Below, piece by piece: positions 1 through 64,000 of a stretch of DNA of 64,000 nucleotides. Numbering within the stretch: position 1 is the first letter of the stretch; every line of letters begins with the position of its first letter. The stretch covers positions 1 to 64,000 of the forward strand of contig CBDDUX010000038.1 of the NCBI GenBank assembly GCA_965234725.1, read 5' to 3'. Made by a program: the position numbers and the translations under genes. This DNA comes from Thermoplasmatota archaeon. Its GTDB lineage: Archaea > Thermoplasmatota > Penumbrarchaeia > Penumbrarchaeales > Penumbrarchaeaceae. A model generated the notes under the pieces. That model searched no databases, was not told where the DNA came from, and saw only the letters and a program-made list of their open reading frames with translations.

Positions 1-208
1 AATTCTCCCAATTGGGGAAAAATATATCGCTCCTAACCCCTTCCTGGTTTGGACGAATACGGCAATTGAGAGAGGCAATTCTAACACATAGGAAAATTGA
101 TAATAGTATTGAATTGAGAGAGATGTAAAGAAGATCACTTCTAATGCTACTATAACAAACCGATCATTATTAATAGACATTTCGAACCTTATCATATTAA
201 GGGAGGTT

Positions 209-3200
209 TTGTTCCTGGGAGAAATTGCCTTCACGATCCTAATTGTTATGATGATTTCCATTCCATCGGCCCTCTCTGGCGAAAGTGAAAAAGACCAAGG
301 AACGAAATCGAGTAGTCATCAATTAACTCATGAACCAAACATAAAAGATCTCACTCAATTGAGGGGATGTACGGGTATCTTCATCGAAAATGGAGGACAG
401 TGGGATCCAGAGATTCTTTTTGTTGCTGATACAGGATACGGTAAAGTCGGATTCATGAGGAACGGTTTGATCCATGAAATATATGTAAAGGAAAGGATCG
501 CATCCGAATCTCCATTCGATCCATTTTTAGATAAGGCGGAAGAAAGGATCGTCGATTCCTGCATGATCGATATCACGTTCGACAACTCGATTGTCAGTGA
601 TATCCATGGTGAGGATCCGGTTTCCACAATGTACAATTTCTTCCTTGGAAACGAACCTTCCAGTTGGGCCTCCAATGTATCTGGATACCGATCTATATCT
701 TATATCGATGTATGGAACGGGATCGATATCACCTATTATTTCAGGGAAGGATCCTTGAAATATGACATCATCCTGGCCCCGGGAGCTGATCCGTCATCGA
801 TTTCAATGTTAGTTGTTGGCACTGAAGATTTGGCGATATCAGATGATTCTTTGATAATTAAAACTTCGATTGGTCAAGATTTGACCGATTCAGACCTCAT
901 TGCATACTATCAAGACACAAAGGAAATGATTGGATCTTCATTTAAACTCAATGATAAAGGATATGGATTTAATTTAGATACTTATGATAAATATAGGAAA
1001 GTTATAATTGATCCGAAATATCATGTTAATGCGATAAATTACTCCACTTACTTTGGGGGAACAAATCGAGATTTTCCAAGAGACATGATAATTGATGATT
1101 TCGGAAATGTTTTTATCATAGGTGAAACTGATAGTGCATTTTTTCCAACTTCAGAAGAATCTTACGATAAAACTTACAATGGAAATCGTGATATTTTTCT
1201 ATTAAAATTTGATAGTAATACTCAAGAAATGGTTTTTTTTACATATATTGGTGGTTCGAATTTCGATTCGGCTGTCAAGTTTTCTTTAAATGATTCAAAT
1301 GAAATTTTCATAGGTGGAATAACTACATCATCTGACTTCCCAGTAACACCCGATGCATATTGTTCAAACATTCATCCTGGTGAGCATATAGAACCTGAAT
1401 CAGAGATATGCCTTATGAAAATTGGACAAAATGGATCCAAACTCCTTTTTTCCACATATTTTGGAGGAAGAGGTATGGATATAATAACTGGAATCGAGGT
1501 TACAAATAATGATGTCCTTATATTTTCAGGGTCTACGGATTCTGATGATTTTCCCATAACAACAGATGCTTTTCAGAAAAATAAAATTAATTATCCCATC
1601 CCTGATACCACAGATATTTTTATTGTAAAATTCAACTTGAAAGATATGTTATTGGATTATTCCACTTTTATTGGAGGATCGGGTTCTGAGGGTGCAGAAT
1701 GCATGGAATATGATAAAAAAACAGAAATGGTTTTTATTGGTGGACATACACAATCGGAGGATTTTAATGTAACGAATAGCTCCTTTCAGTCAACAATTAA
1801 TTCCTACCAAGATGGGTTTCTTTTAGCATTTAACATCTCATCAAAAAATTTGACTTATAGTACATTTTTTGGCGGATCAGGATACGATTATTTCACTGAT
1901 CTATATATTGATGAAAGGGGATTTGTAGATGCTTGTGGTAAAACAAGATCCCCAGATTTATTTGTTACAAACGGATCATATGACACAGATTTTAGTGGTC
2001 TTTATGACGGTTTCTTTCTACGTTTTAATTCTATGAATAACACCTTTGTTTATTGCTCATATATGGGCGGATCAAGCTCGGAAGAAATAAGAAGTATCTC
2101 AAGAGATAATGATGGTTTCATATATATTGGTGGTACAGTATCACATAGTAATATCGAAATGGATAAAGGCACTTTTGATTGGATTGCAGAAGGTGAACAT
2201 GAAGGATTTTATATGAAATTTGATGAAAACGGAAGTAAATTAATATATTCCACTTATATTGGTGGAACCGAAAATGATGGAGTAACTAAAGTTATATATG
2301 ATGAGAAAAATCAGGAGTCTATAATCCTTGGCCACACAGATTCTCCTGATTTCCCTATGAACAATAATTCGTTAAATAATAATTATTATGGGAATGAAGA
2401 TATTTTCCTAATAAAAATCAATCATACATTATCTCCAACCAAACCTATGAATTTAACTGCTCATTCTGGTAAATCCTTTATTGAATTGAATTGGGATCCT
2501 CCCTTAAGTGATGGTGGATCTCCCATAGATAAATATACGATCATGAAAAAACCATATGGCACCGTCTCCTTCGAAATTCTGACAGATGTAAGATCAACCT
2601 ACTTTAATGATACCAATGTTGAAAATGGAAAACTATACTGTTACGTCGTAAAGGCTCATAACTGGATCGATTACGGACCTTTGTCGATTGAGGTATCCGC
2701 AATGCCTCTTGCAATCCCATCGTCACCAAGAAACCTCACTATTGACCTAACAGGAGACAAGATAGTGAAGCTGAGATGGGAAGCTCCAGAATCAGATGGG
2801 GGCCTTCCATTGAAAGGGTATTATCTCTACAAATTCACAGGATCCGAATTAATCCCTGAAAGGATACCTGTGGTTTCGGGTGATCAATACTCCGACAGAT
2901 CAGTTATCAACGGGATCACATACAGATATTTTCTCACTGTATGGAACGATCTCGGAGAATCAATTCCTTCTAATCAGGTTAATGCTACACCAATGACAAC
3001 TCCGGTCTCGATAAAGAACATAACCGTTCGATCAGGACCTGGATTCGTTCATCTGACATGGGATCCTCCCGAAGATGATGGAGGTAGACCGATTTTGGAT
3101 TATACCATTCATCGCACGGATGGAGATTCATCACCACAATTTCTGGTAGAATCAGGTGTATTGGAATATAACGACACCGAAGTTGAAAACGGAACCAGAT

Positions 3201-4561
3201 ACTGGTATCAGATATCTTCAAGGAATATTGTGGGTTCCTCACCGCTTTCAATATCCGTTATTGGAGATCCCATAGGTCCTCCGGGTCCTCCCCAGGATCT
3301 CAAAGCACCCTCATCCCCCGGGACAGTTGAACTGTCGTGGGATCCTCCTTTTCATGACGGAGGATCGAAACTTCTCGGTTACAATGTATACAGAAGTATA
3401 GAGACCGATGATTGGTCAAGGATCATGAAGATAGAGAATCAGGAGACGACATATACTGACAGATATCTGGACAATGGCAAAGTGTATCGGTACAGGGTAA
3501 CAGCATACAACAAGATTGGCGAATCCGAACCCAGTTCTATCATAGAGATCACACCATTTGGAACGCCAGGAACTCCCACAGATTTCTATTTGGTTCCCGG
3601 GGATGGATTCATCAATATTTTCTGGAATGGACCGGATCATGATGGCGGATCGCCCGTGATCGGATATGAAGTATTCAAAGGTGAAAAAGAAAATGATCTG
3701 ACCATTTTTACACCTTTAGATGATGAAGATCATTTCTTCAATGATACCGAAGTGATCAACGGTAAGGTATATTTTTACCGTATACTTGCTAAGAACAATA
3801 TCGGAACTGGTCCTTCTACCAAGATCCTGGGTGCCATTCCAGGAGGTTTACCTACACCGCCAACAAGTATCATCATCACTCCTCATGATGGGTATGTCGA
3901 TATATTCTGGGACGGACCTCTGGATGATGGTGGTTTTCCCATCACTAAAGTAAGTATCTACAGGGGTTCTAATGAGAACAACCCGGATAGAATATTCGGA
4001 ACCGATCAGGAAAAGGGATCCTACCGAGACAAGGCCCTTGTGAACGGAGAAAAATATTATTATTCACTCACCTGCATGAACTCAATAGGTGAGAGTTCTC
4101 AGTCAGAGATATTCGAGGTAACTCCTGTAGGGAAACCTTCAGTTCCTTCATCGATCCAGGCTAAGGTACTATCATCAAATTCAATAGAGATCTCATGGTC
4201 ACCTCCGGAAATTGATGGAGGATCTCCAATCCAGAAATACAGAGTCTATAGGTTCATGATCGAAGGGGGGGAACCGATCATTACCGATATCAATGGAAAT
4301 GAAACTATGTTCGAAGACATTGGATTAACTGCGGGTAGATCATATATCTACAGGGTTTCTGCATCGAATTCTCAAGGTGAAAGCGAATTATCCGAACCGG
4401 TGGTTGCTTCAACCTCAAATGATGGCTCGGATTTTTCTTTTTTAACCATTCTCATTGTGATCTTCGTATTGGTTATATCATTAGGCGGGATCATATTCTT
4501 CATCTGGATTAGAGGGAAAGAAAAGAACCCTATAGATGAATTTTATAAAGAAAATGGTTGA
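209..4561 (+). CDS. Large cell-surface protein: signal peptide, SBBP/beta-propeller repeats, about 7 fibronectin type III repeats, C-terminal TM anchor
   Basis: 1450-aa ORF with GGGAGG RBS before a TTG start. Repeated YSTYFGG/YSTFIGG and T.S.DFP motifs (SBBP-like), repeated W.PP..DGG.PI..Y...Y.Y.V.A.N..G.S (FN3), then a hydrophobic C-terminal helix with a basic tail. Confidence 0.85.
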   Translation: MFLGEIAFTILIVMMISIPSALSGESEKDQGTKSSSHQLTHEPNIKDLTQLRGCTGIFIENGGQWDPEILFVADTGYGKVGFMRNGLIHEIYVKERIASESPFDPFLDKAEERIVDSCMIDITFDNSIVSDIHGEDPVSTMYNFFLGNEPSSWASNVSGYRSISYIDVWNGIDITYYFREGSLKYDIILAPGADPSSISMLVVGTEDLAISDDSLIIKTSIGQDLTDSDLIAYYQDTKEMIGSSFKLNDKGYGFNLDTYDKYRKVIIDPKYHVNAINYSTYFGGTNRDFPRDMIIDDFGNVFIIGETDSAFFPTSEESYDKTYNGNRDIFLLKFDSNTQEMVFFTYIGGSNFDSAVKFSLNDSNEIFIGGITTSSDFPVTPDAYCSNIHPGEHIEPESEICLMKIGQNGSKLLFSTYFGGRGMDIITGIEVTNNDVLIFSGSTDSDDFPITTDAFQKNKINYPIPDTTDIFIVKFNLKDMLLDYSTFIGGSGSEGAECMEYDKKTEMVFIGGHTQSEDFNVTNSSFQSTINSYQDGFLLAFNISSKNLTYSTFFGGSGYDYFTDLYIDERGFVDACGKTRSPDLFVTNGSYDTDFSGLYDGFFLRFNSMNNTFVYCSYMGGSSSEEIRSISRDNDGFIYIGGTVSHSNIEMDKGTFDWIAEGEHEGFYMKFDENGSKLIYSTYIGGTENDGVTKVIYDEKNQESIILGHTDSPDFPMNNNSLNNNYYGNEDIFLIKINHTLSPTKPMNLTAHSGKSFIELNWDPPLSDGGSPIDKYTIMKKPYGTVSFEILTDVRSTYFNDTNVENGKLYCYVVKAHNWIDYGPLSIEVSAMPLAIPSSPRNLTIDLTGDKIVKLRWEAPESDGGLPLKGYYLYKFTGSELIPERIPVVSGDQYSDRSVINGITYRYFLTVWNDLGESIPSNQVNATPMTTPVSIKNITVRSGPGFVHLTWDPPEDDGGRPILDYTIHRTDGDSSPQFLVESGVLEYNDTEVENGTRYWYQISSRNIVGSSPLSISVIGDPIGPPGPPQDLKAPSSPGTVELSWDPPFHDGGSKLLGYNVYRSIETDDWSRIMKIENQETTYTDRYLDNGKVYRYRVTAYNKIGESEPSSIIEITPFGTPGTPTDFYLVPGDGFINIFWNGPDHDGGSPVIGYEVFKGEKENDLTIFTPLDDEDHFFNDTEVINGKVYFYRILAKNNIGTGPSTKILGAIPGGLPTPPTSIIITPHDGYVDIFWDGPLDDGGFPITKVSIYRGSNENNPDRIFGTDQEKGSYRDKALVNGEKYYYSLTCMNSIGESSQSEIFEVTPVGKPSVPSSIQAKVLSSNSIEISWSPPEIDGGSPIQKYRVYRFMIEGGEPIITDINGNETMFEDIGLTAGRSYIYRVSASNSQGESELSEPVVASTSNDGSDFSFLTILIVIFVLVISLGGIIFFIWIRGKEKNPIDEFYKENG

Positions 4562-5075
4562 GACACATTTTAATAATTTTGTTTAGATATTATTGATTCA
4601 TTTCTTTTTTTTAACTTTCCTATTTCAGATAGATTACCCAAAACCCCCAAAAGAGGCATTTATTTATGGATTTTTTATTAACATCATCAAGGGTTTTTGA
4701 GTGATTATTAGGGTCGTTTCCGACTTGCGCACGTTTTTCGCAAGAAATATCACCTCATTGACGTGATATTCGTTCAAGAACATGACTGTTAAGTGTGAAA
4801 GGCTGGTTACCCTTTGCATTCTTTTTCTAAAGTAAAGGGGCCCTTTACTGAAACCCATATCTTACCAATCAGTATAGGATAGGTTTAGTATAGTTCATCA
4901 TAGGACCTTTTTCATGATGGAGAAGGGTCCTTTCAAAATTAAGAAGATTACAATTCTTATAAATATCTGGATATCGGACCATCAATCATTTGAGTGCAGA
5001 TAACGTCACTTTTCCAGTATTCACTCTGACGGAGAGGATCCGCTTCAACAATAATCTTTGTTAGTATAATTGTTA

Positions 5076-6083
5076 TTATTGTGTCAAACTGCTTTCCATC
5101 AATTCCACATCGGTATGGAGGACCTTCCCCAGGGTCTCTGACAACCTGTATGCCCAGATACCTCCTTGTCGGTAAAACATGTAATTCCCTTTGAAACCCA
5201 GGACCTTCCCCTTCACTCTCTCACCCTTGAACCTTTTAGGTTTGGAAGAAAGGGGCTCCTCAAGGGGATAGTCATCAATAAGGATCGGGGCTGGATCGAA
5301 TACAAGAGGGCTTTCAATGACCTTGGCCGAAGGGTGAGAGGAGTCCACTAAGTCCTCCCAGAACAGTTTCAGATCCTCTCTTGCATTCAGGAGGACCTCC
5401 TCCACGGCCTGAAGATCCCTCTTCTTTGAAATATTCGTCAATTTCAAACCAGACCTCACCATCTGCGGCAATCCCAGCATCCTGGAGATCGCTCCCTCAT
5501 AAGACCTGGCTGAGAACCTGTCTTTTAAAAGGAGGACAGGAAGCATTCCATCCGCTCCCTGCTCCATGGCCCGTTCCTTCATCCTTCTGTGCTGGGTCAT
5601 TCCCACCTTAAGTGAAGACCTGAACGCCGTAAAATAGACAACATGAGGTATCTGGCAGAACGGGGCACCGCAGGGTTCAATGTGACAGTGAGGTTCGAAT
5701 ATGCAGGTCGGGTCTGGAATGTCCTCCAATAAACACTGCATGCACTGTGAGAAGCTTTCGGAAGGAGGATTTGATCCAGGACATGGAATATATCTCCCGT
5801 CCTCGAATCTGCCGGTACAAACGGCAGGACCTGAGAACCTGAAGGATACTTCATCAAGGTCCGACAGATCGACCGAAATCGGATCTCCTGCACCTTTGAG
5901 GAACTCTCCCTTTCGATGGAGAGGAAGTACCGTGATCCTTGGAGATCCTCCATGCCATGAATAACCCAGAATATGGTAATGGTAGGACTCCTCTCCTTCC
6001 GTGCAGGATATCATATCATTTAAAGGCCTTTCATAGTGGATTCTCGGCAATAAATGGAGTTCATTTCCGCTGTCCATCATCAA
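5076..6083 (-). CDS. DUF2797-family protein (Cys-rich Zn-binding, GIY-YIG-like region)
   Basis: CTG...CP...QCMQC...C...C cluster followed by PHVVYFTAF..LKVGMT..R..EQGA and G.VLGFKG.Y, as in DUF2797. Confidence 0.75.
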   Translation of the reverse strand: MMMDSGNELHLLPRIHYERPLNDMISCTEGEESYHYHILGYSWHGGSPRITVLPLHRKGEFLKGAGDPISVDLSDLDEVSFRFSGPAVCTGRFEDGRYIPCPGSNPPSESFSQCMQCLLEDIPDPTCIFEPHCHIEPCGAPFCQIPHVVYFTAFRSSLKVGMTQHRRMKERAMEQGADGMLPVLLLKDRFSARSYEGAISRMLGLPQMVRSGLKLTNISKKRDLQAVEEVLLNAREDLKLFWEDLVDSSHPSAKVIESPLVFDPAPILIDDYPLEEPLSSKPKRFKGERVKGKVLGFKGNYMFYRQGGIWAYRLSETLGKVLHTDVELMESSLTQ

Positions 6084-6129
6084 ATTAAAGTAGAGGCCCC
6101 CTTATTAGCCTACCGATTCCTTCCACTGG

Positions 6130-7548
6130 GTGAACAATATGGATTTGGAAAGCAGACTTCAGCTGGTCCTACAAGGGGCAGAGGAGATCGTGACCGAAAA
6201 GGAGATCAGACAGGTCCTGGAAGAGGTGAAGGACCCCACCGCATATGTCGGTTACGAACCTTCGGGTTTCGTTCACATAGGATGGCTCATCATCACAAAG
6301 AAGATCGATCAGCTGATTGAGGCTGGATTCACAGTCGATGTTCTTCTTGCCGACTGGCATGCTTTCATCAATGACAAGTTCGGAGGAGATCTCGAGAAGA
6401 TCAAGGCTTGCGGGGAGTACTTCATCCATTGCTACAGAGCATATGGTCTTGGCGATGCCATCGATCAGGGTAAGCTCAAATTCGTCTGGGCATCGGATAT
6501 GGCAGACAGCGCGGGATACTGGGAAAGGGTCCTCAGGGTCGCCAAATCTTCCTCTCTTTCCAGGATAAGAAGGGCAATGACAATAATGGGCAGGAAGGAG
6601 GAAGAAGGGGACCTGGACACCTCCAAGTTCATATACCCAGCCATGCAGGCAGCCGACATCTTCGAGCTGAAAGTGAATCTTGCATTGGGTGGCATGGACC
6701 AGAGGCACGCGCATATGCTTGCAAGGGATGCGGCGGATAAACTGGGTTGGAAGAAACCCACCGCACTCCACACTCCTCTATTATCGTCCCTTAGCAAGGG
6801 AGGCAGGATGGAGATGGTTACAGGCCCCACAGGGGGCCTTGACCATGATGCAATGGCCCAGAAGATAGAAAAGGACCTGGACCTTCTGATCGGTAATGAA
6901 ACCCTATCCGAAGAGACCAGATCACTTCTTGACGGCCTCAAGAAGATGGATGGGACAAAGAGACACAGGGCCATAGAGGTCCTTATAGCAGGAAAGAGGA
7001 GGGTGGGGGGTAAAACCACCATCCTTTCGGCCCTGCATGAGAACCATATCGACGGCGATGTTGTATTCGACAATGATGAACTGCACAGGCTCAACAAGCA
7101 GCTCAATGTGGCAAGAAGGGAACTCTTCCTGTATCTCGGCATAGAGGAGAAGGAGGGCCCCAACGAGAACAAGATGTCCAAGTCCGACCCTGATTCCGGC
7201 ATCTACCTCCATGATGGAGAGGATGATATCAGAAGGAAGATCAACAAGGCCTGGTGCCCTGAAGGGGTACCTGATAATCCCGTTATGGAGATCTGCAGAA
7301 TGATAATATTCCCAAATGGAAGGAAACTCAAAATTAAAAGGCCAGAGAAATGGGGAGGGGACGTCACCATAGATAATTATGAACAGCTCAGATCTCTTTT
7401 CGGAAAGAAAAAGATCCATCCTGCAGACCTCAAGAAAGCGGTTTCAGTGGAGATTATTGAGATCCTGGGATCCTTCAGGGACTATTTCAAGAAGAGACCG
7501 GAGGCCATGGCCGTAGTGAAAATGTATGCTAAAAGCATAGGTAAATGA
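6130..7548 (+). CDS. tyrS: Tyrosine--tRNA ligase, archaeal type, with a large insertion before KMSKS
   Basis: AYVGYEPSGFVHIG (HIGH), LADWHA, YPAMQAADIF, GGMDQRHAH, KMSKS, KAWCP, HPADLK. The start may be the ATG at 6139. Confidence 0.97.
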   Translation: MNNMDLESRLQLVLQGAEEIVTEKEIRQVLEEVKDPTAYVGYEPSGFVHIGWLIITKKIDQLIEAGFTVDVLLADWHAFINDKFGGDLEKIKACGEYFIHCYRAYGLGDAIDQGKLKFVWASDMADSAGYWERVLRVAKSSSLSRIRRAMTIMGRKEEEGDLDTSKFIYPAMQAADIFELKVNLALGGMDQRHAHMLARDAADKLGWKKPTALHTPLLSSLSKGGRMEMVTGPTGGLDHDAMAQKIEKDLDLLIGNETLSEETRSLLDGLKKMDGTKRHRAIEVLIAGKRRVGGKTTILSALHENHIDGDVVFDNDELHRLNKQLNVARRELFLYLGIEEKEGPNENKMSKSDPDSGIYLHDGEDDIRRKINKAWCPEGVPDNPVMEICRMIIFPNGRKLKIKRPEKWGGDVTIDNYEQLRSLFGKKKIHPADLKKAVSVEIIEILGSFRDYFKKRPEAMAVVKMYAKSIGK

Positions 7549-7620
7549 ACTCTCCGCTATCTATAACTAGTAAAAGCCATTTCGTGAAGATGTCCGCTTT
7601 CTCCTGGTAGGTGCAAAAGA

Positions 7621-8292
7621 ATGGCCGGAGAGATTGTTGAGGGTATTAACCCGACCAGAATGGAGCTCCTTTCCATAAGAAAGAAGAGAAGGCTTGCTGA
7701 GAAAGGCCACAAGCTCCTAGGAGAGAAGAGGGACGCTCTTATTGTTCAGTTCTTCGATGTTCTTAAGAAAAGGGAATCCCTGAAAGAAGAGGTTGTAGGA
7801 TCCTTCAAAACCGCAGGATCCTCCCTTGAGGAAGCCATGGCGGTCATGGGTTACGGATCCGTTCAGGCTCTGGCAAGCGGGATTAGTGAGCACCCCCCAC
7901 CCATCATAAGCACCTTGAACATCATGGGAGTGAAGGTACCGGTCCTTGACCATCAGGAAAGGGAAGGATCCGATAACCCATGGGGTATGGGAACCACACC
8001 ACAATCACTTGACGATGCTGCCGCAGGTTTCCAGAAAGCCCTCGAAAGACTGCTCAAACTTGCTGAGACCGAAGGTTCCATGGAGAGACTTGCACTGGAG
8101 ATAGAGAAAACAAAGAGAAGGGTGAATGCACTGGAGCATATCTTCATACCCAAGTTGAAGAACACGGAAAGGTACATCACCATGCAGCTTCAAGAAAGAG
8201 AGAGAGAGGACTTTGTCAGAAGGAAGAGGATCAAAGCAATGATGGAGAGCAGAGAGAAAGGATCGGGAAGGACCGCAGATCCATTTCTTTGA
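7621..8292 (+). CDS. atpD: A/V-type ATP synthase subunit D
   Basis: PTRMELL...GHKLL.EKRDAL; NIMGVKVP; EIEKTKRRVNALEHIFIP; L.EREREDF.R.K.IK. Confidence 0.95.
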   Translation: MAGEIVEGINPTRMELLSIRKKRRLAEKGHKLLGEKRDALIVQFFDVLKKRESLKEEVVGSFKTAGSSLEEAMAVMGYGSVQALASGISEHPPPIISTLNIMGVKVPVLDHQEREGSDNPWGMGTTPQSLDDAAAGFQKALERLLKLAETEGSMERLALEIEKTKRRVNALEHIFIPKLKNTERYITMQLQEREREDFVRRKRIKAMMESREKGSGRTADPFL

Positions 8293-8298
8293 GACAAG

Positions 8299-10434
8299 GT
8301 GAAGGTCATGGGAAGGGTTCGGAGGTCCACCTACAGACAGCCTGTAACGCCAAAAGGCCTTGAATCCATTGAGAAGGGGACAGTGGAATGGTTCGATACA
8401 GAGATGTACTCCAATCTCAACACGGAGGTACTAGAAGAATATCTGGACCACAAGAACAGGAATGAGAGCTTCGATCGGTCCGAATTCTCCTGGGGCAAAC
8501 TCCTTTTTGTCCTTCTTGTGGTGGGTCTTCCTTTTACGGTAATCTCACAATACATTGCCCTTAAGATCGGACTTGTTACAGGAGGTGCATTTTATGTTTC
8601 ATACCTCGTTGGTATGGCAAAGAAATGGAAACCCACACAGGTCAATATCGCATCGGGATCTGCCACAGCGGTCGACAGGACAGTAACCGGATTCGTTTTC
8701 ACATTTCCTGCAATATACCTACTGGCTTACTCATCACAATATGTAATGTCCAGTGGCGAACCGCTCATCCCGCCTTCACTTATAGAGGGCACCAGCATAG
8801 TGCCTCTTGCCATTATTGCATCATTCTTTGCATCTCTTATGGGTTTGATGTACTTCATAATCTTCCGCAGGTTATGGCAGGTGGAGGATCCTCTCCCGGC
8901 ACCGGGTTTCCAGGCATTTGTAAAACTCCTTGACATCTCCAATAACCTTTCAGAGGGCGGTGTGAAACATGCATTCAGGTCCATAAAGCTCGTTTTCTAT
9001 TCTTTCCTTGGAATGTTCGCCTTCGCATTTATCAGGGATTTTCCGTTCGGTCCCAAGAAACTGCCGATACTGACCTATCTGATGCAGGGCATCGGTCTGG
9101 GTGATTGGTTCAGCCATGGAAGGATACACATTCCATATTCCATGTCCAAGTGGACACATATCTCCTATGAGTTCACAGGTATCGGTTTTGCCATAGGGTG
9201 GTTCCTGAAGTTCAGATCGGCATTCATTGTGGCGGCGGGATCGTTCGTAACCTGGTTTTTTATCGTCCCCATGGCGGTATGGCTGGATGTTCCCATTTAC
9301 ATACCTGTCCTTGAAAAGTATGCCGGAACCGGATACCTTTCAACACATGCACTCCCCATTCCTGCAAGTGACCTTTCAAAATATATTCCCTATGCATCCC
9401 CTGCCTTCGGAGCAGCCCAGGGGATCGCGAAGATAATTGCGATCGGAGCCATCCTGGGGGGAGGATCAACGGCACTGATCAAGATGATACCCATATTCAA
9501 AACGGTCCTGACAGATATCACCAAGACAACAGGCGGGGAAAAACGGGAATGGGTCCCGGGAAAAGGCTGGTACGAATGGCCTACCCAGCATATCGGGATC
9601 GTTGCTGGGACCGCATTCATCGTCATATTCTTAGCCTTCTGGCTCTTCGGAGGTTTTCCCTGGCTTGCATCACTTGCTTTCTCAGCTCTTCTCGTGGTAT
9701 TAACTTTCCTCTTAGGAGCGATCGCCGTGAAGATCTCTGGGGAGGTGGGAACTACACCGGTATCCGGAACCTCATTTCTGACACTTCTTCTCCTTTTCGG
9801 AGTTTTCACCCTCACCAATGCCGTTGTGAAGTTCGACAGCGAGGCCCAGATCATACTAATGGCCCTTGTTGGAACCACTGTCTTCGGATCGGCAATCTCA
9901 CTTTCATCGGAGATCATGTGGGATTTCAAGGCCGGTCTTTATGCAGGCACCCGACCAATGCACCTGATCAAGGGTGAGAGCGTTGCGATCATCATAGGAA
10001 CCCCGGCAGCTGCTCTGGCTGCGGTATTCTTTTCAACAAGGCTCGCCACAGGGGATCTTATCCTTGAGGCCCCCCAGGCACATGCATTCGCAGTATTCGT
10101 TCAGATCCTCGCCGGGGGGAAGGTCATGTTCTCACTCTTCTTCCTGGGGATGGGCATCGGTGTATTGGTAGAACTTCTGACCGGGATGGGAACTGCATTC
10201 GGATTGGGTATGTACCTTCCTCTCCAGTACACCCTTATGATGATCACAGGGGGGGGAGCAAGAGAGATCTGGGAAAGAAAATGGCTTAACAAGAAGGCCA
10301 AAGCCGAGGGATGGGAGGAGAACCAGAAGACCTTCAAACTGTTGGATTCCTATATGATAATGACAGGGCTCTACATAGCGGAAGCCATAATTGGAACCCT
10401 CCTTGCAATTTGGCTCGTTTCACCCTTCTCCTGA
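8299..10434 (+). CDS. OPT-family oligopeptide transporter
   Basis: Many TM helices; YIALKIG, GFVFTFPAI, GEVGTTPVSG, DFKAGLYAGTRP, APQAHA, AFGLGMYLP motifs. Confidence 0.9.
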   Translation: MKVMGRVRRSTYRQPVTPKGLESIEKGTVEWFDTEMYSNLNTEVLEEYLDHKNRNESFDRSEFSWGKLLFVLLVVGLPFTVISQYIALKIGLVTGGAFYVSYLVGMAKKWKPTQVNIASGSATAVDRTVTGFVFTFPAIYLLAYSSQYVMSSGEPLIPPSLIEGTSIVPLAIIASFFASLMGLMYFIIFRRLWQVEDPLPAPGFQAFVKLLDISNNLSEGGVKHAFRSIKLVFYSFLGMFAFAFIRDFPFGPKKLPILTYLMQGIGLGDWFSHGRIHIPYSMSKWTHISYEFTGIGFAIGWFLKFRSAFIVAAGSFVTWFFIVPMAVWLDVPIYIPVLEKYAGTGYLSTHALPIPASDLSKYIPYASPAFGAAQGIAKIIAIGAILGGGSTALIKMIPIFKTVLTDITKTTGGEKREWVPGKGWYEWPTQHIGIVAGTAFIVIFLAFWLFGGFPWLASLAFSALLVVLTFLLGAIAVKISGEVGTTPVSGTSFLTLLLLFGVFTLTNAVVKFDSEAQIILMALVGTTVFGSAISLSSEIMWDFKAGLYAGTRPMHLIKGESVAIIIGTPAAALAAVFFSTRLATGDLILEAPQAHAFAVFVQILAGGKVMFSLFFLGMGIGVLVELLTGMGTAFGLGMYLPLQYTLMMITGGGAREIWERKWLNKKAKAEGWEENQKTFKLLDSYMIMTGLYIAEAIIGTLLAIWLVSPFS

Positions 10435-10470
10435 TATCCCATTATATATGAAAAAGCAATATTAGGTCAG

Positions 10471-11523
10471 ATGAAGGGAAGAAACATTAAGAAGCGCAAC
10501 CTAACATGGCTAGCCCTTGCTATCCTCTTCATTGTTATCATTGCCTTGTTCATCAACTTCGGCGGAGAGATCCTTGATGAACTGGTTGGTCTCGATCCAG
10601 TATACTTATTATTTGCCCTGGCATGCTACTCAGGTGTTCAGCTGGCCTGGGCGATCAAATGGTACCTTCTCGTGAAAAGAAGGGTGAAGAATGCCTGGTT
10701 CCCTTATGTTGCCCTTGCCAACATGTATGGAAATTTCGTTAATGTTACCACTCCATCAGGACGAATGGCCGGAGAACCCCTCAGGTCAAGGGCCGTTGCA
10801 AAAAAATACAGGGCAAGGTTCTCCACAGTATTTGCCGCAGCTATGGTGGACAAGATGACATTGACCATAGCCATGATCATTCTTCTCATCCCACTCACGA
10901 TCTACATGACCTTCACCTTTTCCATGCCCAGGATACTTGAGTATTTCATGGGGGCCTTTGTTCTTTTCTGGATCGGTGTGGCTACCATCTCCTATTTTCT
11001 CTTCAAAGGGATGGGAGAAGGGAGGTCCCGAAAGGTAGGTGACTTCATATACCGGATCGCCAGGGTGATACTGAAGGGAAAATATAGCGACAGGGGATTC
11101 TTTGTAAACAAGGTCAAGGACGGGATCCTGGAATTCAAGAGATCGTTCAAGATCCTCTCCAAGGATCCATTCCTGCTTGCTATCGACCTTGCACTCGGAA
11201 TCACGATCTATCTGTTCAGATTCGCAGCGGCCTATATGTTCTTCCTAGCTATTGGCCATTCGGAGCCCTTCCTCACTGTCTCCACGGTTGTAATGATAGC
11301 ATTCATCATCGGTCTGATATCACAGCTACCCGGTATGGTGGGGGTCGGAGAATCATCCATGACCGGTCTTTATCTGGCAACCGGTGTCAGGGTTTCGACT
11401 GCCATAACAGTATCCATCCTAACTCAGCTCAATGTTTACATCTTCGAGATAGGGCTTGGGTATCTCTCCATGATAGCCCTCAATCTGTGGAAGAGCAGGG
11501 ATTCATCCTCTAAGCTCCCTTGA
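10471..11523 (+). CDS. UPF0104 / lysylphosphatidylglycerol-synthase TM (AglD2-like flippase) membrane protein
   Basis: NVTTPSGRMAGEPLR and LPGMVGVGE motifs; about 8 TM helices. Confidence 0.85.
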   Translation: MKGRNIKKRNLTWLALAILFIVIIALFINFGGEILDELVGLDPVYLLFALACYSGVQLAWAIKWYLLVKRRVKNAWFPYVALANMYGNFVNVTTPSGRMAGEPLRSRAVAKKYRARFSTVFAAAMVDKMTLTIAMIILLIPLTIYMTFTFSMPRILEYFMGAFVLFWIGVATISYFLFKGMGEGRSRKVGDFIYRIARVILKGKYSDRGFFVNKVKDGILEFKRSFKILSKDPFLLAIDLALGITIYLFRFAAAYMFFLAIGHSEPFLTVSTVVMIAFIIGLISQLPGMVGVGESSMTGLYLATGVRVSTAITVSILTQLNVYIFEIGLGYLSMIALNLWKSRDSSSKLP

Positions 11524-11880
11524 GGTCCTCTCCACAACGGACTTCACATTGGTGTACCATTCCTCAATGGTCTCAATGAGCAATTCCTGAACCTTCTCGG
11601 GCTCCATAGCTTCGTATACATGGAAGATCCCCCCTCCCTCCCTGTTCCTTATCTTCTTGAAGACCAGACGATTGTCCACCAGCTTGCTAACAGATCGATA
11701 GGCAGTGGAGCGGTCCCTGCCGATCCTGTTTCCGATCTCAATTGCCGTACCTGGTCCGTTCTCTAGAAGTTCCCGGTACACCTTGAGGTCCTGGGTCGAT
11801 AGATCGAAAAAGCATCGAATAGCATTCTCACAATTGGAACTCATTCTCCTGGGGAACAGTTTCACATCCATCCGGACCAC
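11503..11880 (-). CDS. TrmB-like helix-turn-helix transcriptional regulator
   Basis: RCFFDLS..DLKVY..L....TA.EI...I.RDRSTAYRSV.KLV...LV.K......GG..HVY pattern. Confidence 0.85.
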   Translation of the reverse strand: MVRMDVKLFPRRMSSNCENAIRCFFDLSTQDLKVYRELLENGPGTAIEIGNRIGRDRSTAYRSVSKLVDNRLVFKKIRNREGGGIFHVYEAMEPEKVQELLIETIEEWYTNVKSVVERTSRELRG

Positions 11881-11949
11881 CCGACTTCACATGTAAGGGG
11901 TCAATTCGATTAGACCCTATCAACTCAGTTGTTCGGCATAAGCGCACAA

Positions 11950-11963
11950 CTTTTATATATATA
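11950..11963. promoter_or_regulatory. Probable TATA box shared by the divergent HTH regulator and thioredoxin genes
   Basis: TTTTATATATATAG in the short divergent intergenic region. Confidence 0.5.
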
Positions 11964-11983
11964 GCTAAAGGGGGTCTTTAAGT

Positions 11984-12316
11984 TTGAACCATAAAAATGA
12001 AGGGATCGAGGAACTGAGTGATGACATATTCGATACATACATTTCTCAGAACAGGGTCGTTCTGGTGGACTTCTGGGCACCATGGTGTATGCCATGTCAG
12101 CTCCAGGGCAGAATGCTGAAATCCAATATCGATGATCTCCCTCAGGGAGCCAAATTGGCGAAGATCAATGTTGACAACAATCCCTTGACCTCGCGTAAGT
12201 TCCATGTGAGAGGAATTCCCCAGATGCATCTTTTTGTGGATGGCAAGCTTACCAAAGGATGGACCGGGGTCACTCCAGCTAAGGTCCTTCTTAAAGAAAT
12301 GAAGAGGTTCACCTAG
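11984..12316 (+). CDS. trxA: Thioredoxin
   Basis: VLVDFWAPWCMPC active site, KINVD, VRGIP. Confidence 0.9.
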   Translation: MNHKNEGIEELSDDIFDTYISQNRVVLVDFWAPWCMPCQLQGRMLKSNIDDLPQGAKLAKINVDNNPLTSRKFHVRGIPQMHLFVDGKLTKGWTGVTPAKVLLKEMKRFT

Positions 12317-13482
12317 ATAAGTGGAAGTATTGCACAGTCTCTCAAATATTCTGAATTGAGGTTGGTCATTTCACCGGATGTCCTCCCCGGAATGGGGAGC
12401 AGGCGGGCGGAAAGGGGTTTGTCCCATTTAATTGAAAGATAGGCCACATCCCTAAGAACAGATGCGATCCGATCTACTGGAGCATCCCCCGGAATAGGAA
12501 CCGTATCCAGTCCTGTTCCGCATACAGCCGAATATAGGAGCAGTTTCTGAATATCCAGAGAACCAAGGTCAGCAGACCTTGCCAGACCCTTATCCTCCAT
12601 GACAGGAAGCATCAGACCACTGTATCCGCATCTTTTCACTGTTACATTGGTCAGGGATCGTGTTATCGAGGCTGTAGCTGATAAGGTTCCGCTTGAGCCG
12701 AATGGCGATCCCGTGATCTTCTCTATTGCTGAGGCAATTGAACAACCCTCATCCAGTCCGGGTGCGAAGGATAGATCGATCCCACGGTAATCGTACGAGG
12801 ACCTGGAAGATATCTCAAAGCAGATCTTTTCCACCTTCTTAAGTTCCTGATCGTAAAGGTGACATAGGAACCTCTCGAACTCCTTCAGATGGGAGGTCCT
12901 CTCTGCAGCTATTTTTACCATATCACCGGATTCCATACCCAAGGTGAAAGAGGAGGCACCTCCTCCGTGATATGCGGCAGGAAAGAAAGGGATGTCCGGA
13001 GGACAGGATGCAGTGGATGAGAACATGAAGTTCCTTGACCCATCCGGTGAGATCACGGAGACCTCCTTTATCGCTCGGGAAGCTGCCTGGATATTGTCCT
13101 CCAGAGGGCCTGTAATCCTATCACCTAGAAAAGCAGACGTGCAAACATAGGTGGTCTCCTCAAGCATCTTTGGAACCTGCTCGATAAAAGCGGATGTGAT
13201 CGAAGGCCCCACTGAGATAAAGTCGATACCGTTCCTTCTTGCAGATGCTTCTATCTCCTTCACTTCGGAAAGGAGGCCCTCTCGAGACCTGTTGATAAGG
13301 AAAGTGGTCCAAGGCTGTGTGGAGAGCCGGACAGTCTGGACCTCGATCCCTGAATCGTTGAAGAGGTCCTTTGCACTTTTGAGGAAACTACCAGCTTCCT
13401 CCATCTGCTGGTCCAGATCGGAGAAGTGAATGTGGATACCAGCTGTTACGGTCCTGACCTTCATTGAGGAGGATAGGTCCAT
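12313..13482 (-). CDS. DUF711 / UPF0210 (PFL-like) family protein
   Basis: VRTVTAG, VQTVRLSTQP, PFFPAAYH, GIDLSFAP, GYSGLMLPVMED, YSAVCGTGLDTVPIPGD, KPLSARLLPIPG. Confidence 0.85.
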   Translation of the reverse strand: MDLSSSMKVRTVTAGIHIHFSDLDQQMEEAGSFLKSAKDLFNDSGIEVQTVRLSTQPWTTFLINRSREGLLSEVKEIEASARRNGIDFISVGPSITSAFIEQVPKMLEETTYVCTSAFLGDRITGPLEDNIQAASRAIKEVSVISPDGSRNFMFSSTASCPPDIPFFPAAYHGGGASSFTLGMESGDMVKIAAERTSHLKEFERFLCHLYDQELKKVEKICFEISSRSSYDYRGIDLSFAPGLDEGCSIASAIEKITGSPFGSSGTLSATASITRSLTNVTVKRCGYSGLMLPVMEDKGLARSADLGSLDIQKLLLYSAVCGTGLDTVPIPGDAPVDRIASVLRDVAYLSIKWDKPLSARLLPIPGRTSGEMTNLNSEYLRDCAILPLI

Positions 13483-13579
13483 TCATGTCAAAAAGGGTTT
13501 TGATGGGATTGAAAGAATGAACCATAAAACATCAGTTTAAAATACGATTCCATCCAATTATTGGCCGAGTGATTGAAGC

Positions 13580-14467
13580 ATGAGACGGATCCTTGCACTG
13601 CAGATTTTTCTTGTCTTGATCCTGTCCACGGTAATATTCATCAATGAAGGGTCTGAAGCTGAAGATTCAGTAGAAGGACCGGTATTCACAGTTGTAATGG
13701 ATGAGTATGTGAAGACCGCCATTGTTGCTCCCGGAACCAACGGGATCGTTACATTCTACGGAAATGTATCCTGTGTTTTCCCTGGCAATGCTACTGATGA
13801 GACCTACTACCTTATCTCTTTCAGAACTTCCTGCAGCGGTTGGCCAGTATCCTCCCTTCCTACGTTGATCGTTTCCAGAGAAAAGAACACTGTTGCCTTC
13901 CCTGTAACGGTCCAGGTCCCGTTGGAAACCTCATCCAGCAAGATGGGGAACCTTACAATAGAACTTTTTTGGAGTGATGGTAATCCCTACAATGAGACCC
14001 GAACCATTCCTACGGTATATTGTAAGGTTGAAGTGGAACCTTATATCAGTATCGAGCTCCATGGGATCACTTACAAGGAATCGAAGAAGAGGGAATGGAA
14101 GGAATATGATATCATCATACTCAATTTCGGGAATTCACCTGTGAATATCACATTGGAGATCGAAAATCCTGGAAATCATCCACTGAACGTGGACCCAATG
14201 TATACCACTGTCACTATCCCGGAAGGCAATGAAACCATTGTCACCTTCCGGGTAAGACAGGAAGGAGGAGGTGCCGGGTCCCATTACGTACTGCTCAAAG
14301 CGATCTCGGAGGATGGTGAAGAACTCTCGGAGATAAGTATATACTACAGGGGAGGGGTCGAAATAGATCCTGTTGTGATCTTTATCCTATCCTCCCTTGT
14401 TATCCTTGGGTTCATTGCTGTTATCTTTTCAATAAGGAAACTTCGAAAAAGAAGTAAAACTGTCTGA
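13580..14467 (+). CDS. Secreted membrane-anchored Ig-like protein (choice-of-anchor-T-like)
   Basis: Signal peptide, VAPG..GIVTF.GNV motif, I.N.GN Ig/NEW3-like domain, C-terminal TM plus KLRKRSK. Confidence 0.6.
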   Translation: MRRILALQIFLVLILSTVIFINEGSEAEDSVEGPVFTVVMDEYVKTAIVAPGTNGIVTFYGNVSCVFPGNATDETYYLISFRTSCSGWPVSSLPTLIVSREKNTVAFPVTVQVPLETSSSKMGNLTIELFWSDGNPYNETRTIPTVYCKVEVEPYISIELHGITYKESKKREWKEYDIIILNFGNSPVNITLEIENPGNHPLNVDPMYTTVTIPEGNETIVTFRVRQEGGGAGSHYVLLKAISEDGEELSEISIYYRGGVEIDPVVIFILSSLVILGFIAVIFSIRKLRKRSKTV

Positions 14468-14880
14468 GTCAATAATGGACCATTAAGTGAAAAGCTTTAT
14501 TTTCTCTACAATATCCCTACGATCCGATGAAGAGAGGTCACATAATAATCATGTCAAGATTTCTGTTTATAATCATTCTATGTATGAGAAAGTCAAACAA
14601 CCAATGGATATCCTGAGTGAATTCTCATGGAAGATCGAAGATGGGAGCAGTTGTGATCTAAGAGAATTCCATATTATCTATTATATCAATGAGGGGATGG
14701 AAAAGGGTTTCCTGAGGATAAGGTTCATTTCACGAACCTTCAGAGATAGAATATCATTTCCAGCATATGGAATGATATCCATATTGGAATTTACTACCCG
14801 ATTTGTCAATAAGGATCCAACAAAGGATTTATCTCGGTACAATCACATTGCCCGGATGGTCCAAAGGTGAAAGTGAGCTT

Positions 14881-17484
14881 ATGTCCAGAGAAAGTCCGAA
14901 AAGGATCACACGAAGGAAGCTGACGGCGATCGGGACGGTATCATTATTGGTGATATCCGCTATTGTAATTTTCCTTTACATTGATCTGAAAGAGGATGGA
15001 GCATTGCCCTTGGCAACGATGGATGATCTACTGAATTCAAGATCCGAGAGGAGCGGAAACGATCCCGATGTGATCATCGTCGATAAAGATCTACCGTACA
15101 TGGTACTGGCAGCAACATCAATTGCAGTCTATTACCAAGATAATGAAAGGATCTCCTCACCGCTCCTGTGTACCGGGGACAACCCGGACACACCCGATGA
15201 GGGGAGTTCAAAATCAACAGAGAGCTTCCTGGACGCTTACCCTCATTCCAATGTACTAAACATCGATTCACACTCGGCCATGGAAGAAACGATAAAGCTC
15301 GCAAAAACCTACTGGAAATCCTCTGATGGTGCAGTGCTCGTGAAAATGGATACTGACGGTTATGAGATGGCCATAAGCGCGGTCGTAATAGCCAGCTACC
15401 TGAATATTCCCGTATTGATAATGGAGGACCAGAGTTCGGAAGTGGATCAAACGCTATCTCTTCTGGACGTAAAATACACGATCCTATGTGGAGACCTTAG
15501 AGGATACGGTAAGATCTGGCCACTTCACTCGAATGAGGAGATCAATTCGATCCTGGCCACAGGTCATCCGGACTCGAAAAGTGAGATGAGATCCATCTTG
15601 AAGGACCGGCTTGGAATGGATGCAAATTATATCGTTTTGGCAAATCCGAACGATATTCGGGTGCCTGGTGTCATCGATTCCTTCACCAAGGAATTCACCG
15701 GGATCGTGAAACATTCGGATACGGGATCAACCTCTTTCCCGACCTCATCTGGGGATGCACCCACTTTTTACATGAACATTCCTGAAGATTACCAATATAC
15801 CAGGGTCACGGTGGATTCCTCAATGGACTGCATTGATCCAAGGAATTTCGGAACGGCAGAAACGCATGGAGAGCGGTCCTATGTCTATTTCGGTATCGAT
15901 GAAGATAAGGACGGACAGATGGTCCATGACGGTGACTCCGAACCAGATACGCTGCATTTCATGTCCCCTTCCCTTGCATATTCATATTCCGGGTCCGGAT
16001 CCAGTGTTCAGGCGGTCTGTCATACCGATTATCCGATCTTCAATTCCACCGGTGAGAAATGCATCCAGATCAAAGCCTCTCTCGATTACAAGGTGACACA
16101 GGATTCCCATCTTCCCGGCCCTGGTATTACCAAGGATATGTTTGGGTCCGAAACAACATTCACGATCACCGTCACGGTTGAGAAACTGGATTCTTACATC
16201 TATCCCAGGCTCGTGGGCGGCTCTTCCCTTGCCTCCTATCTTGCAGCGTTCAGGGGTGGGATCGTCCTCGCCGATCCCGGTTATTCTGTCCATGACGAGG
16301 AGATGGTTGCAAATGCCAACTGTGGAGATCCAACTGCAAACGAGGAACTCTATGAGAATATCAATACACGTACAATGAAGGTGAAAAACGACCTGAACGA
16401 CCTGCTTGGAGACCTGGCAGATGTTGACGGGAATGATTGGGGCAGTGTAGCAGAGGTCTATGGTTCCAGAGACCTATCCGACCCGATGTATGTCGGGATC
16501 TTGGCTGACCCATTCATGATCCCTCAGTTATACTACACGAACACACAGGGAGATTACGGTGAGTCAGAAGGTTTCGGAACCCCTTCGGACAATGGATACG
16601 GCAACATAGATGCTGATCTTGAGAATCTGCCATTCAATGTAGATGGAAGCGCCCCCACACTGGAATTGGCTGTGGGAAGAATGACCGGCTGGGATATTCA
16701 GGACACATCCTCGCTCCTTGCCAGGACCTTCTTCTACGATGATATCATAGATTCATATCCAGGTCATTCAGGATCGTTCAAGGACAGCGCACTGAGTACA
16801 CATGGGACCGTAGTGCCTGTTGGAGCGGCAGAGACCGTCGTGAAGAAACTGGAAGCTGCATATGAACAGGCCGGTTTCACTGTGGATGCATACCACAATT
16901 TCGCCCTGTCGGATTCAAAGTATTCAGCAGAATATTACGAGACCTCCAATTTCATATTCGAATGCGCTCATGGACATTATTACTGGTTCGTCCCTCCGGG
17001 TTACAAGGACACCAGTGCGGGGGGAGGTTTCACGGTTGCTAACGTGCAGGATATGGATTTCGGTCCTGGAGTGATATTCGCCTCATCGTGCGTTACAGGA
17101 AAAGTGGACGGGATACCTCTATACAATGGTCTCTCTCAGACTTTCATCCATTCAGGAATGAATGCATATGTCGGAGCATCCCGATTATCATGGGGGTCGC
17201 TCATACCCAGTCCCATGGCATCTCCATCCGGGGAGGCTCTGGGAGGTTATGTTGGACTCCTCTTCTACGGTTATCTAACTGGTTTTATATATGACAGGGA
17301 TGGAGGGCTGAGATCGGAGGGTGTAGGGGACCTTTCCGTAGGAGCGGCTTTGATGCATGCAAAGAACGATTTCACACTGGAAGAAGGGTCGGATGGAGGG
17401 GGACCGATCGACGATACGGTGGAAGAGTTCAATCTACATGGAGACCCTGCGTTCAACCCTTATGAACCAATATTCGACAGTTGA
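14881..17484 (+). CDS. Membrane-anchored C25 (gingipain-like) cysteine peptidase
   Basis: N-terminal TM; ELAVGRM, CAHG (catalytic His), SSCVTG (catalytic Cys), AYVGASR, FNLHGDPAF. The ORF is open from 14803; the ATG at 14881 was chosen as start. Confidence 0.8.
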   Translation: MSRESPKRITRRKLTAIGTVSLLVISAIVIFLYIDLKEDGALPLATMDDLLNSRSERSGNDPDVIIVDKDLPYMVLAATSIAVYYQDNERISSPLLCTGDNPDTPDEGSSKSTESFLDAYPHSNVLNIDSHSAMEETIKLAKTYWKSSDGAVLVKMDTDGYEMAISAVVIASYLNIPVLIMEDQSSEVDQTLSLLDVKYTILCGDLRGYGKIWPLHSNEEINSILATGHPDSKSEMRSILKDRLGMDANYIVLANPNDIRVPGVIDSFTKEFTGIVKHSDTGSTSFPTSSGDAPTFYMNIPEDYQYTRVTVDSSMDCIDPRNFGTAETHGERSYVYFGIDEDKDGQMVHDGDSEPDTLHFMSPSLAYSYSGSGSSVQAVCHTDYPIFNSTGEKCIQIKASLDYKVTQDSHLPGPGITKDMFGSETTFTITVTVEKLDSYIYPRLVGGSSLASYLAAFRGGIVLADPGYSVHDEEMVANANCGDPTANEELYENINTRTMKVKNDLNDLLGDLADVDGNDWGSVAEVYGSRDLSDPMYVGILADPFMIPQLYYTNTQGDYGESEGFGTPSDNGYGNIDADLENLPFNVDGSAPTLELAVGRMTGWDIQDTSSLLARTFFYDDIIDSYPGHSGSFKDSALSTHGTVVPVGAAETVVKKLEAAYEQAGFTVDAYHNFALSDSKYSAEYYETSNFIFECAHGHYYWFVPPGYKDTSAGGGFTVANVQDMDFGPGVIFASSCVTGKVDGIPLYNGLSQTFIHSGMNAYVGASRLSWGSLIPSPMASPSGEALGGYVGLLFYGYLTGFIYDRDGGLRSEGVGDLSVGAALMHAKNDFTLEEGSDGGGPIDDTVEEFNLHGDPAFNPYEPIFDS

Positions 17485-17558
17485 TCACTTGAATCTACAA
17501 TACGATCCTATACAAATAATTCGATGAAGCATTTTTCATAGTGAAGGGATAGATCGTT

Positions 17559-18008
17559 TCAGGCATCTATCTCAACCTGGATTCCTGGTCCTAAACCATA
17601 TTCCTCTGAAAGGCCCTGATTCACTTCTACAACATAGAGACAAGGTCCTCCGCTGGAAAAGCGGTCTACTTCATTGTCCTTCTTACCTGCACCGGAATTC
17701 GCCTCTGATATCTTGAGGACATGCAGGTCCTCTGAAATGAAGATGATATCCAGGTCCAGATAGGTATCCTTCATCCAGAAGGTTACATTCCTGGGAGTAT
17801 CGTAGACAAAGACCATTCCTTCCTTTTCTCCAAGGGAGGTCCTCAGCATCAGGCCCTTGGTCCTCTCGAAATCATCATCTGCTATCTCACATCGGACCAC
17901 AAGGTCCTTCCCCTCGAGATCGAACCTGACAATGGCCAAAGATCCCTGATCCTTCTCTTCCGGTCCATCCCTTATAGGCATGATACCTGCTAGAAATAGG
18001 GAGATCAA
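17559..18008 (-). CDS. DUF192-family protein
   Basis: EIAD...RTKGLM.R..L....GMVFVY....FWMKDT...LDIIFI...YVVEVN.G. Start codon uncertain. Confidence 0.9.
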   Translation of the reverse strand: MISLFLAGIMPIRDGPEEKDQGSLAIVRFDLEGKDLVVRCEIADDDFERTKGLMLRTSLGEKEGMVFVYDTPRNVTFWMKDTYLDLDIIFISEDLHVLKISEANSGAGKKDNEVDRFSSGGPCLYVVEVNQGLSEEYGLGPGIQVEIDA

Positions 18009-18081
18009 GATCAGTGTGAATATCAGGATAGTTCGGTCGATTTGGATTCCCCGGGTGGTGTAAGAGTTTCAGAGGTTAAAA

Positions 18082-19305
18082 TCATTCATTTTCGCAAGAC
18101 ATTTCCTTCACTGCTGATGCGACGTTCTTTGCAAGCTCGACGAGTCTGTCCAGGTCCTCCGAGGTTGGCGCCCCCATTGCTTCAACAACGGGTGTGACGA
18201 ATTTACAGGTCGATGCCTTTCCGAATTCCTCCAACGCTTTCACTCCGCCTCCACCCCATCCGCAGGAACCGAATACACCCAGAACGTGATTCTTTATCCT
18301 GGATTTCTCAAGAAAATGGACCAATTCATCTATGGGTGGAAACATACCTGTGTTGTAAGTGGGTGTCCCGATGATTATTCCGGCGTTTGTCCATGCATCG
18401 TTCACAAGATAGGAAAGATGTGATTTGGATGCATCATGGACCCTTATCTTCTCTATGCCTTCTTCCGCAAGGGTCCTTGCAACGACCTCTGCCATCTTTT
18501 TGGTATTCCCATACATTGAGCCGTAGATCACCACGACCCCCGTTTCGGTCTCCATTGAAGAGAGCCTGTCATAGTAATCAATGATATATTTCGGATCTTC
18601 TCTCCATATCGGCCCATGTGTGGAGCATATGGCCTTCACCTCCAGACCGGATAGCTTCTTCAATGCTGCCTGGACCATCTGACTGTATTTTGCAACGATA
18701 TTGGTATAATACCTGGAGATCTCGGCCTCGTAATATCTCTTGATATCGATCTCATCATCAAATATCCCGCCATCCAAGGCCCCGAATCCTCCAAAAGCGT
18801 CTCCGGAGAAGAGAATATGGTCCTTCTCATCATAGGTCATCATGGTCTCTGGCCAATGCACCATCGGGGTCATGTAGAATTTGAGCTTCCTCCCCCCGAG
18901 ATCGATCCCATCCCCTTCGCCAACAAGGTGAATATTCTCGGTGATACCGTAGAAGTTCTCCAGGAACTTGGCTGTTTTCTTGTTCCCTACAAGCTTAATA
19001 TCCGGATACTTGGAGATAATAGCCTTGATGGAACCGGAATGGTCGGGTTCCATGTGGTTTATAACGAGATAATCTATCTTCTTTCCATTACCCATCAATT
19101 CCTGGATCTTGTCCAGATATGGGGATGTAACTGTGAATTTTACGGTGTCTATCAAGGCGACCTTCTCATCCATGATGAGGTAAGAATTATAGGAAACACC
19201 CTTGGGCAGAGGCCATAGGGATTCGAATAGGTGTGTTTCCCTGTCGTTGACTCCGATCCAGTATACTCCATCTACGATTCGTACAGGGTCTTCCATTAAG
19301 TCCAT
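18082..19305 (-). CDS. fprA: Flavodiiron protein (FprA, A-type flavoprotein; O2/NO reductase)
   Basis: GVSYNSYLI, NHMEPDHSG, HWPETM, FSGDAFG, STHGPIWR, and flavodoxin domain YGSMYGNT. Confidence 0.95.
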   Translation of the reverse strand: MDLMEDPVRIVDGVYWIGVNDRETHLFESLWPLPKGVSYNSYLIMDEKVALIDTVKFTVTSPYLDKIQELMGNGKKIDYLVINHMEPDHSGSIKAIISKYPDIKLVGNKKTAKFLENFYGITENIHLVGEGDGIDLGGRKLKFYMTPMVHWPETMMTYDEKDHILFSGDAFGGFGALDGGIFDDEIDIKRYYEAEISRYYTNIVAKYSQMVQAALKKLSGLEVKAICSTHGPIWREDPKYIIDYYDRLSSMETETGVVVIYGSMYGNTKKMAEVVARTLAEEGIEKIRVHDASKSHLSYLVNDAWTNAGIIIGTPTYNTGMFPPIDELVHFLEKSRIKNHVLGVFGSCGWGGGGVKALEEFGKASTCKFVTPVVEAMGAPTSEDLDRLVELAKNVASAVKEMSCENE

Positions 19306-19430
19306 CTCCTGGATGAATTTTGGAACGACGTTTGATACTTAAACATTTCACATTGATTGTACTGATAATGTCTTTTCACAACTTTTAAGAACAAGAACTC
19401 TATTGGCCGCTGAACAGGAGGACCTTTTAA

Positions 19431-19598
19431 ATGTCTGTTGAAGAAAAATGCTCATCCTGCGGCATTCCGTTGAAGAGAGAAAAGTCGGTTGGCTTCAAAT
19501 GCCCGTCATGCGGTGTAGGATTCATCGGTCGATGCTCTAACTGTAGAGACCAGTCAGCCATATATGTGTGCAAGAACTGTGGTTTCGAGGGTCCTTGA
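19431..19598 (+). CDS. Small Zn-ribbon protein (HVO_2753/DUF1610 family), not in the supplied ORF track
   Basis: Hand translation gives MSVEEKCSSCGIPL...FKCPSCG...GRCSNCR.....YVCKNCGFEGP* (55 aa, four CxxC). GGAGG RBS upstream; usual position before EF-1beta. Confidence 0.93.
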   Translation: MSVEEKCSSCGIPLKREKSVGFKCPSCGVGFIGRCSNCRDQSAIYVCKNCGFEGP

Positions 19599-19610
19599 GG
19601 AGTGATTTCC

Positions 19611-19877
19611 ATGGGAGACGTTCTTATCAGGTACAAGGTCATGCCCGAGGGACCGGAAGTTGACCTTGAGGAGATAGCCAGGAAATTCAAGGAATATGTT
19701 CCGGACCATGGCAGGATATCCTCTTCTGAAGTGAAACCCGCTTTTTTCGGTATGAATATGTTGGAATGGGCAGTGGTCCTCGATGACAAGATCGGCGGGG
19801 GAGAAGAACTCGAAGAGAAGATGAGGGGTACAGAGGGAGTCAGTTCCCTTGAGATCCTGGAAATGGGGCTCCTTTGA
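19611..19877 (+). CDS. ef1b: Translation elongation factor 1-beta
   Basis: MGDVLIRYKVMPEGPEVDL...P.FFG...EGVSSLEI; follows the Zn-ribbon gene. Confidence 0.93.
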   Translation: MGDVLIRYKVMPEGPEVDLEEIARKFKEYVPDHGRISSSEVKPAFFGMNMLEWAVVLDDKIGGGEELEEKMRGTEGVSSLEILEMGLL

Positions 19878-20245
19878 TCATGATCCTTATCGAGGGAAGG
19901 GTTGCGATCCATCCAACTGAGGATCCGGATAGGGTCAGATCCTCCGTTTTGAATATCTTTCCTGATTCAAGCATTCGGGAGATCGATGATCATCTACTGT
20001 TCACATCAAAAGAAATCGATACTTTCGCTGAGATAATCAGGGACCATTCCATCAGGGATACTGCATCGATGGTCTTGGAGAGAGCCAGGATCGAGGATGC
20101 CACATCTTTTTACCTCAACAAGCAGGCCGCATTCATGGGTGTTGTTAATTTCACTGAAGGTGAATCCACTTTGGGTGATATTGAGGTTCAGGTGAAGGAA
20201 GGGGCCAGAGAGTTCATAGAGTCAATAAGACCCGGTCTAATTTAG
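19874..20245 (+). CDS. UPF0201/DUF54 RNA-binding-domain protein
   Basis: HPTEDPDRV..SV.NIFP, IRDTA, FYLNKQAAF.G.VNF, LGDIEV. Confidence 0.88.
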   Translation: MIMILIEGRVAIHPTEDPDRVRSSVLNIFPDSSIREIDDHLLFTSKEIDTFAEIIRDHSIRDTASMVLERARIEDATSFYLNKQAAFMGVVNFTEGESTLGDIEVQVKEGAREFIESIRPGLI

Positions 20246-20295
20246 GACATGTCAGTTCAACACCACTTATATACTCTCCAGGACAATCGACCATT

Positions 20296-21996
20296 ATGGC
20301 AGCCAAGATTACGATCATTACTGCTGCAGTTCTTATCTTGTCTTTATCATTGCTACTATTCTCACAAAAGGAATCCTTTACAGCCTCTGCCATACCACAG
20401 ATAGTGGATATTGAACAGGAACTCGCATTCATTTCGGTTTCGGAAGATGAGACCGGGTCGCTGGAATTGAACGTAACCATACGATCCCCATCCAACCAGA
20501 ATATCATACTAAACATCGCATCGGAATTGAAGGGGGCTCCTTTCTGGACCGTCGAGCATATAAAAAGCATCTATCTTGAACCATTCGAGGAATGGAAATT
20601 CAAGGTCACTGTCACTGCTCCTGCCGGTGAAAGGGCAGACAAAGAGGTTGACCTAATGATGTCAGTTTCCTCAGACAGCGGTCTTGTAACTGGTGAGGAT
20701 TCCTGCAGATTGAAAGTGCTTCCGTTCCTTTCTACAGAGGTCTCCTCCCAGGTCGACTATCTCCTGGAAAGACCACTCAGCGGTTCATTCCCACTCATCA
20801 TCAAGAACAATGGAAATACAGTATCTCCTGTGGGACTGACCTGGGATGGTGAGATCGAACTGACCTCCGGTGGAAGCATCATGCTCGACCCGGGTGAAAA
20901 GACCACCCTGAACATCGATTACGACATACCAGACGATCTATCGGATACAACGATCTCCATCACTTCGTTTTCGGGAACGACATCGGGAAACGGAATGGAT
21001 GTAAGTTTCATTTTGGAAAGGCCATTTGTCCATATCCTATTCAAAAAAGGACCTTTCCTTGTCCTCCTTCCTGGTATCCTGGAAAAGGATTCCGTCAAGG
21101 TACTCTGCATCGGGGGAGAACTGACCAATGTCGGGATAGAAGTGGTGGATCCTGATCCGGACCATAGTGTGGTAACCGAGAAGGGAGTGAACCTCGATCA
21201 TCTCGAAAGAGAGGACCTCACACTCTCTGGGAAAGACTATTCCGGGACCAAACTCTTAACGGTAGAAGCTTACGGGTTCTGGGGGGAACAGAGGATAACC
21301 TCCAATATCCTCAAGGTACCTGTCACGGGTGAGGATGATAGAAGGGATGGCATTCCTACAGCGATGATATTGTATGCCGGCGGAGGAACCGCGGCGATCG
21401 GTGCCACACTTGCCGGGACCATTGCCTATCTGTATACGGCTTCCGAGATCTTCAGGTACAGATGGCTCCTGATAGCTTTCATACCCCTTTATTCAACGAT
21501 TCATGGGGAGAAGGTCCTTGACCATTTCTTCCGCGGCAGGTTGTTCGAGTTCATCAAAGAGCATCCTGGTGTAACCTTCACTGCTCTGAAGGACCATTTC
21601 GAGGTGAACAATGGAACCCTGACCTATCACCTCCACAAGCTGGAAAGGGAAGAGCTTATTGTCTACAGGAACTATGGAAAATACAAGCTCTTCTATGCTG
21701 ACGGGGTGAGGATCAAAGGGGTGGAAGCCGTGATCTCCCCTATTGACAAGGAGATATTCGACCTTGTTACTGACAACCCGGGGATCTCATCCGGAGCGAT
21801 CATCAGCAATCTAACATCCGAGAGATCTGCAAGAACGATCTCCAGGCATCTCAAACAGCTGGAAAGAAAAGGATTCGTCACATCGGAGAGAAGGGATGGG
21901 AGGAGGGTTTTCTTCATTTCTTCTGACCTTGAACGGGTCCTGATGCCCGGAAGAGGAGTCATCGAGGTGTCAGAAATAGCAGGTCTGGACATATGA
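20296..21996 (+). CDS. Membrane-anchored protein with extracellular Ig-like region and two C-terminal winged-helix domains
   Basis: Signal peptide, beta-rich region and TM, then PLYS....VLDHFFRGRLFEFIKEHPG.TF..L......NGTLTYHL.KLE and a second HTH (NPGIS...RTISRHLKQLERKG). Confidence 0.8.
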   Translation: MAAKITIITAAVLILSLSLLLFSQKESFTASAIPQIVDIEQELAFISVSEDETGSLELNVTIRSPSNQNIILNIASELKGAPFWTVEHIKSIYLEPFEEWKFKVTVTAPAGERADKEVDLMMSVSSDSGLVTGEDSCRLKVLPFLSTEVSSQVDYLLERPLSGSFPLIIKNNGNTVSPVGLTWDGEIELTSGGSIMLDPGEKTTLNIDYDIPDDLSDTTISITSFSGTTSGNGMDVSFILERPFVHILFKKGPFLVLLPGILEKDSVKVLCIGGELTNVGIEVVDPDPDHSVVTEKGVNLDHLEREDLTLSGKDYSGTKLLTVEAYGFWGEQRITSNILKVPVTGEDDRRDGIPTAMILYAGGGTAAIGATLAGTIAYLYTASEIFRYRWLLIAFIPLYSTIHGEKVLDHFFRGRLFEFIKEHPGVTFTALKDHFEVNNGTLTYHLHKLEREELIVYRNYGKYKLFYADGVRIKGVEAVISPIDKEIFDLVTDNPGISSGAIISNLTSERSARTISRHLKQLERKGFVTSERRDGRRVFFISSDLERVLMPGRGVIEVSEIAGLDI

Positions 21997-22023
21997 AACT
22001 TTACGGTCTTTGACCATAGACAA

Positions 22024-22032
22024 TTTAAAATA
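22024..22032 (+). promoter_or_regulatory. Probable TATA box of tRNA-Asn
   Basis: TTTAAAATA about 35-40 nt upstream of the mature tRNA 5' end. Confidence 0.5.
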
Positions 22033-22063
22033 AGAAGTCATTATTCATCGCAACCTACCCTGT

Positions 22064-22137
22064 GCCGCAGTAGCTTAGCAGGTTAGAGCGTACGGCTGTT
22101 AACCGTAAGGTCGTCGGTTCGAATCCGCCCTGCGGCG
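22064..22137 (+). tRNA. tRNA-Asn (GTT), no intron, CCA not encoded
   Basis: Acceptor stem GCCGCAG/CTGCGGC plus discriminator G; anticodon arm TACGG-CT-GTT-AA-CCGTA; T-loop GGTTCGAATCC. Confidence 0.97.
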
Positions 22138-22184
22138 CTTTTTACATCAACATATTATTTGAACAATGAAGTTGGGACAATAAT

Positions 22185-24014
22185 TCATCTATTCCAATTG
22201 ACGGGTTTTTTGGGGATCCTCATCAGGAATATTGTTCCATGTGATACATCATCCTTGATCCACACATCCCCGCCATATCTCTCAACTACCTTTTTCACGA
22301 TATACAATCCTAATCCGGTTCCCCTGTTCTCACCGAAAGAGAAGCTCTCTTCGAAAACCATATCCCTGATGTCCTCTGGAATCCCTTTCCCATTATCTGC
22401 GAAGGATATCAGGACATTCCCATCCTCCTCGACTATCTCCACATTCATTCTGTCCGCACCACCATGGAACATTGCATTTCCGATGATATTTTCCACAACA
22501 GAATCGAAGGCTGAATCAACCAGGACCGATGAATCTCCCTCGATACTGTACTTCAAAGGAAAATCAGCGAGGATCTCTTCGATGGTATCCCTGAGGGAGA
22601 TCTCTTTCTTTTCTTGACCCGAAACCATCAGGTTCTCCAGCTGGTTCATACGCTTTGTGATATCGATCGATTTCCTCACGGATTTGAAGGCCTCCTCGAT
22701 AAGGATAGGATCCAATGTCGATCCCTGCCTCAACATATCAAGGATCCCGAATGCTATTGTCAAACGATTCCTGATATCGTGACGGGTTATCCTTGCTATC
22801 AATCTTAAAATCTCATTCAGATCGATGAGTTCTTCTTGTGCTCTCTTCAAAGTAGAAACATCCCACGATACAACACTGATAACATTCCTTTCATTGTATT
22901 CGATGAGACTTGCGGAAACCTCCACATCAATTGTCTTTCCTTCCTTTGTTCTGTATATTCTTGGTCCTACAAATCCATACTGCCTGGATGGAAGTTCTTC
23001 TATCTTGATATTGACATCATCCTTCGAATGGTCAATGAAATCATAGGGTGTCATCCCCTTCAGTTCCTCACCGGAATATCCCAGGAGGTCCTGCAATGTG
23101 GTATTGCTCTCTATTATCCTCATGGTCTCCTGATCCACAAGGTAGATATTATTGGGACTGTGCTCCAAGACCGCCATATATTTCTGTTCACTACCCTTTA
23201 AGTTCAAAAGTGCCCGATTTTTCTCCGTAACATCCATATGGATCCCGGAGATGTAAAGGGGCTTTCCATTCTCATCCCATTCCTGTATCTGTCCCAGATC
23301 CAGAAACCATTTCCATGAACCATCCTTACATCTCAACCTGTATTCAACTGTGAAATTCTCCGACCTCCCCTCAAGATGATCGGATTTCCTCCTGTTGAAT
23401 TCCTCGACATCATCGGGGTGAATGCTATCTTTCCAGGTTTCAGAGGTAAATTCTCTCTCACCTGGTTCGTAACCAAGAAGTGTTGACCATTTCTCATCGA
23501 ATTCTATTCTCATATTCACGAGGTCCCATTCCCAGATCGCAATGTTCGCACCTCTGTAGGCCAGGTCCAGTTTCTTTTCGCTCAGGGATAGGTTTTCCTG
23601 GATTCTTTTCATCTCGGATATATCAAGTGCGGTGATCAGCAGATATTGAATCCCTTCCAAGTTTACAAGGTCGGCATCGATCCTTAGTATCCTTGTTTCT
23701 CCATCCTTTCTGAATACCGGGATCTCTATCGGTTGTTCGGTATCGGGATCCTTCAATAATCTTGCTGCAGCCTCCAGGACCTCTTCCATATGCTCTTCAT
23801 CGGTGAGTTCCCAGAAATCCATACCTCTGAGTTCTTCAAGAGAAAAACCGGTATATTCAAGGACTTTGGGATTGGCATAGATGATCTTTGTATCCTTGAC
23901 AATTGCCATCCCGTGTCTGGTCTTGTCAAGAAATAACCTGATCACTTCCGAAATTTCGGCCTCGGTATCAGACATCCCATCAAGAGAATTATCATTCTCT
24001 AACCTTGAAGGCAT
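22185..24014 (-). CDS. Cytoplasmic PAS-domain sensor histidine kinase (3 PAS/PAC)
   Basis: PAS motifs (YANP, IHPDD...EYRLRCKDGSWKW); H-box TRHDIRNRL; N-box ENIIGNA; DNGKGIP; GTGLGLYIVK. Confidence 0.92.
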   Translation of the reverse strand: MPSRLENDNSLDGMSDTEAEISEVIRLFLDKTRHGMAIVKDTKIIYANPKVLEYTGFSLEELRGMDFWELTDEEHMEEVLEAAARLLKDPDTEQPIEIPVFRKDGETRILRIDADLVNLEGIQYLLITALDISEMKRIQENLSLSEKKLDLAYRGANIAIWEWDLVNMRIEFDEKWSTLLGYEPGEREFTSETWKDSIHPDDVEEFNRRKSDHLEGRSENFTVEYRLRCKDGSWKWFLDLGQIQEWDENGKPLYISGIHMDVTEKNRALLNLKGSEQKYMAVLEHSPNNIYLVDQETMRIIESNTTLQDLLGYSGEELKGMTPYDFIDHSKDDVNIKIEELPSRQYGFVGPRIYRTKEGKTIDVEVSASLIEYNERNVISVVSWDVSTLKRAQEELIDLNEILRLIARITRHDIRNRLTIAFGILDMLRQGSTLDPILIEEAFKSVRKSIDITKRMNQLENLMVSGQEKKEISLRDTIEEILADFPLKYSIEGDSSVLVDSAFDSVVENIIGNAMFHGGADRMNVEIVEEDGNVLISFADNGKGIPEDIRDMVFEESFSFGENRGTGLGLYIVKKVVERYGGDVWIKDDVSHGTIFLMRIPKKPVNWNR

Positions 24015-24133
24015 CGAAGGTGACCCCTATTCGTATCATGAAAAACCATTGGATCTCCTTAATATGTTTTCCACCATGGTATCAAATCAGGTTACCCAGT
24101 CTCCGGGTTTCCTTCTGAAGGATATCGAAATAC

Positions 24134-24784
24134 TCATACCTTCTTGATAAGGTCAAGGATCATCTTCTCGGGGGCGGCCCCTTCCTGATGATGAGCCTCA
24201 TTTATTACCGTTCGAGGAACGCCCATTACCTTGTATTTTTGTGAAAGGTCCGGGAATTCCTGTGCTTCCACCATATCAGCTGTGATCCTGTCATTTAAAA
24301 TTGCCATGTGATGAGCAAGAACAACTGCCCGAGGACAGTATGGACATGTCGGTGTTACGAAAACCTGTAAATGAATATCCTTTTCCAGATTCTTGAGGTA
24401 TTCCTGTCCTTCCTCGGAGATACCAACGATACCTCTTGAGATTGTCAAGATCGAATCCAGTAGAGATGTGAACTCGTATCCAGCCGGAATTCCAAAGAAC
24501 CTGATACCAAGATATTTTCCATTCCTATCCGATCCTTTAAGAGGAACGATCGCCGGGACCTTGTCAACTCCATAGGTTTCCGATGTCACAGGATCCTCAT
24601 CAGTATCTATCTCCTCGAAGGTTATCCCATCGCTCAGACCTGATAACTCCTCCACTATCATCCTTGTATCATTGCACATGGAACAGTCTGTCTTTTTAGT
24701 GAATACCAAAATGTGGACTGGTTCATCCATCTCCAACAAAGATTCTCTCACCTTCTCAGCTGTCTCTTCGTCCATTAACGACAT
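24134..24784 (-). CDS. Protein disulfide oxidoreductase (PDO / AhpF-N-like, two thioredoxin folds)
   Basis: CSMC and TPTCPYCP sites, RFFGIPAGYEF, VMGVP. Confidence 0.92.
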   Translation of the reverse strand: MSLMDEETAEKVRESLLEMDEPVHILVFTKKTDCSMCNDTRMIVEELSGLSDGITFEEIDTDEDPVTSETYGVDKVPAIVPLKGSDRNGKYLGIRFFGIPAGYEFTSLLDSILTISRGIVGISEEGQEYLKNLEKDIHLQVFVTPTCPYCPRAVVLAHHMAILNDRITADMVEAQEFPDLSQKYKVMGVPRTVINEAHHQEGAAPEKMILDLIKKV

Positions 24785-24869
24785 ATATAGATCTCCTTGT
24801 TTCGACTAGGACTATTAAAAGGTGTTTAATAACGTTTGTGCATAAAATTCACATAACCGATCGGTACGA

Positions 24870-25325
24870 TCAAGACCGTGACCACATATCGTCCGGGAGG
24901 TCCTCATATATCTCCTCCCCTCCGAGTCCCATATCCCCTTCCTGGCAGGTAAGATCTCCCGAGGTCAGGTCAGCGATATACTTCTTCTTCAGGGTCCAGT
25001 AATTTATCCTCCACTCCCTGCCATCATAAAGGGTCGTCTCTTCCCTCTCCGTCTTGAGGATCCCAAGGTCCTCAAGCATGTAGAATATATCCCTGTCATC
25101 GGTCTTTAGCATGTTGTCTATGATCCTTTCCCCGAATCCAAAAAAGTTGAGTACATGCTCGGCCATTTCCTCAGCCACATCGCATTCTATCTTCTCTTCC
25201 TCGTTCTTCCTGCTGAATGAGGACTGAATAGCCCTTGACAGGACCAACCTTGAAATTACATCATCCCTTCCACCTGGAAAGTAAGGTTTGCTTCCCTGGA
25301 GGGGTACATCATATATTATAGGCAT
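24870..25325 (-). CDS. DUF6015-like protein (Thermoplasmatota; probable winged helix)
   Basis: AEHVLNFFGF..RIIDN.L...DRDIFYMLED.GIL.TEREETTLYDGREWRI.YW and IYEDLPDDMW. Confidence 0.75.
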   Translation of the reverse strand: MPIIYDVPLQGSKPYFPGGRDDVISRLVLSRAIQSSFSRKNEEEKIECDVAEEMAEHVLNFFGFGERIIDNMLKTDDRDIFYMLEDLGILKTEREETTLYDGREWRINYWTLKKKYIADLTSGDLTCQEGDMGLGGEEIYEDLPDDMWSRS

Positions 25326-25458
25326 TTAAGATCAGACCTGTAGAAACACAACTCCTACCTTAAGTGTATTGTTTTGTTCCATATTTAATGTTCTCCTAAT
25401 TCCATGTTGAAATTGTCTTTTTGTTACAATGTAACGGAAAAAGCTTTTACCATCATCC

Positions 25459-26679
25459 ATGGATGGTTTCCCGAGGATGAGTGCAATGTCTGGTATTTCT
25501 GTATCAGAGCGTACTGTAAAGATAATTGTGATAACACTATCCATTGCGGGAGTGCTCGGTCTGGTAGTGCTTGCTCAATGGTCTGAAACTCCGCAGGTGA
25601 ATATTTCTGAACTCCAGGACCATGAAGGAGAAACCGTCAGGTCATATGGATTGGTTATAGGACAGGATCTTCTTTCTTCCGGAGCTTCCAGACTTCTGTT
25701 GGTGGATGGGAATGAGACAGCAGAAATATACATTGAAAGATCCTCCAATGAATATCCTTCGGGAACAAACATAAAGGTAAAAGGTGAGGTCTTCAGTTCT
25801 GATGGGAGCTTCTCGATAACAGTACAATCCGACAGTGGGATCCAGAAAATAGGTGAAATGGAGGAAATCGCATTTGGGAGGGATTCCATCACGGGCTCGA
25901 TAGTCACTTTCCAGGGAAACCTTGTCAGCAAGGATTCAGGAGGGTGGAATGATGAGGAATGTATCATTATGGTGGAGGGAGATGATGGCCCGCTCTTTGT
26001 TGATGTTACCATATCCAGAGTAGATGAGGAATTCCACAACGGAGACCTCATTTCATTTTCTGGATATCTTTGGGAGGGGGGAGATGTACTTTGTTACGGC
26101 GACTCATCCGCTGAGCTCATATACAGACCTGAATCGGCTACCAGTTCTCTGGTCGCTTTGATAGATAGACTGAAAGATGATCAAAATGACATACCCGCAG
26201 GAAAGATGAATATCCTCTCATATGTGAAGTATGAGCCTGTTTCAAAGAGTCTTTATGTAAGTGACGAGGTGGAAGGATCCGCGATCTCCGTGAAGGTCAT
26301 TCTTCCGGATCCGGATCCTCTGATCCATAAGGGAGATCTTATCGAGCTCATCAATACTACAATACTTTGGGATCCTCAATCACTGAGATACGAATTCCAT
26401 GCCGAGTGGGCTTCGGTAATAATGCCGTACGGTCCCTGGAGACTCGGACTGGATAATCTGGACTTCGGGGTCTCATCCTATGAAAACACCGAAGTGATCC
26501 TGACAGGGGAGCCGGTATTGACAGGTGATGAACAATTTCTCTATAACGGTAATTCCAGGATCGAACTGAGATCCATTGATACCATCCCAATGGGAAGGGA
26601 CATTGAACTGAGAGGATACATACGTTTTGACCCTCTGACCAATTCATTTTACCTGGAGGTTATGGAGGTCAATGGATGA
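25459..26679 (+). CDS. Membrane-anchored protein with multiple OB-fold-like domains
   Basis: N-terminal TM, then V.ISEL..HEGETV...G.V, G..IKVKGEV, GDLISFSGYL and G.DIELRGYI OB-type strands. Confidence 0.6.
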   Translation: MDGFPRMSAMSGISVSERTVKIIVITLSIAGVLGLVVLAQWSETPQVNISELQDHEGETVRSYGLVIGQDLLSSGASRLLLVDGNETAEIYIERSSNEYPSGTNIKVKGEVFSSDGSFSITVQSDSGIQKIGEMEEIAFGRDSITGSIVTFQGNLVSKDSGGWNDEECIIMVEGDDGPLFVDVTISRVDEEFHNGDLISFSGYLWEGGDVLCYGDSSAELIYRPESATSSLVALIDRLKDDQNDIPAGKMNILSYVKYEPVSKSLYVSDEVEGSAISVKVILPDPDPLIHKGDLIELINTTILWDPQSLRYEFHAEWASVIMPYGPWRLGLDNLDFGVSSYENTEVILTGEPVLTGDEQFLYNGNSRIELRSIDTIPMGRDIELRGYIRFDPLTNSFYLEVMEVNG

Positions 26680-28034
26680 TAGAGACCATTCTATTGATCT
26701 CGATAACTGCTCTCCTTGGTACTTGCTTAGGTGTCCTGACCGGACTTATACCCGGTCTGCATGTGAACAATGTGGCGATCATTCTGCTTTCCATATCACC
26801 TCTGGCTGCTGAAGGATTGATGGACCTTCTCGGACTCGATCAGTATACGGTCCTTCTCATGGTATCTGCAGCGATCGTAGCAACCTCCATGGCCCATACA
26901 TTCCTTGATTTCATACCTTCGACCTTCCTGGGCGCACCGGAACCGGAAACCGCTCTTTCGGTACTACCGGCACATGGAATGCTGATGGAGGGAAATGGGT
27001 TCAGGGCCGTATTCCTTTCAGCAGTTGGTAGTTTCGGAGCTGTTGTAGTCGGATGCCTTCTTCTGATACCTTACAGGCTCATGGTCAATGAACCGGTGAA
27101 CGGTTATGCTGCCCTGAAGGAATACATGGTATGGGTCCTGATAGGTGTTGTTATCCTGATGCTTGTCACCGAAACATCGAAGATTCCCTATATTAGAAAA
27201 AAGGAGGAAGGAGGAGAGGTCAAATGGTCAGAAGGGAGATTCTCAAGGACTTTGGGCGTAGTACTTGCAATGTTCCTATTTCTGCTTTCAGGGATCCTTG
27301 GACTTGCTGCACTGGACCTGAAGGTCACATCTCCTTTCGGCCTTCCGGCAACAGTCCTGTTTCCACTATTATCCGGTCTTTTTGGAACTTCCACACTTAT
27401 AGAGAGTCTCAGAGGAGGAGCGGAGGTGCCTGACCAGATCACAGAACAAGGGGAGGTCGATCTGACCGAGGCCGCTGGTTCTGTAACTTCCGGAGGGATA
27501 GCGGGTTCCGTAGTTGGATTCCTTCCGGGAATGAGCGGGGGAGTTGCCACGATAATTGCAATGTTGTTCAGGAAGGACCCGTCACCTTCTTCGGTCATTT
27601 TGACGCTTTCAGCCATCAATACGGCCAATTCTTTCTTTGTTCTGTCCGCATTATTTCTCATTCTCAGACCGAGGTCCGGAGCTGCGATAGTGGTGAATGA
27701 ACTGATCGATGCTACGGAATGGACCTCTCTTTCACCACCTATAGACCTGACACTCCTCATGATCTCGGCATTGATAGCTTCCACGCTTGGGTTCTTCCTA
27801 ACCATCTTCCTCGGACGCAAACTGGCCAATCTTCTACCCAAGGTGCCTTATCATTTACTTGTGAAGAGTATAATCGGTTTCATAATTACCATGGTCTTTG
27901 TCTTCACAGGACCTATCGGTTTATTTGCCCTTCTTGTGGCAACCGCGGTAGGAATGATAGCCCCTTTGATCGGAATAAGGAGGTCGCATGCCATGGGAGT
28001 CCTTCTGCTGCCAGTTATCGTGATGCTCTGGTGA
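26676..28034 (+). CDS. TctA/DUF112-family permease (archaeal type)
   Basis: TGLIPGLHVN, HTFLDFIPSTFLGAP...ALSVLPAH, LFPLLSGLFG, GFLPG, RPRSGA, IRRSHAMGVL; ATGA overlap with the upstream gene. Confidence 0.9.
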   Translation: MIETILLISITALLGTCLGVLTGLIPGLHVNNVAIILLSISPLAAEGLMDLLGLDQYTVLLMVSAAIVATSMAHTFLDFIPSTFLGAPEPETALSVLPAHGMLMEGNGFRAVFLSAVGSFGAVVVGCLLLIPYRLMVNEPVNGYAALKEYMVWVLIGVVILMLVTETSKIPYIRKKEEGGEVKWSEGRFSRTLGVVLAMFLFLLSGILGLAALDLKVTSPFGLPATVLFPLLSGLFGTSTLIESLRGGAEVPDQITEQGEVDLTEAAGSVTSGGIAGSVVGFLPGMSGGVATIIAMLFRKDPSPSSVILTLSAINTANSFFVLSALFLILRPRSGAAIVVNELIDATEWTSLSPPIDLTLLMISALIASTLGFFLTIFLGRKLANLLPKVPYHLLVKSIIGFIITMVFVFTGPIGLFALLVATAVGMIAPLIGIRRSHAMGVLLLPVIVMLW

Positions 28035-28841
28035 TCAGGAACTGCCAGGAGGTCTAACATGACCTATCTTCCTTGCTGGCACTCCCGTCCATATCTCATA
28101 GGGTCCTATCCTCGTATTCTTTGTCACGATGGAGTATGCTCCTACGATGCACCCCTTTCCAAGATGAGAACCAGGAAGGATCAGTGAAGATTGACCGATA
28201 TCAACATCATCCTCTATGACAACCTTCCTGAGGATCAGAACACCTCTCTCACCCACGTGCCCCAGGACCATTACATCACCTCCGAAGGTTACATTCCTTC
28301 CAACCGTTATGAGGTCCGGGTCATGGAGATAGGTCGTATTGATGATGGTACCCTTTCCGATCTTCATCCCCATCAATCTGTAGAACATCACTATAAGGAC
28401 CGTGGTCCTCGTAAGTTCAAGGAATAGATGCCTGTTGAAGAGGATAATGCCGTTGACCACCGACCAGTATCCTGCAACGGGAGATATGTAGGGATACTCG
28501 CCCTCCCTTTGATGCGAGAATAGACCCAATCCCCACTTCAAGGCAGGTCCGAATATCAGAAGTCCGATCCCGAAAATGAGATAAGAAGCTCCGAAGGAAG
28601 CCCCAAGGACCATTACATCCAGCAGAGGAAATGGTGTGGACCCCATGTAATTTTCCAGAGCGAACCGTAACAGATAAATGGGCGCCACAAGTGAAGAGGT
28701 GATCAGGACCAAAGCTATAAGGAAAAGTGGTATCCAGGTGAACGAGGTGGCAATACGAAATATTAATGGTACCTTCCACCCTCGTTGGTGATATATCTCC
28801 TCTCGGGATGGAACGGAATGGTCAATGTACTTTCCTGCCAA
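28035..28841 (-). CDS. Membrane-bound hexapeptide-repeat (left-handed beta-helix) acyltransferase
   Basis: Two TM helices, then FYRLMGMKIGKGTII...DPDLITVG.NV...VVIEDDVDIG..SLILPG...IVGA.SIV...W.GVPA. Confidence 0.8.
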   Translation of the reverse strand: MAGKYIDHSVPSREEIYHQRGWKVPLIFRIATSFTWIPLFLIALVLITSSLVAPIYLLRFALENYMGSTPFPLLDVMVLGASFGASYLIFGIGLLIFGPALKWGLGLFSHQREGEYPYISPVAGYWSVVNGIILFNRHLFLELTRTTVLIVMFYRLMGMKIGKGTIINTTYLHDPDLITVGRNVTFGGDVMVLGHVGERGVLILRKVVIEDDVDIGQSSLILPGSHLGKGCIVGAYSIVTKNTRIGPYEIWTGVPARKIGHVRPPGSS

Positions 28842-28913
28842 GAGAAAACACCCTGATATTGGAACGATACATGTTCAAATTGCTATTAACACTTTTCACC
28901 TGGACTAAGATCA

Positions 28914-31900
28914 TCAGTCCGTTACACGGCTGAGACAGGTCGCAGCGATCCTGTAAGCTTTAAGATATTCCTTCTTTATTACAAGGTTCTGGATGGTCTC
29001 GATATCCCTCTTGATCTCTCCAGTAGCTTTTCCCTGTGTATGCCTGATCTTCATTTCCTGACGTATCTCGGCTATCAGGGAGAATAGTTTGGTCTTGGCT
29101 TCCTCTGGATCTAGCTCTATCTCATCCATCGCTATGTCACCTGGAACAGGATCAGGATCCATACCACCTGGACCGCTGATCCCAGAAGTTGAAAGCGTGG
29201 AGATCTTCTTCACAAGGGATGACATCTCGGATCTAGCCTTTTCAACATCAGCAGCTTCTATTAGATCCCTGATTCGAGCCATTGATTCCCTAAGGCCTTC
29301 AACCGGCACCCCTGCATCGACAAGCTTCTTTATCTTCCCCTCTTGTCCAATAAGACCTCCCCTGAGCTCATCCAGCTGTGATTGCAGTTCCACTCTATTT
29401 TCTATTCTATCCTTCAAGGTCAGTATCTGTTTATCGACCAGTTCTATAACGGAATCAACATCACCAGCATCCATAAGGACCTTGGCTTTTGTGTGAGCCG
29501 CTTTAAAGGTGGCTACCTTCAAACCAACAGATCTGGCATTCTTGATAAAGGTTCCAAGTTCCTCAAGAATAATGGATGCCCTGGCCGTTTTAACCTCCTG
29601 ACTCAGCTTCTCCCTCATACCATAAAGATGCTCCATGGCATCCTTGAACCTACCATCATCGGCCATATTATAAGAATGCTGGATCTCCGGTTCAAGATCT
29701 CCGAGAGTCAGTCCATATCTTTCAGAATCGCTCCAAAGGTCCCGGATCTCCTTCTCTATGATAGAGAAGGTCCGTTTGGTCATCCTTTCATCCAATTCCA
29801 CCTGGGCCCTTGTCATGAGGTCAAGTGATTCTTCAACATCACCTGATCTCATTTTCTCCCTTGCCATGTCCATTATCCTCTTGGAAGCTTCAGTATCGAC
29901 TAGGAGTCCTTCGGCTTCTTTCAGGGTGGCCATTGCATTATCGAGCCTGTCCCCGATCACAAGAGAGAGCTTCTTCTTCCGGAGCTCCTTTAATAGTGAC
30001 CTCTCCCTTTCCACACTTGATTTATCCTTCCTTTCGAGATATAGGTCCTTTACCTCTTCAAGACCTTTCTCGAAGTGGTCAACATCCACTCCCTGTTGCC
30101 TCAGGCCTTTCATCTCGTTCATTATCATTATCATTAATTTCTGATACTCGACCCTCAATTCATCACGTCTCATATAGTTGAGCCTTTCATTGAGTATATC
30201 CATCTGAGCGTCGAAGTCCTCCATCTTACCATTGGAAAGTGCTTTGGTCGCCAATTCCAATGGCTCGTCCAGAGGTGAAACGTCTATGGATAGACCTAAA
30301 AGCTCGTTCCGTGTCGAAAGGACCTCGTTCAGGCTTCTCTCGGCCTGTTTCCTGATACTGATGGTCACTATCTTCTTGAAGGTTGTTTCAGCCTTTGTTA
30401 GAAGTTCCTGGGCCACTTCCAGATCATTATCCTCAAGGGCCTTCTCTGATTTCTCGAGTATCACTTCCACAGGCTTGGCGTCCATGGATTGATGGAGGGA
30501 CTCAAGTTTCTCCTTTAGAACATTGATGCCTTTTTCCAGGGTTTGTGTTCTGCTCTCTTCAAGATCGGCCAATGTATGCGCCGCATCATCAAGAAGCTTC
30601 TCCATCCCCTCAAGTGCGCCTTGAATATCAGATGAGAATCTTGACAGGAGGTGGTCCTTCTCCCTCACCATCCTGATATGATCTTCTGATGCTTCACCCA
30701 GTATGTAGGATATCCTCTGTATCATGGGTTCAACGGACTGGAGTATCATTTCGAACTTCCGTTTCTCTGCTATTGCAGCTTCTCCCGTGACCTCTTGATA
30801 GAGTTTCCTGAAATTCATGTAAACGGTTACTGTGTCATTTTCCGAACCTTCAGGGAACCGTTCTATCTTCTGGCTGAACGCAGTTCTTTTCTCCTCATCC
30901 ACAACCCTGCTGAGAAGCGACTTCATTTCCTTTGTCTTATCTTTCATTTCCTTCTGGAGGTCTGAGAAAAGCATCTGATTATCTTTTTCAATGAGTTCAA
31001 GGGAGGTCCTCAATTCCTTCAAGGAAGTGATGAGGTGTTCCACATCACCGGAGTTGACACCTTTCATTATCGTGGTAATGTTTGGGACCTTACCATCCAA
31101 TCTCACCTGTTTCCCTATATCAAGGTACTGAGATTCCACAGCCCGGATGTTGGCTATCATGTTGTTGATCGCATTTGGAGCAAGGGATACCAGGTACTGT
31201 GATAGCCAGTCGTATGATATCTTCCAGTATTGATCCAACATTCCCATATCTTTACGCTGGAAGGCCTCCTTCATAGCCTTGAGATGGGGTTGAATGCCAC
31301 TTGTATCTCCTCCGATCATTCTGGCTTCCCGGTCAAGGTCTTCCACCAATCGAACCTTCTCCAAGGAGGGGTCCGTTACCTCAGCATTATCCTCCTTCAA
31401 TTCAATATGATCAGGCTTGAGAGAAGGAGCTTGAGGCGCTTCCTCCATCTCATCAGGTATCTCAACGTCTTCTGTTTTTCCATGTGAACTATCATCTTTT
31501 GAGAGGTCCTTCTTCTCAAGGACCTCCACTTCAATATTTGAAGTGGGCTGAGGGACCTGATCTTCTTTTCCAATGGATCTTGATCCTTCTTTTTTATCAG
31601 GATGAGCACTGTCCTTTTGTTTTTTGGATGTTGATGAGGAGGGAGGTTTGTCATCAACCGATCCACTTTCCTGGATGTCTGAACCTTCTGGTTTATTTTG
31701 AGTGGGTGCACCATCTGCTGATATCCCAAGCTGGGAGGATACTTTTTCAAGATAGACCTCGAATTTCGAAAGGGCCCGAAGAAGTTCCTTTTCAGGAGCT
31801 GCTTTGGCCACTTTTTCTATCTTATTCAGGCTATCTCTAAGCTTTCCTATATCCTGCCCCTTCTCTTCGATCTGTTTAAGGATACTCCAGCTCTTACTGA

Positions 31901-31937
31901 TCCTTGCCTGAACAGAGCTATCCCCTTTCTGGACCAT
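28914..31937 (-). CDS. Large alpha-helical repeat / coiled-coil protein of unknown function
   Basis: 1007 aa, rich in E/K/L, no TM; disordered linker near the N-terminus and 63-66-aa helical repeats. Confidence 0.75.
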   Translation of the reverse strand: MVQKGDSSVQARISKSWSILKQIEEKGQDIGKLRDSLNKIEKVAKAAPEKELLRALSKFEVYLEKVSSQLGISADGAPTQNKPEGSDIQESGSVDDKPPSSSTSKKQKDSAHPDKKEGSRSIGKEDQVPQPTSNIEVEVLEKKDLSKDDSSHGKTEDVEIPDEMEEAPQAPSLKPDHIELKEDNAEVTDPSLEKVRLVEDLDREARMIGGDTSGIQPHLKAMKEAFQRKDMGMLDQYWKISYDWLSQYLVSLAPNAINNMIANIRAVESQYLDIGKQVRLDGKVPNITTIMKGVNSGDVEHLITSLKELRTSLELIEKDNQMLFSDLQKEMKDKTKEMKSLLSRVVDEEKRTAFSQKIERFPEGSENDTVTVYMNFRKLYQEVTGEAAIAEKRKFEMILQSVEPMIQRISYILGEASEDHIRMVREKDHLLSRFSSDIQGALEGMEKLLDDAAHTLADLEESRTQTLEKGINVLKEKLESLHQSMDAKPVEVILEKSEKALEDNDLEVAQELLTKAETTFKKIVTISIRKQAERSLNEVLSTRNELLGLSIDVSPLDEPLELATKALSNGKMEDFDAQMDILNERLNYMRRDELRVEYQKLMIMIMNEMKGLRQQGVDVDHFEKGLEEVKDLYLERKDKSSVERERSLLKELRKKKLSLVIGDRLDNAMATLKEAEGLLVDTEASKRIMDMAREKMRSGDVEESLDLMTRAQVELDERMTKRTFSIIEKEIRDLWSDSERYGLTLGDLEPEIQHSYNMADDGRFKDAMEHLYGMREKLSQEVKTARASIILEELGTFIKNARSVGLKVATFKAAHTKAKVLMDAGDVDSVIELVDKQILTLKDRIENRVELQSQLDELRGGLIGQEGKIKKLVDAGVPVEGLRESMARIRDLIEAADVEKARSEMSSLVKKISTLSTSGISGPGGMDPDPVPGDIAMDEIELDPEEAKTKLFSLIAEIRQEMKIRHTQGKATGEIKRDIETIQNLVIKKEYLKAYRIAATCLSRVTD

Positions 31938-32031
31938 TTTCCCAGCACCTCCCGAACATCCAAAATGCCGGGTTTATTAAAATGTACGTACGTTAATAAG
32001 GTTTCTTATCTAATTCACTAATGCTGAAAAA

Positions 32032-34791
32032 CTACCGGTTGGATGTGTCATCTCCAGTGATCTTCAGTTCCTCCACATGGGAAACGTTTTCAACCGGACC
32101 ACCAAGACCTGGACCTGGTAAAGAGGTCAAAGGTGCAGAAACTCCTTTTTCATTATAGCCTTCCGGTTTCGGACCTCCGTAGAGTTCCTCGTATGATACC
32201 TTGGGAGATGCTTCCTCCTCTTCAAGATCCTTCCCGAACGGGTCCTTTCCCTGCTTCTTCATCGTTTCGATATGATCCAGGAATTCCCTTTCTCGCTCCT
32301 TTTTCTCTTTCCTCTGTTTCTGCACAAGGATGAATCCTGTTATTCCGAAGATGACCAGTACCAAAATAATGCCAACAATGACCAGTATATTGGTGGGTTT
32401 TGCAAAATCACCAAAACTTGATGAGGAACTCCCCGAAGCATTTCCCAGTGGTTCTATTGTTGCCACAGATAATGCACCCTCCCCTGCAGTATCAGTAATG
32501 ATATACCTCTCCGCCAACCCTTTAATCTCTGCATAATCCAGGTGGTGAATGGATACACAGAATATTTCAAAGTCCTCCGGGTCTATCGGATATGATAATC
32601 CTCCCTCGGCCATTTCGGAAAAGGGAATATCCCAGACCAGGGTCGCCTTGTTAAGGATCCTCCCGGTTGAATTCACATAGATGGAGGGATCACCAATGTA
32701 GCTTCTATTGGCTATCATCATATCATTTTCAGGCAATCTATAAGGGATCTCATCCCAACTTGAGATATTCTTGAAATCAATAAATGGTTCCTGATACCCG
32801 CTCTTCATAATATAGAGATGATATTGGAAGGATCCGTCGATCTGTATTGTATCCTTGATCTCAAGTAGGACCTGGATCGCATTCCCTCTTCTCTGCGTCT
32901 TTATCGAGAGGATATCCAGACCTGACTGTGCCACTGTAGAAACCGTAAAAACCCGATCCCCGGAACCTTTCAGCTTCCATTCCTCCTGGGTCTTAACAGA
33001 ATCTGATACTGGATCCCTTATATCCCTGAGAAGTTCTCCGATAGCAATATCTTCAGGAGCTTCAACAAGGATCGTAATATTCTTTTTGACCGATAGTTTT
33101 CCATCACTTACGGTTAGAACAATAGTGGTATTACCGGAATGAGATGTAGCGTAGACATGGGATGCCACCATCCCTTTGGAGGTCTTCCCGTCCCCCCAAT
33201 CCCATTCATAGGATAGTGGGTCCAGATCAATATCCGTGAACCCGGAAGCTTGTAAGGTTATTTCTTCGGAAGGGAACAATGTCAGGTTCCCTTTCACAAT
33301 TTCTATAATTCCAGCCTCCGGCTGATCGTTCACGGGTTCTATCGACAGGGCTATTTTGACTATCTCGAACCCTCCCCTACCATCACTGAGTGAAACATTG
33401 AAGAAATAACTTCCAACATCATCTTGAACAGGACTGAGGACCATTGTACCATTTTGGAACAGTTCGAAAAATGGCATCAATGCTTGAGATGCATTTGTTG
33501 CAAAGGAGAGGCTTTCATACGGATCATCATCATCACCATATATCATCTTGTAGACCTTGACGGTATCCTCATCGGCATACATGTTGAATATCTCACCATT
33601 GTATTCGGAATTTCCTATCTTTGTAATAAATGGTAGATCGTCGACCTCTTTTACGGATATTCTGATCGAATCGGAAACGGAACCATCCAGATCCGATGCC
33701 TTGAAAGATACGATCTCCTCACCGTACCAATTTTCGGAAGGTATGATCCTTGCATGGGTGAACTGGACCTTCTTTGTCCCCTTACCAATGCTGAAATTGA
33801 CGAATTTTACATCTACGTTGACATTCTTTGATGTGATCTGGAACTCTACTTTATCTCCGCCTTCCTCTATGAAGTGACTTGATAGATTGAGAGGGGGCTG
33901 AAGTTCCTCATCCTCATTAATGATTATAGTCTCGGCCCAGGGAGCCGAGATGTTCTCTATCGGGATGGTAGTTTGGGACCATTCGGTCACGTTCAGAGTA
34001 TAAGAGGGACTGTTGCTGGACAGGTATTGCGCTCCTCCCTGCAGAGGGAAATAGATCCTGAAGAATATCCGTATCTCCTGGCCCCCGTCATTTCTCAGTT
34101 CAAATACGTCCCCTTCTCCATAAGTTCCGATCAGGTCCTGTGTTGTGTTAAGGACCTCGAAGGTGGAAGGATTTGTGGTTATGAGGTAGGCTCTAACGGC
34201 TCTGAAGGGTTGTACGTCAAACTGATAATAATCAACCGGATCGTGTATGGGATTGAGATTGGTTCCCAGGGCCAGTGAACCGGAGATCCCAGCTGAACCG
34301 GGCCAGTTGATCCCATCATTCTTACTGTTGACGATATCCTTTTCTCCTCCCATCTGAAATGTATAGCCAGATGAGCTTCCCACGGGATCTGTTGATATCT
34401 CCATGAAATAGTCCCCATCATATGGGACAAAGAACTCGACATCAGACCATCCTCCATCGGAGTAAAGTGTTGCGATCGGTCTTCCGTTGGGTTCGTAGAA
34501 TACACCCTTTACATTTGCACCGGAATCCCTTTTTAATGAGAGTGCCAACCTCTGTGACTTTTCATATTTGATATCGTCCCCTTGAAGATCCTTTATCCTG
34601 AACACATCTCTAGTATTAACTGGATCAAGATCACCGGCTCTTGCATCGGTATCAAAGAAAATATCAACAGCTTCATCGAACAGGTACTTGTTCGAATAAC
34701 CATTTACATCTGGGGCTTGTATCATGAATGGTGTGAATAGGGACAGTACCATTATCGATGCTATAAAGAATCTATTGTAGGTTGAAAACAT
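32032..34791 (-). CDS. Secreted PKD/cadherin-like-domain surface protein with C-terminal TM anchor
   Basis: Start taken at MFSTYNRFF (GGTGA RBS upstream); INEDE...VDDLP, PVNDQP, LSYEWDWGDG...HVY...LTVSDG (PKD); TM plus charged tail. Confidence 0.8.
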   Translation of the reverse strand: MFSTYNRFFIASIMVLSLFTPFMIQAPDVNGYSNKYLFDEAVDIFFDTDARAGDLDPVNTRDVFRIKDLQGDDIKYEKSQRLALSLKRDSGANVKGVFYEPNGRPIATLYSDGGWSDVEFFVPYDGDYFMEISTDPVGSSSGYTFQMGGEKDIVNSKNDGINWPGSAGISGSLALGTNLNPIHDPVDYYQFDVQPFRAVRAYLITTNPSTFEVLNTTQDLIGTYGEGDVFELRNDGGQEIRIFFRIYFPLQGGAQYLSSNSPSYTLNVTEWSQTTIPIENISAPWAETIIINEDEELQPPLNLSSHFIEEGGDKVEFQITSKNVNVDVKFVNFSIGKGTKKVQFTHARIIPSENWYGEEIVSFKASDLDGSVSDSIRISVKEVDDLPFITKIGNSEYNGEIFNMYADEDTVKVYKMIYGDDDDPYESLSFATNASQALMPFFELFQNGTMVLSPVQDDVGSYFFNVSLSDGRGGFEIVKIALSIEPVNDQPEAGIIEIVKGNLTLFPSEEITLQASGFTDIDLDPLSYEWDWGDGKTSKGMVASHVYATSHSGNTTIVLTVSDGKLSVKKNITILVEAPEDIAIGELLRDIRDPVSDSVKTQEEWKLKGSGDRVFTVSTVAQSGLDILSIKTQRRGNAIQVLLEIKDTIQIDGSFQYHLYIMKSGYQEPFIDFKNISSWDEIPYRLPENDMMIANRSYIGDPSIYVNSTGRILNKATLVWDIPFSEMAEGGLSYPIDPEDFEIFCVSIHHLDYAEIKGLAERYIITDTAGEGALSVATIEPLGNASGSSSSSFGDFAKPTNILVIVGIILVLVIFGITGFILVQKQRKEKKEREREFLDHIETMKKQGKDPFGKDLEEEEASPKVSYEELYGGPKPEGYNEKGVSAPLTSLPGPGLGGPVENVSHVEELKITGDDTSNR

Positions 34792-34887
34792 CCTATCACC
34801 CTGGACGTTCTGTAAAGCCTCCACTGGTATATTGAGGTTACCTGGATGGATATTGGAATTGGACCCATATCTACCAAGAAAATGTAC

Positions 34888-34921
34888 AAAAAAAAAGCGC
34901 CCCCGTTTAACGGGAGCGCTT
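34888..34921 (-). terminator. Hairpin plus U-tract terminator after the 34940..37018 gene
   Basis: Minus strand AGCGCTCCCG-TTAAA-CGGGGGCGCT (one G.U pair) running into a T9 tract. Confidence 0.75.
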
Positions 34922-34939
34922 GGTTGATTCAACCCTCAC

Positions 34940-37018
34940 TCACTGTGGGGGCATTGGAGGCTCTGGCTGTGGAGGGATCGGAGGCTGCTCGGGAACTTCC
35001 GGTGCTACTGGCTCTTCCGGAGCGGGTGGCATGGATTCGTCCACAAGAGGTTCCTCGACAGGTTCTTCGACAGGTGCCTCGACTGGTGCCTCGGCTGGTG
35101 GTTGCTCATAGCTTTCTTCCATAGGCTGCTCATAGCCCTCTTCCACGGGCTGCTCGTAACCTTCTTCCATGGGCATTTCACCGGTCTCAATACCCATATC
35201 CTCCTCACCCATAGGTTCGGATTCCTCAGGTATCTCCTCTTCCTTCTTCTTGCCCTTCATCACAATAAGGATGATGACCAGAAGGATGACCAAAAGGATC
35301 ACAACAACGATGATGATTATGACCATTGTATTGTCATCAGTATCTTCGTCTTTCTCGGCGATGGTCACAGAGAATGTCTGGGTTGCGGTTCCGTCATATG
35401 GGTCAACCACTGTTGCAGTAAAGGTGTATGTCCCGGGTTCCAGATCGGTTATTGTGATAGGGTTTCCGGTCTTCTCCCAGGTGTCATCTCCGGTCCTGGT
35501 CCAGGTAACGGTAAGTGTATCCTGATCGTCTGTCACATTGGCCTCCAAGGTGAAGGATTCTCCTTCCTTCACTTCCTCGGTCGGTCCCTCGATGGCATTT
35601 ATTATTGGAGCTGTGTTGGAAATGGTCACGTTAACATGGAAGTAACCGATCTCAACGGTCTCGATCCCGTCTGATACATAAGCGGATACGTTGTAGATCT
35701 TGGCAGTGGACCAGTTGTAAAGGAAGTAATCCATGTTCCACCCGGTGACAACGGTTCCGTCGATCTTCCAGCTGACAGTGAGGTCGTCGCCGTCCACATC
35801 CATGAGGTTGTCAACAGAGACGTTCACCTCTTCTCCGGTCTTCTTGTCGATCATCTCCGCATACCCGGTTCCCCACTCTCCAGTGGGTGCATCGTTGACA
35901 GCTTCCACGGTGAAAAGGATCCAGACGTAGGCTTCAAGGTCACCCTGGTCCATAATCGAGTAGTTCACTAGGAAATGACCGTTGAGGTTCTCGTCAACAG
36001 TGACATTGTACTGGTGCATTCCGGAATCCCACATGACCTCTATTCCATCCATGATATCATCGGTGATATCAACGGAGATATTCATGTGATCCGATTCTAA
36101 ATCGGTGAAGTTTACTGTGAAGTTCACTCCCATCTGGTCTTCCACTAGATCGAGTTCCACAAGCCAGGAGAAGTTTCCATCCACTCCGGTCACATTGAGC
36201 AATTCGGTCACATTGACCCACATCGGCGGGTAGCTCATCTCTTCAAAGATCACCTCATGTATAACTGGGGGATCGTTGACCGGTGCCACGTTCAGGTCAA
36301 ACATCTCATATGCTGAATTACCATTGGTATCGGCTGCAGTCACATTGACCTGGGCCATTCCCGTGAAGTTGGCGGGAGGTGTGACTTCCCACCAGGGATA
36401 TCCATCCGCATCGGTGATGGGTGTGAAGGTCCAATCGTCAGGGAATCCCTCTGGCCCAACACCGAAGGTTAGGAAGGCATCTGCTTGGTCCATGACTGGG
36501 AGGAAGGCTTTGGTGAGATTCCATGCCCACATGGTGTCCTCGGTCAGTGAGGGCATTGTAAATCCAGCGTCTAATATTACTGGATGCCAAATTGTAATCA
36601 TTCCGGTTGCATTGACAGCCAGAGTGTCATTTTCAATCTCTACCATCCAGTCATGATCACCCACATAATCAGGTGAGTCTGGGGCAAATTCATATACCCA
36701 TCCTCCCCTGGTTGCGTTCCAATCATTAACATCAAGGGTCACGGGGTCAAGAGGTCCAATGGTCAACTCCAGAGTGATATTGGAATTGTTCACTGGCGCT
36801 GCCAATCCCTCGATGAACCATTCAAACGTATCCAGGATAGTGTATGCATTTCCATCGTCAGCAGGCGCAAATGTATCCGTAACAGTGACATTAATGGTTG
36901 TTGGAAGAGGCTCATCTGCCTGTACCTGAATACCAAGGAATGCCACCATAATCATAGCCATCGTAATTGATATGGCCATGGCTCTTTTTCTTAACAAGTT
37001 CTCCATACTCATCACCAC
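34940..37018 (-). CDS. Acidic cell-surface glycoprotein (cadherin/PKD-like Ig repeats, TM anchor, Pro/Glu-rich cytoplasmic tail); S-layer candidate
   Basis: Signal peptide; LTED, PVNDPP, VNDAP, NTAP motifs; many N-x-S/T sequons; poly-Ile/Val TM; EEGYEQP repeats. Confidence 0.8.
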   Translation of the reverse strand: MVMSMENLLRKRAMAISITMAMIMVAFLGIQVQADEPLPTTINVTVTDTFAPADDGNAYTILDTFEWFIEGLAAPVNNSNITLELTIGPLDPVTLDVNDWNATRGGWVYEFAPDSPDYVGDHDWMVEIENDTLAVNATGMITIWHPVILDAGFTMPSLTEDTMWAWNLTKAFLPVMDQADAFLTFGVGPEGFPDDWTFTPITDADGYPWWEVTPPANFTGMAQVNVTAADTNGNSAYEMFDLNVAPVNDPPVIHEVIFEEMSYPPMWVNVTELLNVTGVDGNFSWLVELDLVEDQMGVNFTVNFTDLESDHMNISVDITDDIMDGIEVMWDSGMHQYNVTVDENLNGHFLVNYSIMDQGDLEAYVWILFTVEAVNDAPTGEWGTGYAEMIDKKTGEEVNVSVDNLMDVDGDDLTVSWKIDGTVVTGWNMDYFLYNWSTAKIYNVSAYVSDGIETVEIGYFHVNVTISNTAPIINAIEGPTEEVKEGESFTLEANVTDDQDTLTVTWTRTGDDTWEKTGNPITITDLEPGTYTFTATVVDPYDGTATQTFSVTIAEKDEDTDDNTMVIIIIVVVILLVILLVIILIVMKGKKKEEEIPEESEPMGEEDMGIETGEMPMEEGYEQPVEEGYEQPMEESYEQPPAEAPVEAPVEEPVEEPLVDESMPPAPEEPVAPEVPEQPPIPPQPEPPMPPQ
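35049..35174. repeat. Coding tandem repeats (4 x 12 bp, then 3 x 24 bp)
   Basis: GGT(T/G)C(C/T)TCG(A/G)C(A/T) x4 at 35049-35096; TGCTC(A/G)TA...TCTTCCA.(A/G)GGC x3 at 35103-35174. They encode EAPV/EEPV and EEGYEQP(V/M). Confidence 0.85.
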
Positions 37019-37433
37019 CTAGTTTTCACATAGAAACTATGCTGTGTTATCCCAGGTGAGTCTATGTCCCCTTTGAAGCTCACCCTAGCGATGAAAAACA
37101 ACTAATCATTATATAAGGATTTCCAGGAATTGTTTACTCATTGTCGAAGTATTTTTAGAATTCGTTACAACGATGCGTATTTATTGTGATTTCCGAAAAT
37201 ATGGAAAAAAACTGTTTTTTATCAAGGCCAGGTTTTGCATCCAACCAAGTTAAGGACCATTGATCCCAACATGAGAAATGAATAAGACAAAAAATTGTTC
37301 TTGAAAAAACCTGTAAAAGGAAAAAAAAAATGACATTCAACAGCCTTAAGTTATAAACAACAGGGGCACCCATAAATATCAGTACTTGATTCAGCGCCAT
37401 GCCCCTGATGACATCAAATGTTATTGGGAGGTA

Positions 37434-38801
37434 ATGAAGGGGTCGGGTCCAATGGAAGACGAGACCATCTGGAAAAGGACGAAATTCGCTGCAGAGATTG
37501 GTGAAGAGGATTACAATACAGAGATCACTCTCTGCGGTTGGGTCCAGTATACACGTAATCTTGGAAAAATGGCCTTCGTCCATCTAAGGGATCGGACAGG
37601 GGTCTCCCAATTGACCGCTCTATCCAAGACCATGGACAAGGAGCTTTTCAACCTGATAGTTAACGTTCCCAGGGAATCCGCTATAAGTGTTAGAGGTATC
37701 GTGAAGCAGTCAACGCAAGCCAAGGCCGGCTGGGAGATCATACCATACAAGGTCAGGGTGATGGGAGAGGCGATGACCCCACTACCCCTAGGAGTTGTGG
37801 ACAAGGTTGACGCTGACATGGAGACAAGGTTGGATAACAGGTTCCTCGATCTGAGAAAACCAGAGGTCCAGGCCATCTTCATGATCAGATCGACATTGTT
37901 GAATGCTGTCAGGGAGGTCTTCCTAGAAGAAGGTTTCATAGAGATACATACTCCCAAGATAGTCGCTACCGCAACTGAAGGAGGGACAGCTCTCTTTGAG
38001 ATGAAATATTTCAATAGGAAGGCATATCTGAACCAGTCCCCCCAATTGTTCAAACAGACCATGATGGCAACCGGACTTGACCGGGTCTTCGAGATAGGAC
38101 CGGCATTTAGAGCCGAAGAGCACGATACCGTAAGGCATCTCAACGAGTACACCTCAATAGACTGTGAGATGGCATGGGGGACCTTTGATGACTCATTGGA
38201 GATACTCGAAAAGGTCATTCAGAGGGTCTATTCCAATGTTCTGAACAACAACTACATGGGCCTGGAAATGCTTGGACAGACCCTTGTATCACCAGAGAGA
38301 CCGTTTCCCAGGTTGGATTATAAATGTATCATAGACAAACTCTCGGCAAGAGGACTTGAGATCCATGATGAAAAATCAGGGAAGAAGAGGGTGATCGAAT
38401 GGGGAGATGACATCCCCATGGAGGGATTCAAAGAGATAGCCAAAGATAGGCCTTCCCTCTATTTCGTTATGAACTGGCCCATGAAATTGAAACCCTTCTA
38501 CATTCAGCCCAATCCAGATGATCCGGAGATTTCCATGGGTTTCGACCTGAATTTCGGTGAGAAGGAGCTGGTCTCCGGAGGACAGAGGGTCCACGATCCT
38601 GAACAATTGAAGAAATTGATCAGGGAGAGAAAACTTGACCCTGCGAATTTCGATTTTTACCTCAAATCCTTTGATTACGGAATGCCTCCTCATTCCGGTT
38701 GGGGTCTTGGAGCAGAAAGGCTCACAATGATCATAACCGGACGGACCAACGTTAGGGAAACGGTGCTTTTCCCCAGGGACAAGAACAGACTCATCCCATG
38801 A
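37434..38801 (+). CDS. aspS: Aspartate--tRNA ligase, archaeal type
   Basis: LRDRTG..Q, TRLDNRFLDLR, ATEGG, YLNQSPQLFKQ, FRAEEH.T.RHLNE, ELVSGGQR, YGMPPH.GWGLGAERL, LFPRD. The start is 37434 or 37452. Confidence 0.97.
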   Translation: MKGSGPMEDETIWKRTKFAAEIGEEDYNTEITLCGWVQYTRNLGKMAFVHLRDRTGVSQLTALSKTMDKELFNLIVNVPRESAISVRGIVKQSTQAKAGWEIIPYKVRVMGEAMTPLPLGVVDKVDADMETRLDNRFLDLRKPEVQAIFMIRSTLLNAVREVFLEEGFIEIHTPKIVATATEGGTALFEMKYFNRKAYLNQSPQLFKQTMMATGLDRVFEIGPAFRAEEHDTVRHLNEYTSIDCEMAWGTFDDSLEILEKVIQRVYSNVLNNNYMGLEMLGQTLVSPERPFPRLDYKCIIDKLSARGLEIHDEKSGKKRVIEWGDDIPMEGFKEIAKDRPSLYFVMNWPMKLKPFYIQPNPDDPEISMGFDLNFGEKELVSGGQRVHDPEQLKKLIRERKLDPANFDFYLKSFDYGMPPHSGWGLGAERLTMIITGRTNVRETVLFPRDKNRLIP

Positions 38802-38882
38802 ACTCGGATCTTTGCAAACTGCAAAATCTAGATATATCCAGATAATCGATGGATGTAGGCCTTGTTCAGGTAGGGGAAGAAG

Positions 38883-40415
38883 ATGGATATCCAAGAGGAA
38901 GAGGGAAGGATGCCATCCATTGTCATTGTTGGAATTGGCGGTGGTGGGTCCAGGATACTATCAGATGGAATGGAAAAGGTCATCAAATACATCAATGTGG
39001 ATAGATACAACTGCCTGGCGAGAGCTGTAAGGGCAAACACCGAAAGGCCTCTCACTTTCATCGTGGATACCTCTTCGGATCCCACCCGAAAGGGATTCTT
39101 CGAGAACATTCCGGATGACCAGAAGATATCACTTTCAGAATCTGCTCGTGGTATGTCCAGAGGTGCGGGAGGGAGACCGGGTCGGGCAGCAAAGGCAGTT
39201 CTTAATGATGAAGTCGTCAAGAACCTTGCATTCAATCTCTATAAACCGATCTCAGAAGCAGAACCTGCCATTGTTGTGATCATCCATACAGCAGACGGAG
39301 GAACCGGAGGAGGTCTGACTCCCGAGGTAATCCATCATCTTGGTTACTGCTTGCCCATGTCCACAATATTCTGGATCTTCACCGTACTTCCGAAAAGAAC
39401 AGCACTCTCTCTCCTGGGTCCAAGGACCGTGGCTCCCACAATGGGGAAACTCTTGAAGGTAGCAAGAAGGGTCACACGGAGGGATTTTACAAATATTCCA
39501 TTCCGCTGCAGAGAGGTTATAAATTCAGCCATAAAACTGAAAAAGCTGGACCAGTCATATGAGTTCCAGCATTCTCGTATCGCAATTTTTCCACTCTCCA
39601 ATCACCATTTCGCCCAGTGCATGGAAGGTTTCGGCGGGAAACAGATAAGGGAAGAGGTTCTAAATCCATTCCCGATAGAACTCCTTTCCCAGGCTCTTTA
39701 TCCTTATCTGAAATATAATGTCGCAACTTATGATGAACAGGTCTGGATGCAGGAGAACTGGCCTCTCGGTCCGATAGACATCCCGGACATCATGGCGGGT
39801 CTCACATCTGAAAGGCCCTTTGTGATCCCTCACCTTTTTGTGGATCCTGATATAGATGATCAGGATAGTATTGAGAGTGTGGTTAAGGACCTGGAGGAGG
39901 GGAGGATAAGATTGGAAGTTCAGAATGGGGAAAAAGGGAGTGAGGATCTGGGCCTCTTCACTTTCACAGGTTCCTCATCAGCTCTCTTCGAGTTCAGAGC
40001 AACATCACTCTACTGCATCCCCATATACCCGGAGGGCAGTTCATATTTCGACAGTTTTGGAGATTTCGTGTCTGATATCTGGTTTCCATCACTCTCAGGG
40101 AAATTAAAATTCATCACAGGGAAACAGGGATTGAAACTAGGGGTCATCAGCCATGCAGCCAATCTCAAACCCCAACCGATCCCAAGACCTCCAGGAGATA
40201 TCGACCTGGGTTTCAAAAATGGACTTTTAGTCACACTTCTGTTTGGCGCGGTTCCCAAGGACCTACCTATCTGGCTTGAGGCGACAAGAGATATCATAGA
40301 AGGATACAAGACAGAGGATTTCTGGGAAGTATCCGGATATGATGCAAGGGATTGGTTGAACGAGATCTCAGCTTATGTTGGATGGCCTGATTGGCCTTAC
40401 AAGAAATATAATTAG
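38883..40415 (+). CDS. Divergent tubulin/FtsZ-superfamily GTPase
   Basis: T1 VGIGGGGSRI, T2 VDTS, T3 GAGGRP, T4 ADGGTGGG, T5 TVLP, T6 LSN, T7-like IDIPDI. Confidence 0.75.
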   Translation: MDIQEEEGRMPSIVIVGIGGGGSRILSDGMEKVIKYINVDRYNCLARAVRANTERPLTFIVDTSSDPTRKGFFENIPDDQKISLSESARGMSRGAGGRPGRAAKAVLNDEVVKNLAFNLYKPISEAEPAIVVIIHTADGGTGGGLTPEVIHHLGYCLPMSTIFWIFTVLPKRTALSLLGPRTVAPTMGKLLKVARRVTRRDFTNIPFRCREVINSAIKLKKLDQSYEFQHSRIAIFPLSNHHFAQCMEGFGGKQIREEVLNPFPIELLSQALYPYLKYNVATYDEQVWMQENWPLGPIDIPDIMAGLTSERPFVIPHLFVDPDIDDQDSIESVVKDLEEGRIRLEVQNGEKGSEDLGLFTFTGSSSALFEFRATSLYCIPIYPEGSSYFDSFGDFVSDIWFPSLSGKLKFITGKQGLKLGVISHAANLKPQPIPRPPGDIDLGFKNGLLVTLLFGAVPKDLPIWLEATRDIIEGYKTEDFWEVSGYDARDWLNEISAYVGWPDWPYKKYN

Positions 40416-40421
40416 AATATA

Positions 40422-40469
40422 TCTGGAAATTCTTAGGTAATTACTAATTGATCAACAATTTCCAGATTT
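40422..40469. repeat. 48-bp direct repeat, copy 1, with 10-bp terminal inverted repeats
   Basis: TCTGGAAATT-CTTAGGTAATTACTAATTGATCAAC-AATTTCCAGA-TTT; identical copy at 40630-40677. Confidence 0.95.
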
Positions 40470-40629
40470 TATTTATCTGGCAACTCACTTGCGTCACTGA
40501 TATAGAAAAACGTGAATTCGAGACCATTGTAAAAAACAGGCTTCGCCTTAGGTTTTTTACTGTCCTTCGCATCACAGATACGAAGGCCCAGCAACAGTAG
40601 ATCGTCAATTTCAAGAACTACTGTGCGGG

Positions 40630-40677
40630 TCTGGAAATTCTTAGGTAATTACTAATTGATCAACAATTTCCAGATTT
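40630..40677. repeat. 48-bp direct repeat, copy 2
   Basis: Identical to 40422-40469. Confidence 0.95.
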
Positions 40678-40681
40678 AAAT

Positions 40682-40716
40682 AAAAAAAAAGGGGAAGGTC
40701 AACAAAGACCTCCCCC
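40682..40716 (-). terminator. Hairpin plus U-tract terminator after the 40743..44981 gene
   Basis: Minus strand GGGGGAGGTC-TTTGTT-GACCTTCCCC followed by T9. Confidence 0.8.
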
Positions 40717-40742
40717 ATCAGGTTCTTCTCTCAAACCGGTTC

Positions 40743-43700
40743 TCAGATCCTCTTGGTGGTCTTCAGCAAGAGCGCAGCTCCGACGAGTGCGACAATGGCC
40801 AGCAGGATGATGAGCATGGTGGAGATTATCGGGTTGTTGTTCACCAGCTCCTTCACAACAAAGCTGCCCTGGACCTTGACGGTCCTGCTAACTGAGTTGC
40901 TGTCTCCTTCTCCTCCGGGTGCTTCAACAACGGTGTTCTCAGGATCGAGAATTACCTCGACCTTGTGATCACCTGCTTCTGCGACCCAGGAGAAGATGAC
41001 CGTCTTCTCATCGGTCTCATTGTCTCCGTTCCTTACTGACCTCAGGGTCGAGACCTTCTTCTCCTCACCATCGATCTTCAGCTGGACATCCACGTTCTCT
41101 GCGGGGATATCACCGACGTTCTTGATCTTCACTATAATAGTGAGGACATCACCGACGGTGGCATGATAACCGCTGTCTGCGTTACCACCCGAGAATTCCA
41201 CTGCCCTGCCCTTATCGTCCTTCACGAAGACGAGATCGGGGAACAGGACCTCGAGCTTGATGATGGTCTCATTCCAATCGTTCGGACCACCCTCTCCGCG
41301 ACCTGCGACAGAGATGTCTGTGGTCGCTGAGGACTGGACCTCGAACCTCGGAGCCTTCAAAGTCAGATGGACCCATGCGGTCTGACCCTTATCCAGGACA
41401 AGGGTTATGTCGCGGATCTCGTTCAGGTTGGATCCAGAAACCGCTGCTGCGGTGAAGTTCGGTGTGTAGTAAACATCCGCCACCAGATTCGAGATCGGGA
41501 TCTCGTTGGTGAAGTCGAAGGGTCTTATGTTGGTCGTGAAGTCAGGTGTGTTGGCGATTGCAACAAACTTACCTTCCCAACCATCATAGAGGACCTCCAT
41601 CTGGTCCCTGACCGGATCATACTGCTTTCCAAGCCTCAGGGTTACCCTCTCGAGGCCGTTTCCGTAGTTGCCGACCCGGAGGACGAATGGTTTCTCCTGG
41701 TCAGGCTGGATCTGGGCGGTCATGACATTGGTATCGTCCAGGGTTTCGACCTGTAGATCGTATGTCTGATTCACATAGACCTTAACGTATACGACCTTGG
41801 ATGAGCCTTCACCTGTCAGATTCACTCCAACAACATACCAACCGGTCCTTGTGTTTTCCGGGACCTTGATACGGCCGTTGATGAAGATATTGCTCTTCCA
41901 GTCCATGGTGAACTCATACTTCTGGTAACCTTCCAGATTGTAGAAGGTCAGATTCCAATCAAGGAGGATCTCGTAGGCATTGGGCATGATCATGTCCTCG
42001 CCGTTCCCAAGGTTGGATACCTGCATCCTGAACCATACGTTGTTGCCGGGATCCACCCTTACACTGTCCTTTTCAATTACCACCGCATCGAACTCATAGA
42101 CATGGTTGACTATGACCGTCAGCGGAGCAGAAGCACGGATATTGGTGGCATCTTTGACCACACCTATCACATTCAGGACCAGCTTCTGATTTGCTCCAAC
42201 GTATCCGGGGGCAGTTACTCTGATGGTAACAGGTCTTGTCTGTCCCTGGTATACCGCCTGGGGTTCCTCGGGATATCTAACTGTCCAGCCAGGCTGCTTA
42301 CCTTCTATTGAGAGTACAACATAGATAATATCCTTGTTACCAAGGTTGGTTATCTCAAGTGTGTATTCCACAGTTCCGTTCGGATCAACATATTTGGTGG
42401 AATCCTCGATCCTGAGCTGAAGTTCGTTCACCTCACCGACTATCATGATCAGTTTGTCGACCTTGATGATATCCTCGATAACTGCTTCCTTGGACCTTCC
42501 GGAAACACCGGTCAATATGATGGGGATCTGTGTATCCTTGGTAGCATCGATGGGACATTTCACCTTTACGGTGAATGAAGTTCCGGTGATCCCACCGAAC
42601 TGTTCGGCAAGAGGCGGCGCAGTAAGGGATATGTTCGCTGTAATATCTCCGGTCTCAACGAAATACCAATCCCAACCAGCATCCAGTGGAGGCGGGCTGA
42701 GTGTAAGCTCGTAGGTATCATTGAGGTTGCCCTTGTTCAGTACGGATATCGTGTATATACCTTCAGCTCCCGGATTGATCTTGTCCCATTTCTCGCCAAC
42801 AAGCGGATCAAGGGGATCGGTGGAAGGTTGTTTCAGGTAGTTCAACTCGAAATCCACGAACAGGTCCAGGATCGTCAGGGTGGTTATCGAATCCGAAGCG
42901 AACTGGTCCTGTGAAGAGTTGGCAGATACATTGATCCTTGCCATCTCTCCGATGTCACCTTCCCACGGAGCATAGACCGTCAACTGAAGGAAAGCAACCT
43001 CTTGTGAAGCGAGTCTCACATAGCTCGGATTATCGTTTCCTCTGTCTGGGGGTGTGTCCAGGAAGACAGACCAGCCCTGGGGGATGGAATCCTGCTCGAC
43101 TTCAACATAGATAACGTCCTTGTTGACCTCTGAGATGCCCTTTCCGGTGTTCTCAACGGTCAGGTTGTATGTGACATATGATCCGGGCTGGGCGGACTTC
43201 ACAACGGTGTCCAGGGGTTGTCCGGTCTCTATGTCCTTCCTGGGATAGATATCCACACCGAAGGAGGTCTGGGGGTTGTAGAATCCGGTCCTGTTGAGAT
43301 CATAGTGGAACTCGGCCCAATCGGCCTGGCCCTTTACGGACCTTCCACCAGCGGAGATGCAGTAGACATGGCCTTCCTGGTCTCCAATGACGACCTCAAG
43401 CATACCATCCAGATCTATGTCACCAACCACTGGTGATGAGATCCCTATGGGGACTGTGGTGTCGTAAACCCAGAGAACATCCTGGGTAGGACCGTCTCCC
43501 GGATATGGTACTCCTTCATCTATACCATCGGACGGATCTCCATCGAAACAGAAGACCTTGCCCGAATCAGAACCTATAACGATCTCCAATTCATCATCAT
43601 TGTTGATATTACATATCGCGGGAGAAGACATACATCTTCCACCCGTATCGAAAGACCATAGAAGGTTATGATATTCAGTGTTCATCACATACATCATACC

Positions 43701-44981
43701 ATTATCGGATCCGAAGACCACCTCATAGTCGAGATGCTTCTCTTCGGGATCGTCCTTTGCCACCTGAAGATCGGCAACTGCCGGTGATGAGAAAATGGAG
43801 GCACGGGAACTGCCGGTCTGGTAGTCCCAGAGCTTCTTTCCGGAAGGAGTATAGACATAGAGCTTTCCGCCCCATCCGGTCCAGGTCCTCGGATATCCTT
43901 CGGAACATCCGATGAAGATCTCACACTCTGGGGAACCTGTGACGTTTGCAACAGCGGATGTTGCATAGGTCTGGTGACCTCCCAGATATCCGCTTGTGCT
44001 CTCGTCATAGTTGGGTTTCCCCTCAGCGTTCTCTCCCTGCCTTTCCCAGATCCTCAGACCCCTATCGTGGTTTCCTATGATGAGCTCGGTGTCCCTTTCC
44101 TTGGATGGATCAGGATTGATCAGCTCTGGACCATCCCAGAAATCACCATCAAGGTCGTGGGCGACGACAGAGCATCCGATAAGACCTCCCTCACCGCCGG
44201 TCGGAGCTTCTTCTCTGAAGATCGCACCACCGTCGACCTCGAAGGCCTCCATCCAACCCTTCCTTCCTTCATCATCGGAAGCAAGGACGATCTCAAGGTC
44301 CTCCTTGTCACCAGTCCAATCTCCTTCAAGATCGGTGATACAGGCTGTGGAGAAGTAATATCCAGTTGTCAATCCCTTCTTCCACTGCTTCTCTCCATCC
44401 GATCCGATACAAAGGGCTCCGTCCTTCACACCAATGATGATCTCGGGAGTATCACCAAGGTTCACATCAGCCGCAATGACCGATGCAAAGATGTGCGGAG
44501 GATCGAAATCGAGACCGGACGTACCAGCCGTCTGTCCGAGATAATCTATGACATCATCACCATACGGATTGGGCCAAAAATAGCCCCCGTCAGGTCGTAA
44601 TGCATAGATGTAATCACCAGCAGAGGCGATGACGACCTCAAGATCGTTGTCATTGTCCAGATCGACAATGGCAGGGGAAGAGAGATATTCTCCCTCAGCC
44701 TCGAACAAGGTGGTCTGCCATTCCAGCTGACCTCCGCCAGACCTGGTGATGTAGTCATTCACAAGCGGGTTTCCAGTATCATCTACGGGTGCCTTGATCT
44801 GACCAAATTTCTCGAAGAGATCCCTCTTCGAATTGAGCCAGGTATCGAAAACAAGGTTGTCGACATCAACTGTATCGACATATTTGTAAAGCACATATCC
44901 CCCAATGGCCGAAGCCGTGAGGAGCATCAGGATGCCCCCCATGAGCAGTAGTCCCTTGGGGTGGAATCTTTCTGTAATCAT
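40743..44981 (-). CDS. Very large surface protein: FG-GAP/PQQ-like beta-propeller, NEW3/Ig repeats, CARDB, N- and C-terminal hydrophobic helices
   Basis: SSPAIVDLDNDNDLEVV and SSPVVGDIDLDGMLEVV repeats, W.EFHYDLNRTG, repeated V.N.GN..D, PDL...KNVGD...V..DPENTVVE; GGAGGT RBS. Confidence 0.85.
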   Translation of the reverse strand: MITERFHPKGLLLMGGILMLLTASAIGGYVLYKYVDTVDVDNLVFDTWLNSKRDLFEKFGQIKAPVDDTGNPLVNDYITRSGGGQLEWQTTLFEAEGEYLSSPAIVDLDNDNDLEVVIASAGDYIYALRPDGGYFWPNPYGDDVIDYLGQTAGTSGLDFDPPHIFASVIAADVNLGDTPEIIIGVKDGALCIGSDGEKQWKKGLTTGYYFSTACITDLEGDWTGDKEDLEIVLASDDEGRKGWMEAFEVDGGAIFREEAPTGGEGGLIGCSVVAHDLDGDFWDGPELINPDPSKERDTELIIGNHDRGLRIWERQGENAEGKPNYDESTSGYLGGHQTYATSAVANVTGSPECEIFIGCSEGYPRTWTGWGGKLYVYTPSGKKLWDYQTGSSRASIFSSPAVADLQVAKDDPEEKHLDYEVVFGSDNGMMYVMNTEYHNLLWSFDTGGRCMSSPAICNINNDDELEIVIGSDSGKVFCFDGDPSDGIDEGVPYPGDGPTQDVLWVYDTTVPIGISSPVVGDIDLDGMLEVVIGDQEGHVYCISAGGRSVKGQADWAEFHYDLNRTGFYNPQTSFGVDIYPRKDIETGQPLDTVVKSAQPGSYVTYNLTVENTGKGISEVNKDVIYVEVEQDSIPQGWSVFLDTPPDRGNDNPSYVRLASQEVAFLQLTVYAPWEGDIGEMARINVSANSSQDQFASDSITTLTILDLFVDFELNYLKQPSTDPLDPLVGEKWDKINPGAEGIYTISVLNKGNLNDTYELTLSPPPLDAGWDWYFVETGDITANISLTAPPLAEQFGGITGTSFTVKVKCPIDATKDTQIPIILTGVSGRSKEAVIEDIIKVDKLIMIVGEVNELQLRIEDSTKYVDPNGTVEYTLEITNLGNKDIIYVVLSIEGKQPGWTVRYPEEPQAVYQGQTRPVTIRVTAPGYVGANQKLVLNVIGVVKDATNIRASAPLTVIVNHVYEFDAVVIEKDSVRVDPGNNVWFRMQVSNLGNGEDMIMPNAYEILLDWNLTFYNLEGYQKYEFTMDWKSNIFINGRIKVPENTRTGWYVVGVNLTGEGSSKVVYVKVYVNQTYDLQVETLDDTNVMTAQIQPDQEKPFVLRVGNYGNGLERVTLRLGKQYDPVRDQMEVLYDGWEGKFVAIANTPDFTTNIRPFDFTNEIPISNLVADVYYTPNFTAAAVSGSNLNEIRDITLVLDKGQTAWVHLTLKAPRFEVQSSATTDISVAGRGEGGPNDWNETIIKLEVLFPDLVFVKDDKGRAVEFSGGNADSGYHATVGDVLTIIVKIKNVGDIPAENVDVQLKIDGEEKKVSTLRSVRNGDNETDEKTVIFSWVAEAGDHKVEVILDPENTVVEAPGGEGDSNSVSRTVKVQGSFVVKELVNNNPIISTMLIILLAIVALVGAALLLKTTKRI

Positions 44982-45148
44982 TTTTCCATACCTCCTTTCT
45001 AAGAACCGGTCATACGTTTCCTACAACCAAATTATCCCTGGCGATGATATTAATACATTCCTGTACACGACTTGTATCGATCACCTGGACTTATTAGCGG
45101 GTTGGGGTTCAAAGTCTTTGTCTTATAAAAGAATAATGGGATTTACCA

Positions 45149-45718
45149 TTAGTATGCGTCCAGGTTTGGTTTGTTAACAAGCTCTTCCTTTATGAGAGGA
45201 ATGATCTTGTAAGGGAGGATGTTCTTGTTTATAGGAGTGACCTCCAAAATTCGGACATCATCCCTCCTTCGGATATCCTGTAATAGTGGATTCCTGGATT
45301 TCTTGTGAAGTGTGAGGAGAAGTGGTTTATCAGCCTCCAGAGCCTCTTTAACAGCCTCCACGAACTGTTTTGATTCCACCTCCAGCTTCCCAACCTCATC
45401 AATGACTATGACATCAGCCTCATAAGTGGACCTTCTAATTGCAGCGACCCCGATACCATCGAGGGCGTCCATATCTATCCCGTAATCAAGGAACCGGATC
45501 TCAGAGACCATGTCGGTCCGGGCCAATACTCCCTCTTCCTTTGTAAGTAGGTCCTGGACCATGAAACCGACCTTAACTCCCCGTTCTATGATACCGTCGG
45601 TTATCATGCCGCCTACCTTTATCCCCTCTGCCTCAAGCATCTCGACGACCTTTCTAAGGGCATGGGTCTTTCCAGCTCCAGGTAATCCGGTGATACCTAT
45701 CTTTATCTTCTTAGACAC
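45149..45718 (-). CDS. Nucleoside-triphosphatase (THEP1 / NTPase_1)
   Basis: ITGLPGAGKT, VGGMIT, VIVIDEVGKLE, LLTLH. Confidence 0.92.
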   Translation of the reverse strand: MSKKIKIGITGLPGAGKTHALRKVVEMLEAEGIKVGGMITDGIIERGVKVGFMVQDLLTKEEGVLARTDMVSEIRFLDYGIDMDALDGIGVAAIRRSTYEADVIVIDEVGKLEVESKQFVEAVKEALEADKPLLLTLHKKSRNPLLQDIRRRDDVRILEVTPINKNILPYKIIPLIKEELVNKPNLDAY

Positions 45719-45926
45719 TTATTCTCACCAACCCCTGTTCAGATTCGCCCCACAGGTCTTTTTACCGTAATATCAACGACCCTAATTAATCTATGGATTT
45801 CAATTCTATCCGAACTACCTGGAATATCTTAAGAAGGATAAAAAAAGTAAATTTCCTTTATGCTATCAGACCAATACGAAAAGTATTTAGGGGTTTTTAG
45901 GATATGGTATATGGAGGTGAAAATGG

Positions 45927-46163
45927 ATGGTGATAGGATTCATTCTTATAAGTACGGCGCCGGCTAAGGAACATGACGTTTTCAAATCACTGATGAACGT
46001 CCCGGAGATAGTTGAACTTCACCCCCTGTTTGGAGAGTACGATCTGATCGCCAAGATCGAGGCAAGGGATTTCAATACATTGGGCCAGATCGTGGTCGAA
46101 AAAGTGAGGTCAATACCCGGGGTCATCGATACAAAGACCCTGACCGGGATTAAGTTCACTTGA
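45927..46163 (+). CDS. Lrp/AsnC ligand-binding-domain-only protein
   Basis: GFILI..APAKEHDV...L.....I.ELHPLFGEYDLIAKIE...IPGVIDTKTL; GGAGGTGA RBS; no HTH. Confidence 0.92.
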   Translation: MVIGFILISTAPAKEHDVFKSLMNVPEIVELHPLFGEYDLIAKIEARDFNTLGQIVVEKVRSIPGVIDTKTLTGIKFT

Positions 46164-46187
46164 GGCAAAACCTTCCGGTCGATCCAC

Positions 46188-46670
46188 ATGCTTGATCAGT
46201 TAGTAGTGAAACATAGAGTACCGTCCAAGGGCATGCCAAGGACGGTCCTTCTTTTTCTTATCATCTGCACCCTCATAACTCTATCATTTATCTCCATCCC
46301 GGCAAATGGTGCTGAGGAAGATGACAGCTCGGAACATGAATACCATAATAACGAGTTGACCTTTCTTTTGATCTCCTTTGTAATGACATACGGAGCCACT
46401 GCTGTTCTAGTTAGTATTTTCACATTCAAATATGGCCAGGGAAAAGCAAAGATCATTGCGATCCCCATGCTTATTTCAGGTCTGTTGATCTGGTTTACCT
46501 GGATCTATTTCAAGTTCATTATCAAAGCCGCCTTCCCGGATGATACCATATTGAATATCATTCATTGGTCCGCAGCACCCATCCTGAAACCATTACTTGC
46601 CGTGGTAGGGGTTTTCCTTGGCGGGGGGCTTTCTTTGTTCATATTCCTCACCATGGTTGTTAGATCATGA
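46188..46670 (+). CDS. Hypothetical membrane protein (about 4 hydrophobic helices)
   Basis: ORF with signal/TM segments; start uncertain (46188 or 46233). Confidence 0.65.
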   Translation: MLDQLVVKHRVPSKGMPRTVLLFLIICTLITLSFISIPANGAEEDDSSEHEYHNNELTFLLISFVMTYGATAVLVSIFTFKYGQGKAKIIAIPMLISGLLIWFTWIYFKFIIKAAFPDDTILNIIHWSAAPILKPLLAVVGVFLGGGLSLFIFLTMVVRS

Positions 46671-46779
46671 ACACTCGATCAAGATCGCAGACAATTGACC
46701 ACATGTTTTATAAAAAAATCCCAAGATAACAAATAATTATCATTCAATATATCACATATTTATAAAATATAAATATGAT

Positions 46780-46846
46780 AAAAGAATAAAATAAGCAAAA
46801 ATGGAAACGATCCCGATCACCCATACCAATCGACCGGGATAGTTTC
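46780..46846 (-). terminator. Possible hairpin plus T-rich terminator between convergent genes
   Basis: Imperfect stem GAAAC.ATCCCG.TC / GA.CGGGAT.GTTTC, followed on the minus strand by T-rich sequence. Confidence 0.45.
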
Positions 46847-46874
46847 AGATCTGCGATCCAATAATTACGTTGTT

Positions 46875-47345
46875 CTATTCCAGGCCAAACTCAATGTGTT
46901 TTATACCTTCATCTGATATCTTGAATCTTCCCTGTTTCCGGCCCTGATTGAGAAGACCATCTCCCATGAGCTTCCTGAAATAATAGGTCATATTTCCAGG
47001 GACCTCGATCATGTTCTTTTTCATGAAACCGATCATTTCCTTGGAGCGGAACTCCCTTTTCCTTAGTTTCTTGTTGATGCAGAATGCAGAAACGAGCACT
47101 TTCATATCATTGTTCTTACCATCAAGTTTCGGAAGAAGGTCACCGATCTCCAATGCTTTGACATCGATAGATGGCTTCGGTTTTGGCTTTGGACCCCTTT
47201 TCGCAGGTGCACCCTTGGATCTCTGTTTGGGAAAGATGACCTTGATCTCCTTGAAAACACCGTCAACGAATTCCTTATCTCCCTCGATCTCAATAAGATT
47301 CCTTCCATTCCTTACCTTTATCTTGTATAATTCCTTGGATTCCAT
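46875..47345 (-). CDS. Basic hypothetical protein with C-terminal winged-helix-like domain
   Basis: KIKV..G...IEIEGDKEFV N-terminus, K/P-rich linker, EF.SKE...N.TYYF.KL...GLL......GRFKIS..G. Confidence 0.7.
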   Translation of the reverse strand: MESKELYKIKVRNGRNLIEIEGDKEFVDGVFKEIKVIFPKQRSKGAPAKRGPKPKPKPSIDVKALEIGDLLPKLDGKNNDMKVLVSAFCINKKLRKREFRSKEMIGFMKKNMIEVPGNMTYYFRKLMGDGLLNQGRKQGRFKISDEGIKHIEFGLE

Positions 47346-47652
47346 GTGATGGGATTATCTATTTCATATATAATATTATAGAATAAAATTTTAATAGAGA
47401 TTGGAATGATTTGTTTTAATAATTTTTTAATCACTCTTAATTTATATCATTGATATTCCTTTGGACCGTAAAGAAAATTAATGGAAATTTTTCCCCATAA
47501 GAATTATCCAATAGATAGCCAGTATACTTGAAAATGATCCGATAAGAATAACATCCGAACGGTAGGTTCAAGACCAAAACACACCAGATCGGATATTCCA
47601 TTCCATTTGACTTTCAAAGGTGGAGGTCCGAGAGAAAAAATAGCGCAATATT

Positions 47653-49590
47653 TCAGACCCCACCTAATACATCTGTCCCATCATCATAGGTCCCAAGGAC
47701 CCTGCTTGCAAGCTCATTCGGATCAGCAACGATAACCCTTCCCTCACCTTCCTTTGCGATCCTCCTTGCAGCATTTACGAATGTCTCATCCTCAGGTTCC
47801 AATAGGAAGATATTGAATGTAAGGTCCCTATAGCGAAGTAGTCTGGAAGCCTGGATCAGGGCGAGTTCCATCGATCTTTCCAGATCTCCAGCAACAACCG
47901 TACCTTTTTCATCGGTATAAGCTTCTGGAAGGCCATCTGTTATCAGGAAGAGGAGGAGCCTATCTGCCCTGGTATTATCGAGAATGTTGGTGGCAAGTAC
48001 AAGGGCTTCATGATGGTTCGTGAAGCCTCTTGGTTCCAGTACCATCACTTCTTTCAATGAGATAGGAATTGCCCGGGTGGACATTGATATCAGGTCCACA
48101 CGGTTCCTTGGATTCTCCCTCTTGATGGCCTGGGTCAAGGCCAGGACTGACCTTTTGGCGGCTTCCAATCGGGAATTCTCCTCCATGGATCCAGATGTGT
48201 CAACAATTATTACACCATGGACCTCTGTCGTTGTAACTTCCCTCAGGACCACCATATCATTCGAATCGATCACCTTGTCCCTTGGATGGTTCGTCCTTGC
48301 ATTAACAATGGTCTGTAGAAGGTCCATCCTTGCCTCTTCCCCAAGCATCCTCAACTTTGCCTTCTCGTAGACACCGGCATCCGAGATGTGTGAACCCCTG
48401 CGGTCCCTTGCTCCTTGTCTTCCTTCCATTATCTCTGCATAGATCAATTCTGAGAATTTCTCCACCAGGGCTTCCGTTATCTCCCATTCCGACTCGATCC
48501 TGTCAAGGTTATCCTGGACTTCGGTCCTTGATAGATATCCCATACGGGATAATACTGACACCAGTTCTTCCTTGACCTCTTTTTTGGATAGTTCCATTAT
48601 GGACCTTTCCCTATCCTTCATTTCAGATTCAAAGTTCCTTTCCATTTTCATGATCTTCTCTCTTATCATTCGTTCTTTGTCCTTGCTCTTCTTTCTTGTC
48701 TTGAGGTGTTCGGATCTCCTATCATCCAGCTCATCTTTCTTCAAGCGTGCTGACCTCTCCACCTCCAACCTAAGGACCTTTCTGGCCTCTTCACTATACC
48801 ATTTGGGATCGAAGGACCTTCTAAGCTGGATCTCGCCACTTGTATACCCATACTCATCCGACAACCTTTTATTGACCGCCCTTTGAAGATGTTCGTTTCC
48901 ATCAAGATCCTTTTCCATCCTCCTCTCCCATTCATCCAGATCACGGGAAAGGGAAGGGAAAGGTAGTGATATGGCCCCCTTTGAATGTGTTTTCTTCCGC
49001 TCTTGCGATCCTTCCTTTCTTTCTCCCCTTCTGAACCATCTCCTTATCCATCCGAGAAAGGATAGGCATTTCGATGCGATCCAAATGAAGAATGTCCTTA
49101 TCCGTCTCCATAATGACCTTAAGAATCCTTCCTTCTCTTGTCGATCAATGATCCTGACCCTTCCCTCAAGAGCACCTATCAATTCAGAAGCGAGTATTTC
49201 TCCTCTGATCTCCTCCGAGGAATATCTTCTGAAGGCGGAATCATCCCTTAAAGATCCATCATTTGACTCCCGTAGTCCGATTCCCTCTGACTCTCTCAAC
49301 CCTCTTACCTGATCATTTAGAGAGGTCCTTCTCAGGGCTTTTACACGTTCCAGTTCCTTCTCCATTCTTTTACGTAATTCATCCAATCGGTCATTTATCG
49401 TACCTTCGGTCCTTTTCTCTTCCAGAAAATCGTCGATCCCCCTCATTCCTTTCTCGGCCAATTTCTTGACGAGGTCCCTCTTCTCCCTTGAGGTCAGCCT
49501 GAAGGGGGTGTAAACACCCTTTGAACAATCCGGAATGACCACACCGGCCCCTTTTATATGGGGGTAAGATATGGTTCCTTTTTCAGGCAA
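47653..49590 (-). CDS. VWA-domain protein, partner of the adjacent AAA+ ATPase
   Basis: MIDAS residues DTSGSM, TNHHEAL, ITDGLP; N-terminal coiled coils and an amphipathic Trp/Arg-rich helix. Confidence 0.88.
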   Translation of the reverse strand: MPEKGTISYPHIKGAGVVIPDCSKGVYTPFRLTSREKRDLVKKLAEKGMRGIDDFLEEKRTEGTINDRLDELRKRMEKELERVKALRRTSLNDQVRGLRESEGIGLRESNDGSLRDDSAFRRYSSEEIRGEILASELIGALEGRVRIIDRQEKEGFLRSLWRRIRTFFIWIASKCLSFLGWIRRWFRRGERKEGSQERKKTHSKGAISLPFPSLSRDLDEWERRMEKDLDGNEHLQRAVNKRLSDEYGYTSGEIQLRRSFDPKWYSEEARKVLRLEVERSARLKKDELDDRRSEHLKTRKKSKDKERMIREKIMKMERNFESEMKDRERSIMELSKKEVKEELVSVLSRMGYLSRTEVQDNLDRIESEWEITEALVEKFSELIYAEIMEGRQGARDRRGSHISDAGVYEKAKLRMLGEEARMDLLQTIVNARTNHPRDKVIDSNDMVVLREVTTTEVHGVIIVDTSGSMEENSRLEAAKRSVLALTQAIKRENPRNRVDLISMSTRAIPISLKEVMVLEPRGFTNHHEALVLATNILDNTRADRLLLFLITDGLPEAYTDEKGTVVAGDLERSMELALIQASRLLRYRDLTFNIFLLEPEDETFVNAARRIAKEGEGRVIVADPNELASRVLGTYDDGTDVLGGV

Positions 49591-49606
49591 ATCCGATCAC
49601 CCTGGA

Positions 49607-51055
49607 TCACTGACCCTTACAGCCAAAATCGTCCATTGAGTTCAATATCTGCACGATATGGGATATGAGCTCTCCGGTTTCAATATCCGCTTTGTTCCGT
49701 TCGCTCTTAAAAATAAAACTCCTCAATAGGTCCCCATCTCCACCAGAGGGAATTGAACCAGAACCCAGGGCCTTGGCCAATTTCTCCGCTCTAGCCAGGG
49801 AAGAGGATAGTTCCCGTTGGAAGAATGTGCACCAGTATACCCTGAAAGCTCTCTCCAGTGCTAGGGGCATATTACCTTCGAGGAACTCCTTCAGCACCTC
49901 TTCGTTCCGCAGGAATGAATCACCACCCCTGGCCCTAATCCTTCCGAAAAGTGCATCCCTCACTCCCTTTTCGAAACTCTCCCTTGAAACATATGATTCT
50001 TCATTAAGGTCCGAAAAGGCAACCGATCTCGTTACAGTATCCAAAATGGTCCTATTTGATCCGACCTCTGATAGCTCCGGGATATCCACTGATAGGTCTC
50101 TCCATGCTTCCACAACGAAGACTGCACTGTGGAGATATATCTCGGGGAAGAACTTCTTTACTGGAACCCCTCCCCTTGCTACATCGATCATGGTCCTGTT
50201 CTTGAGGTGGTCCCGAATATAATCCACATATATGTTGGACAATCTATCGTTCAATGGTTCATTGATCGCATCAAGGTCCCTCAAATTGGATGTGCTAACG
50301 GCAACAAAGGAGGCGGGAAATGTCTCTCTGGATTTTGCCGGTGTAACAATTCCTTCCTGCAATGCTTGAAGAAGGACGTTCTGTGTCCCGAGTGGAAGTT
50401 TGCCTACTTCATCTACCATCAACAGTCCTCTGTTGGCCTGAAGGAGCTTCCCAGGCTCGAGCACAAGAGGACTTGTGGGATCACCGATCTCCTCAAGTTT
50501 ATGGAGATTGAACACTCCGGTTAGATTATCAGGAAAGACCTCCGATGATCCCTGGACCCTTGCCAGGCCATATCCCTCTTTGAGGTGCATGACCTTGACC
50601 GGGACATTTGAGGGTTCTACTTGCTCTGGATGGAAATCTTCACCATCCATGCCGAACCTGGATTGACAAGATGGACAGCATCTGACCTTGGCAAAATATG
50701 CAGGGTCGATCACTGACATGGGATCATCCTGCACCGGACAGCCATCCACTGCATAGACCTCTTTTGGAAAAAGGTTCCATATCTCCTTTGCGAGACTTGT
50801 CTTCCCGGTTCCGGAAGGGCCGAAAAGGAGAATATGCGATCCACCCATTAATGCGGCAATGAGGCTCTCGAGTACATTATTGTCCATTACTGTGCCCGGG
50901 AAAAGCAGGGCCATTGCCTCATCTCTGGAATAACCTTTCCCTCTATACTCCTTCAACCTCCTCCCGATCTCAGTAGCCAGAGACTTCTGCGCTGTAAGGG
51001 GGACGTATCCGGAACTTTTTAGTTCAAATGCGTTCGGATATGGTGTTAGGGCCAT
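49607..51055 (-). CDS. AAA+ ATPase (ChlI/MoxR-related)
   Basis: Walker A GPSGTGKT, GCPVQDDP, PGKLLQANRGLLMVDE (Walker B), QNVLLQALQEG, PLNDR. Confidence 0.88.
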   Translation of the reverse strand: MALTPYPNAFELKSSGYVPLTAQKSLATEIGRRLKEYRGKGYSRDEAMALLFPGTVMDNNVLESLIAALMGGSHILLFGPSGTGKTSLAKEIWNLFPKEVYAVDGCPVQDDPMSVIDPAYFAKVRCCPSCQSRFGMDGEDFHPEQVEPSNVPVKVMHLKEGYGLARVQGSSEVFPDNLTGVFNLHKLEEIGDPTSPLVLEPGKLLQANRGLLMVDEVGKLPLGTQNVLLQALQEGIVTPAKSRETFPASFVAVSTSNLRDLDAINEPLNDRLSNIYVDYIRDHLKNRTMIDVARGGVPVKKFFPEIYLHSAVFVVEAWRDLSVDIPELSEVGSNRTILDTVTRSVAFSDLNEESYVSRESFEKGVRDALFGRIRARGGDSFLRNEEVLKEFLEGNMPLALERAFRVYWCTFFQRELSSSLARAEKLAKALGSGSIPSGGDGDLLRSFIFKSERNKADIETGELISHIVQILNSMDDFGCKGQ

Positions 51056-51203
51056 CGTTGCTCCTCCATTGACCGATCAGTTCTTCCTCGGGTCGGGACC
51101 TCCCGAACGCAGTATGGTGTATAATTATCCTACTTCCAATAGGATCAACTGGGGATGGGTTTAACTAATACCACACTTTTTGGTTCAACAAGGATGGCTG
51201 GAA

Positions 51204-52190
51204 ATGAACCGAATGAAAGACCTCCCCGAGGTCCTGGTAACCAGAAAGCTCCCAGAAGTGGCCATTCGGACCCTGGAAGGAAAGGTCTCCCTTGAACTCT
51301 GGGAGGATGAAGGACCGATGCCTCGAGATCAACTTCTTGAGGGACTGCAAGGGAAAGATGGTGTGATATGTCTTCTGAGCGATAAGATGGACCGGGAAGC
51401 GATAGATTCTGGCAGGGACCTGAGGGTTATTGCCAACTATGCCGTAGGGTATGACAATATCGATCATAATTATGCCACCACCAAGAATATAGCTGTCCTG
51501 AACACCCCTGGTGTCCTCACGGATGCAACAGCAGACCTTGCCTTCTCACTTCTCCTTGCATCAGGGCGGAGGATCGGAGAGAGTGATAGATATGTCAGGA
51601 AAGGAAATTTCAAATCCTGGGGTCCAAAATTGATGCTTGGAAAGGATGTCTGGAAAGCCACATTGGGAGTTGTGGGGGCCGGAAAGATAGGAGAAGCGGT
51701 CCTTAAAAGAGGAAAAGGATTCGAGATGGAACTATTGTACCATTCCAGAACCCCGAAACCAAAGATCGAGAAGGAACTCGGAGCAACATATCTTCCTTTG
51801 GAAGACCTCCTGAAGAGGTCAGATTTCATATCTCTAAATTGTCCCCTGACACCCGAAACGAGGCATATGATAGGGAATAAGGAATTTCGGTCAATGAAAG
51901 AAGATGCCATCCTTATCAATACCTCAAGAGGTCCTGTTGTGGATGAAGAAGCTCTAGTGGAAGCATTGAGCAACGGATGGATCGGAGGTGCGGGTCTGGA
52001 TGTATATGAAAGGGAACCCAAGGTCCATCCTGACCTCCTTGAGATGGAGAATGTTGTCCTGGTACCACATATAGGGTCTGCAACCCATACTACAAGGAAC
52101 AAGATGGCTTTGATGGTGTCCGAAGGGACCCTCAAGGTCCTTTCCGGTGGCAGACCGGAGAATATCGTGAACCCTGAGGTCCTGGAGTAG
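51204..52190 (+). CDS. gyaR: Glyoxylate/hydroxypyruvate reductase (D-2-hydroxyacid dehydrogenase)
   Basis: ANYAVGYDNID, NTPGVLTDATAD, GAGKIG, INTSRGPVVDE, GLDVYEREP, PHIGSAT. Confidence 0.88.
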   Translation: MNRMKDLPEVLVTRKLPEVAIRTLEGKVSLELWEDEGPMPRDQLLEGLQGKDGVICLLSDKMDREAIDSGRDLRVIANYAVGYDNIDHNYATTKNIAVLNTPGVLTDATADLAFSLLLASGRRIGESDRYVRKGNFKSWGPKLMLGKDVWKATLGVVGAGKIGEAVLKRGKGFEMELLYHSRTPKPKIEKELGATYLPLEDLLKRSDFISLNCPLTPETRHMIGNKEFRSMKEDAILINTSRGPVVDEEALVEALSNGWIGGAGLDVYEREPKVHPDLLEMENVVLVPHIGSATHTTRNKMALMVSEGTLKVLSGGRPENIVNPEVLE

Positions 52191-52197
52191 GAGAAAG

Positions 52198-54246
52198 ATG
52201 GCAGAAGAAAAGGACCTCAGATCGACCTTCGAGATCGAACAATGCGACCTTATGGGCAGAAGGGGATCATTCAAGGTCAATGGTAGAAAGGTACGGACAC
52301 CTGAACTGATGCCGGTAGTAAATCCGAACAAGATCGATATCCCTGGAGCGGTCACACCCCGGGAATTGAAGGAACGGTTCAGGTTCAATATGATCATTAC
52401 AAATTCATACATCATCAACAGAGGAGAGGATCTGAAGAAAAGGGCCATTGAAGAAGGACTCCACAGGATGCTTTCCTTCGATGGGGTTATCATGACAGAT
52501 TCAGGGACATTTCAGAGTTATATGTATGGTGGAGGAAAGAAAGAGGTAAATGTGGATCCACTGGAGATCGTCAGATTCCAGATAGAGATGGGAGCAGATG
52601 TGGGCACGATTCTAGACAGGTTCACTGTTCCAGGATCATCATGGGAGGAGGCCAGGTCTGACCTTGATGTAACTCTTGAACGAGCAAAGGCGTCTCTCTC
52701 TCTCCAGGGAAATATGGAAGTTGCCGTTCCCATTCAGGGTGGAAGACATACCGATCTCAGGATGGAATCTGGGAAGGAAGTGGCAGACATGGGAGCGCGG
52801 TACGCTCCGATCGGAGGTGTCGTTCCTATTATGGAATCTTATGATTACCCTCTCTTGGTGGATGTAATTGCCAATTCAAAGGAAGGGCTCGGACCTTCGA
52901 TACCTGTGCACCTTTTCGGAGCAGGTCATCCCATGTTATTACCACTTGCAACAGCTCTGGGATGTGATCTGTTCGATTCCGCATCCTACATCAAGTTCGC
53001 TCAGGATAACCGATATATGACAAGGGACAGGACCTATCACCTGGGCGAAATGGAGGTATTTCCATGCTCCTGTCCGGTTTGCTCAACAAAGGATCCGTCG
53101 GACATGATGTCGATGCCACCGCAGGACAGGACCCACATGATCGCAAGGCATAACCTCTGGGTGCTAAGGACTGTTCTGGATGATGTTCGATCATCAATAG
53201 AAGAGGGGACCCTGTGGGAGCTTGTGGAAAGGTCCGCGATGTCAAATCCGAGCCTGTTCGCTGCTGTTAAGAGGGTCGGAAAATATCGTGACCTGCTTGA
53301 GGAAAACTCACCAAGGTCGACCAGACGGTTCTTGTGCTGTAGCGGTCTTTCCCTGGCAAGACCTGAATTTACCAGATTTCAAAGGCAAATGGAAGATATG
53401 GAGAGCGAACATAGGACCAAGACCCTGCTGCTCAAGGATTGGACCAAATCCCATAACAGGAATGTAACGGAATATATGTGCAGGAGACCTTCCGGGTGGT
53501 CGATGATGATAGATACACCCCTGGGTCCTGTGCCCTATGAGATACTCGATATGTACCCTATAGGCCAGTCGATCTTCCCACCACCAGGTGGACTAGACAT
53601 GGACCTTTCTGACCACATGGACCGGAAGAGGGATCTTGTTGATCTTGGAGAGGTATGTGAATGGGATGGTTCCGGGAAACCTGATATTCAGGAAGAAAGG
53701 ATTACCATGGAGGCTTCGGATATAGGCAAGGTCCTTCATCTTATCAGGTTCCAATTCGGATCCAAAGATGGGATCGATCCTGCAAAGATATTATTCGGAG
53801 ATTTCAATTCTGAAATAGAACTTCTTGGCAGATTGATCCTGACAAAATCGAGGAACACTGGACGGATAAGGAACATATCAATTCAGGATGGTAACACCAG
53901 AAAGCATCTTCTATCCATCAGGGCGGAGGATGGGATGTTGACAATAAAGATCGAAGGGGCCAAGAAACTGCAGGAAGGAACCAGACCTCCCTGGAGAAGG
54001 GTAATGGTCGACAAGGAGACCGGTGAGTTCAACTCAAAGGGTCTAAATGCATTTTGCAAGTTTGTCAAGGATGCTGATCCGAACATAAGGGCAGGAGACG
54101 ATGTCATGGTCGTTGATGAGGATGATCACCTCCTTGCCGTAGGTAGGAGCCAGGCATCCAGGCGACATCTGATCACGTCTAGATCAGGTATCGCTGTAAA
54201 AGTTCGTGTTGGGGTACTTTCAAAAAAGGACAAGGATAATAATTAA
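52198..54246 (+). CDS. tgtA: tRNA-guanine(15) transglycosylase (archaeosine pathway) with PUA domain
   Basis: TPELMPVVNP, ITNSYII, MTDSGTFQ, PIGGVVP, HLFGAGHP, GCDLFDSASY, Zn site CSCPVC...HNL; C-terminal PUA (F.KFV..AD.NIR.GD.V.VV). Confidence 0.95.
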   Translation: MAEEKDLRSTFEIEQCDLMGRRGSFKVNGRKVRTPELMPVVNPNKIDIPGAVTPRELKERFRFNMIITNSYIINRGEDLKKRAIEEGLHRMLSFDGVIMTDSGTFQSYMYGGGKKEVNVDPLEIVRFQIEMGADVGTILDRFTVPGSSWEEARSDLDVTLERAKASLSLQGNMEVAVPIQGGRHTDLRMESGKEVADMGARYAPIGGVVPIMESYDYPLLVDVIANSKEGLGPSIPVHLFGAGHPMLLPLATALGCDLFDSASYIKFAQDNRYMTRDRTYHLGEMEVFPCSCPVCSTKDPSDMMSMPPQDRTHMIARHNLWVLRTVLDDVRSSIEEGTLWELVERSAMSNPSLFAAVKRVGKYRDLLEENSPRSTRRFLCCSGLSLARPEFTRFQRQMEDMESEHRTKTLLLKDWTKSHNRNVTEYMCRRPSGWSMMIDTPLGPVPYEILDMYPIGQSIFPPPGGLDMDLSDHMDRKRDLVDLGEVCEWDGSGKPDIQEERITMEASDIGKVLHLIRFQFGSKDGIDPAKILFGDFNSEIELLGRLILTKSRNTGRIRNISIQDGNTRKHLLSIRAEDGMLTIKIEGAKKLQEGTRPPWRRVMVDKETGEFNSKGLNAFCKFVKDADPNIRAGDDVMVVDEDDHLLAVGRSQASRRHLITSRSGIAVKVRVGVLSKKDKDNN

Positions 54247-54288
54247 CAATAGATCATGATTATGAGGTAATGTCGGGAGTGTGATCCC

Positions 54289-54975
54289 ATGACGGATGAA
54301 AAAGACCAGATGGATTCAGGGGCAAGACAGGAATTCGGAATAAGGAAGATGGAACTTGTCAGGATAATCGAAGGCAAGGAGGGAGGTCAGGGAAAGGGGA
54401 CTTCATCTGTTACCCTTGTTAAGACTCCGACATCAACAGTTGTGGTTGACTCTGGGGCAAGGCATGTCAGAGAGAGACTTGTTAGCTTCATGAGGGAGAA
54501 CGAAGCAAAGGTGGAAAAGGTCAACGTACTGCTAACAACATCCGTTGACGATCTACATGCCGGCAATGATGACCTTTTCGTTCATTGCCTTCAACATATC
54601 CTTGATTCGGATTGGGGGAAAACACCGGTCAAATCCCAGAGGAAGGTCGCAATAACCACTCCTGTGCATTGGATCGATAAATATCTGAAGATCGTCAAAC
54701 TGCCCTTCCCAGGGGATGGGTCCCTGGCCCTTCTTGCACATTTTCCAGATAGGGAGGAACTTCTGGAGCCGTCCACAATACCTTTCAAAGGCCAAGTGGT
54801 GGGGATAATGGGGGCCTCTGTCCCATCCATGGATCACCCTGAGGTTAGGACCGCATTGAAGAAGGCATTGAAAACGGAAAAAAGGACCGGAAGTATCGAT
54901 ACATTGGAGGACCTTATAGGTTATTGTGACCATATCATCCCATCCTATGGAGCTATGTTCAAGGTCAGGGGATGA
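54289..54975 (+). CDS. Metallo-beta-lactamase-fold protein with degenerate metal-binding motifs
   Basis: SSVTLV...VVVDSG; LLTTSVDDLHAGN in place of THxHxDHxGN; IIPSYG in place of IIPGHG. Confidence 0.65.
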   Translation: MTDEKDQMDSGARQEFGIRKMELVRIIEGKEGGQGKGTSSVTLVKTPTSTVVVDSGARHVRERLVSFMRENEAKVEKVNVLLTTSVDDLHAGNDDLFVHCLQHILDSDWGKTPVKSQRKVAITTPVHWIDKYLKIVKLPFPGDGSLALLAHFPDREELLEPSTIPFKGQVVGIMGASVPSMDHPEVRTALKKALKTEKRTGSIDTLEDLIGYCDHIIPSYGAMFKVRG

Positions 54976-55958
54976 AAATCTTGAATGAAGAGGCTTGGAA
55001 GAGACTTGCGGAAACCACCGATGGCATCAGGGACATGTCCATCAGAGGAGCCGGAAAAATTGCTCGAGCCGCATCTGCTGCATTATCCGATCTAGCCTCA
55101 TCTTGGGAGGGGGCTTCAAGGGAAGAGCTACTTGGAGACCTGAAAAGAGCGGCTAATGAACTAATTTCCACCAGACCATCCGCAGTTTCCCTGAGGAACG
55201 GTATCCTTCTTACACTCACAGATGTAGACAAGGAGAAGGACCTCAGATCAATGAAGGATCTGGTGATCTCCAGGTCCTCTCAATTCGTAAGCTCCTCCCA
55301 CATGGCCATGGATAGGATCGCCGAGATAGGAAAGAAGAGGGTCCCTTCGGGTTCGACCGTAATGACACATTGTAATTCAAGCGCGGCACTGGGAGTGATA
55401 TACTCAGCATTCAAGGATGGCAGGGTCAAAGAGGTGTTCTCAACAGAATCCAGACCATGGAGGCAGGGGCATCTAACGGTCAAATGGCTTGCAGAGAGAA
55501 AAGTGCCTGTAACGATGATAGTTGATTCGGCTGTAAGATATTTCATGAACGAGATCGATATCGTATGTGTGGGTGCGGATACCGTAACTGCAAATGGAGC
55601 TGTGATCAATAAAATAGGCACCTCACAGATCGCACTTGCAGCACACGAGGCAAGGACCCCGTTCATGGTATGTGCGGAAACATATAAGTTCTCGGGAGAG
55701 ACGCTGATGGGTTCCCTGGTGGAAATAGAGGACAGAGGTCCTGATGAAGTGGCAGACCCACTTCGACCAGAGGACCTGCCTGGAGTGAAGTTCAGGAATC
55801 CAGTGTTCGATGCCACCCCTCCTGAATACATTGACTCAATAGCGACAGAGATCGGTATCATTTCCCCTTACATGGCCACCGAGGTCATCAGGGAAATGTT
55901 CAAGTCATCAGGACCGATCTCCTCTGATAGGTCCCGATCGGAATTCAATTGGTTTTAG
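54972..55958 (+). CDS. Ribose-1,5-bisphosphate isomerase (eIF2B family)
   Basis: IRGAGKIAR, TRPSAVSL.NG, THCNS, TESRP..QG, VGAD, NKIGT, ETYKF, NPVFD.TP; abuts AMP phosphorylase. Confidence 0.92.
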   Translation: MKILNEEAWKRLAETTDGIRDMSIRGAGKIARAASAALSDLASSWEGASREELLGDLKRAANELISTRPSAVSLRNGILLTLTDVDKEKDLRSMKDLVISRSSQFVSSSHMAMDRIAEIGKKRVPSGSTVMTHCNSSAALGVIYSAFKDGRVKEVFSTESRPWRQGHLTVKWLAERKVPVTMIVDSAVRYFMNEIDIVCVGADTVTANGAVINKIGTSQIALAAHEARTPFMVCAETYKFSGETLMGSLVEIEDRGPDEVADPLRPEDLPGVKFRNPVFDATPPEYIDSIATEIGIISPYMATEVIREMFKSSGPISSDRSRSEFNWF

Positions 55959-57542
55959 ATGGTGATCGATATGAACGAGAGTTTGAATGGAGAGGAGATG
56001 ACCGGCGTTCCCACCACATTCGAGATCATTGCAATTGACCTGGAAACTGGTGAGTATACAGCCATTCTGAACAGAAAGGATGCGGACATCCTAGGATTGA
56101 GATCACTCGATAGGGTCAAGGTCTCAAACGATAAGGAAAACATGACGGCAATAGTGGAACTCACAGATTCTGTGGTTCAACCCGGGCAGGTGGGATTACT
56201 TAAAAAGGGTCGGAAGAGATTGAAAGCAGAGCACGGCGACCATGTAAGGGTCGTCCCTGTGTCAAGACCAAGATCAATCGAGCTGATCAAGAAAAGACTC
56301 AATAACAGGGAATTGACCACAGATGAGATCAATACATTAACAGAGGAGATCACGAACCACCGACTTTCCGATGTTGAACTTTCCGCCTTCGTCTGCTCCA
56401 CATATATGAACCCTCTTAACAACAGAGAGATTACGGATCTGACCCTTGCAATGGTGAACACGGGTGAACTGATTGAGATGGATATTGGACCTATCTTCGA
56501 TTTCCATTCGATAGGAGGGGTCCCTGGAAACAAAGTGACACTTATTGTCGTCCCGATCGTGGCTGCGGCAGGTCTAAGCATTCCAAAGACATGCTCAAGG
56601 GCAATATCATCTGCTGGTGGAACTGCCGATATCCTGGAGACCATAGCTAACGTGACACTTCCGGGATGGAAGATCAAGGAGATAACAGAGAAGGTGGGGG
56701 GTACTATCGCATGGGGAGGTGGTGTCAATATCGCCCCGGCAGATGACATCATTATTAGGGTAGAGTATCCCCTCTCCATCGATCCATACTCACAGGTGAT
56801 CGCATCCGTTCTTGCCAAGAAGAAAGCCGTTGGGGCAGACCATCTCCTGATGGACATTCCCGTGGGCCCGCATACCAAGGTAGAGCCCATGGAACTTGCC
56901 AGAAGATATGCAAGGGACTTTATGGATATTGGCCAGAAGATCGGAATTAACGTACAGTGTGCAATTACTTACGGAGGACAACCTGTTGGAAGGAGCATTG
57001 GACCAGCTTTGGAGGTAAAGGAGGCATTGATGGTACTGGAGAACGATCCGCCCTCCTCCTCAACGGTTGAGAAGGCCACATCCTTGGCTGGGATCATCCT
57101 GGAGATGGGGGGGTTTTCCGGGAATGGAAAGGTCGAAGCCATGAGGATACTAAAGTCAGGTGAAGCGCTTAACAAGTTCCGGGAGATAATTCGGGCACAG
57201 GGGACGGATAATCCTGAAATAGGATCACAGGAGGTCCCAATGGGTGAGTTTACAGCGTCGGTACTCTCACCAGGTGATGGGTATGTATCATCCATCAACA
57301 ACAAGGACATTGTAAGAATTGCAAGGGCCGCAGGATGCCCTCACGACAAATTCGGTGGGATCGCCCTGAAAAAGAAGATCGGACATCAAGTGGAAAAGGG
57401 TGAGGTGCTCTTCGAGATATATTCCTCCAACGACCAGAGGCTGAAAGTAGCAATACAGACGGCCAAGAAGATGATGCCCTTCCTGATCGAGGGAATGGTC
57501 CTTGAAAGGGTTCCGGGCGAGAGGATCATCCATTCCATCTGA
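55959..57542 (+). CDS. deoA: AMP phosphorylase
   Basis: N-terminal double-psi-barrel-like domain; D.HSIGGVPGNK, PKT.SRAISSAGGTAD, APADD.IIRVEYPLSIDP, QPVG.SIGPALE, F.EII.AQG, AR.AG.P.DK. Confidence 0.93.
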   Translation: MVIDMNESLNGEEMTGVPTTFEIIAIDLETGEYTAILNRKDADILGLRSLDRVKVSNDKENMTAIVELTDSVVQPGQVGLLKKGRKRLKAEHGDHVRVVPVSRPRSIELIKKRLNNRELTTDEINTLTEEITNHRLSDVELSAFVCSTYMNPLNNREITDLTLAMVNTGELIEMDIGPIFDFHSIGGVPGNKVTLIVVPIVAAAGLSIPKTCSRAISSAGGTADILETIANVTLPGWKIKEITEKVGGTIAWGGGVNIAPADDIIIRVEYPLSIDPYSQVIASVLAKKKAVGADHLLMDIPVGPHTKVEPMELARRYARDFMDIGQKIGINVQCAITYGGQPVGRSIGPALEVKEALMVLENDPPSSSTVEKATSLAGIILEMGGFSGNGKVEAMRILKSGEALNKFREIIRAQGTDNPEIGSQEVPMGEFTASVLSPGDGYVSSINNKDIVRIARAAGCPHDKFGGIALKKKIGHQVEKGEVLFEIYSSNDQRLKVAIQTAKKMMPFLIEGMVLERVPGERIIHSI

Positions 57543-57595
57543 AGATGATCTAATTACTTTCGGTCCGGGAACCGAAATGGATTTATGACCATCCT

Positions 57596-58723
57596 GTGGC
57601 TATAATTGGTGAGAAGGAGCCCCTCAACATGAATGGCAAGGGAAGAAGTCCAATTGGAGGTCTCCTCAGGGGTTTTAGGAAGAGACCCAACAGGTTCACC
57701 CAGGTACAGAAGTCGTTGAGAAGAAAGGGTGAAGGGAGGCTACCTTTATCATTCTATGGAACCTCTGACATTCTAACAAAGGAACAATGGAAGAAGACCA
57801 TTGAGAGATACAACCCAAGGGAAATGCTGGAGAATCTGGATAAGATAGAGGAGAAAGCCCTCCTTTCAGGAGCTGGGATCTCCGTTCCTGAGACCTATCT
57901 GTTGCTAGAAACCATGGATGACATGGAGAAGCTAAGGGAGTGGTTGAAGGATTGGAATGATGGATTTGCTATCAAACCAGCTTCAGGGCACGGTGGGGCT
58001 GGGATAAAGGTGATCAACAGGAGGACCGCCGGGAGGTTCATCACGATATCGGGCAAGGGTATAGGATCCGATGATATCATGGTCCATGCTGAAAGGATCT
58101 TGAGAGGTTCCTACACAAGGGGAGAACCGGACCGGGTGATCGTGGAAAGAAGACTCATCCTTGACCGATCGCTCAGAGAACTAATGACGCCGGGACTTCT
58201 GGATATAAGGGTGGTTTCATTGCACGGTTTCCCCTTGATGGCAATGACCAGGCTCCCCACCAGAAGGTCCAGAGGAAAGGCTAACATCCATCAGGGTGCA
58301 ATAGGAGCCGGGATCTCATTATGTGACGGAAGGATCACATCAGCAACCTTGCTTCGAAGGAATGTCAAAAGGCATCCCACATCTGGCAGACAGATCCTTG
58401 GATTCAAGTTCAATATGTGGGAGGATATCCTCGAGGTCGCATCTTTGGCCTCGGATGTTTCCGGATTGGGATTCGTCGGAGTTGACCTTACAGTAGATCT
58501 CAAAACCAAAGTAACCGTCCTTGAGGTGAACAAGAGGCCTGGGTTAGAGATCCAGAATGCTAATAAGGCAGGTTTGAAAAGGCGGATACGCTGGGTGGAA
58601 TCGATGGTTAAAAAGAGCGGGGATGACATCAAGGCCCTAGGTCCCGGTATCAAAGTCGAACTCTCAAGAAAATGGGATCAGAACGAATGGAGAAAACCAT
58701 TGGAGAAGATGGAAGAGGAATGA
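57596..58723 (+). CDS. ATP-grasp enzyme (alpha-L-glutamate-ligase-like / sugar-transfer-associated type)
   Basis: FAIKPASGHGGAGI, GL.DIRV, MAM.RLPT..S.GKANIHQGAIGAGI, HP.SG, LGFVGVD, LEVN.RPGLEIQNAN.AGL. Start uncertain. Confidence 0.85.
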   Translation: MAIIGEKEPLNMNGKGRSPIGGLLRGFRKRPNRFTQVQKSLRRKGEGRLPLSFYGTSDILTKEQWKKTIERYNPREMLENLDKIEEKALLSGAGISVPETYLLLETMDDMEKLREWLKDWNDGFAIKPASGHGGAGIKVINRRTAGRFITISGKGIGSDDIMVHAERILRGSYTRGEPDRVIVERRLILDRSLRELMTPGLLDIRVVSLHGFPLMAMTRLPTRRSRGKANIHQGAIGAGISLCDGRITSATLLRRNVKRHPTSGRQILGFKFNMWEDILEVASLASDVSGLGFVGVDLTVDLKTKVTVLEVNKRPGLEIQNANKAGLKRRIRWVESMVKKSGDDIKALGPGIKVELSRKWDQNEWRKPLEKMEEE

Positions 58724-60088
58724 TCAGGAGTGATCCTCCGGAGAGCTGTCCACAATGAGTCTGATTACCGATCCCCCTTTTAAAAAGAGTATATATCCAT
58801 ATCTATTAAGGCGTTCAAGCGACCTTTCGAGGTCAAATTGAGGTGTTTTCAGATCGAGATCTTCCCTTTTCAGATCGAAGTTACCTGACTCTTCAGCCTT
58901 GGTCCTTAACTGAAAGAATATCTCTCTGTCGATCGGCTTCAACCTGTCCCTCCAAGGGTGGGATCCCATGGAGGATGTCACCTTCTCCTTCCTCATCCTT
59001 CTCTCGATCTCCTCCAGACCCCGTTTCATGAGCTCGCTGAAGAGTTCCTTCCCCTTTTCAAGTCCCGTGGGTTTTCGTGAAAAACCAGAGCCGTCGAAAT
59101 GTTTTCCAATGCTCAACCTTGTCAGTGACATGCCAATTCTCAGGGCTGAAAGGGGATCTACCGATGTTGCAGAGAAACCATCCCAGATCGCTTCCCTGTG
59201 GGCAGCTTTGCTCAGATCTTCTGCCATCTCCGAGATCGCTTTCTCTGTTGGTGGAGGAGTGTACAATGCAGTAAGTTGATACTCCAGGACATCCAGGTCT
59301 ACAGATTCCTTCTTGGTCATCATTTCAGCGCTGTTCAGAACAAAAGGCAAATGGATCGGGACCTGGACCTTCCTCAAGGTTTTGAGATATTTCACTTTTC
59401 TTATGACCGAATATGCGTTCTCGGTTGATCTTTCCTTCTTGAAATCCTTGTAACCGCTGAGTGAATCGAATATTGAATATCTGTACTGTCCGGAACCCTT
59501 CAACCTGAATTCGAGTGGAAGCTGAGAAAGTATGGTATTTGATACATCCATGGGGGTTCCGGAACCTCCGATCCTCATGGTCTCAAGCCCTTCCGAACCA
59601 AGACCACCCTCCCCATATACAGAAGGAGGAGCAGAGACGAAAAGAAGTGAGATAACCCTATCAAGAAGGTCCTCATCAGCATATTTCCAGTTGGAAGAGG
59701 TCCGATATACAAACTCATCCGCAGGAAGGTTTGGTGGAGGGAGTGGGATCCTAGCTTCACGGACATCCTGGGCCTCCACTACGGTACGATATTGGGTTTC
59801 CATGGATCCATCCTTTCCGGATCCAAAAGGTAGAACTGCCTTCTCCGTCTTGCCGGGAACTATCTCAACGAACTGCCCCTCCTCTATCTTCCCTGCGATA
59901 TCCTTCGGAAGAAGATAGACACGACCTCTGTCAATATCTGTGAAGCGGGAGCCTTGAAGCTTGATCGTGCCTGAATTGATGAAATGAACAAAACCGAAAT
60001 CCACATGATCCCTGTCAAAGAGCAACATCTTCTCCAGTTTACAGAACTGGGAACCAAACTCCCTTTCAGATAATCTGAAGGAGGACAT
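58724..60088 (-). CDS. Hypothetical protein with probable degenerate MCM-like architecture and C-terminal winged helix
   Basis: 454-aa ORF. See the finding; no intact Walker A/B. Confidence 0.55.
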   Translation of the reverse strand: MSSFRLSEREFGSQFCKLEKMLLFDRDHVDFGFVHFINSGTIKLQGSRFTDIDRGRVYLLPKDIAGKIEEGQFVEIVPGKTEKAVLPFGSGKDGSMETQYRTVVEAQDVREARIPLPPPNLPADEFVYRTSSNWKYADEDLLDRVISLLFVSAPPSVYGEGGLGSEGLETMRIGGSGTPMDVSNTILSQLPLEFRLKGSGQYRYSIFDSLSGYKDFKKERSTENAYSVIRKVKYLKTLRKVQVPIHLPFVLNSAEMMTKKESVDLDVLEYQLTALYTPPPTEKAISEMAEDLSKAAHREAIWDGFSATSVDPLSALRIGMSLTRLSIGKHFDGSGFSRKPTGLEKGKELFSELMKRGLEEIERRMRKEKVTSSMGSHPWRDRLKPIDREIFFQLRTKAEESGNFDLKREDLDLKTPQFDLERSLERLNRYGYILFLKGGSVIRLIVDSSPEDHS

Positions 60089-61321
60089 TCAGATCTTCCC
60101 TCCCTGGGACCTTCTCGCACTCCTCCTTTCTGCTCTCTTCATCTTCAGATAATCCTTAAGGTCGGTCTCAAGGTCGTTGGTTGTCCTCAACCTGTGGAAG
60201 TATAGAGCGGAAAGACGTCTAAGGTCAGAATATGAGTCCAGATCAAGTGTCAGATCCGCTGAGACCGGAGCGACTTTCAGGTCTACCCCGGTGGCTCTCA
60301 AGAAGCATTTTTCTGCTTCGGTAATTGCCATATTCCATCTCATTGCCCTTATTAACGGACGTCCGAACTTATAGATAAGATATGGATATGTCAATGGGTT
60401 TGCACCCATCTTCCTGAGGGAATAGAACCGGTTAATGAACTTCCTGTTGACCCTGTCGAACCTAGTAATGAACATATTACCCATCATTAGATGTTTTCTT
60501 GAATCCCTTTCACCGAAGATCCCAAGATCATCCTTAATAGGGATGCCGAACTTATTCAGATTTCCGGAACGGGGATGGTTAGGGCCGACAGCCCCCATTG
60601 ACGTCAGATCGTTCCTCTCGATGAAGACCTTGAGTTCCTGACGGGTTCCCATGCCGAACCTGATATCCGGGTCTCCAGGCCTTTCAAAGGCCCTTTCCAG
60701 GAACAATGAAAGGTTCATGCCGGTCAATAATGGGAGATCCCCACCTATAACAAGCATATATTTTCCTTTGTAACCAAGGTCCTTAAGGACCTTCTTTCCG
60801 ATCAGTATGTTCTCCCCAATGGACTCCCTCTGGTCCTCCACATGGAAACCGGATATTTCTGATCTGTCAAGTTCTCGCTGGATCTGTCGCCTGGGGCCGA
60901 TTATCACAGTCCTGTCTTTATCAAGATATCTACATTTCTGGACACCAAGGAGAACCTTGGAGATAGGTGCTTCTCCTTTCCTGGAAAGGTATTCCAGCAG
61001 GTCCTTCTTATTTCGTTTGTATATCCTGTCCCCGGTCTTCCCTGCGAAGTATAATACCCTCTTCAGGAAATTGATATTCTGCTGGGATATCAGGTCCGGG
61101 TGGAGATATAAAAGGGTCTTGTTCTCTCCCACAATGTAATCATCCCTGTTGATCCGGGAAGCAAGACTGGCCTCAAGCTTCTTTTTATCAACATTCCAAA
61201 GGCTTGGATGGGAAATGCGAAAGAATACTCCTCTTCTTCTTCTCCTTCTAAGCTGCCGCTTGATCTTTGCATTTCCCGCCAATACGACTGTGGCGATACC
61301 TTCTATTTCACTTACGTCCAT
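60089..61321 (-). CDS. MobA-like NTP-transferase (GT-A fold) protein
   Basis: TVVLAG, SIGENI..G, LVIGGDLPLL, GNMF, FYSLRK, LDLDS..DL. Confidence 0.7.
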   Translation of the reverse strand: MDVSEIEGIATVVLAGNAKIKRQLRRRRRRGVFFRISHPSLWNVDKKKLEASLASRINRDDYIVGENKTLLYLHPDLISQQNINFLKRVLYFAGKTGDRIYKRNKKDLLEYLSRKGEAPISKVLLGVQKCRYLDKDRTVIIGPRRQIQRELDRSEISGFHVEDQRESIGENILIGKKVLKDLGYKGKYMLVIGGDLPLLTGMNLSLFLERAFERPGDPDIRFGMGTRQELKVFIERNDLTSMGAVGPNHPRSGNLNKFGIPIKDDLGIFGERDSRKHLMMGNMFITRFDRVNRKFINRFYSLRKMGANPLTYPYLIYKFGRPLIRAMRWNMAITEAEKCFLRATGVDLKVAPVSADLTLDLDSYSDLRRLSALYFHRLRTTNDLETDLKDYLKMKRAERRSARRSQGGKI

Positions 61322-61459
61322 TCCACATGCTCCGGATCGAAACTATGGACTGGTATCGATAATTGATGATATACAATTTGTCTGGGAAATGGGCATATGT
61401 GGTCCTGAGACCGTAAATTATTAACCAAGGTATGGAGCTGTTGATGTAGGAGCGGTGTC

Positions 61460-64000
61460 ATGAAGTATCCCAGGGCTGGTAGATCCTCCATATGGAAGGT
61501 GATCGCAGCTTTTTTCCTATTGATCGTCCTTTCGATCCAGTCTATCCCATCTGTTGGATCAGACATTACCCATATCAGCAGCCCATCAATGAATATCAAT
61601 GGGAAGACCTCAGAGACCTCAAGAGGATTATCTGACGCGGTAGGTCTGGAATATATCGCAATTGGAGAATCAAGGTTCCGGGATGAAATGGAACCTCTTA
61701 TAGAATGGAAGACCCAGAAGGGCGTGAAGGCAGGATTCTTCCCAATGGATGGGGAGGGAGGCATTCTCGAAACGTATTCAGGCCGTGATATTCAGGAGAA
61801 GATCCGTAATTTCATTATCGATATCTGGACCACAGGTGGAGAAAGCGAAGGTCCCCTCAAATGGGTCCTGCTTGTAGGTGATGGAGAGATCATTCCCCCA
61901 CGAAGGACCTTCGTGAACGGAAGTTCCGAATTCGGATCCGAAAATGATGAAAATTATGTTCTTTCGGACCTCTATTACGCCGGTCTTACCGGTTCCTGGG
62001 ATGAGGATTCAGATAATATCTTTGGGGAAGAGGATAGTTTAGTCCAGGAAATGGATGCAATAGCAGAGGTCAACGTTGGAAGGTTCCCAGCATCCACTGA
62101 AAAGGAGCTTAGGACAATGGTCAAAAGGCAGCTTTCCTACGAGAGGGACCCTGCACCGGGATCATGGACAGGATCAATGCTCCTTGCCGGTTCGTTGATG
62201 GATGCCCCAAATAACCAGGCATTGTTCGACCCATACAAGGATAACGCTTTCGAACTGATCACCAAGATCGAGGAAATGCTCCCTGATGACATATCACCAT
62301 ACCCCCTGCTGGACTACCCGAGGCTTGAGTGGGGAGGATATAACAGGATGTTCGACACGCTGAACGAAACATCCTTTACCAAGCATTTTGAAGCAGGATT
62401 CTCAACTGTTCTTCTCGCCTGCCATGGAGATATCGATGGGAACTGCACTCACTATCAGGGGAACAGTGGCGGTAGCTACCCCTACTGGGCAGATTATGGA
62501 GTATATTTCAATTATACAACCGCTGAGACGATCAAGAACGGGGAAAGGACTCCTTTCGTATACATCTCCAATTGTGATTCATTGAACTTCACCGAACCTG
62601 ATGATTCCAATATGGAACGGTTGATGACAAACCAAAACGGGGGGGCTATTGGTGTCATTGGGGCTTCAGTTACAACCTACAGGGGAGAGTATTTCGATGA
62701 TACCTCATGGGGGAACTGGTGGCTTGCTGAAGAGTTCTTTGAGATATTAAATTACAACACCTCAAGACCAGGGGAAGCTTTGTACAAGCTCAAAGAGGAT
62801 TATGTCAATCATGTGAACATCAAGGACCTGGTACCTGCCGAGATAAGGATGTTCAACATTGACAACCTGGCCTACAATCTTCTGGGGGATCCAGAAGTTC
62901 CCCTTTGGTTAAGATCCCCTAAGAAATTAAACATAGAATATCCTGAGGAATTTTACCAGGGTAATACTTCCATTGAGATCAGGGTGAGGGATGAGGAAAC
63001 AGGGGCTTTTGTGGATCGAGCAACCGTTTGCCTGATGGACCCAGATAATGGTTCCATATACAAGGTCTATAGGTCTAATAACTATGGCGAGGTCCAGATC
63101 CCACTTGTAATGGATGACCTTGGTGAACTCCTTCTCACGGTCACAAAGGAAGGATATCTCCCCTCTGAGAAGATCATAGATGTGGTTTCTCTAAGGAATG
63201 TAAGGATCACGGGAGAACCAACCCTTGACCCATCCATTCCGATATATGGAAGACCATTCAGTGTCACTGTCACTGTTGGAAACACGGGCAACTCGATCCT
63301 TGAGGGGGTTACACTTTACGTTGAACTCCTGTCCCCCGATACGTCCCAGCGGATCCAAATACCAGAGGAAGGCATGGGAACCGCATTCCGATTATTATCA
63401 GGAGAGATCATCAACAAGACCATCACATTTGACTCGCCATTCCATAGTCTCAATGGATCCAGTACAAACAAGCTGACGGCATGGGTGGAGGTCCCCCCTG
63501 GGCCTCTGGAGAATGATATTTCGGACAACAGTATCTCAATCCAATTCAGAGCCAATGAAGAGCCTTCCCTTATCGGTCTGCCATCAGGCTTCCGGATCCC
63601 GGAGGATTCCAGTCTATCTGGGATCAATAAGACCTTGGACCTTTCAGGCCTGGTCATCGACGATGATTTTCCCGAGGAGTTGACATTCTGGACATCTGTG
63701 ATCTCAGGTAATATGACAACGGAGATATCAAAGGAAGACCGTCTGGATGTCATACCTGAAAATGATTGGAACGGAGATGGGCAGATACGGGTCTTCGCTT
63801 CCGATGGTTCTGTGACAGTCAGCAGAATGTTGGGTGTGATCGTTGAACCAGTCCCTGACCCACCTGTTTTCCGATCATGGCCAGATACCGTGGAAGGACT
63901 TGAAGATGAACCAGTAACCTTCCTGATCGAACTGATCGATGTGGATACCAATGATGGAGATCTGAACTTAACCGCCCCAGGATGGGAGAACATCAGTTTC
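61460..64000 (+). CDS. Secreted C25 (gingipain-like) cysteine peptidase with Ig/cadherin-like C-terminal domains; runs off the window end and is not in the ORF track
   Basis: Motifs read by hand from ATG 61460: signal peptide, EPLIEWKTQKGV, KWVLLVGDGEIIP, SDLYYAGL, EVNVGRFP, ACHG, SNCDS, GGAIGVIGAS, YNLLGDPEVPLW, then IPED...PENDWNG...ASDG. Confidence 0.88.
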   Translation, partial: MKYPRAGRSSIWKVIAAFFLLIVLSIQSIPSVGSDITHISSPSMNINGKTSETSRGLSDAVGLEYIAIGESRFRDEMEPLIEWKTQKGVKAGFFPMDGEGGILETYSGRDIQEKIRNFIIDIWTTGGESEGPLKWVLLVGDGEIIPPRRTFVNGSSEFGSENDENYVLSDLYYAGLTGSWDEDSDNIFGEEDSLVQEMDAIAEVNVGRFPASTEKELRTMVKRQLSYERDPAPGSWTGSMLLAGSLMDAPNNQALFDPYKDNAFELITKIEEMLPDDISPYPLLDYPRLEWGGYNRMFDTLNETSFTKHFEAGFSTVLLACHGDIDGNCTHYQGNSGGSYPYWADYGVYFNYTTAETIKNGERTPFVYISNCDSLNFTEPDDSNMERLMTNQNGGAIGVIGASVTTYRGEYFDDTSWGNWWLAEEFFEILNYNTSRPGEALYKLKEDYVNHVNIKDLVPAEIRMFNIDNLAYNLLGDPEVPLWLRSPKKLNIEYPEEFYQGNTSIEIRVRDEETGAFVDRATVCLMDPDNGSIYKVYRSNNYGEVQIPLVMDDLGELLLTVTKEGYLPSEKIIDVVSLRNVRITGEPTLDPSIPIYGRPFSVTVTVGNTGNSILEGVTLYVELLSPDTSQRIQIPEEGMGTAFRLLSGEIINKTITFDSPFHSLNGSSTNKLTAWVEVPPGPLENDISDNSISIQFRANEEPSLIGLPSGFRIPEDSSLSGINKTLDLSGLVIDDDFPEELTFWTSVISGNMTTEISKEDRLDVIPENDWNGDGQIRVFASDGSVTVSRMLGVIVEPVPDPPVFRSWPDTVEGLEDEPVTFLIELIDVDTNDGDLNLTAPGWENISF

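Follow-up and report, generated by a model that had tools for sequence, protein, structure and literature searches.

What is the densely folded stretch of DNA that separates a tubulin/FtsZ-like gene from a convergent surface-protein gene in this archaeal genome, and does it belong to either gene? The stretch, hereafter the cassette, occupies positions 40422–40677 of the window, by which we mean the whole piece of 64,000 nucleotides that was analysed. The window lies on contig C38 of a genome of 3.54 Mb, 114 contigs and 45% G+C (G000). We propose, with a probability of roughly 0.6, that the cassette is a short tandem array containing one unit of a lineage-specific, modular, hairpin-rich repeat family, the core of which also occurs as cargo of MITE-like elements that have the ends of IS110-family insertion sequences (IS).

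Anatomy of the cassette

The two perfect 48-bp copies, 208 bp apart and with 10-bp inverted ends, that the initial annotation had reported were borne out by a repeat search. The direct repeats at 40422–40469 and 40630–40677 are 100% identical and start 208 nt apart, and each is an imperfect palindrome with arms of 22–23 nt that are 77–78% complementary, the outer 10-nt arms being perfect. In the first copy, which leads the short array and is tentatively placed on the minus strand, a 45-nt imperfect palindromic hairpin (40422–40466) is followed by TTT. We termed this hairpin module hp. The second copy, likewise assigned to the minus strand, is identical to the first at 45/45 positions of the hairpin. 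A third hp is absent, as a 45-nt pattern with up to three mismatches found only these two sites in the whole window, and 0 of 100 shuffles matched it.

The two hp repeats enclose four hairpins, P1 to P4, which together with their spacer are assigned to the minus strand. A short, AT-rich spacer or ‘tail’ (40470–40480), delimited by reading the sequence, connects the first hp to P1, and a similar spacer is found in orthologous and paralogous units. P1 (40481–40525) has a stem formed by 40482–40488 with 40512–40518, carries the CGTC loop motif of the family and ends in the 3′ junction TTCGAGACC. It is covered by two matches (40474–40566 and 40474–40543) of a covariance model of the P1+P4 core, which we call R1. 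The optional P2P3 block (40526–40588) consists of the bulged hairpin P2 (40529–40560), the apical triloop of which reads GNA on the minus strand, and the 10-bp hairpin P3 (40564–40586). P4 (40587–40629) is formed by CCC-GC-ACAGTAG and CTACTGT-GC-GGG, displays the loop motif CGTCAAT and has an R1 match at 40553–40632.

The earlier reading had counted three interior hairpins. P2, P3 and P4 are where it had placed them, but the count was incomplete because P1 had been overlooked. The GCGAAGC motif that it had noticed on the minus strand is located at 40541–40547. The cassette holds no open reading frame (ORF) of note. Tandem Repeats Finder returned no row for 40300–40800, since 1.23 copies are below the reach of this tool. 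The cassette is real and non-random.

A many-copy modular family in the window's genome

A BLAST search with the interior of the cassette returned partial copies, 72–90% identical, on eight other contigs of G000. Reading of their flanks resolved the building blocks as hp (45 nt), P1, the optional P2P3 block, P4 and, in some copies, two end blocks. Iterated nhmmer searches of G000 gave 14 P4+hp, 9 P2P3, 7 left-end and 8 right-end modules. When started from P1 alone, nhmmer returned only the self-match, and the copies of P1 were reached later by R1, which has 23 matches in G000 at E ≤ 0.01. The hp module follows P4 in the 14 nhmmer matches, and its arms covary between copies. All of the 11 canonical hp copies in G000 lie within arrays, and a scan for lone hp arms found nothing beyond chance-level coding matches.

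The modules are combined in more than one way. Some elements host a nested unit in their P1 loop or in their P4 arm, and in ‘complete’ elements of about 190 nt or more the core is preceded by a left end and followed by a right-end hairpin. Seven elements in G000 are of the complete type, as are most copies in other genera.

One element copy (L015, G000:C103:10440–10732, minus-sense orientation) shares the strand of the 16S rRNA gene and lies about 100 nt beyond its 3′ end, and past the copy comes a convergent protein gene, where the 23S gene might be expected. The 16S gene in G000 is archaeal.

Distribution among genomes

At E ≤ 1e-4, R1 matched 21 of the 24 genomes that belong to the same taxonomic family, one of uncultured Thermoplasmata, with 1–47 matches per genome, counts that come from MAGs, in which repeats and transposases may be under-assembled. 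All 8 of the family genomes that are at least 90% complete were positive, and the window's own genus was the richest. Neither of the two genomes of the sister family had a match; together with the 24 family genomes these make up all 26 genomes of the order examined. A scan of 185,579 species genomes with a specific pattern produced eight matches, all of them in MAGs titled Thermoplasmata, Thermoplasmatales or Thermoplasmatota. A core pattern had 0 matches among viral contigs, and 12 genomes from outside the family gave no BLAST match to a minimal element. In a literature search, no description of the hp-core family or of IS110 MITEs in Thermoplasmata was present among the matches listed.

Conserved structure and the folding strand

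The structure of the P1+P4 core is under constraint, its helices being kept by compensatory changes. In an alignment of 70 distinct core copies, which was fitted to the model and thus leans towards the structure, 95.4% of 1500 cells are standard pairs and two-sided changes are seen in 22 of 23 core pairs (294 cells). None of 500 shuffles attained these pairing values, and in slid controls 28–49% of the cells were paired. An independent RNAalifold prediction from 11 MAFFT-aligned elements contained 46 pairs, 12 of them with compensatory changes, and the P1 stems of the orthologous copies in the congeneric genomes G003 and G004 also differ by compensatory changes. Furthermore, unpaired motifs in loops and junctions are conserved across seven genera. 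The initial annotation had allowed that the element might turn out to be single-copy, unconserved and free of covariation; it is clearly none of these, but a multicopy, conserved and covarying family.

Folded as RNA, the minus strand of the cassette reaches −87.8 kcal/mol (z −8.2 against shuffles), which is 15 kcal/mol better than the plus strand (−72.5 kcal/mol, z −5.7); the DNA fold of the minus strand has a z of −8.6. Wobbles in the core are few (25 G.U/U.G versus 33 A.C/C.A on the plus-sense strand in 1500 cells), so that the strand which folds cannot be read from the core. Their scarcity on either strand fits a constraint at the DNA level and equally fits a very stable RNA. Across 12 distinct copies, the plus strand of P3 displays 14 C.A but 0 G.T, and all 12 copies have TNC as the P2 triloop, i.e. 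GNA on the minus strand. This asymmetry and the triloop point to the window's minus strand as the folding strand, which is compatible with RNA or with single-stranded DNA.

As the helices and loop motifs are kept across seven genera, beyond what is seen in most selfish repeats, they could have an RNA function. It is conceivable, although we consider it unlikely, that the units are genes for structured small RNAs, encoded on the minus strand, which have a cellular or element-regulating role and hitch-hike on mobile ends. In four or five separate helices covariation is very strong, which argues for such genes, as do the conserved unpaired motifs, the compensatory changes between orthologous copies and the confinement of both the G.U-type asymmetry of P3 and the GNA triloop to one strand. 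Complete elements, read on the minus-sense strand, end in a hairpin that is followed by a T-run, and small-RNA cargo in an IS110-family MITE has a published precedent (PMC12288879). Against small-RNA genes speak the range of 1–47 copies per genome with variable module content, the frequency of wobbles, which is about 2% of the core pairs on either strand, and the lack of a conserved promoter-like sequence upstream, since the flanks differ between copies. Nor is there an Rfam match to the element at gathering or E-value thresholds. In the whole window only a tRNA gene (22064–22137, plus strand) passes the gathering thresholds, five element loci searched at E ≤ 10 gave weak, chance-level rows only, and the IS loci described below gave nothing at E-value thresholds.

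Relation to IS110-family insertion sequences

A link of the family to IS110-family elements is demonstrable at the level of sequence. The IS110-family recombinase domain PF01548 is found in 10 of the 24 family genomes. Two of these genomes (G017 and G006) contain an IS of about 1.5 kb, here called type A, with an ORF that has DEDD_Tnp_IS110 and Transposase_20 domains. The left ~48–55 nt and the right ~12 nt of the type-A IS are the ends of the complete ~190-nt elements, which we therefore consider MITE-like. In G017 and G002, the IS110-type IS immediately follows a resident element, adjoining its right-end hairpin.

Several observations are evidence that the MITE type moves. A 339-nt composite on C3 of G000 is precisely absent from the orthologous site in G004, the closest relative, where the flanks, 87–88% identical, abut with 3–5 nt between them, and the composite displays no obvious target duplication. 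A copy on C31 is 98% identical to this composite over 252 nt, including the nested unit. Complete elements of different genera have no synteny in common; synteny was seen only within one genus.

The core does not appear to be an integral part of the IS. R1 found no core inside any of 16 IS110 or reverse transcriptase (RT) loci, one of which has a neighbouring MITE with a core. Just upstream of the left end of an IS in G002 (L114, on contig C95) lies a core-less mini-element of about 95 nt, in which the left end is followed by the right-end hairpin. The existence of such an element shows that the P1+P4 core is optional cargo. The cassette at 40422–40677, for its part, has neither a left-end nor a right-end module of the IS type, and no enzyme is tied to the hp-core units. 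The mode of spread that we ascribe to hp-core units is thus put forward as a proposal.

The two type-A copies (L112, G017:C108, ~335–1862, minus strand; L113, G006:C22, ~1103–2633, minus strand) have a structured 5′ leader of about 300 nt. It has a 12-bp closing helix as well as a stem, an internal loop and a second stem, and the loop contains a short stretch that matches the right end and flank and differs in step between G017 and G006. The sides of the leader loop resemble the interior of the IS left end and the right end plus flank, and the leader is therefore a candidate archaeal bridge RNA.

In the window's genome we found no type-A IS110 gene. Its only IS110 match, on C42 (L115), is of another type, type B, which is also present in three copies in G004 (L116–L118, on C1, C2 and C18) and in one copy in G003 (L109, on C70). 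We rejected type B as the source of the family, as its ends are unrelated to those of the family. Type-B elements have subterminal inverted repeats. Those in G004:C1, G004:C18 and G003:C70 are inserted beside a similar left flank, which suggests a specific target; in G004:C2 and G000:C42 this flank is cut off at the contig ends. The left flank faintly resembles the P1 loop motif of the family, a likeness that is unproven.

Other mobilising enzymes were searched for in the same genomes. The Y1 transposase PF01797 was found in 0 of the 24 family genomes, control genomes being positive, and TnpB was not found, a single sub-threshold zinc-ribbon match (PF07282) being all that G000 gave. Two candidates were rejected on these grounds. 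One is an IS200/IS605-derived PATE, for which there is no Y1 transposase and so no TnpA/TnpB element with matching ends, and the other is a REP/BIME system with a cognate RAYT. RT genes occur in 6 of the 24 family genomes, none of them beside elements in the loci searched. They include G000:C47:14930–15550 (L108) and a gene on G009:C57, where the RT adjoins an IS110-family gene.

Arrays and concerted evolution of the flanking hairpins

The orthologous locus differs in module content between relatives. In G004 it reads hp, P1, P4, hp, the P2P3 block being absent; in G003 it reads hp, P1 and half of P2; and G001 has no recognisable element. The two hp copies of the locus agree at 45/45 positions in G000 and at 41/45 in G004, but the hp of G000 and that of G004 agree at only 28–30 of 47–48 positions, within flanking sequence that is 89–92% identical between the two genomes. 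Flanking hairpins thus evolve in concert within a locus, and their likeness within and unlikeness between genomes indicate array homogenisation or recombination at hp. The suggestion of the earlier reading that the perfect identity of the repeats reflects recent origin or selection sits well with such homogenisation within a locus, here and in the relatives.

Similar arrays were found elsewhere. Further perfect flanking pairs are present at G003:C23 (55 nt, period 214) and G004:C9 (46 nt, period 278), and at both loci a remnant of a P4 arm precedes the leading hp, as expected of a truncated tandem repeat. The G003:C15 array reads hp-unit-hp-unit-hp with near-identical units of 139 nt, and in another genus three 135-nt units are combined with a hairpin of a different kind. 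At the C7 locus the number of units varies: G004 has two, G000 a single partial one, and G003 and G001 have none. The flanks of two arrays of G000, on C60 and C114, are on different contigs in the congeners G003 and G004, and these arrays therefore mark synteny breakpoints. A search for clean empty sites of the C60 and C114 arrays in the congeners ended at these breaks. For hp-core arrays as a whole, we saw no empty site with sharp borders, only gain and loss of modules and presence or absence among congeners. The cassette is best read as about 1.23 copies of a 208-nt period, and array turnover or gene conversion presumably maintains the identity of its repeated part.

Arrays hold one hp more than they hold complete units, and perfect or near-perfect flanking pairs are found at five loci in three genomes. 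Both features would also result if hp were an att-like site, at which a recombinase, possibly an RNA-guided one of the IS110 family, excised the interior and one hp as a 208-bp circle and reinserted it at another hp. The position of the IS behind a resident right-end hairpin in G017 and G002, which recreates a right-end/left-end junction in the chromosome, is in line with this. So are the ISPpu9 modules with repeated end boxes that are reported to excise as minicircles and to occur in tandem (PMC12288879), and the stem-loop near the target that, according to a preprint, helps IS110 targeting (10.64898/2026.03.19.712850). Nevertheless, we regard an att-like role of hp as quite improbable. The loops of hp differ between loci, so that a unit integrated from elsewhere should be flanked by two dissimilar hp copies; the remnant of the P4 arm before the leading hp in two arrays fits an ordinary truncated tandem repeat; hp is unlike the ends of either IS110 type found; and the contigs compared, which are poor at revealing a circle junction, contained none.

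Equally improbable, in our view, is the extension of this idea in which hp-core units are mobile modules in their own right, self-contained and RNA-structured, with an att-like hp, and in which the RNA of the P1+P4 core acts as guide, decoy or regulator together with a recombinase of the IS110 family that is provided in trans. If this were true, units could excise as circles of ~140–280 bp and re-insert at hairpins and terminators; they could also nest in each other's loops and seed rearrangements.

Neighbouring genes

The cassette begins 7 nt past the stop codon of a 510-aa ORF (38883–40415, plus strand), which has a match to the Tubulin/FtsZ Pfam family with 28.2 bits and an E of 2.8e-6, short of the cut-off of 33 bits. 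DNA resembling this ORF is present in four relatives (G001, G003, G004 and G016). On the other side, a gene for a 1412-aa surface-type protein converges on the 510-aa ORF and ends at 40743. The observation, made in the initial annotation, that this downstream gene has its own terminator is confirmed by our reading of the sequence: a hairpin and T-run are located at 40682–40716 (minus strand), outside the element. The same terminator arrangement recurs beside the copies on C77, C69 and C31.

The location of the cassette raises the question of whether it is a cis-acting feature of the tubulin/FtsZ-like gene, such as a terminator, an mRNA stabiliser or a binding site. Its start immediately behind the stop codon and the T-rich run after the first hp would agree with such a role, and 7 of the 14 copies in G000 follow a gene of the same strand, beginning 0–18 nt past its stop codon. 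However, the upstream genes are mutually unrelated and encode a NAD kinase, a KaiC-like protein, an fn3 protein, a saccharopine dehydrogenase and an acyl-ACP thioesterase. Furthermore, the ortholog of the gene in G001 has no recognisable element behind it, the module sets differ in G004 and G003, and the T-run after the hairpin is not kept in G004. A cis-acting role is largely refuted by this distribution of copies and is very improbable.

The genes that adjoin the 14 copies in G000 are housekeeping genes unrelated to each other, and nothing therefore ties the element to the tubulin-like gene. The notion of a protein-binding locus tied to this gene, which had been entertained in the initial annotation, is not supported, as the other 13 copies examined adjoin unrelated housekeeping genes. 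The tubulin link is spurious.

Assembly of the locus

Four sequencing runs were compared in the form of assembled contigs. The DNA contigs of the best-matching run end inside both repeats with none bridging them, which is consistent with the presence as well as the absence of a duplication. Contigs of the RNA run, which are about 95% similar and derive from other strains, cover only the gene for the 1412-aa protein, from 40721 or 40828 on. That the 48-bp duplication is an assembly artefact, as the unbridged repeats in the best DNA run might suggest, is scarcely credible, because breaks at both repeats are expected of a true repeat longer than the assembler's word and because the hp-unit-hp layout is also found in the independent assemblies G004:C17, G003:C23, G004:C9 and G003:C15.

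A model of the family

We return to the reading of the cassette as a one-unit tandem array of a modular repeat family and outline how such a family might behave. A unit consists of the spacer, P1, the optional P2P3 block and P4, followed by the 45-nt hp, and arrays have the form hp-(unit-hp)n. Copies of the MITE type are probably moved in trans by an IS110-family recombinase. The hp-core arrays, on the other hand, may grow, shrink and homogenise via recombination between hp or other repeated modules. Such recombination could take the form of unequal exchange, gene conversion or the action of a recombinase at hp, and would keep the 48-bp copies identical. The strand that folds is presumably the minus strand of the window. 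The family as a whole is probably mainly selfish or neutral, having no dedicated host function.

Two of the readings offered initially, a REP/BIME-like unit and a non-autonomous mobile or excisable element, are favoured by these results, as the family is multicopy, modular, nested and arrayed, varies from one orthologous locus to another and has relatives among MITE-like elements with the ends of IS110-family IS. A third of the initial readings, an undescribed ncRNA processed at the repeats, is conceivable, and no Rfam family matches the element.

For annotation, the family accounts for many of the contig breaks in these MAGs and for two or more of their synteny breakpoints. It exists in three forms, as free arrays, as inserts nested in other elements and as cargo flanked by IS ends, and its five covarying helices and loop motifs conserved across seven genera are unusual for a selfish repeat. 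The family is therefore a natural data set for the study of hairpin-adjacent targeting by IS110 elements, of module exchange and of whether cargo RNAs of this sort act on the recombinase.

Comparison with known systems

The family is a new mosaic/MITE-type repeat of an uncultured archaeal family, unusually well structured and linked to IS110-family elements. Among known repeats, REP/BIME elements of enterobacteria and pseudomonads are similar in several respects. They, too, are imperfect palindromes and short motifs in variable mosaics with a lineage-specific sequence, and they, too, are extragenic and often located between convergent genes next to terminators. REP/BIME elements are also landing sites for IS110-family elements. 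The short extragenic imperfect palindromes arranged in mosaics that characterise REP/BIME are seen here in the hp palindrome and in the combinations of P1, P2P3 and P4. Unlike REPs, which occur in hundreds, the family has tens of copies per genome. Its unit is much larger (~140–210 nt, with four or five helices), there is no likeness in sequence, and a gene for a Y1 (RAYT-type) transposase was not found in any of the 24 family genomes searched.

The modular build is also reminiscent of the BOX elements of Streptococcus pneumoniae, in which middle blocks, variable in number, are set between a left and a right block that are both constant, with a high predicted fold; organism and sequence are different. 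BOX units are not known to nest in the loops of other units or to be linked to an IS110-family IS.

The structured 5′ leader of the type-A IS, about 300 nt long and with a stem, an internal loop and a second stem, is comparable to the bridge RNA, or seekRNA, a structured RNA that IS110-family elements carry in their non-coding end (Durrant et al. 2024, PMC11208160). We rejected the P1+P4 core as an IS110 bridge RNA, since the core is absent from the IS copies and the loops of P1 and P4 are terminal and start with the same conserved motif, whereas a bridge RNA has two internal loops. According to a preprint, a stem-loop beside the target aids IS110 targeting (10.64898/2026.03.19.712850), which fits the position of the elements next to terminator hairpins.

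The closest likeness is to ISPpu9/MITEPpu9 of Pseudomonas putida, in which a module for the small RNA Ssr9 has IS-end boxes on both sides, can be excised as a minicircle and is also found in tandem (PMC12288879). Both systems place a short, non-coding, structured cargo between copies of the IS's own ends. Both occur alone, next to the IS and in tandem; both involve an IS of the IS110 family (DEDD recombinase); and in both, insertion takes place beside hairpins with no obvious target duplication. Ends that are those of an IS110-family IS are present in the complete ~190-nt elements and absent from the cassette. Unlike in the Pseudomonas system, the host here is an archaeon, the cargo, the P1+P4 core, is unrelated in sequence, and this cargo is also found outside IS-type ends, as hp-bounded units that include the cassette; moreover, minicircles and trans-mobilisation are conjectural for the archaeal family. 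The family thereby adds an example from an uncultured archaeal lineage both to the mosaic structured repeats represented by REP/BIME and BOX and to the IS110 bridge-recombinase elements that carry hitch-hiking modules.
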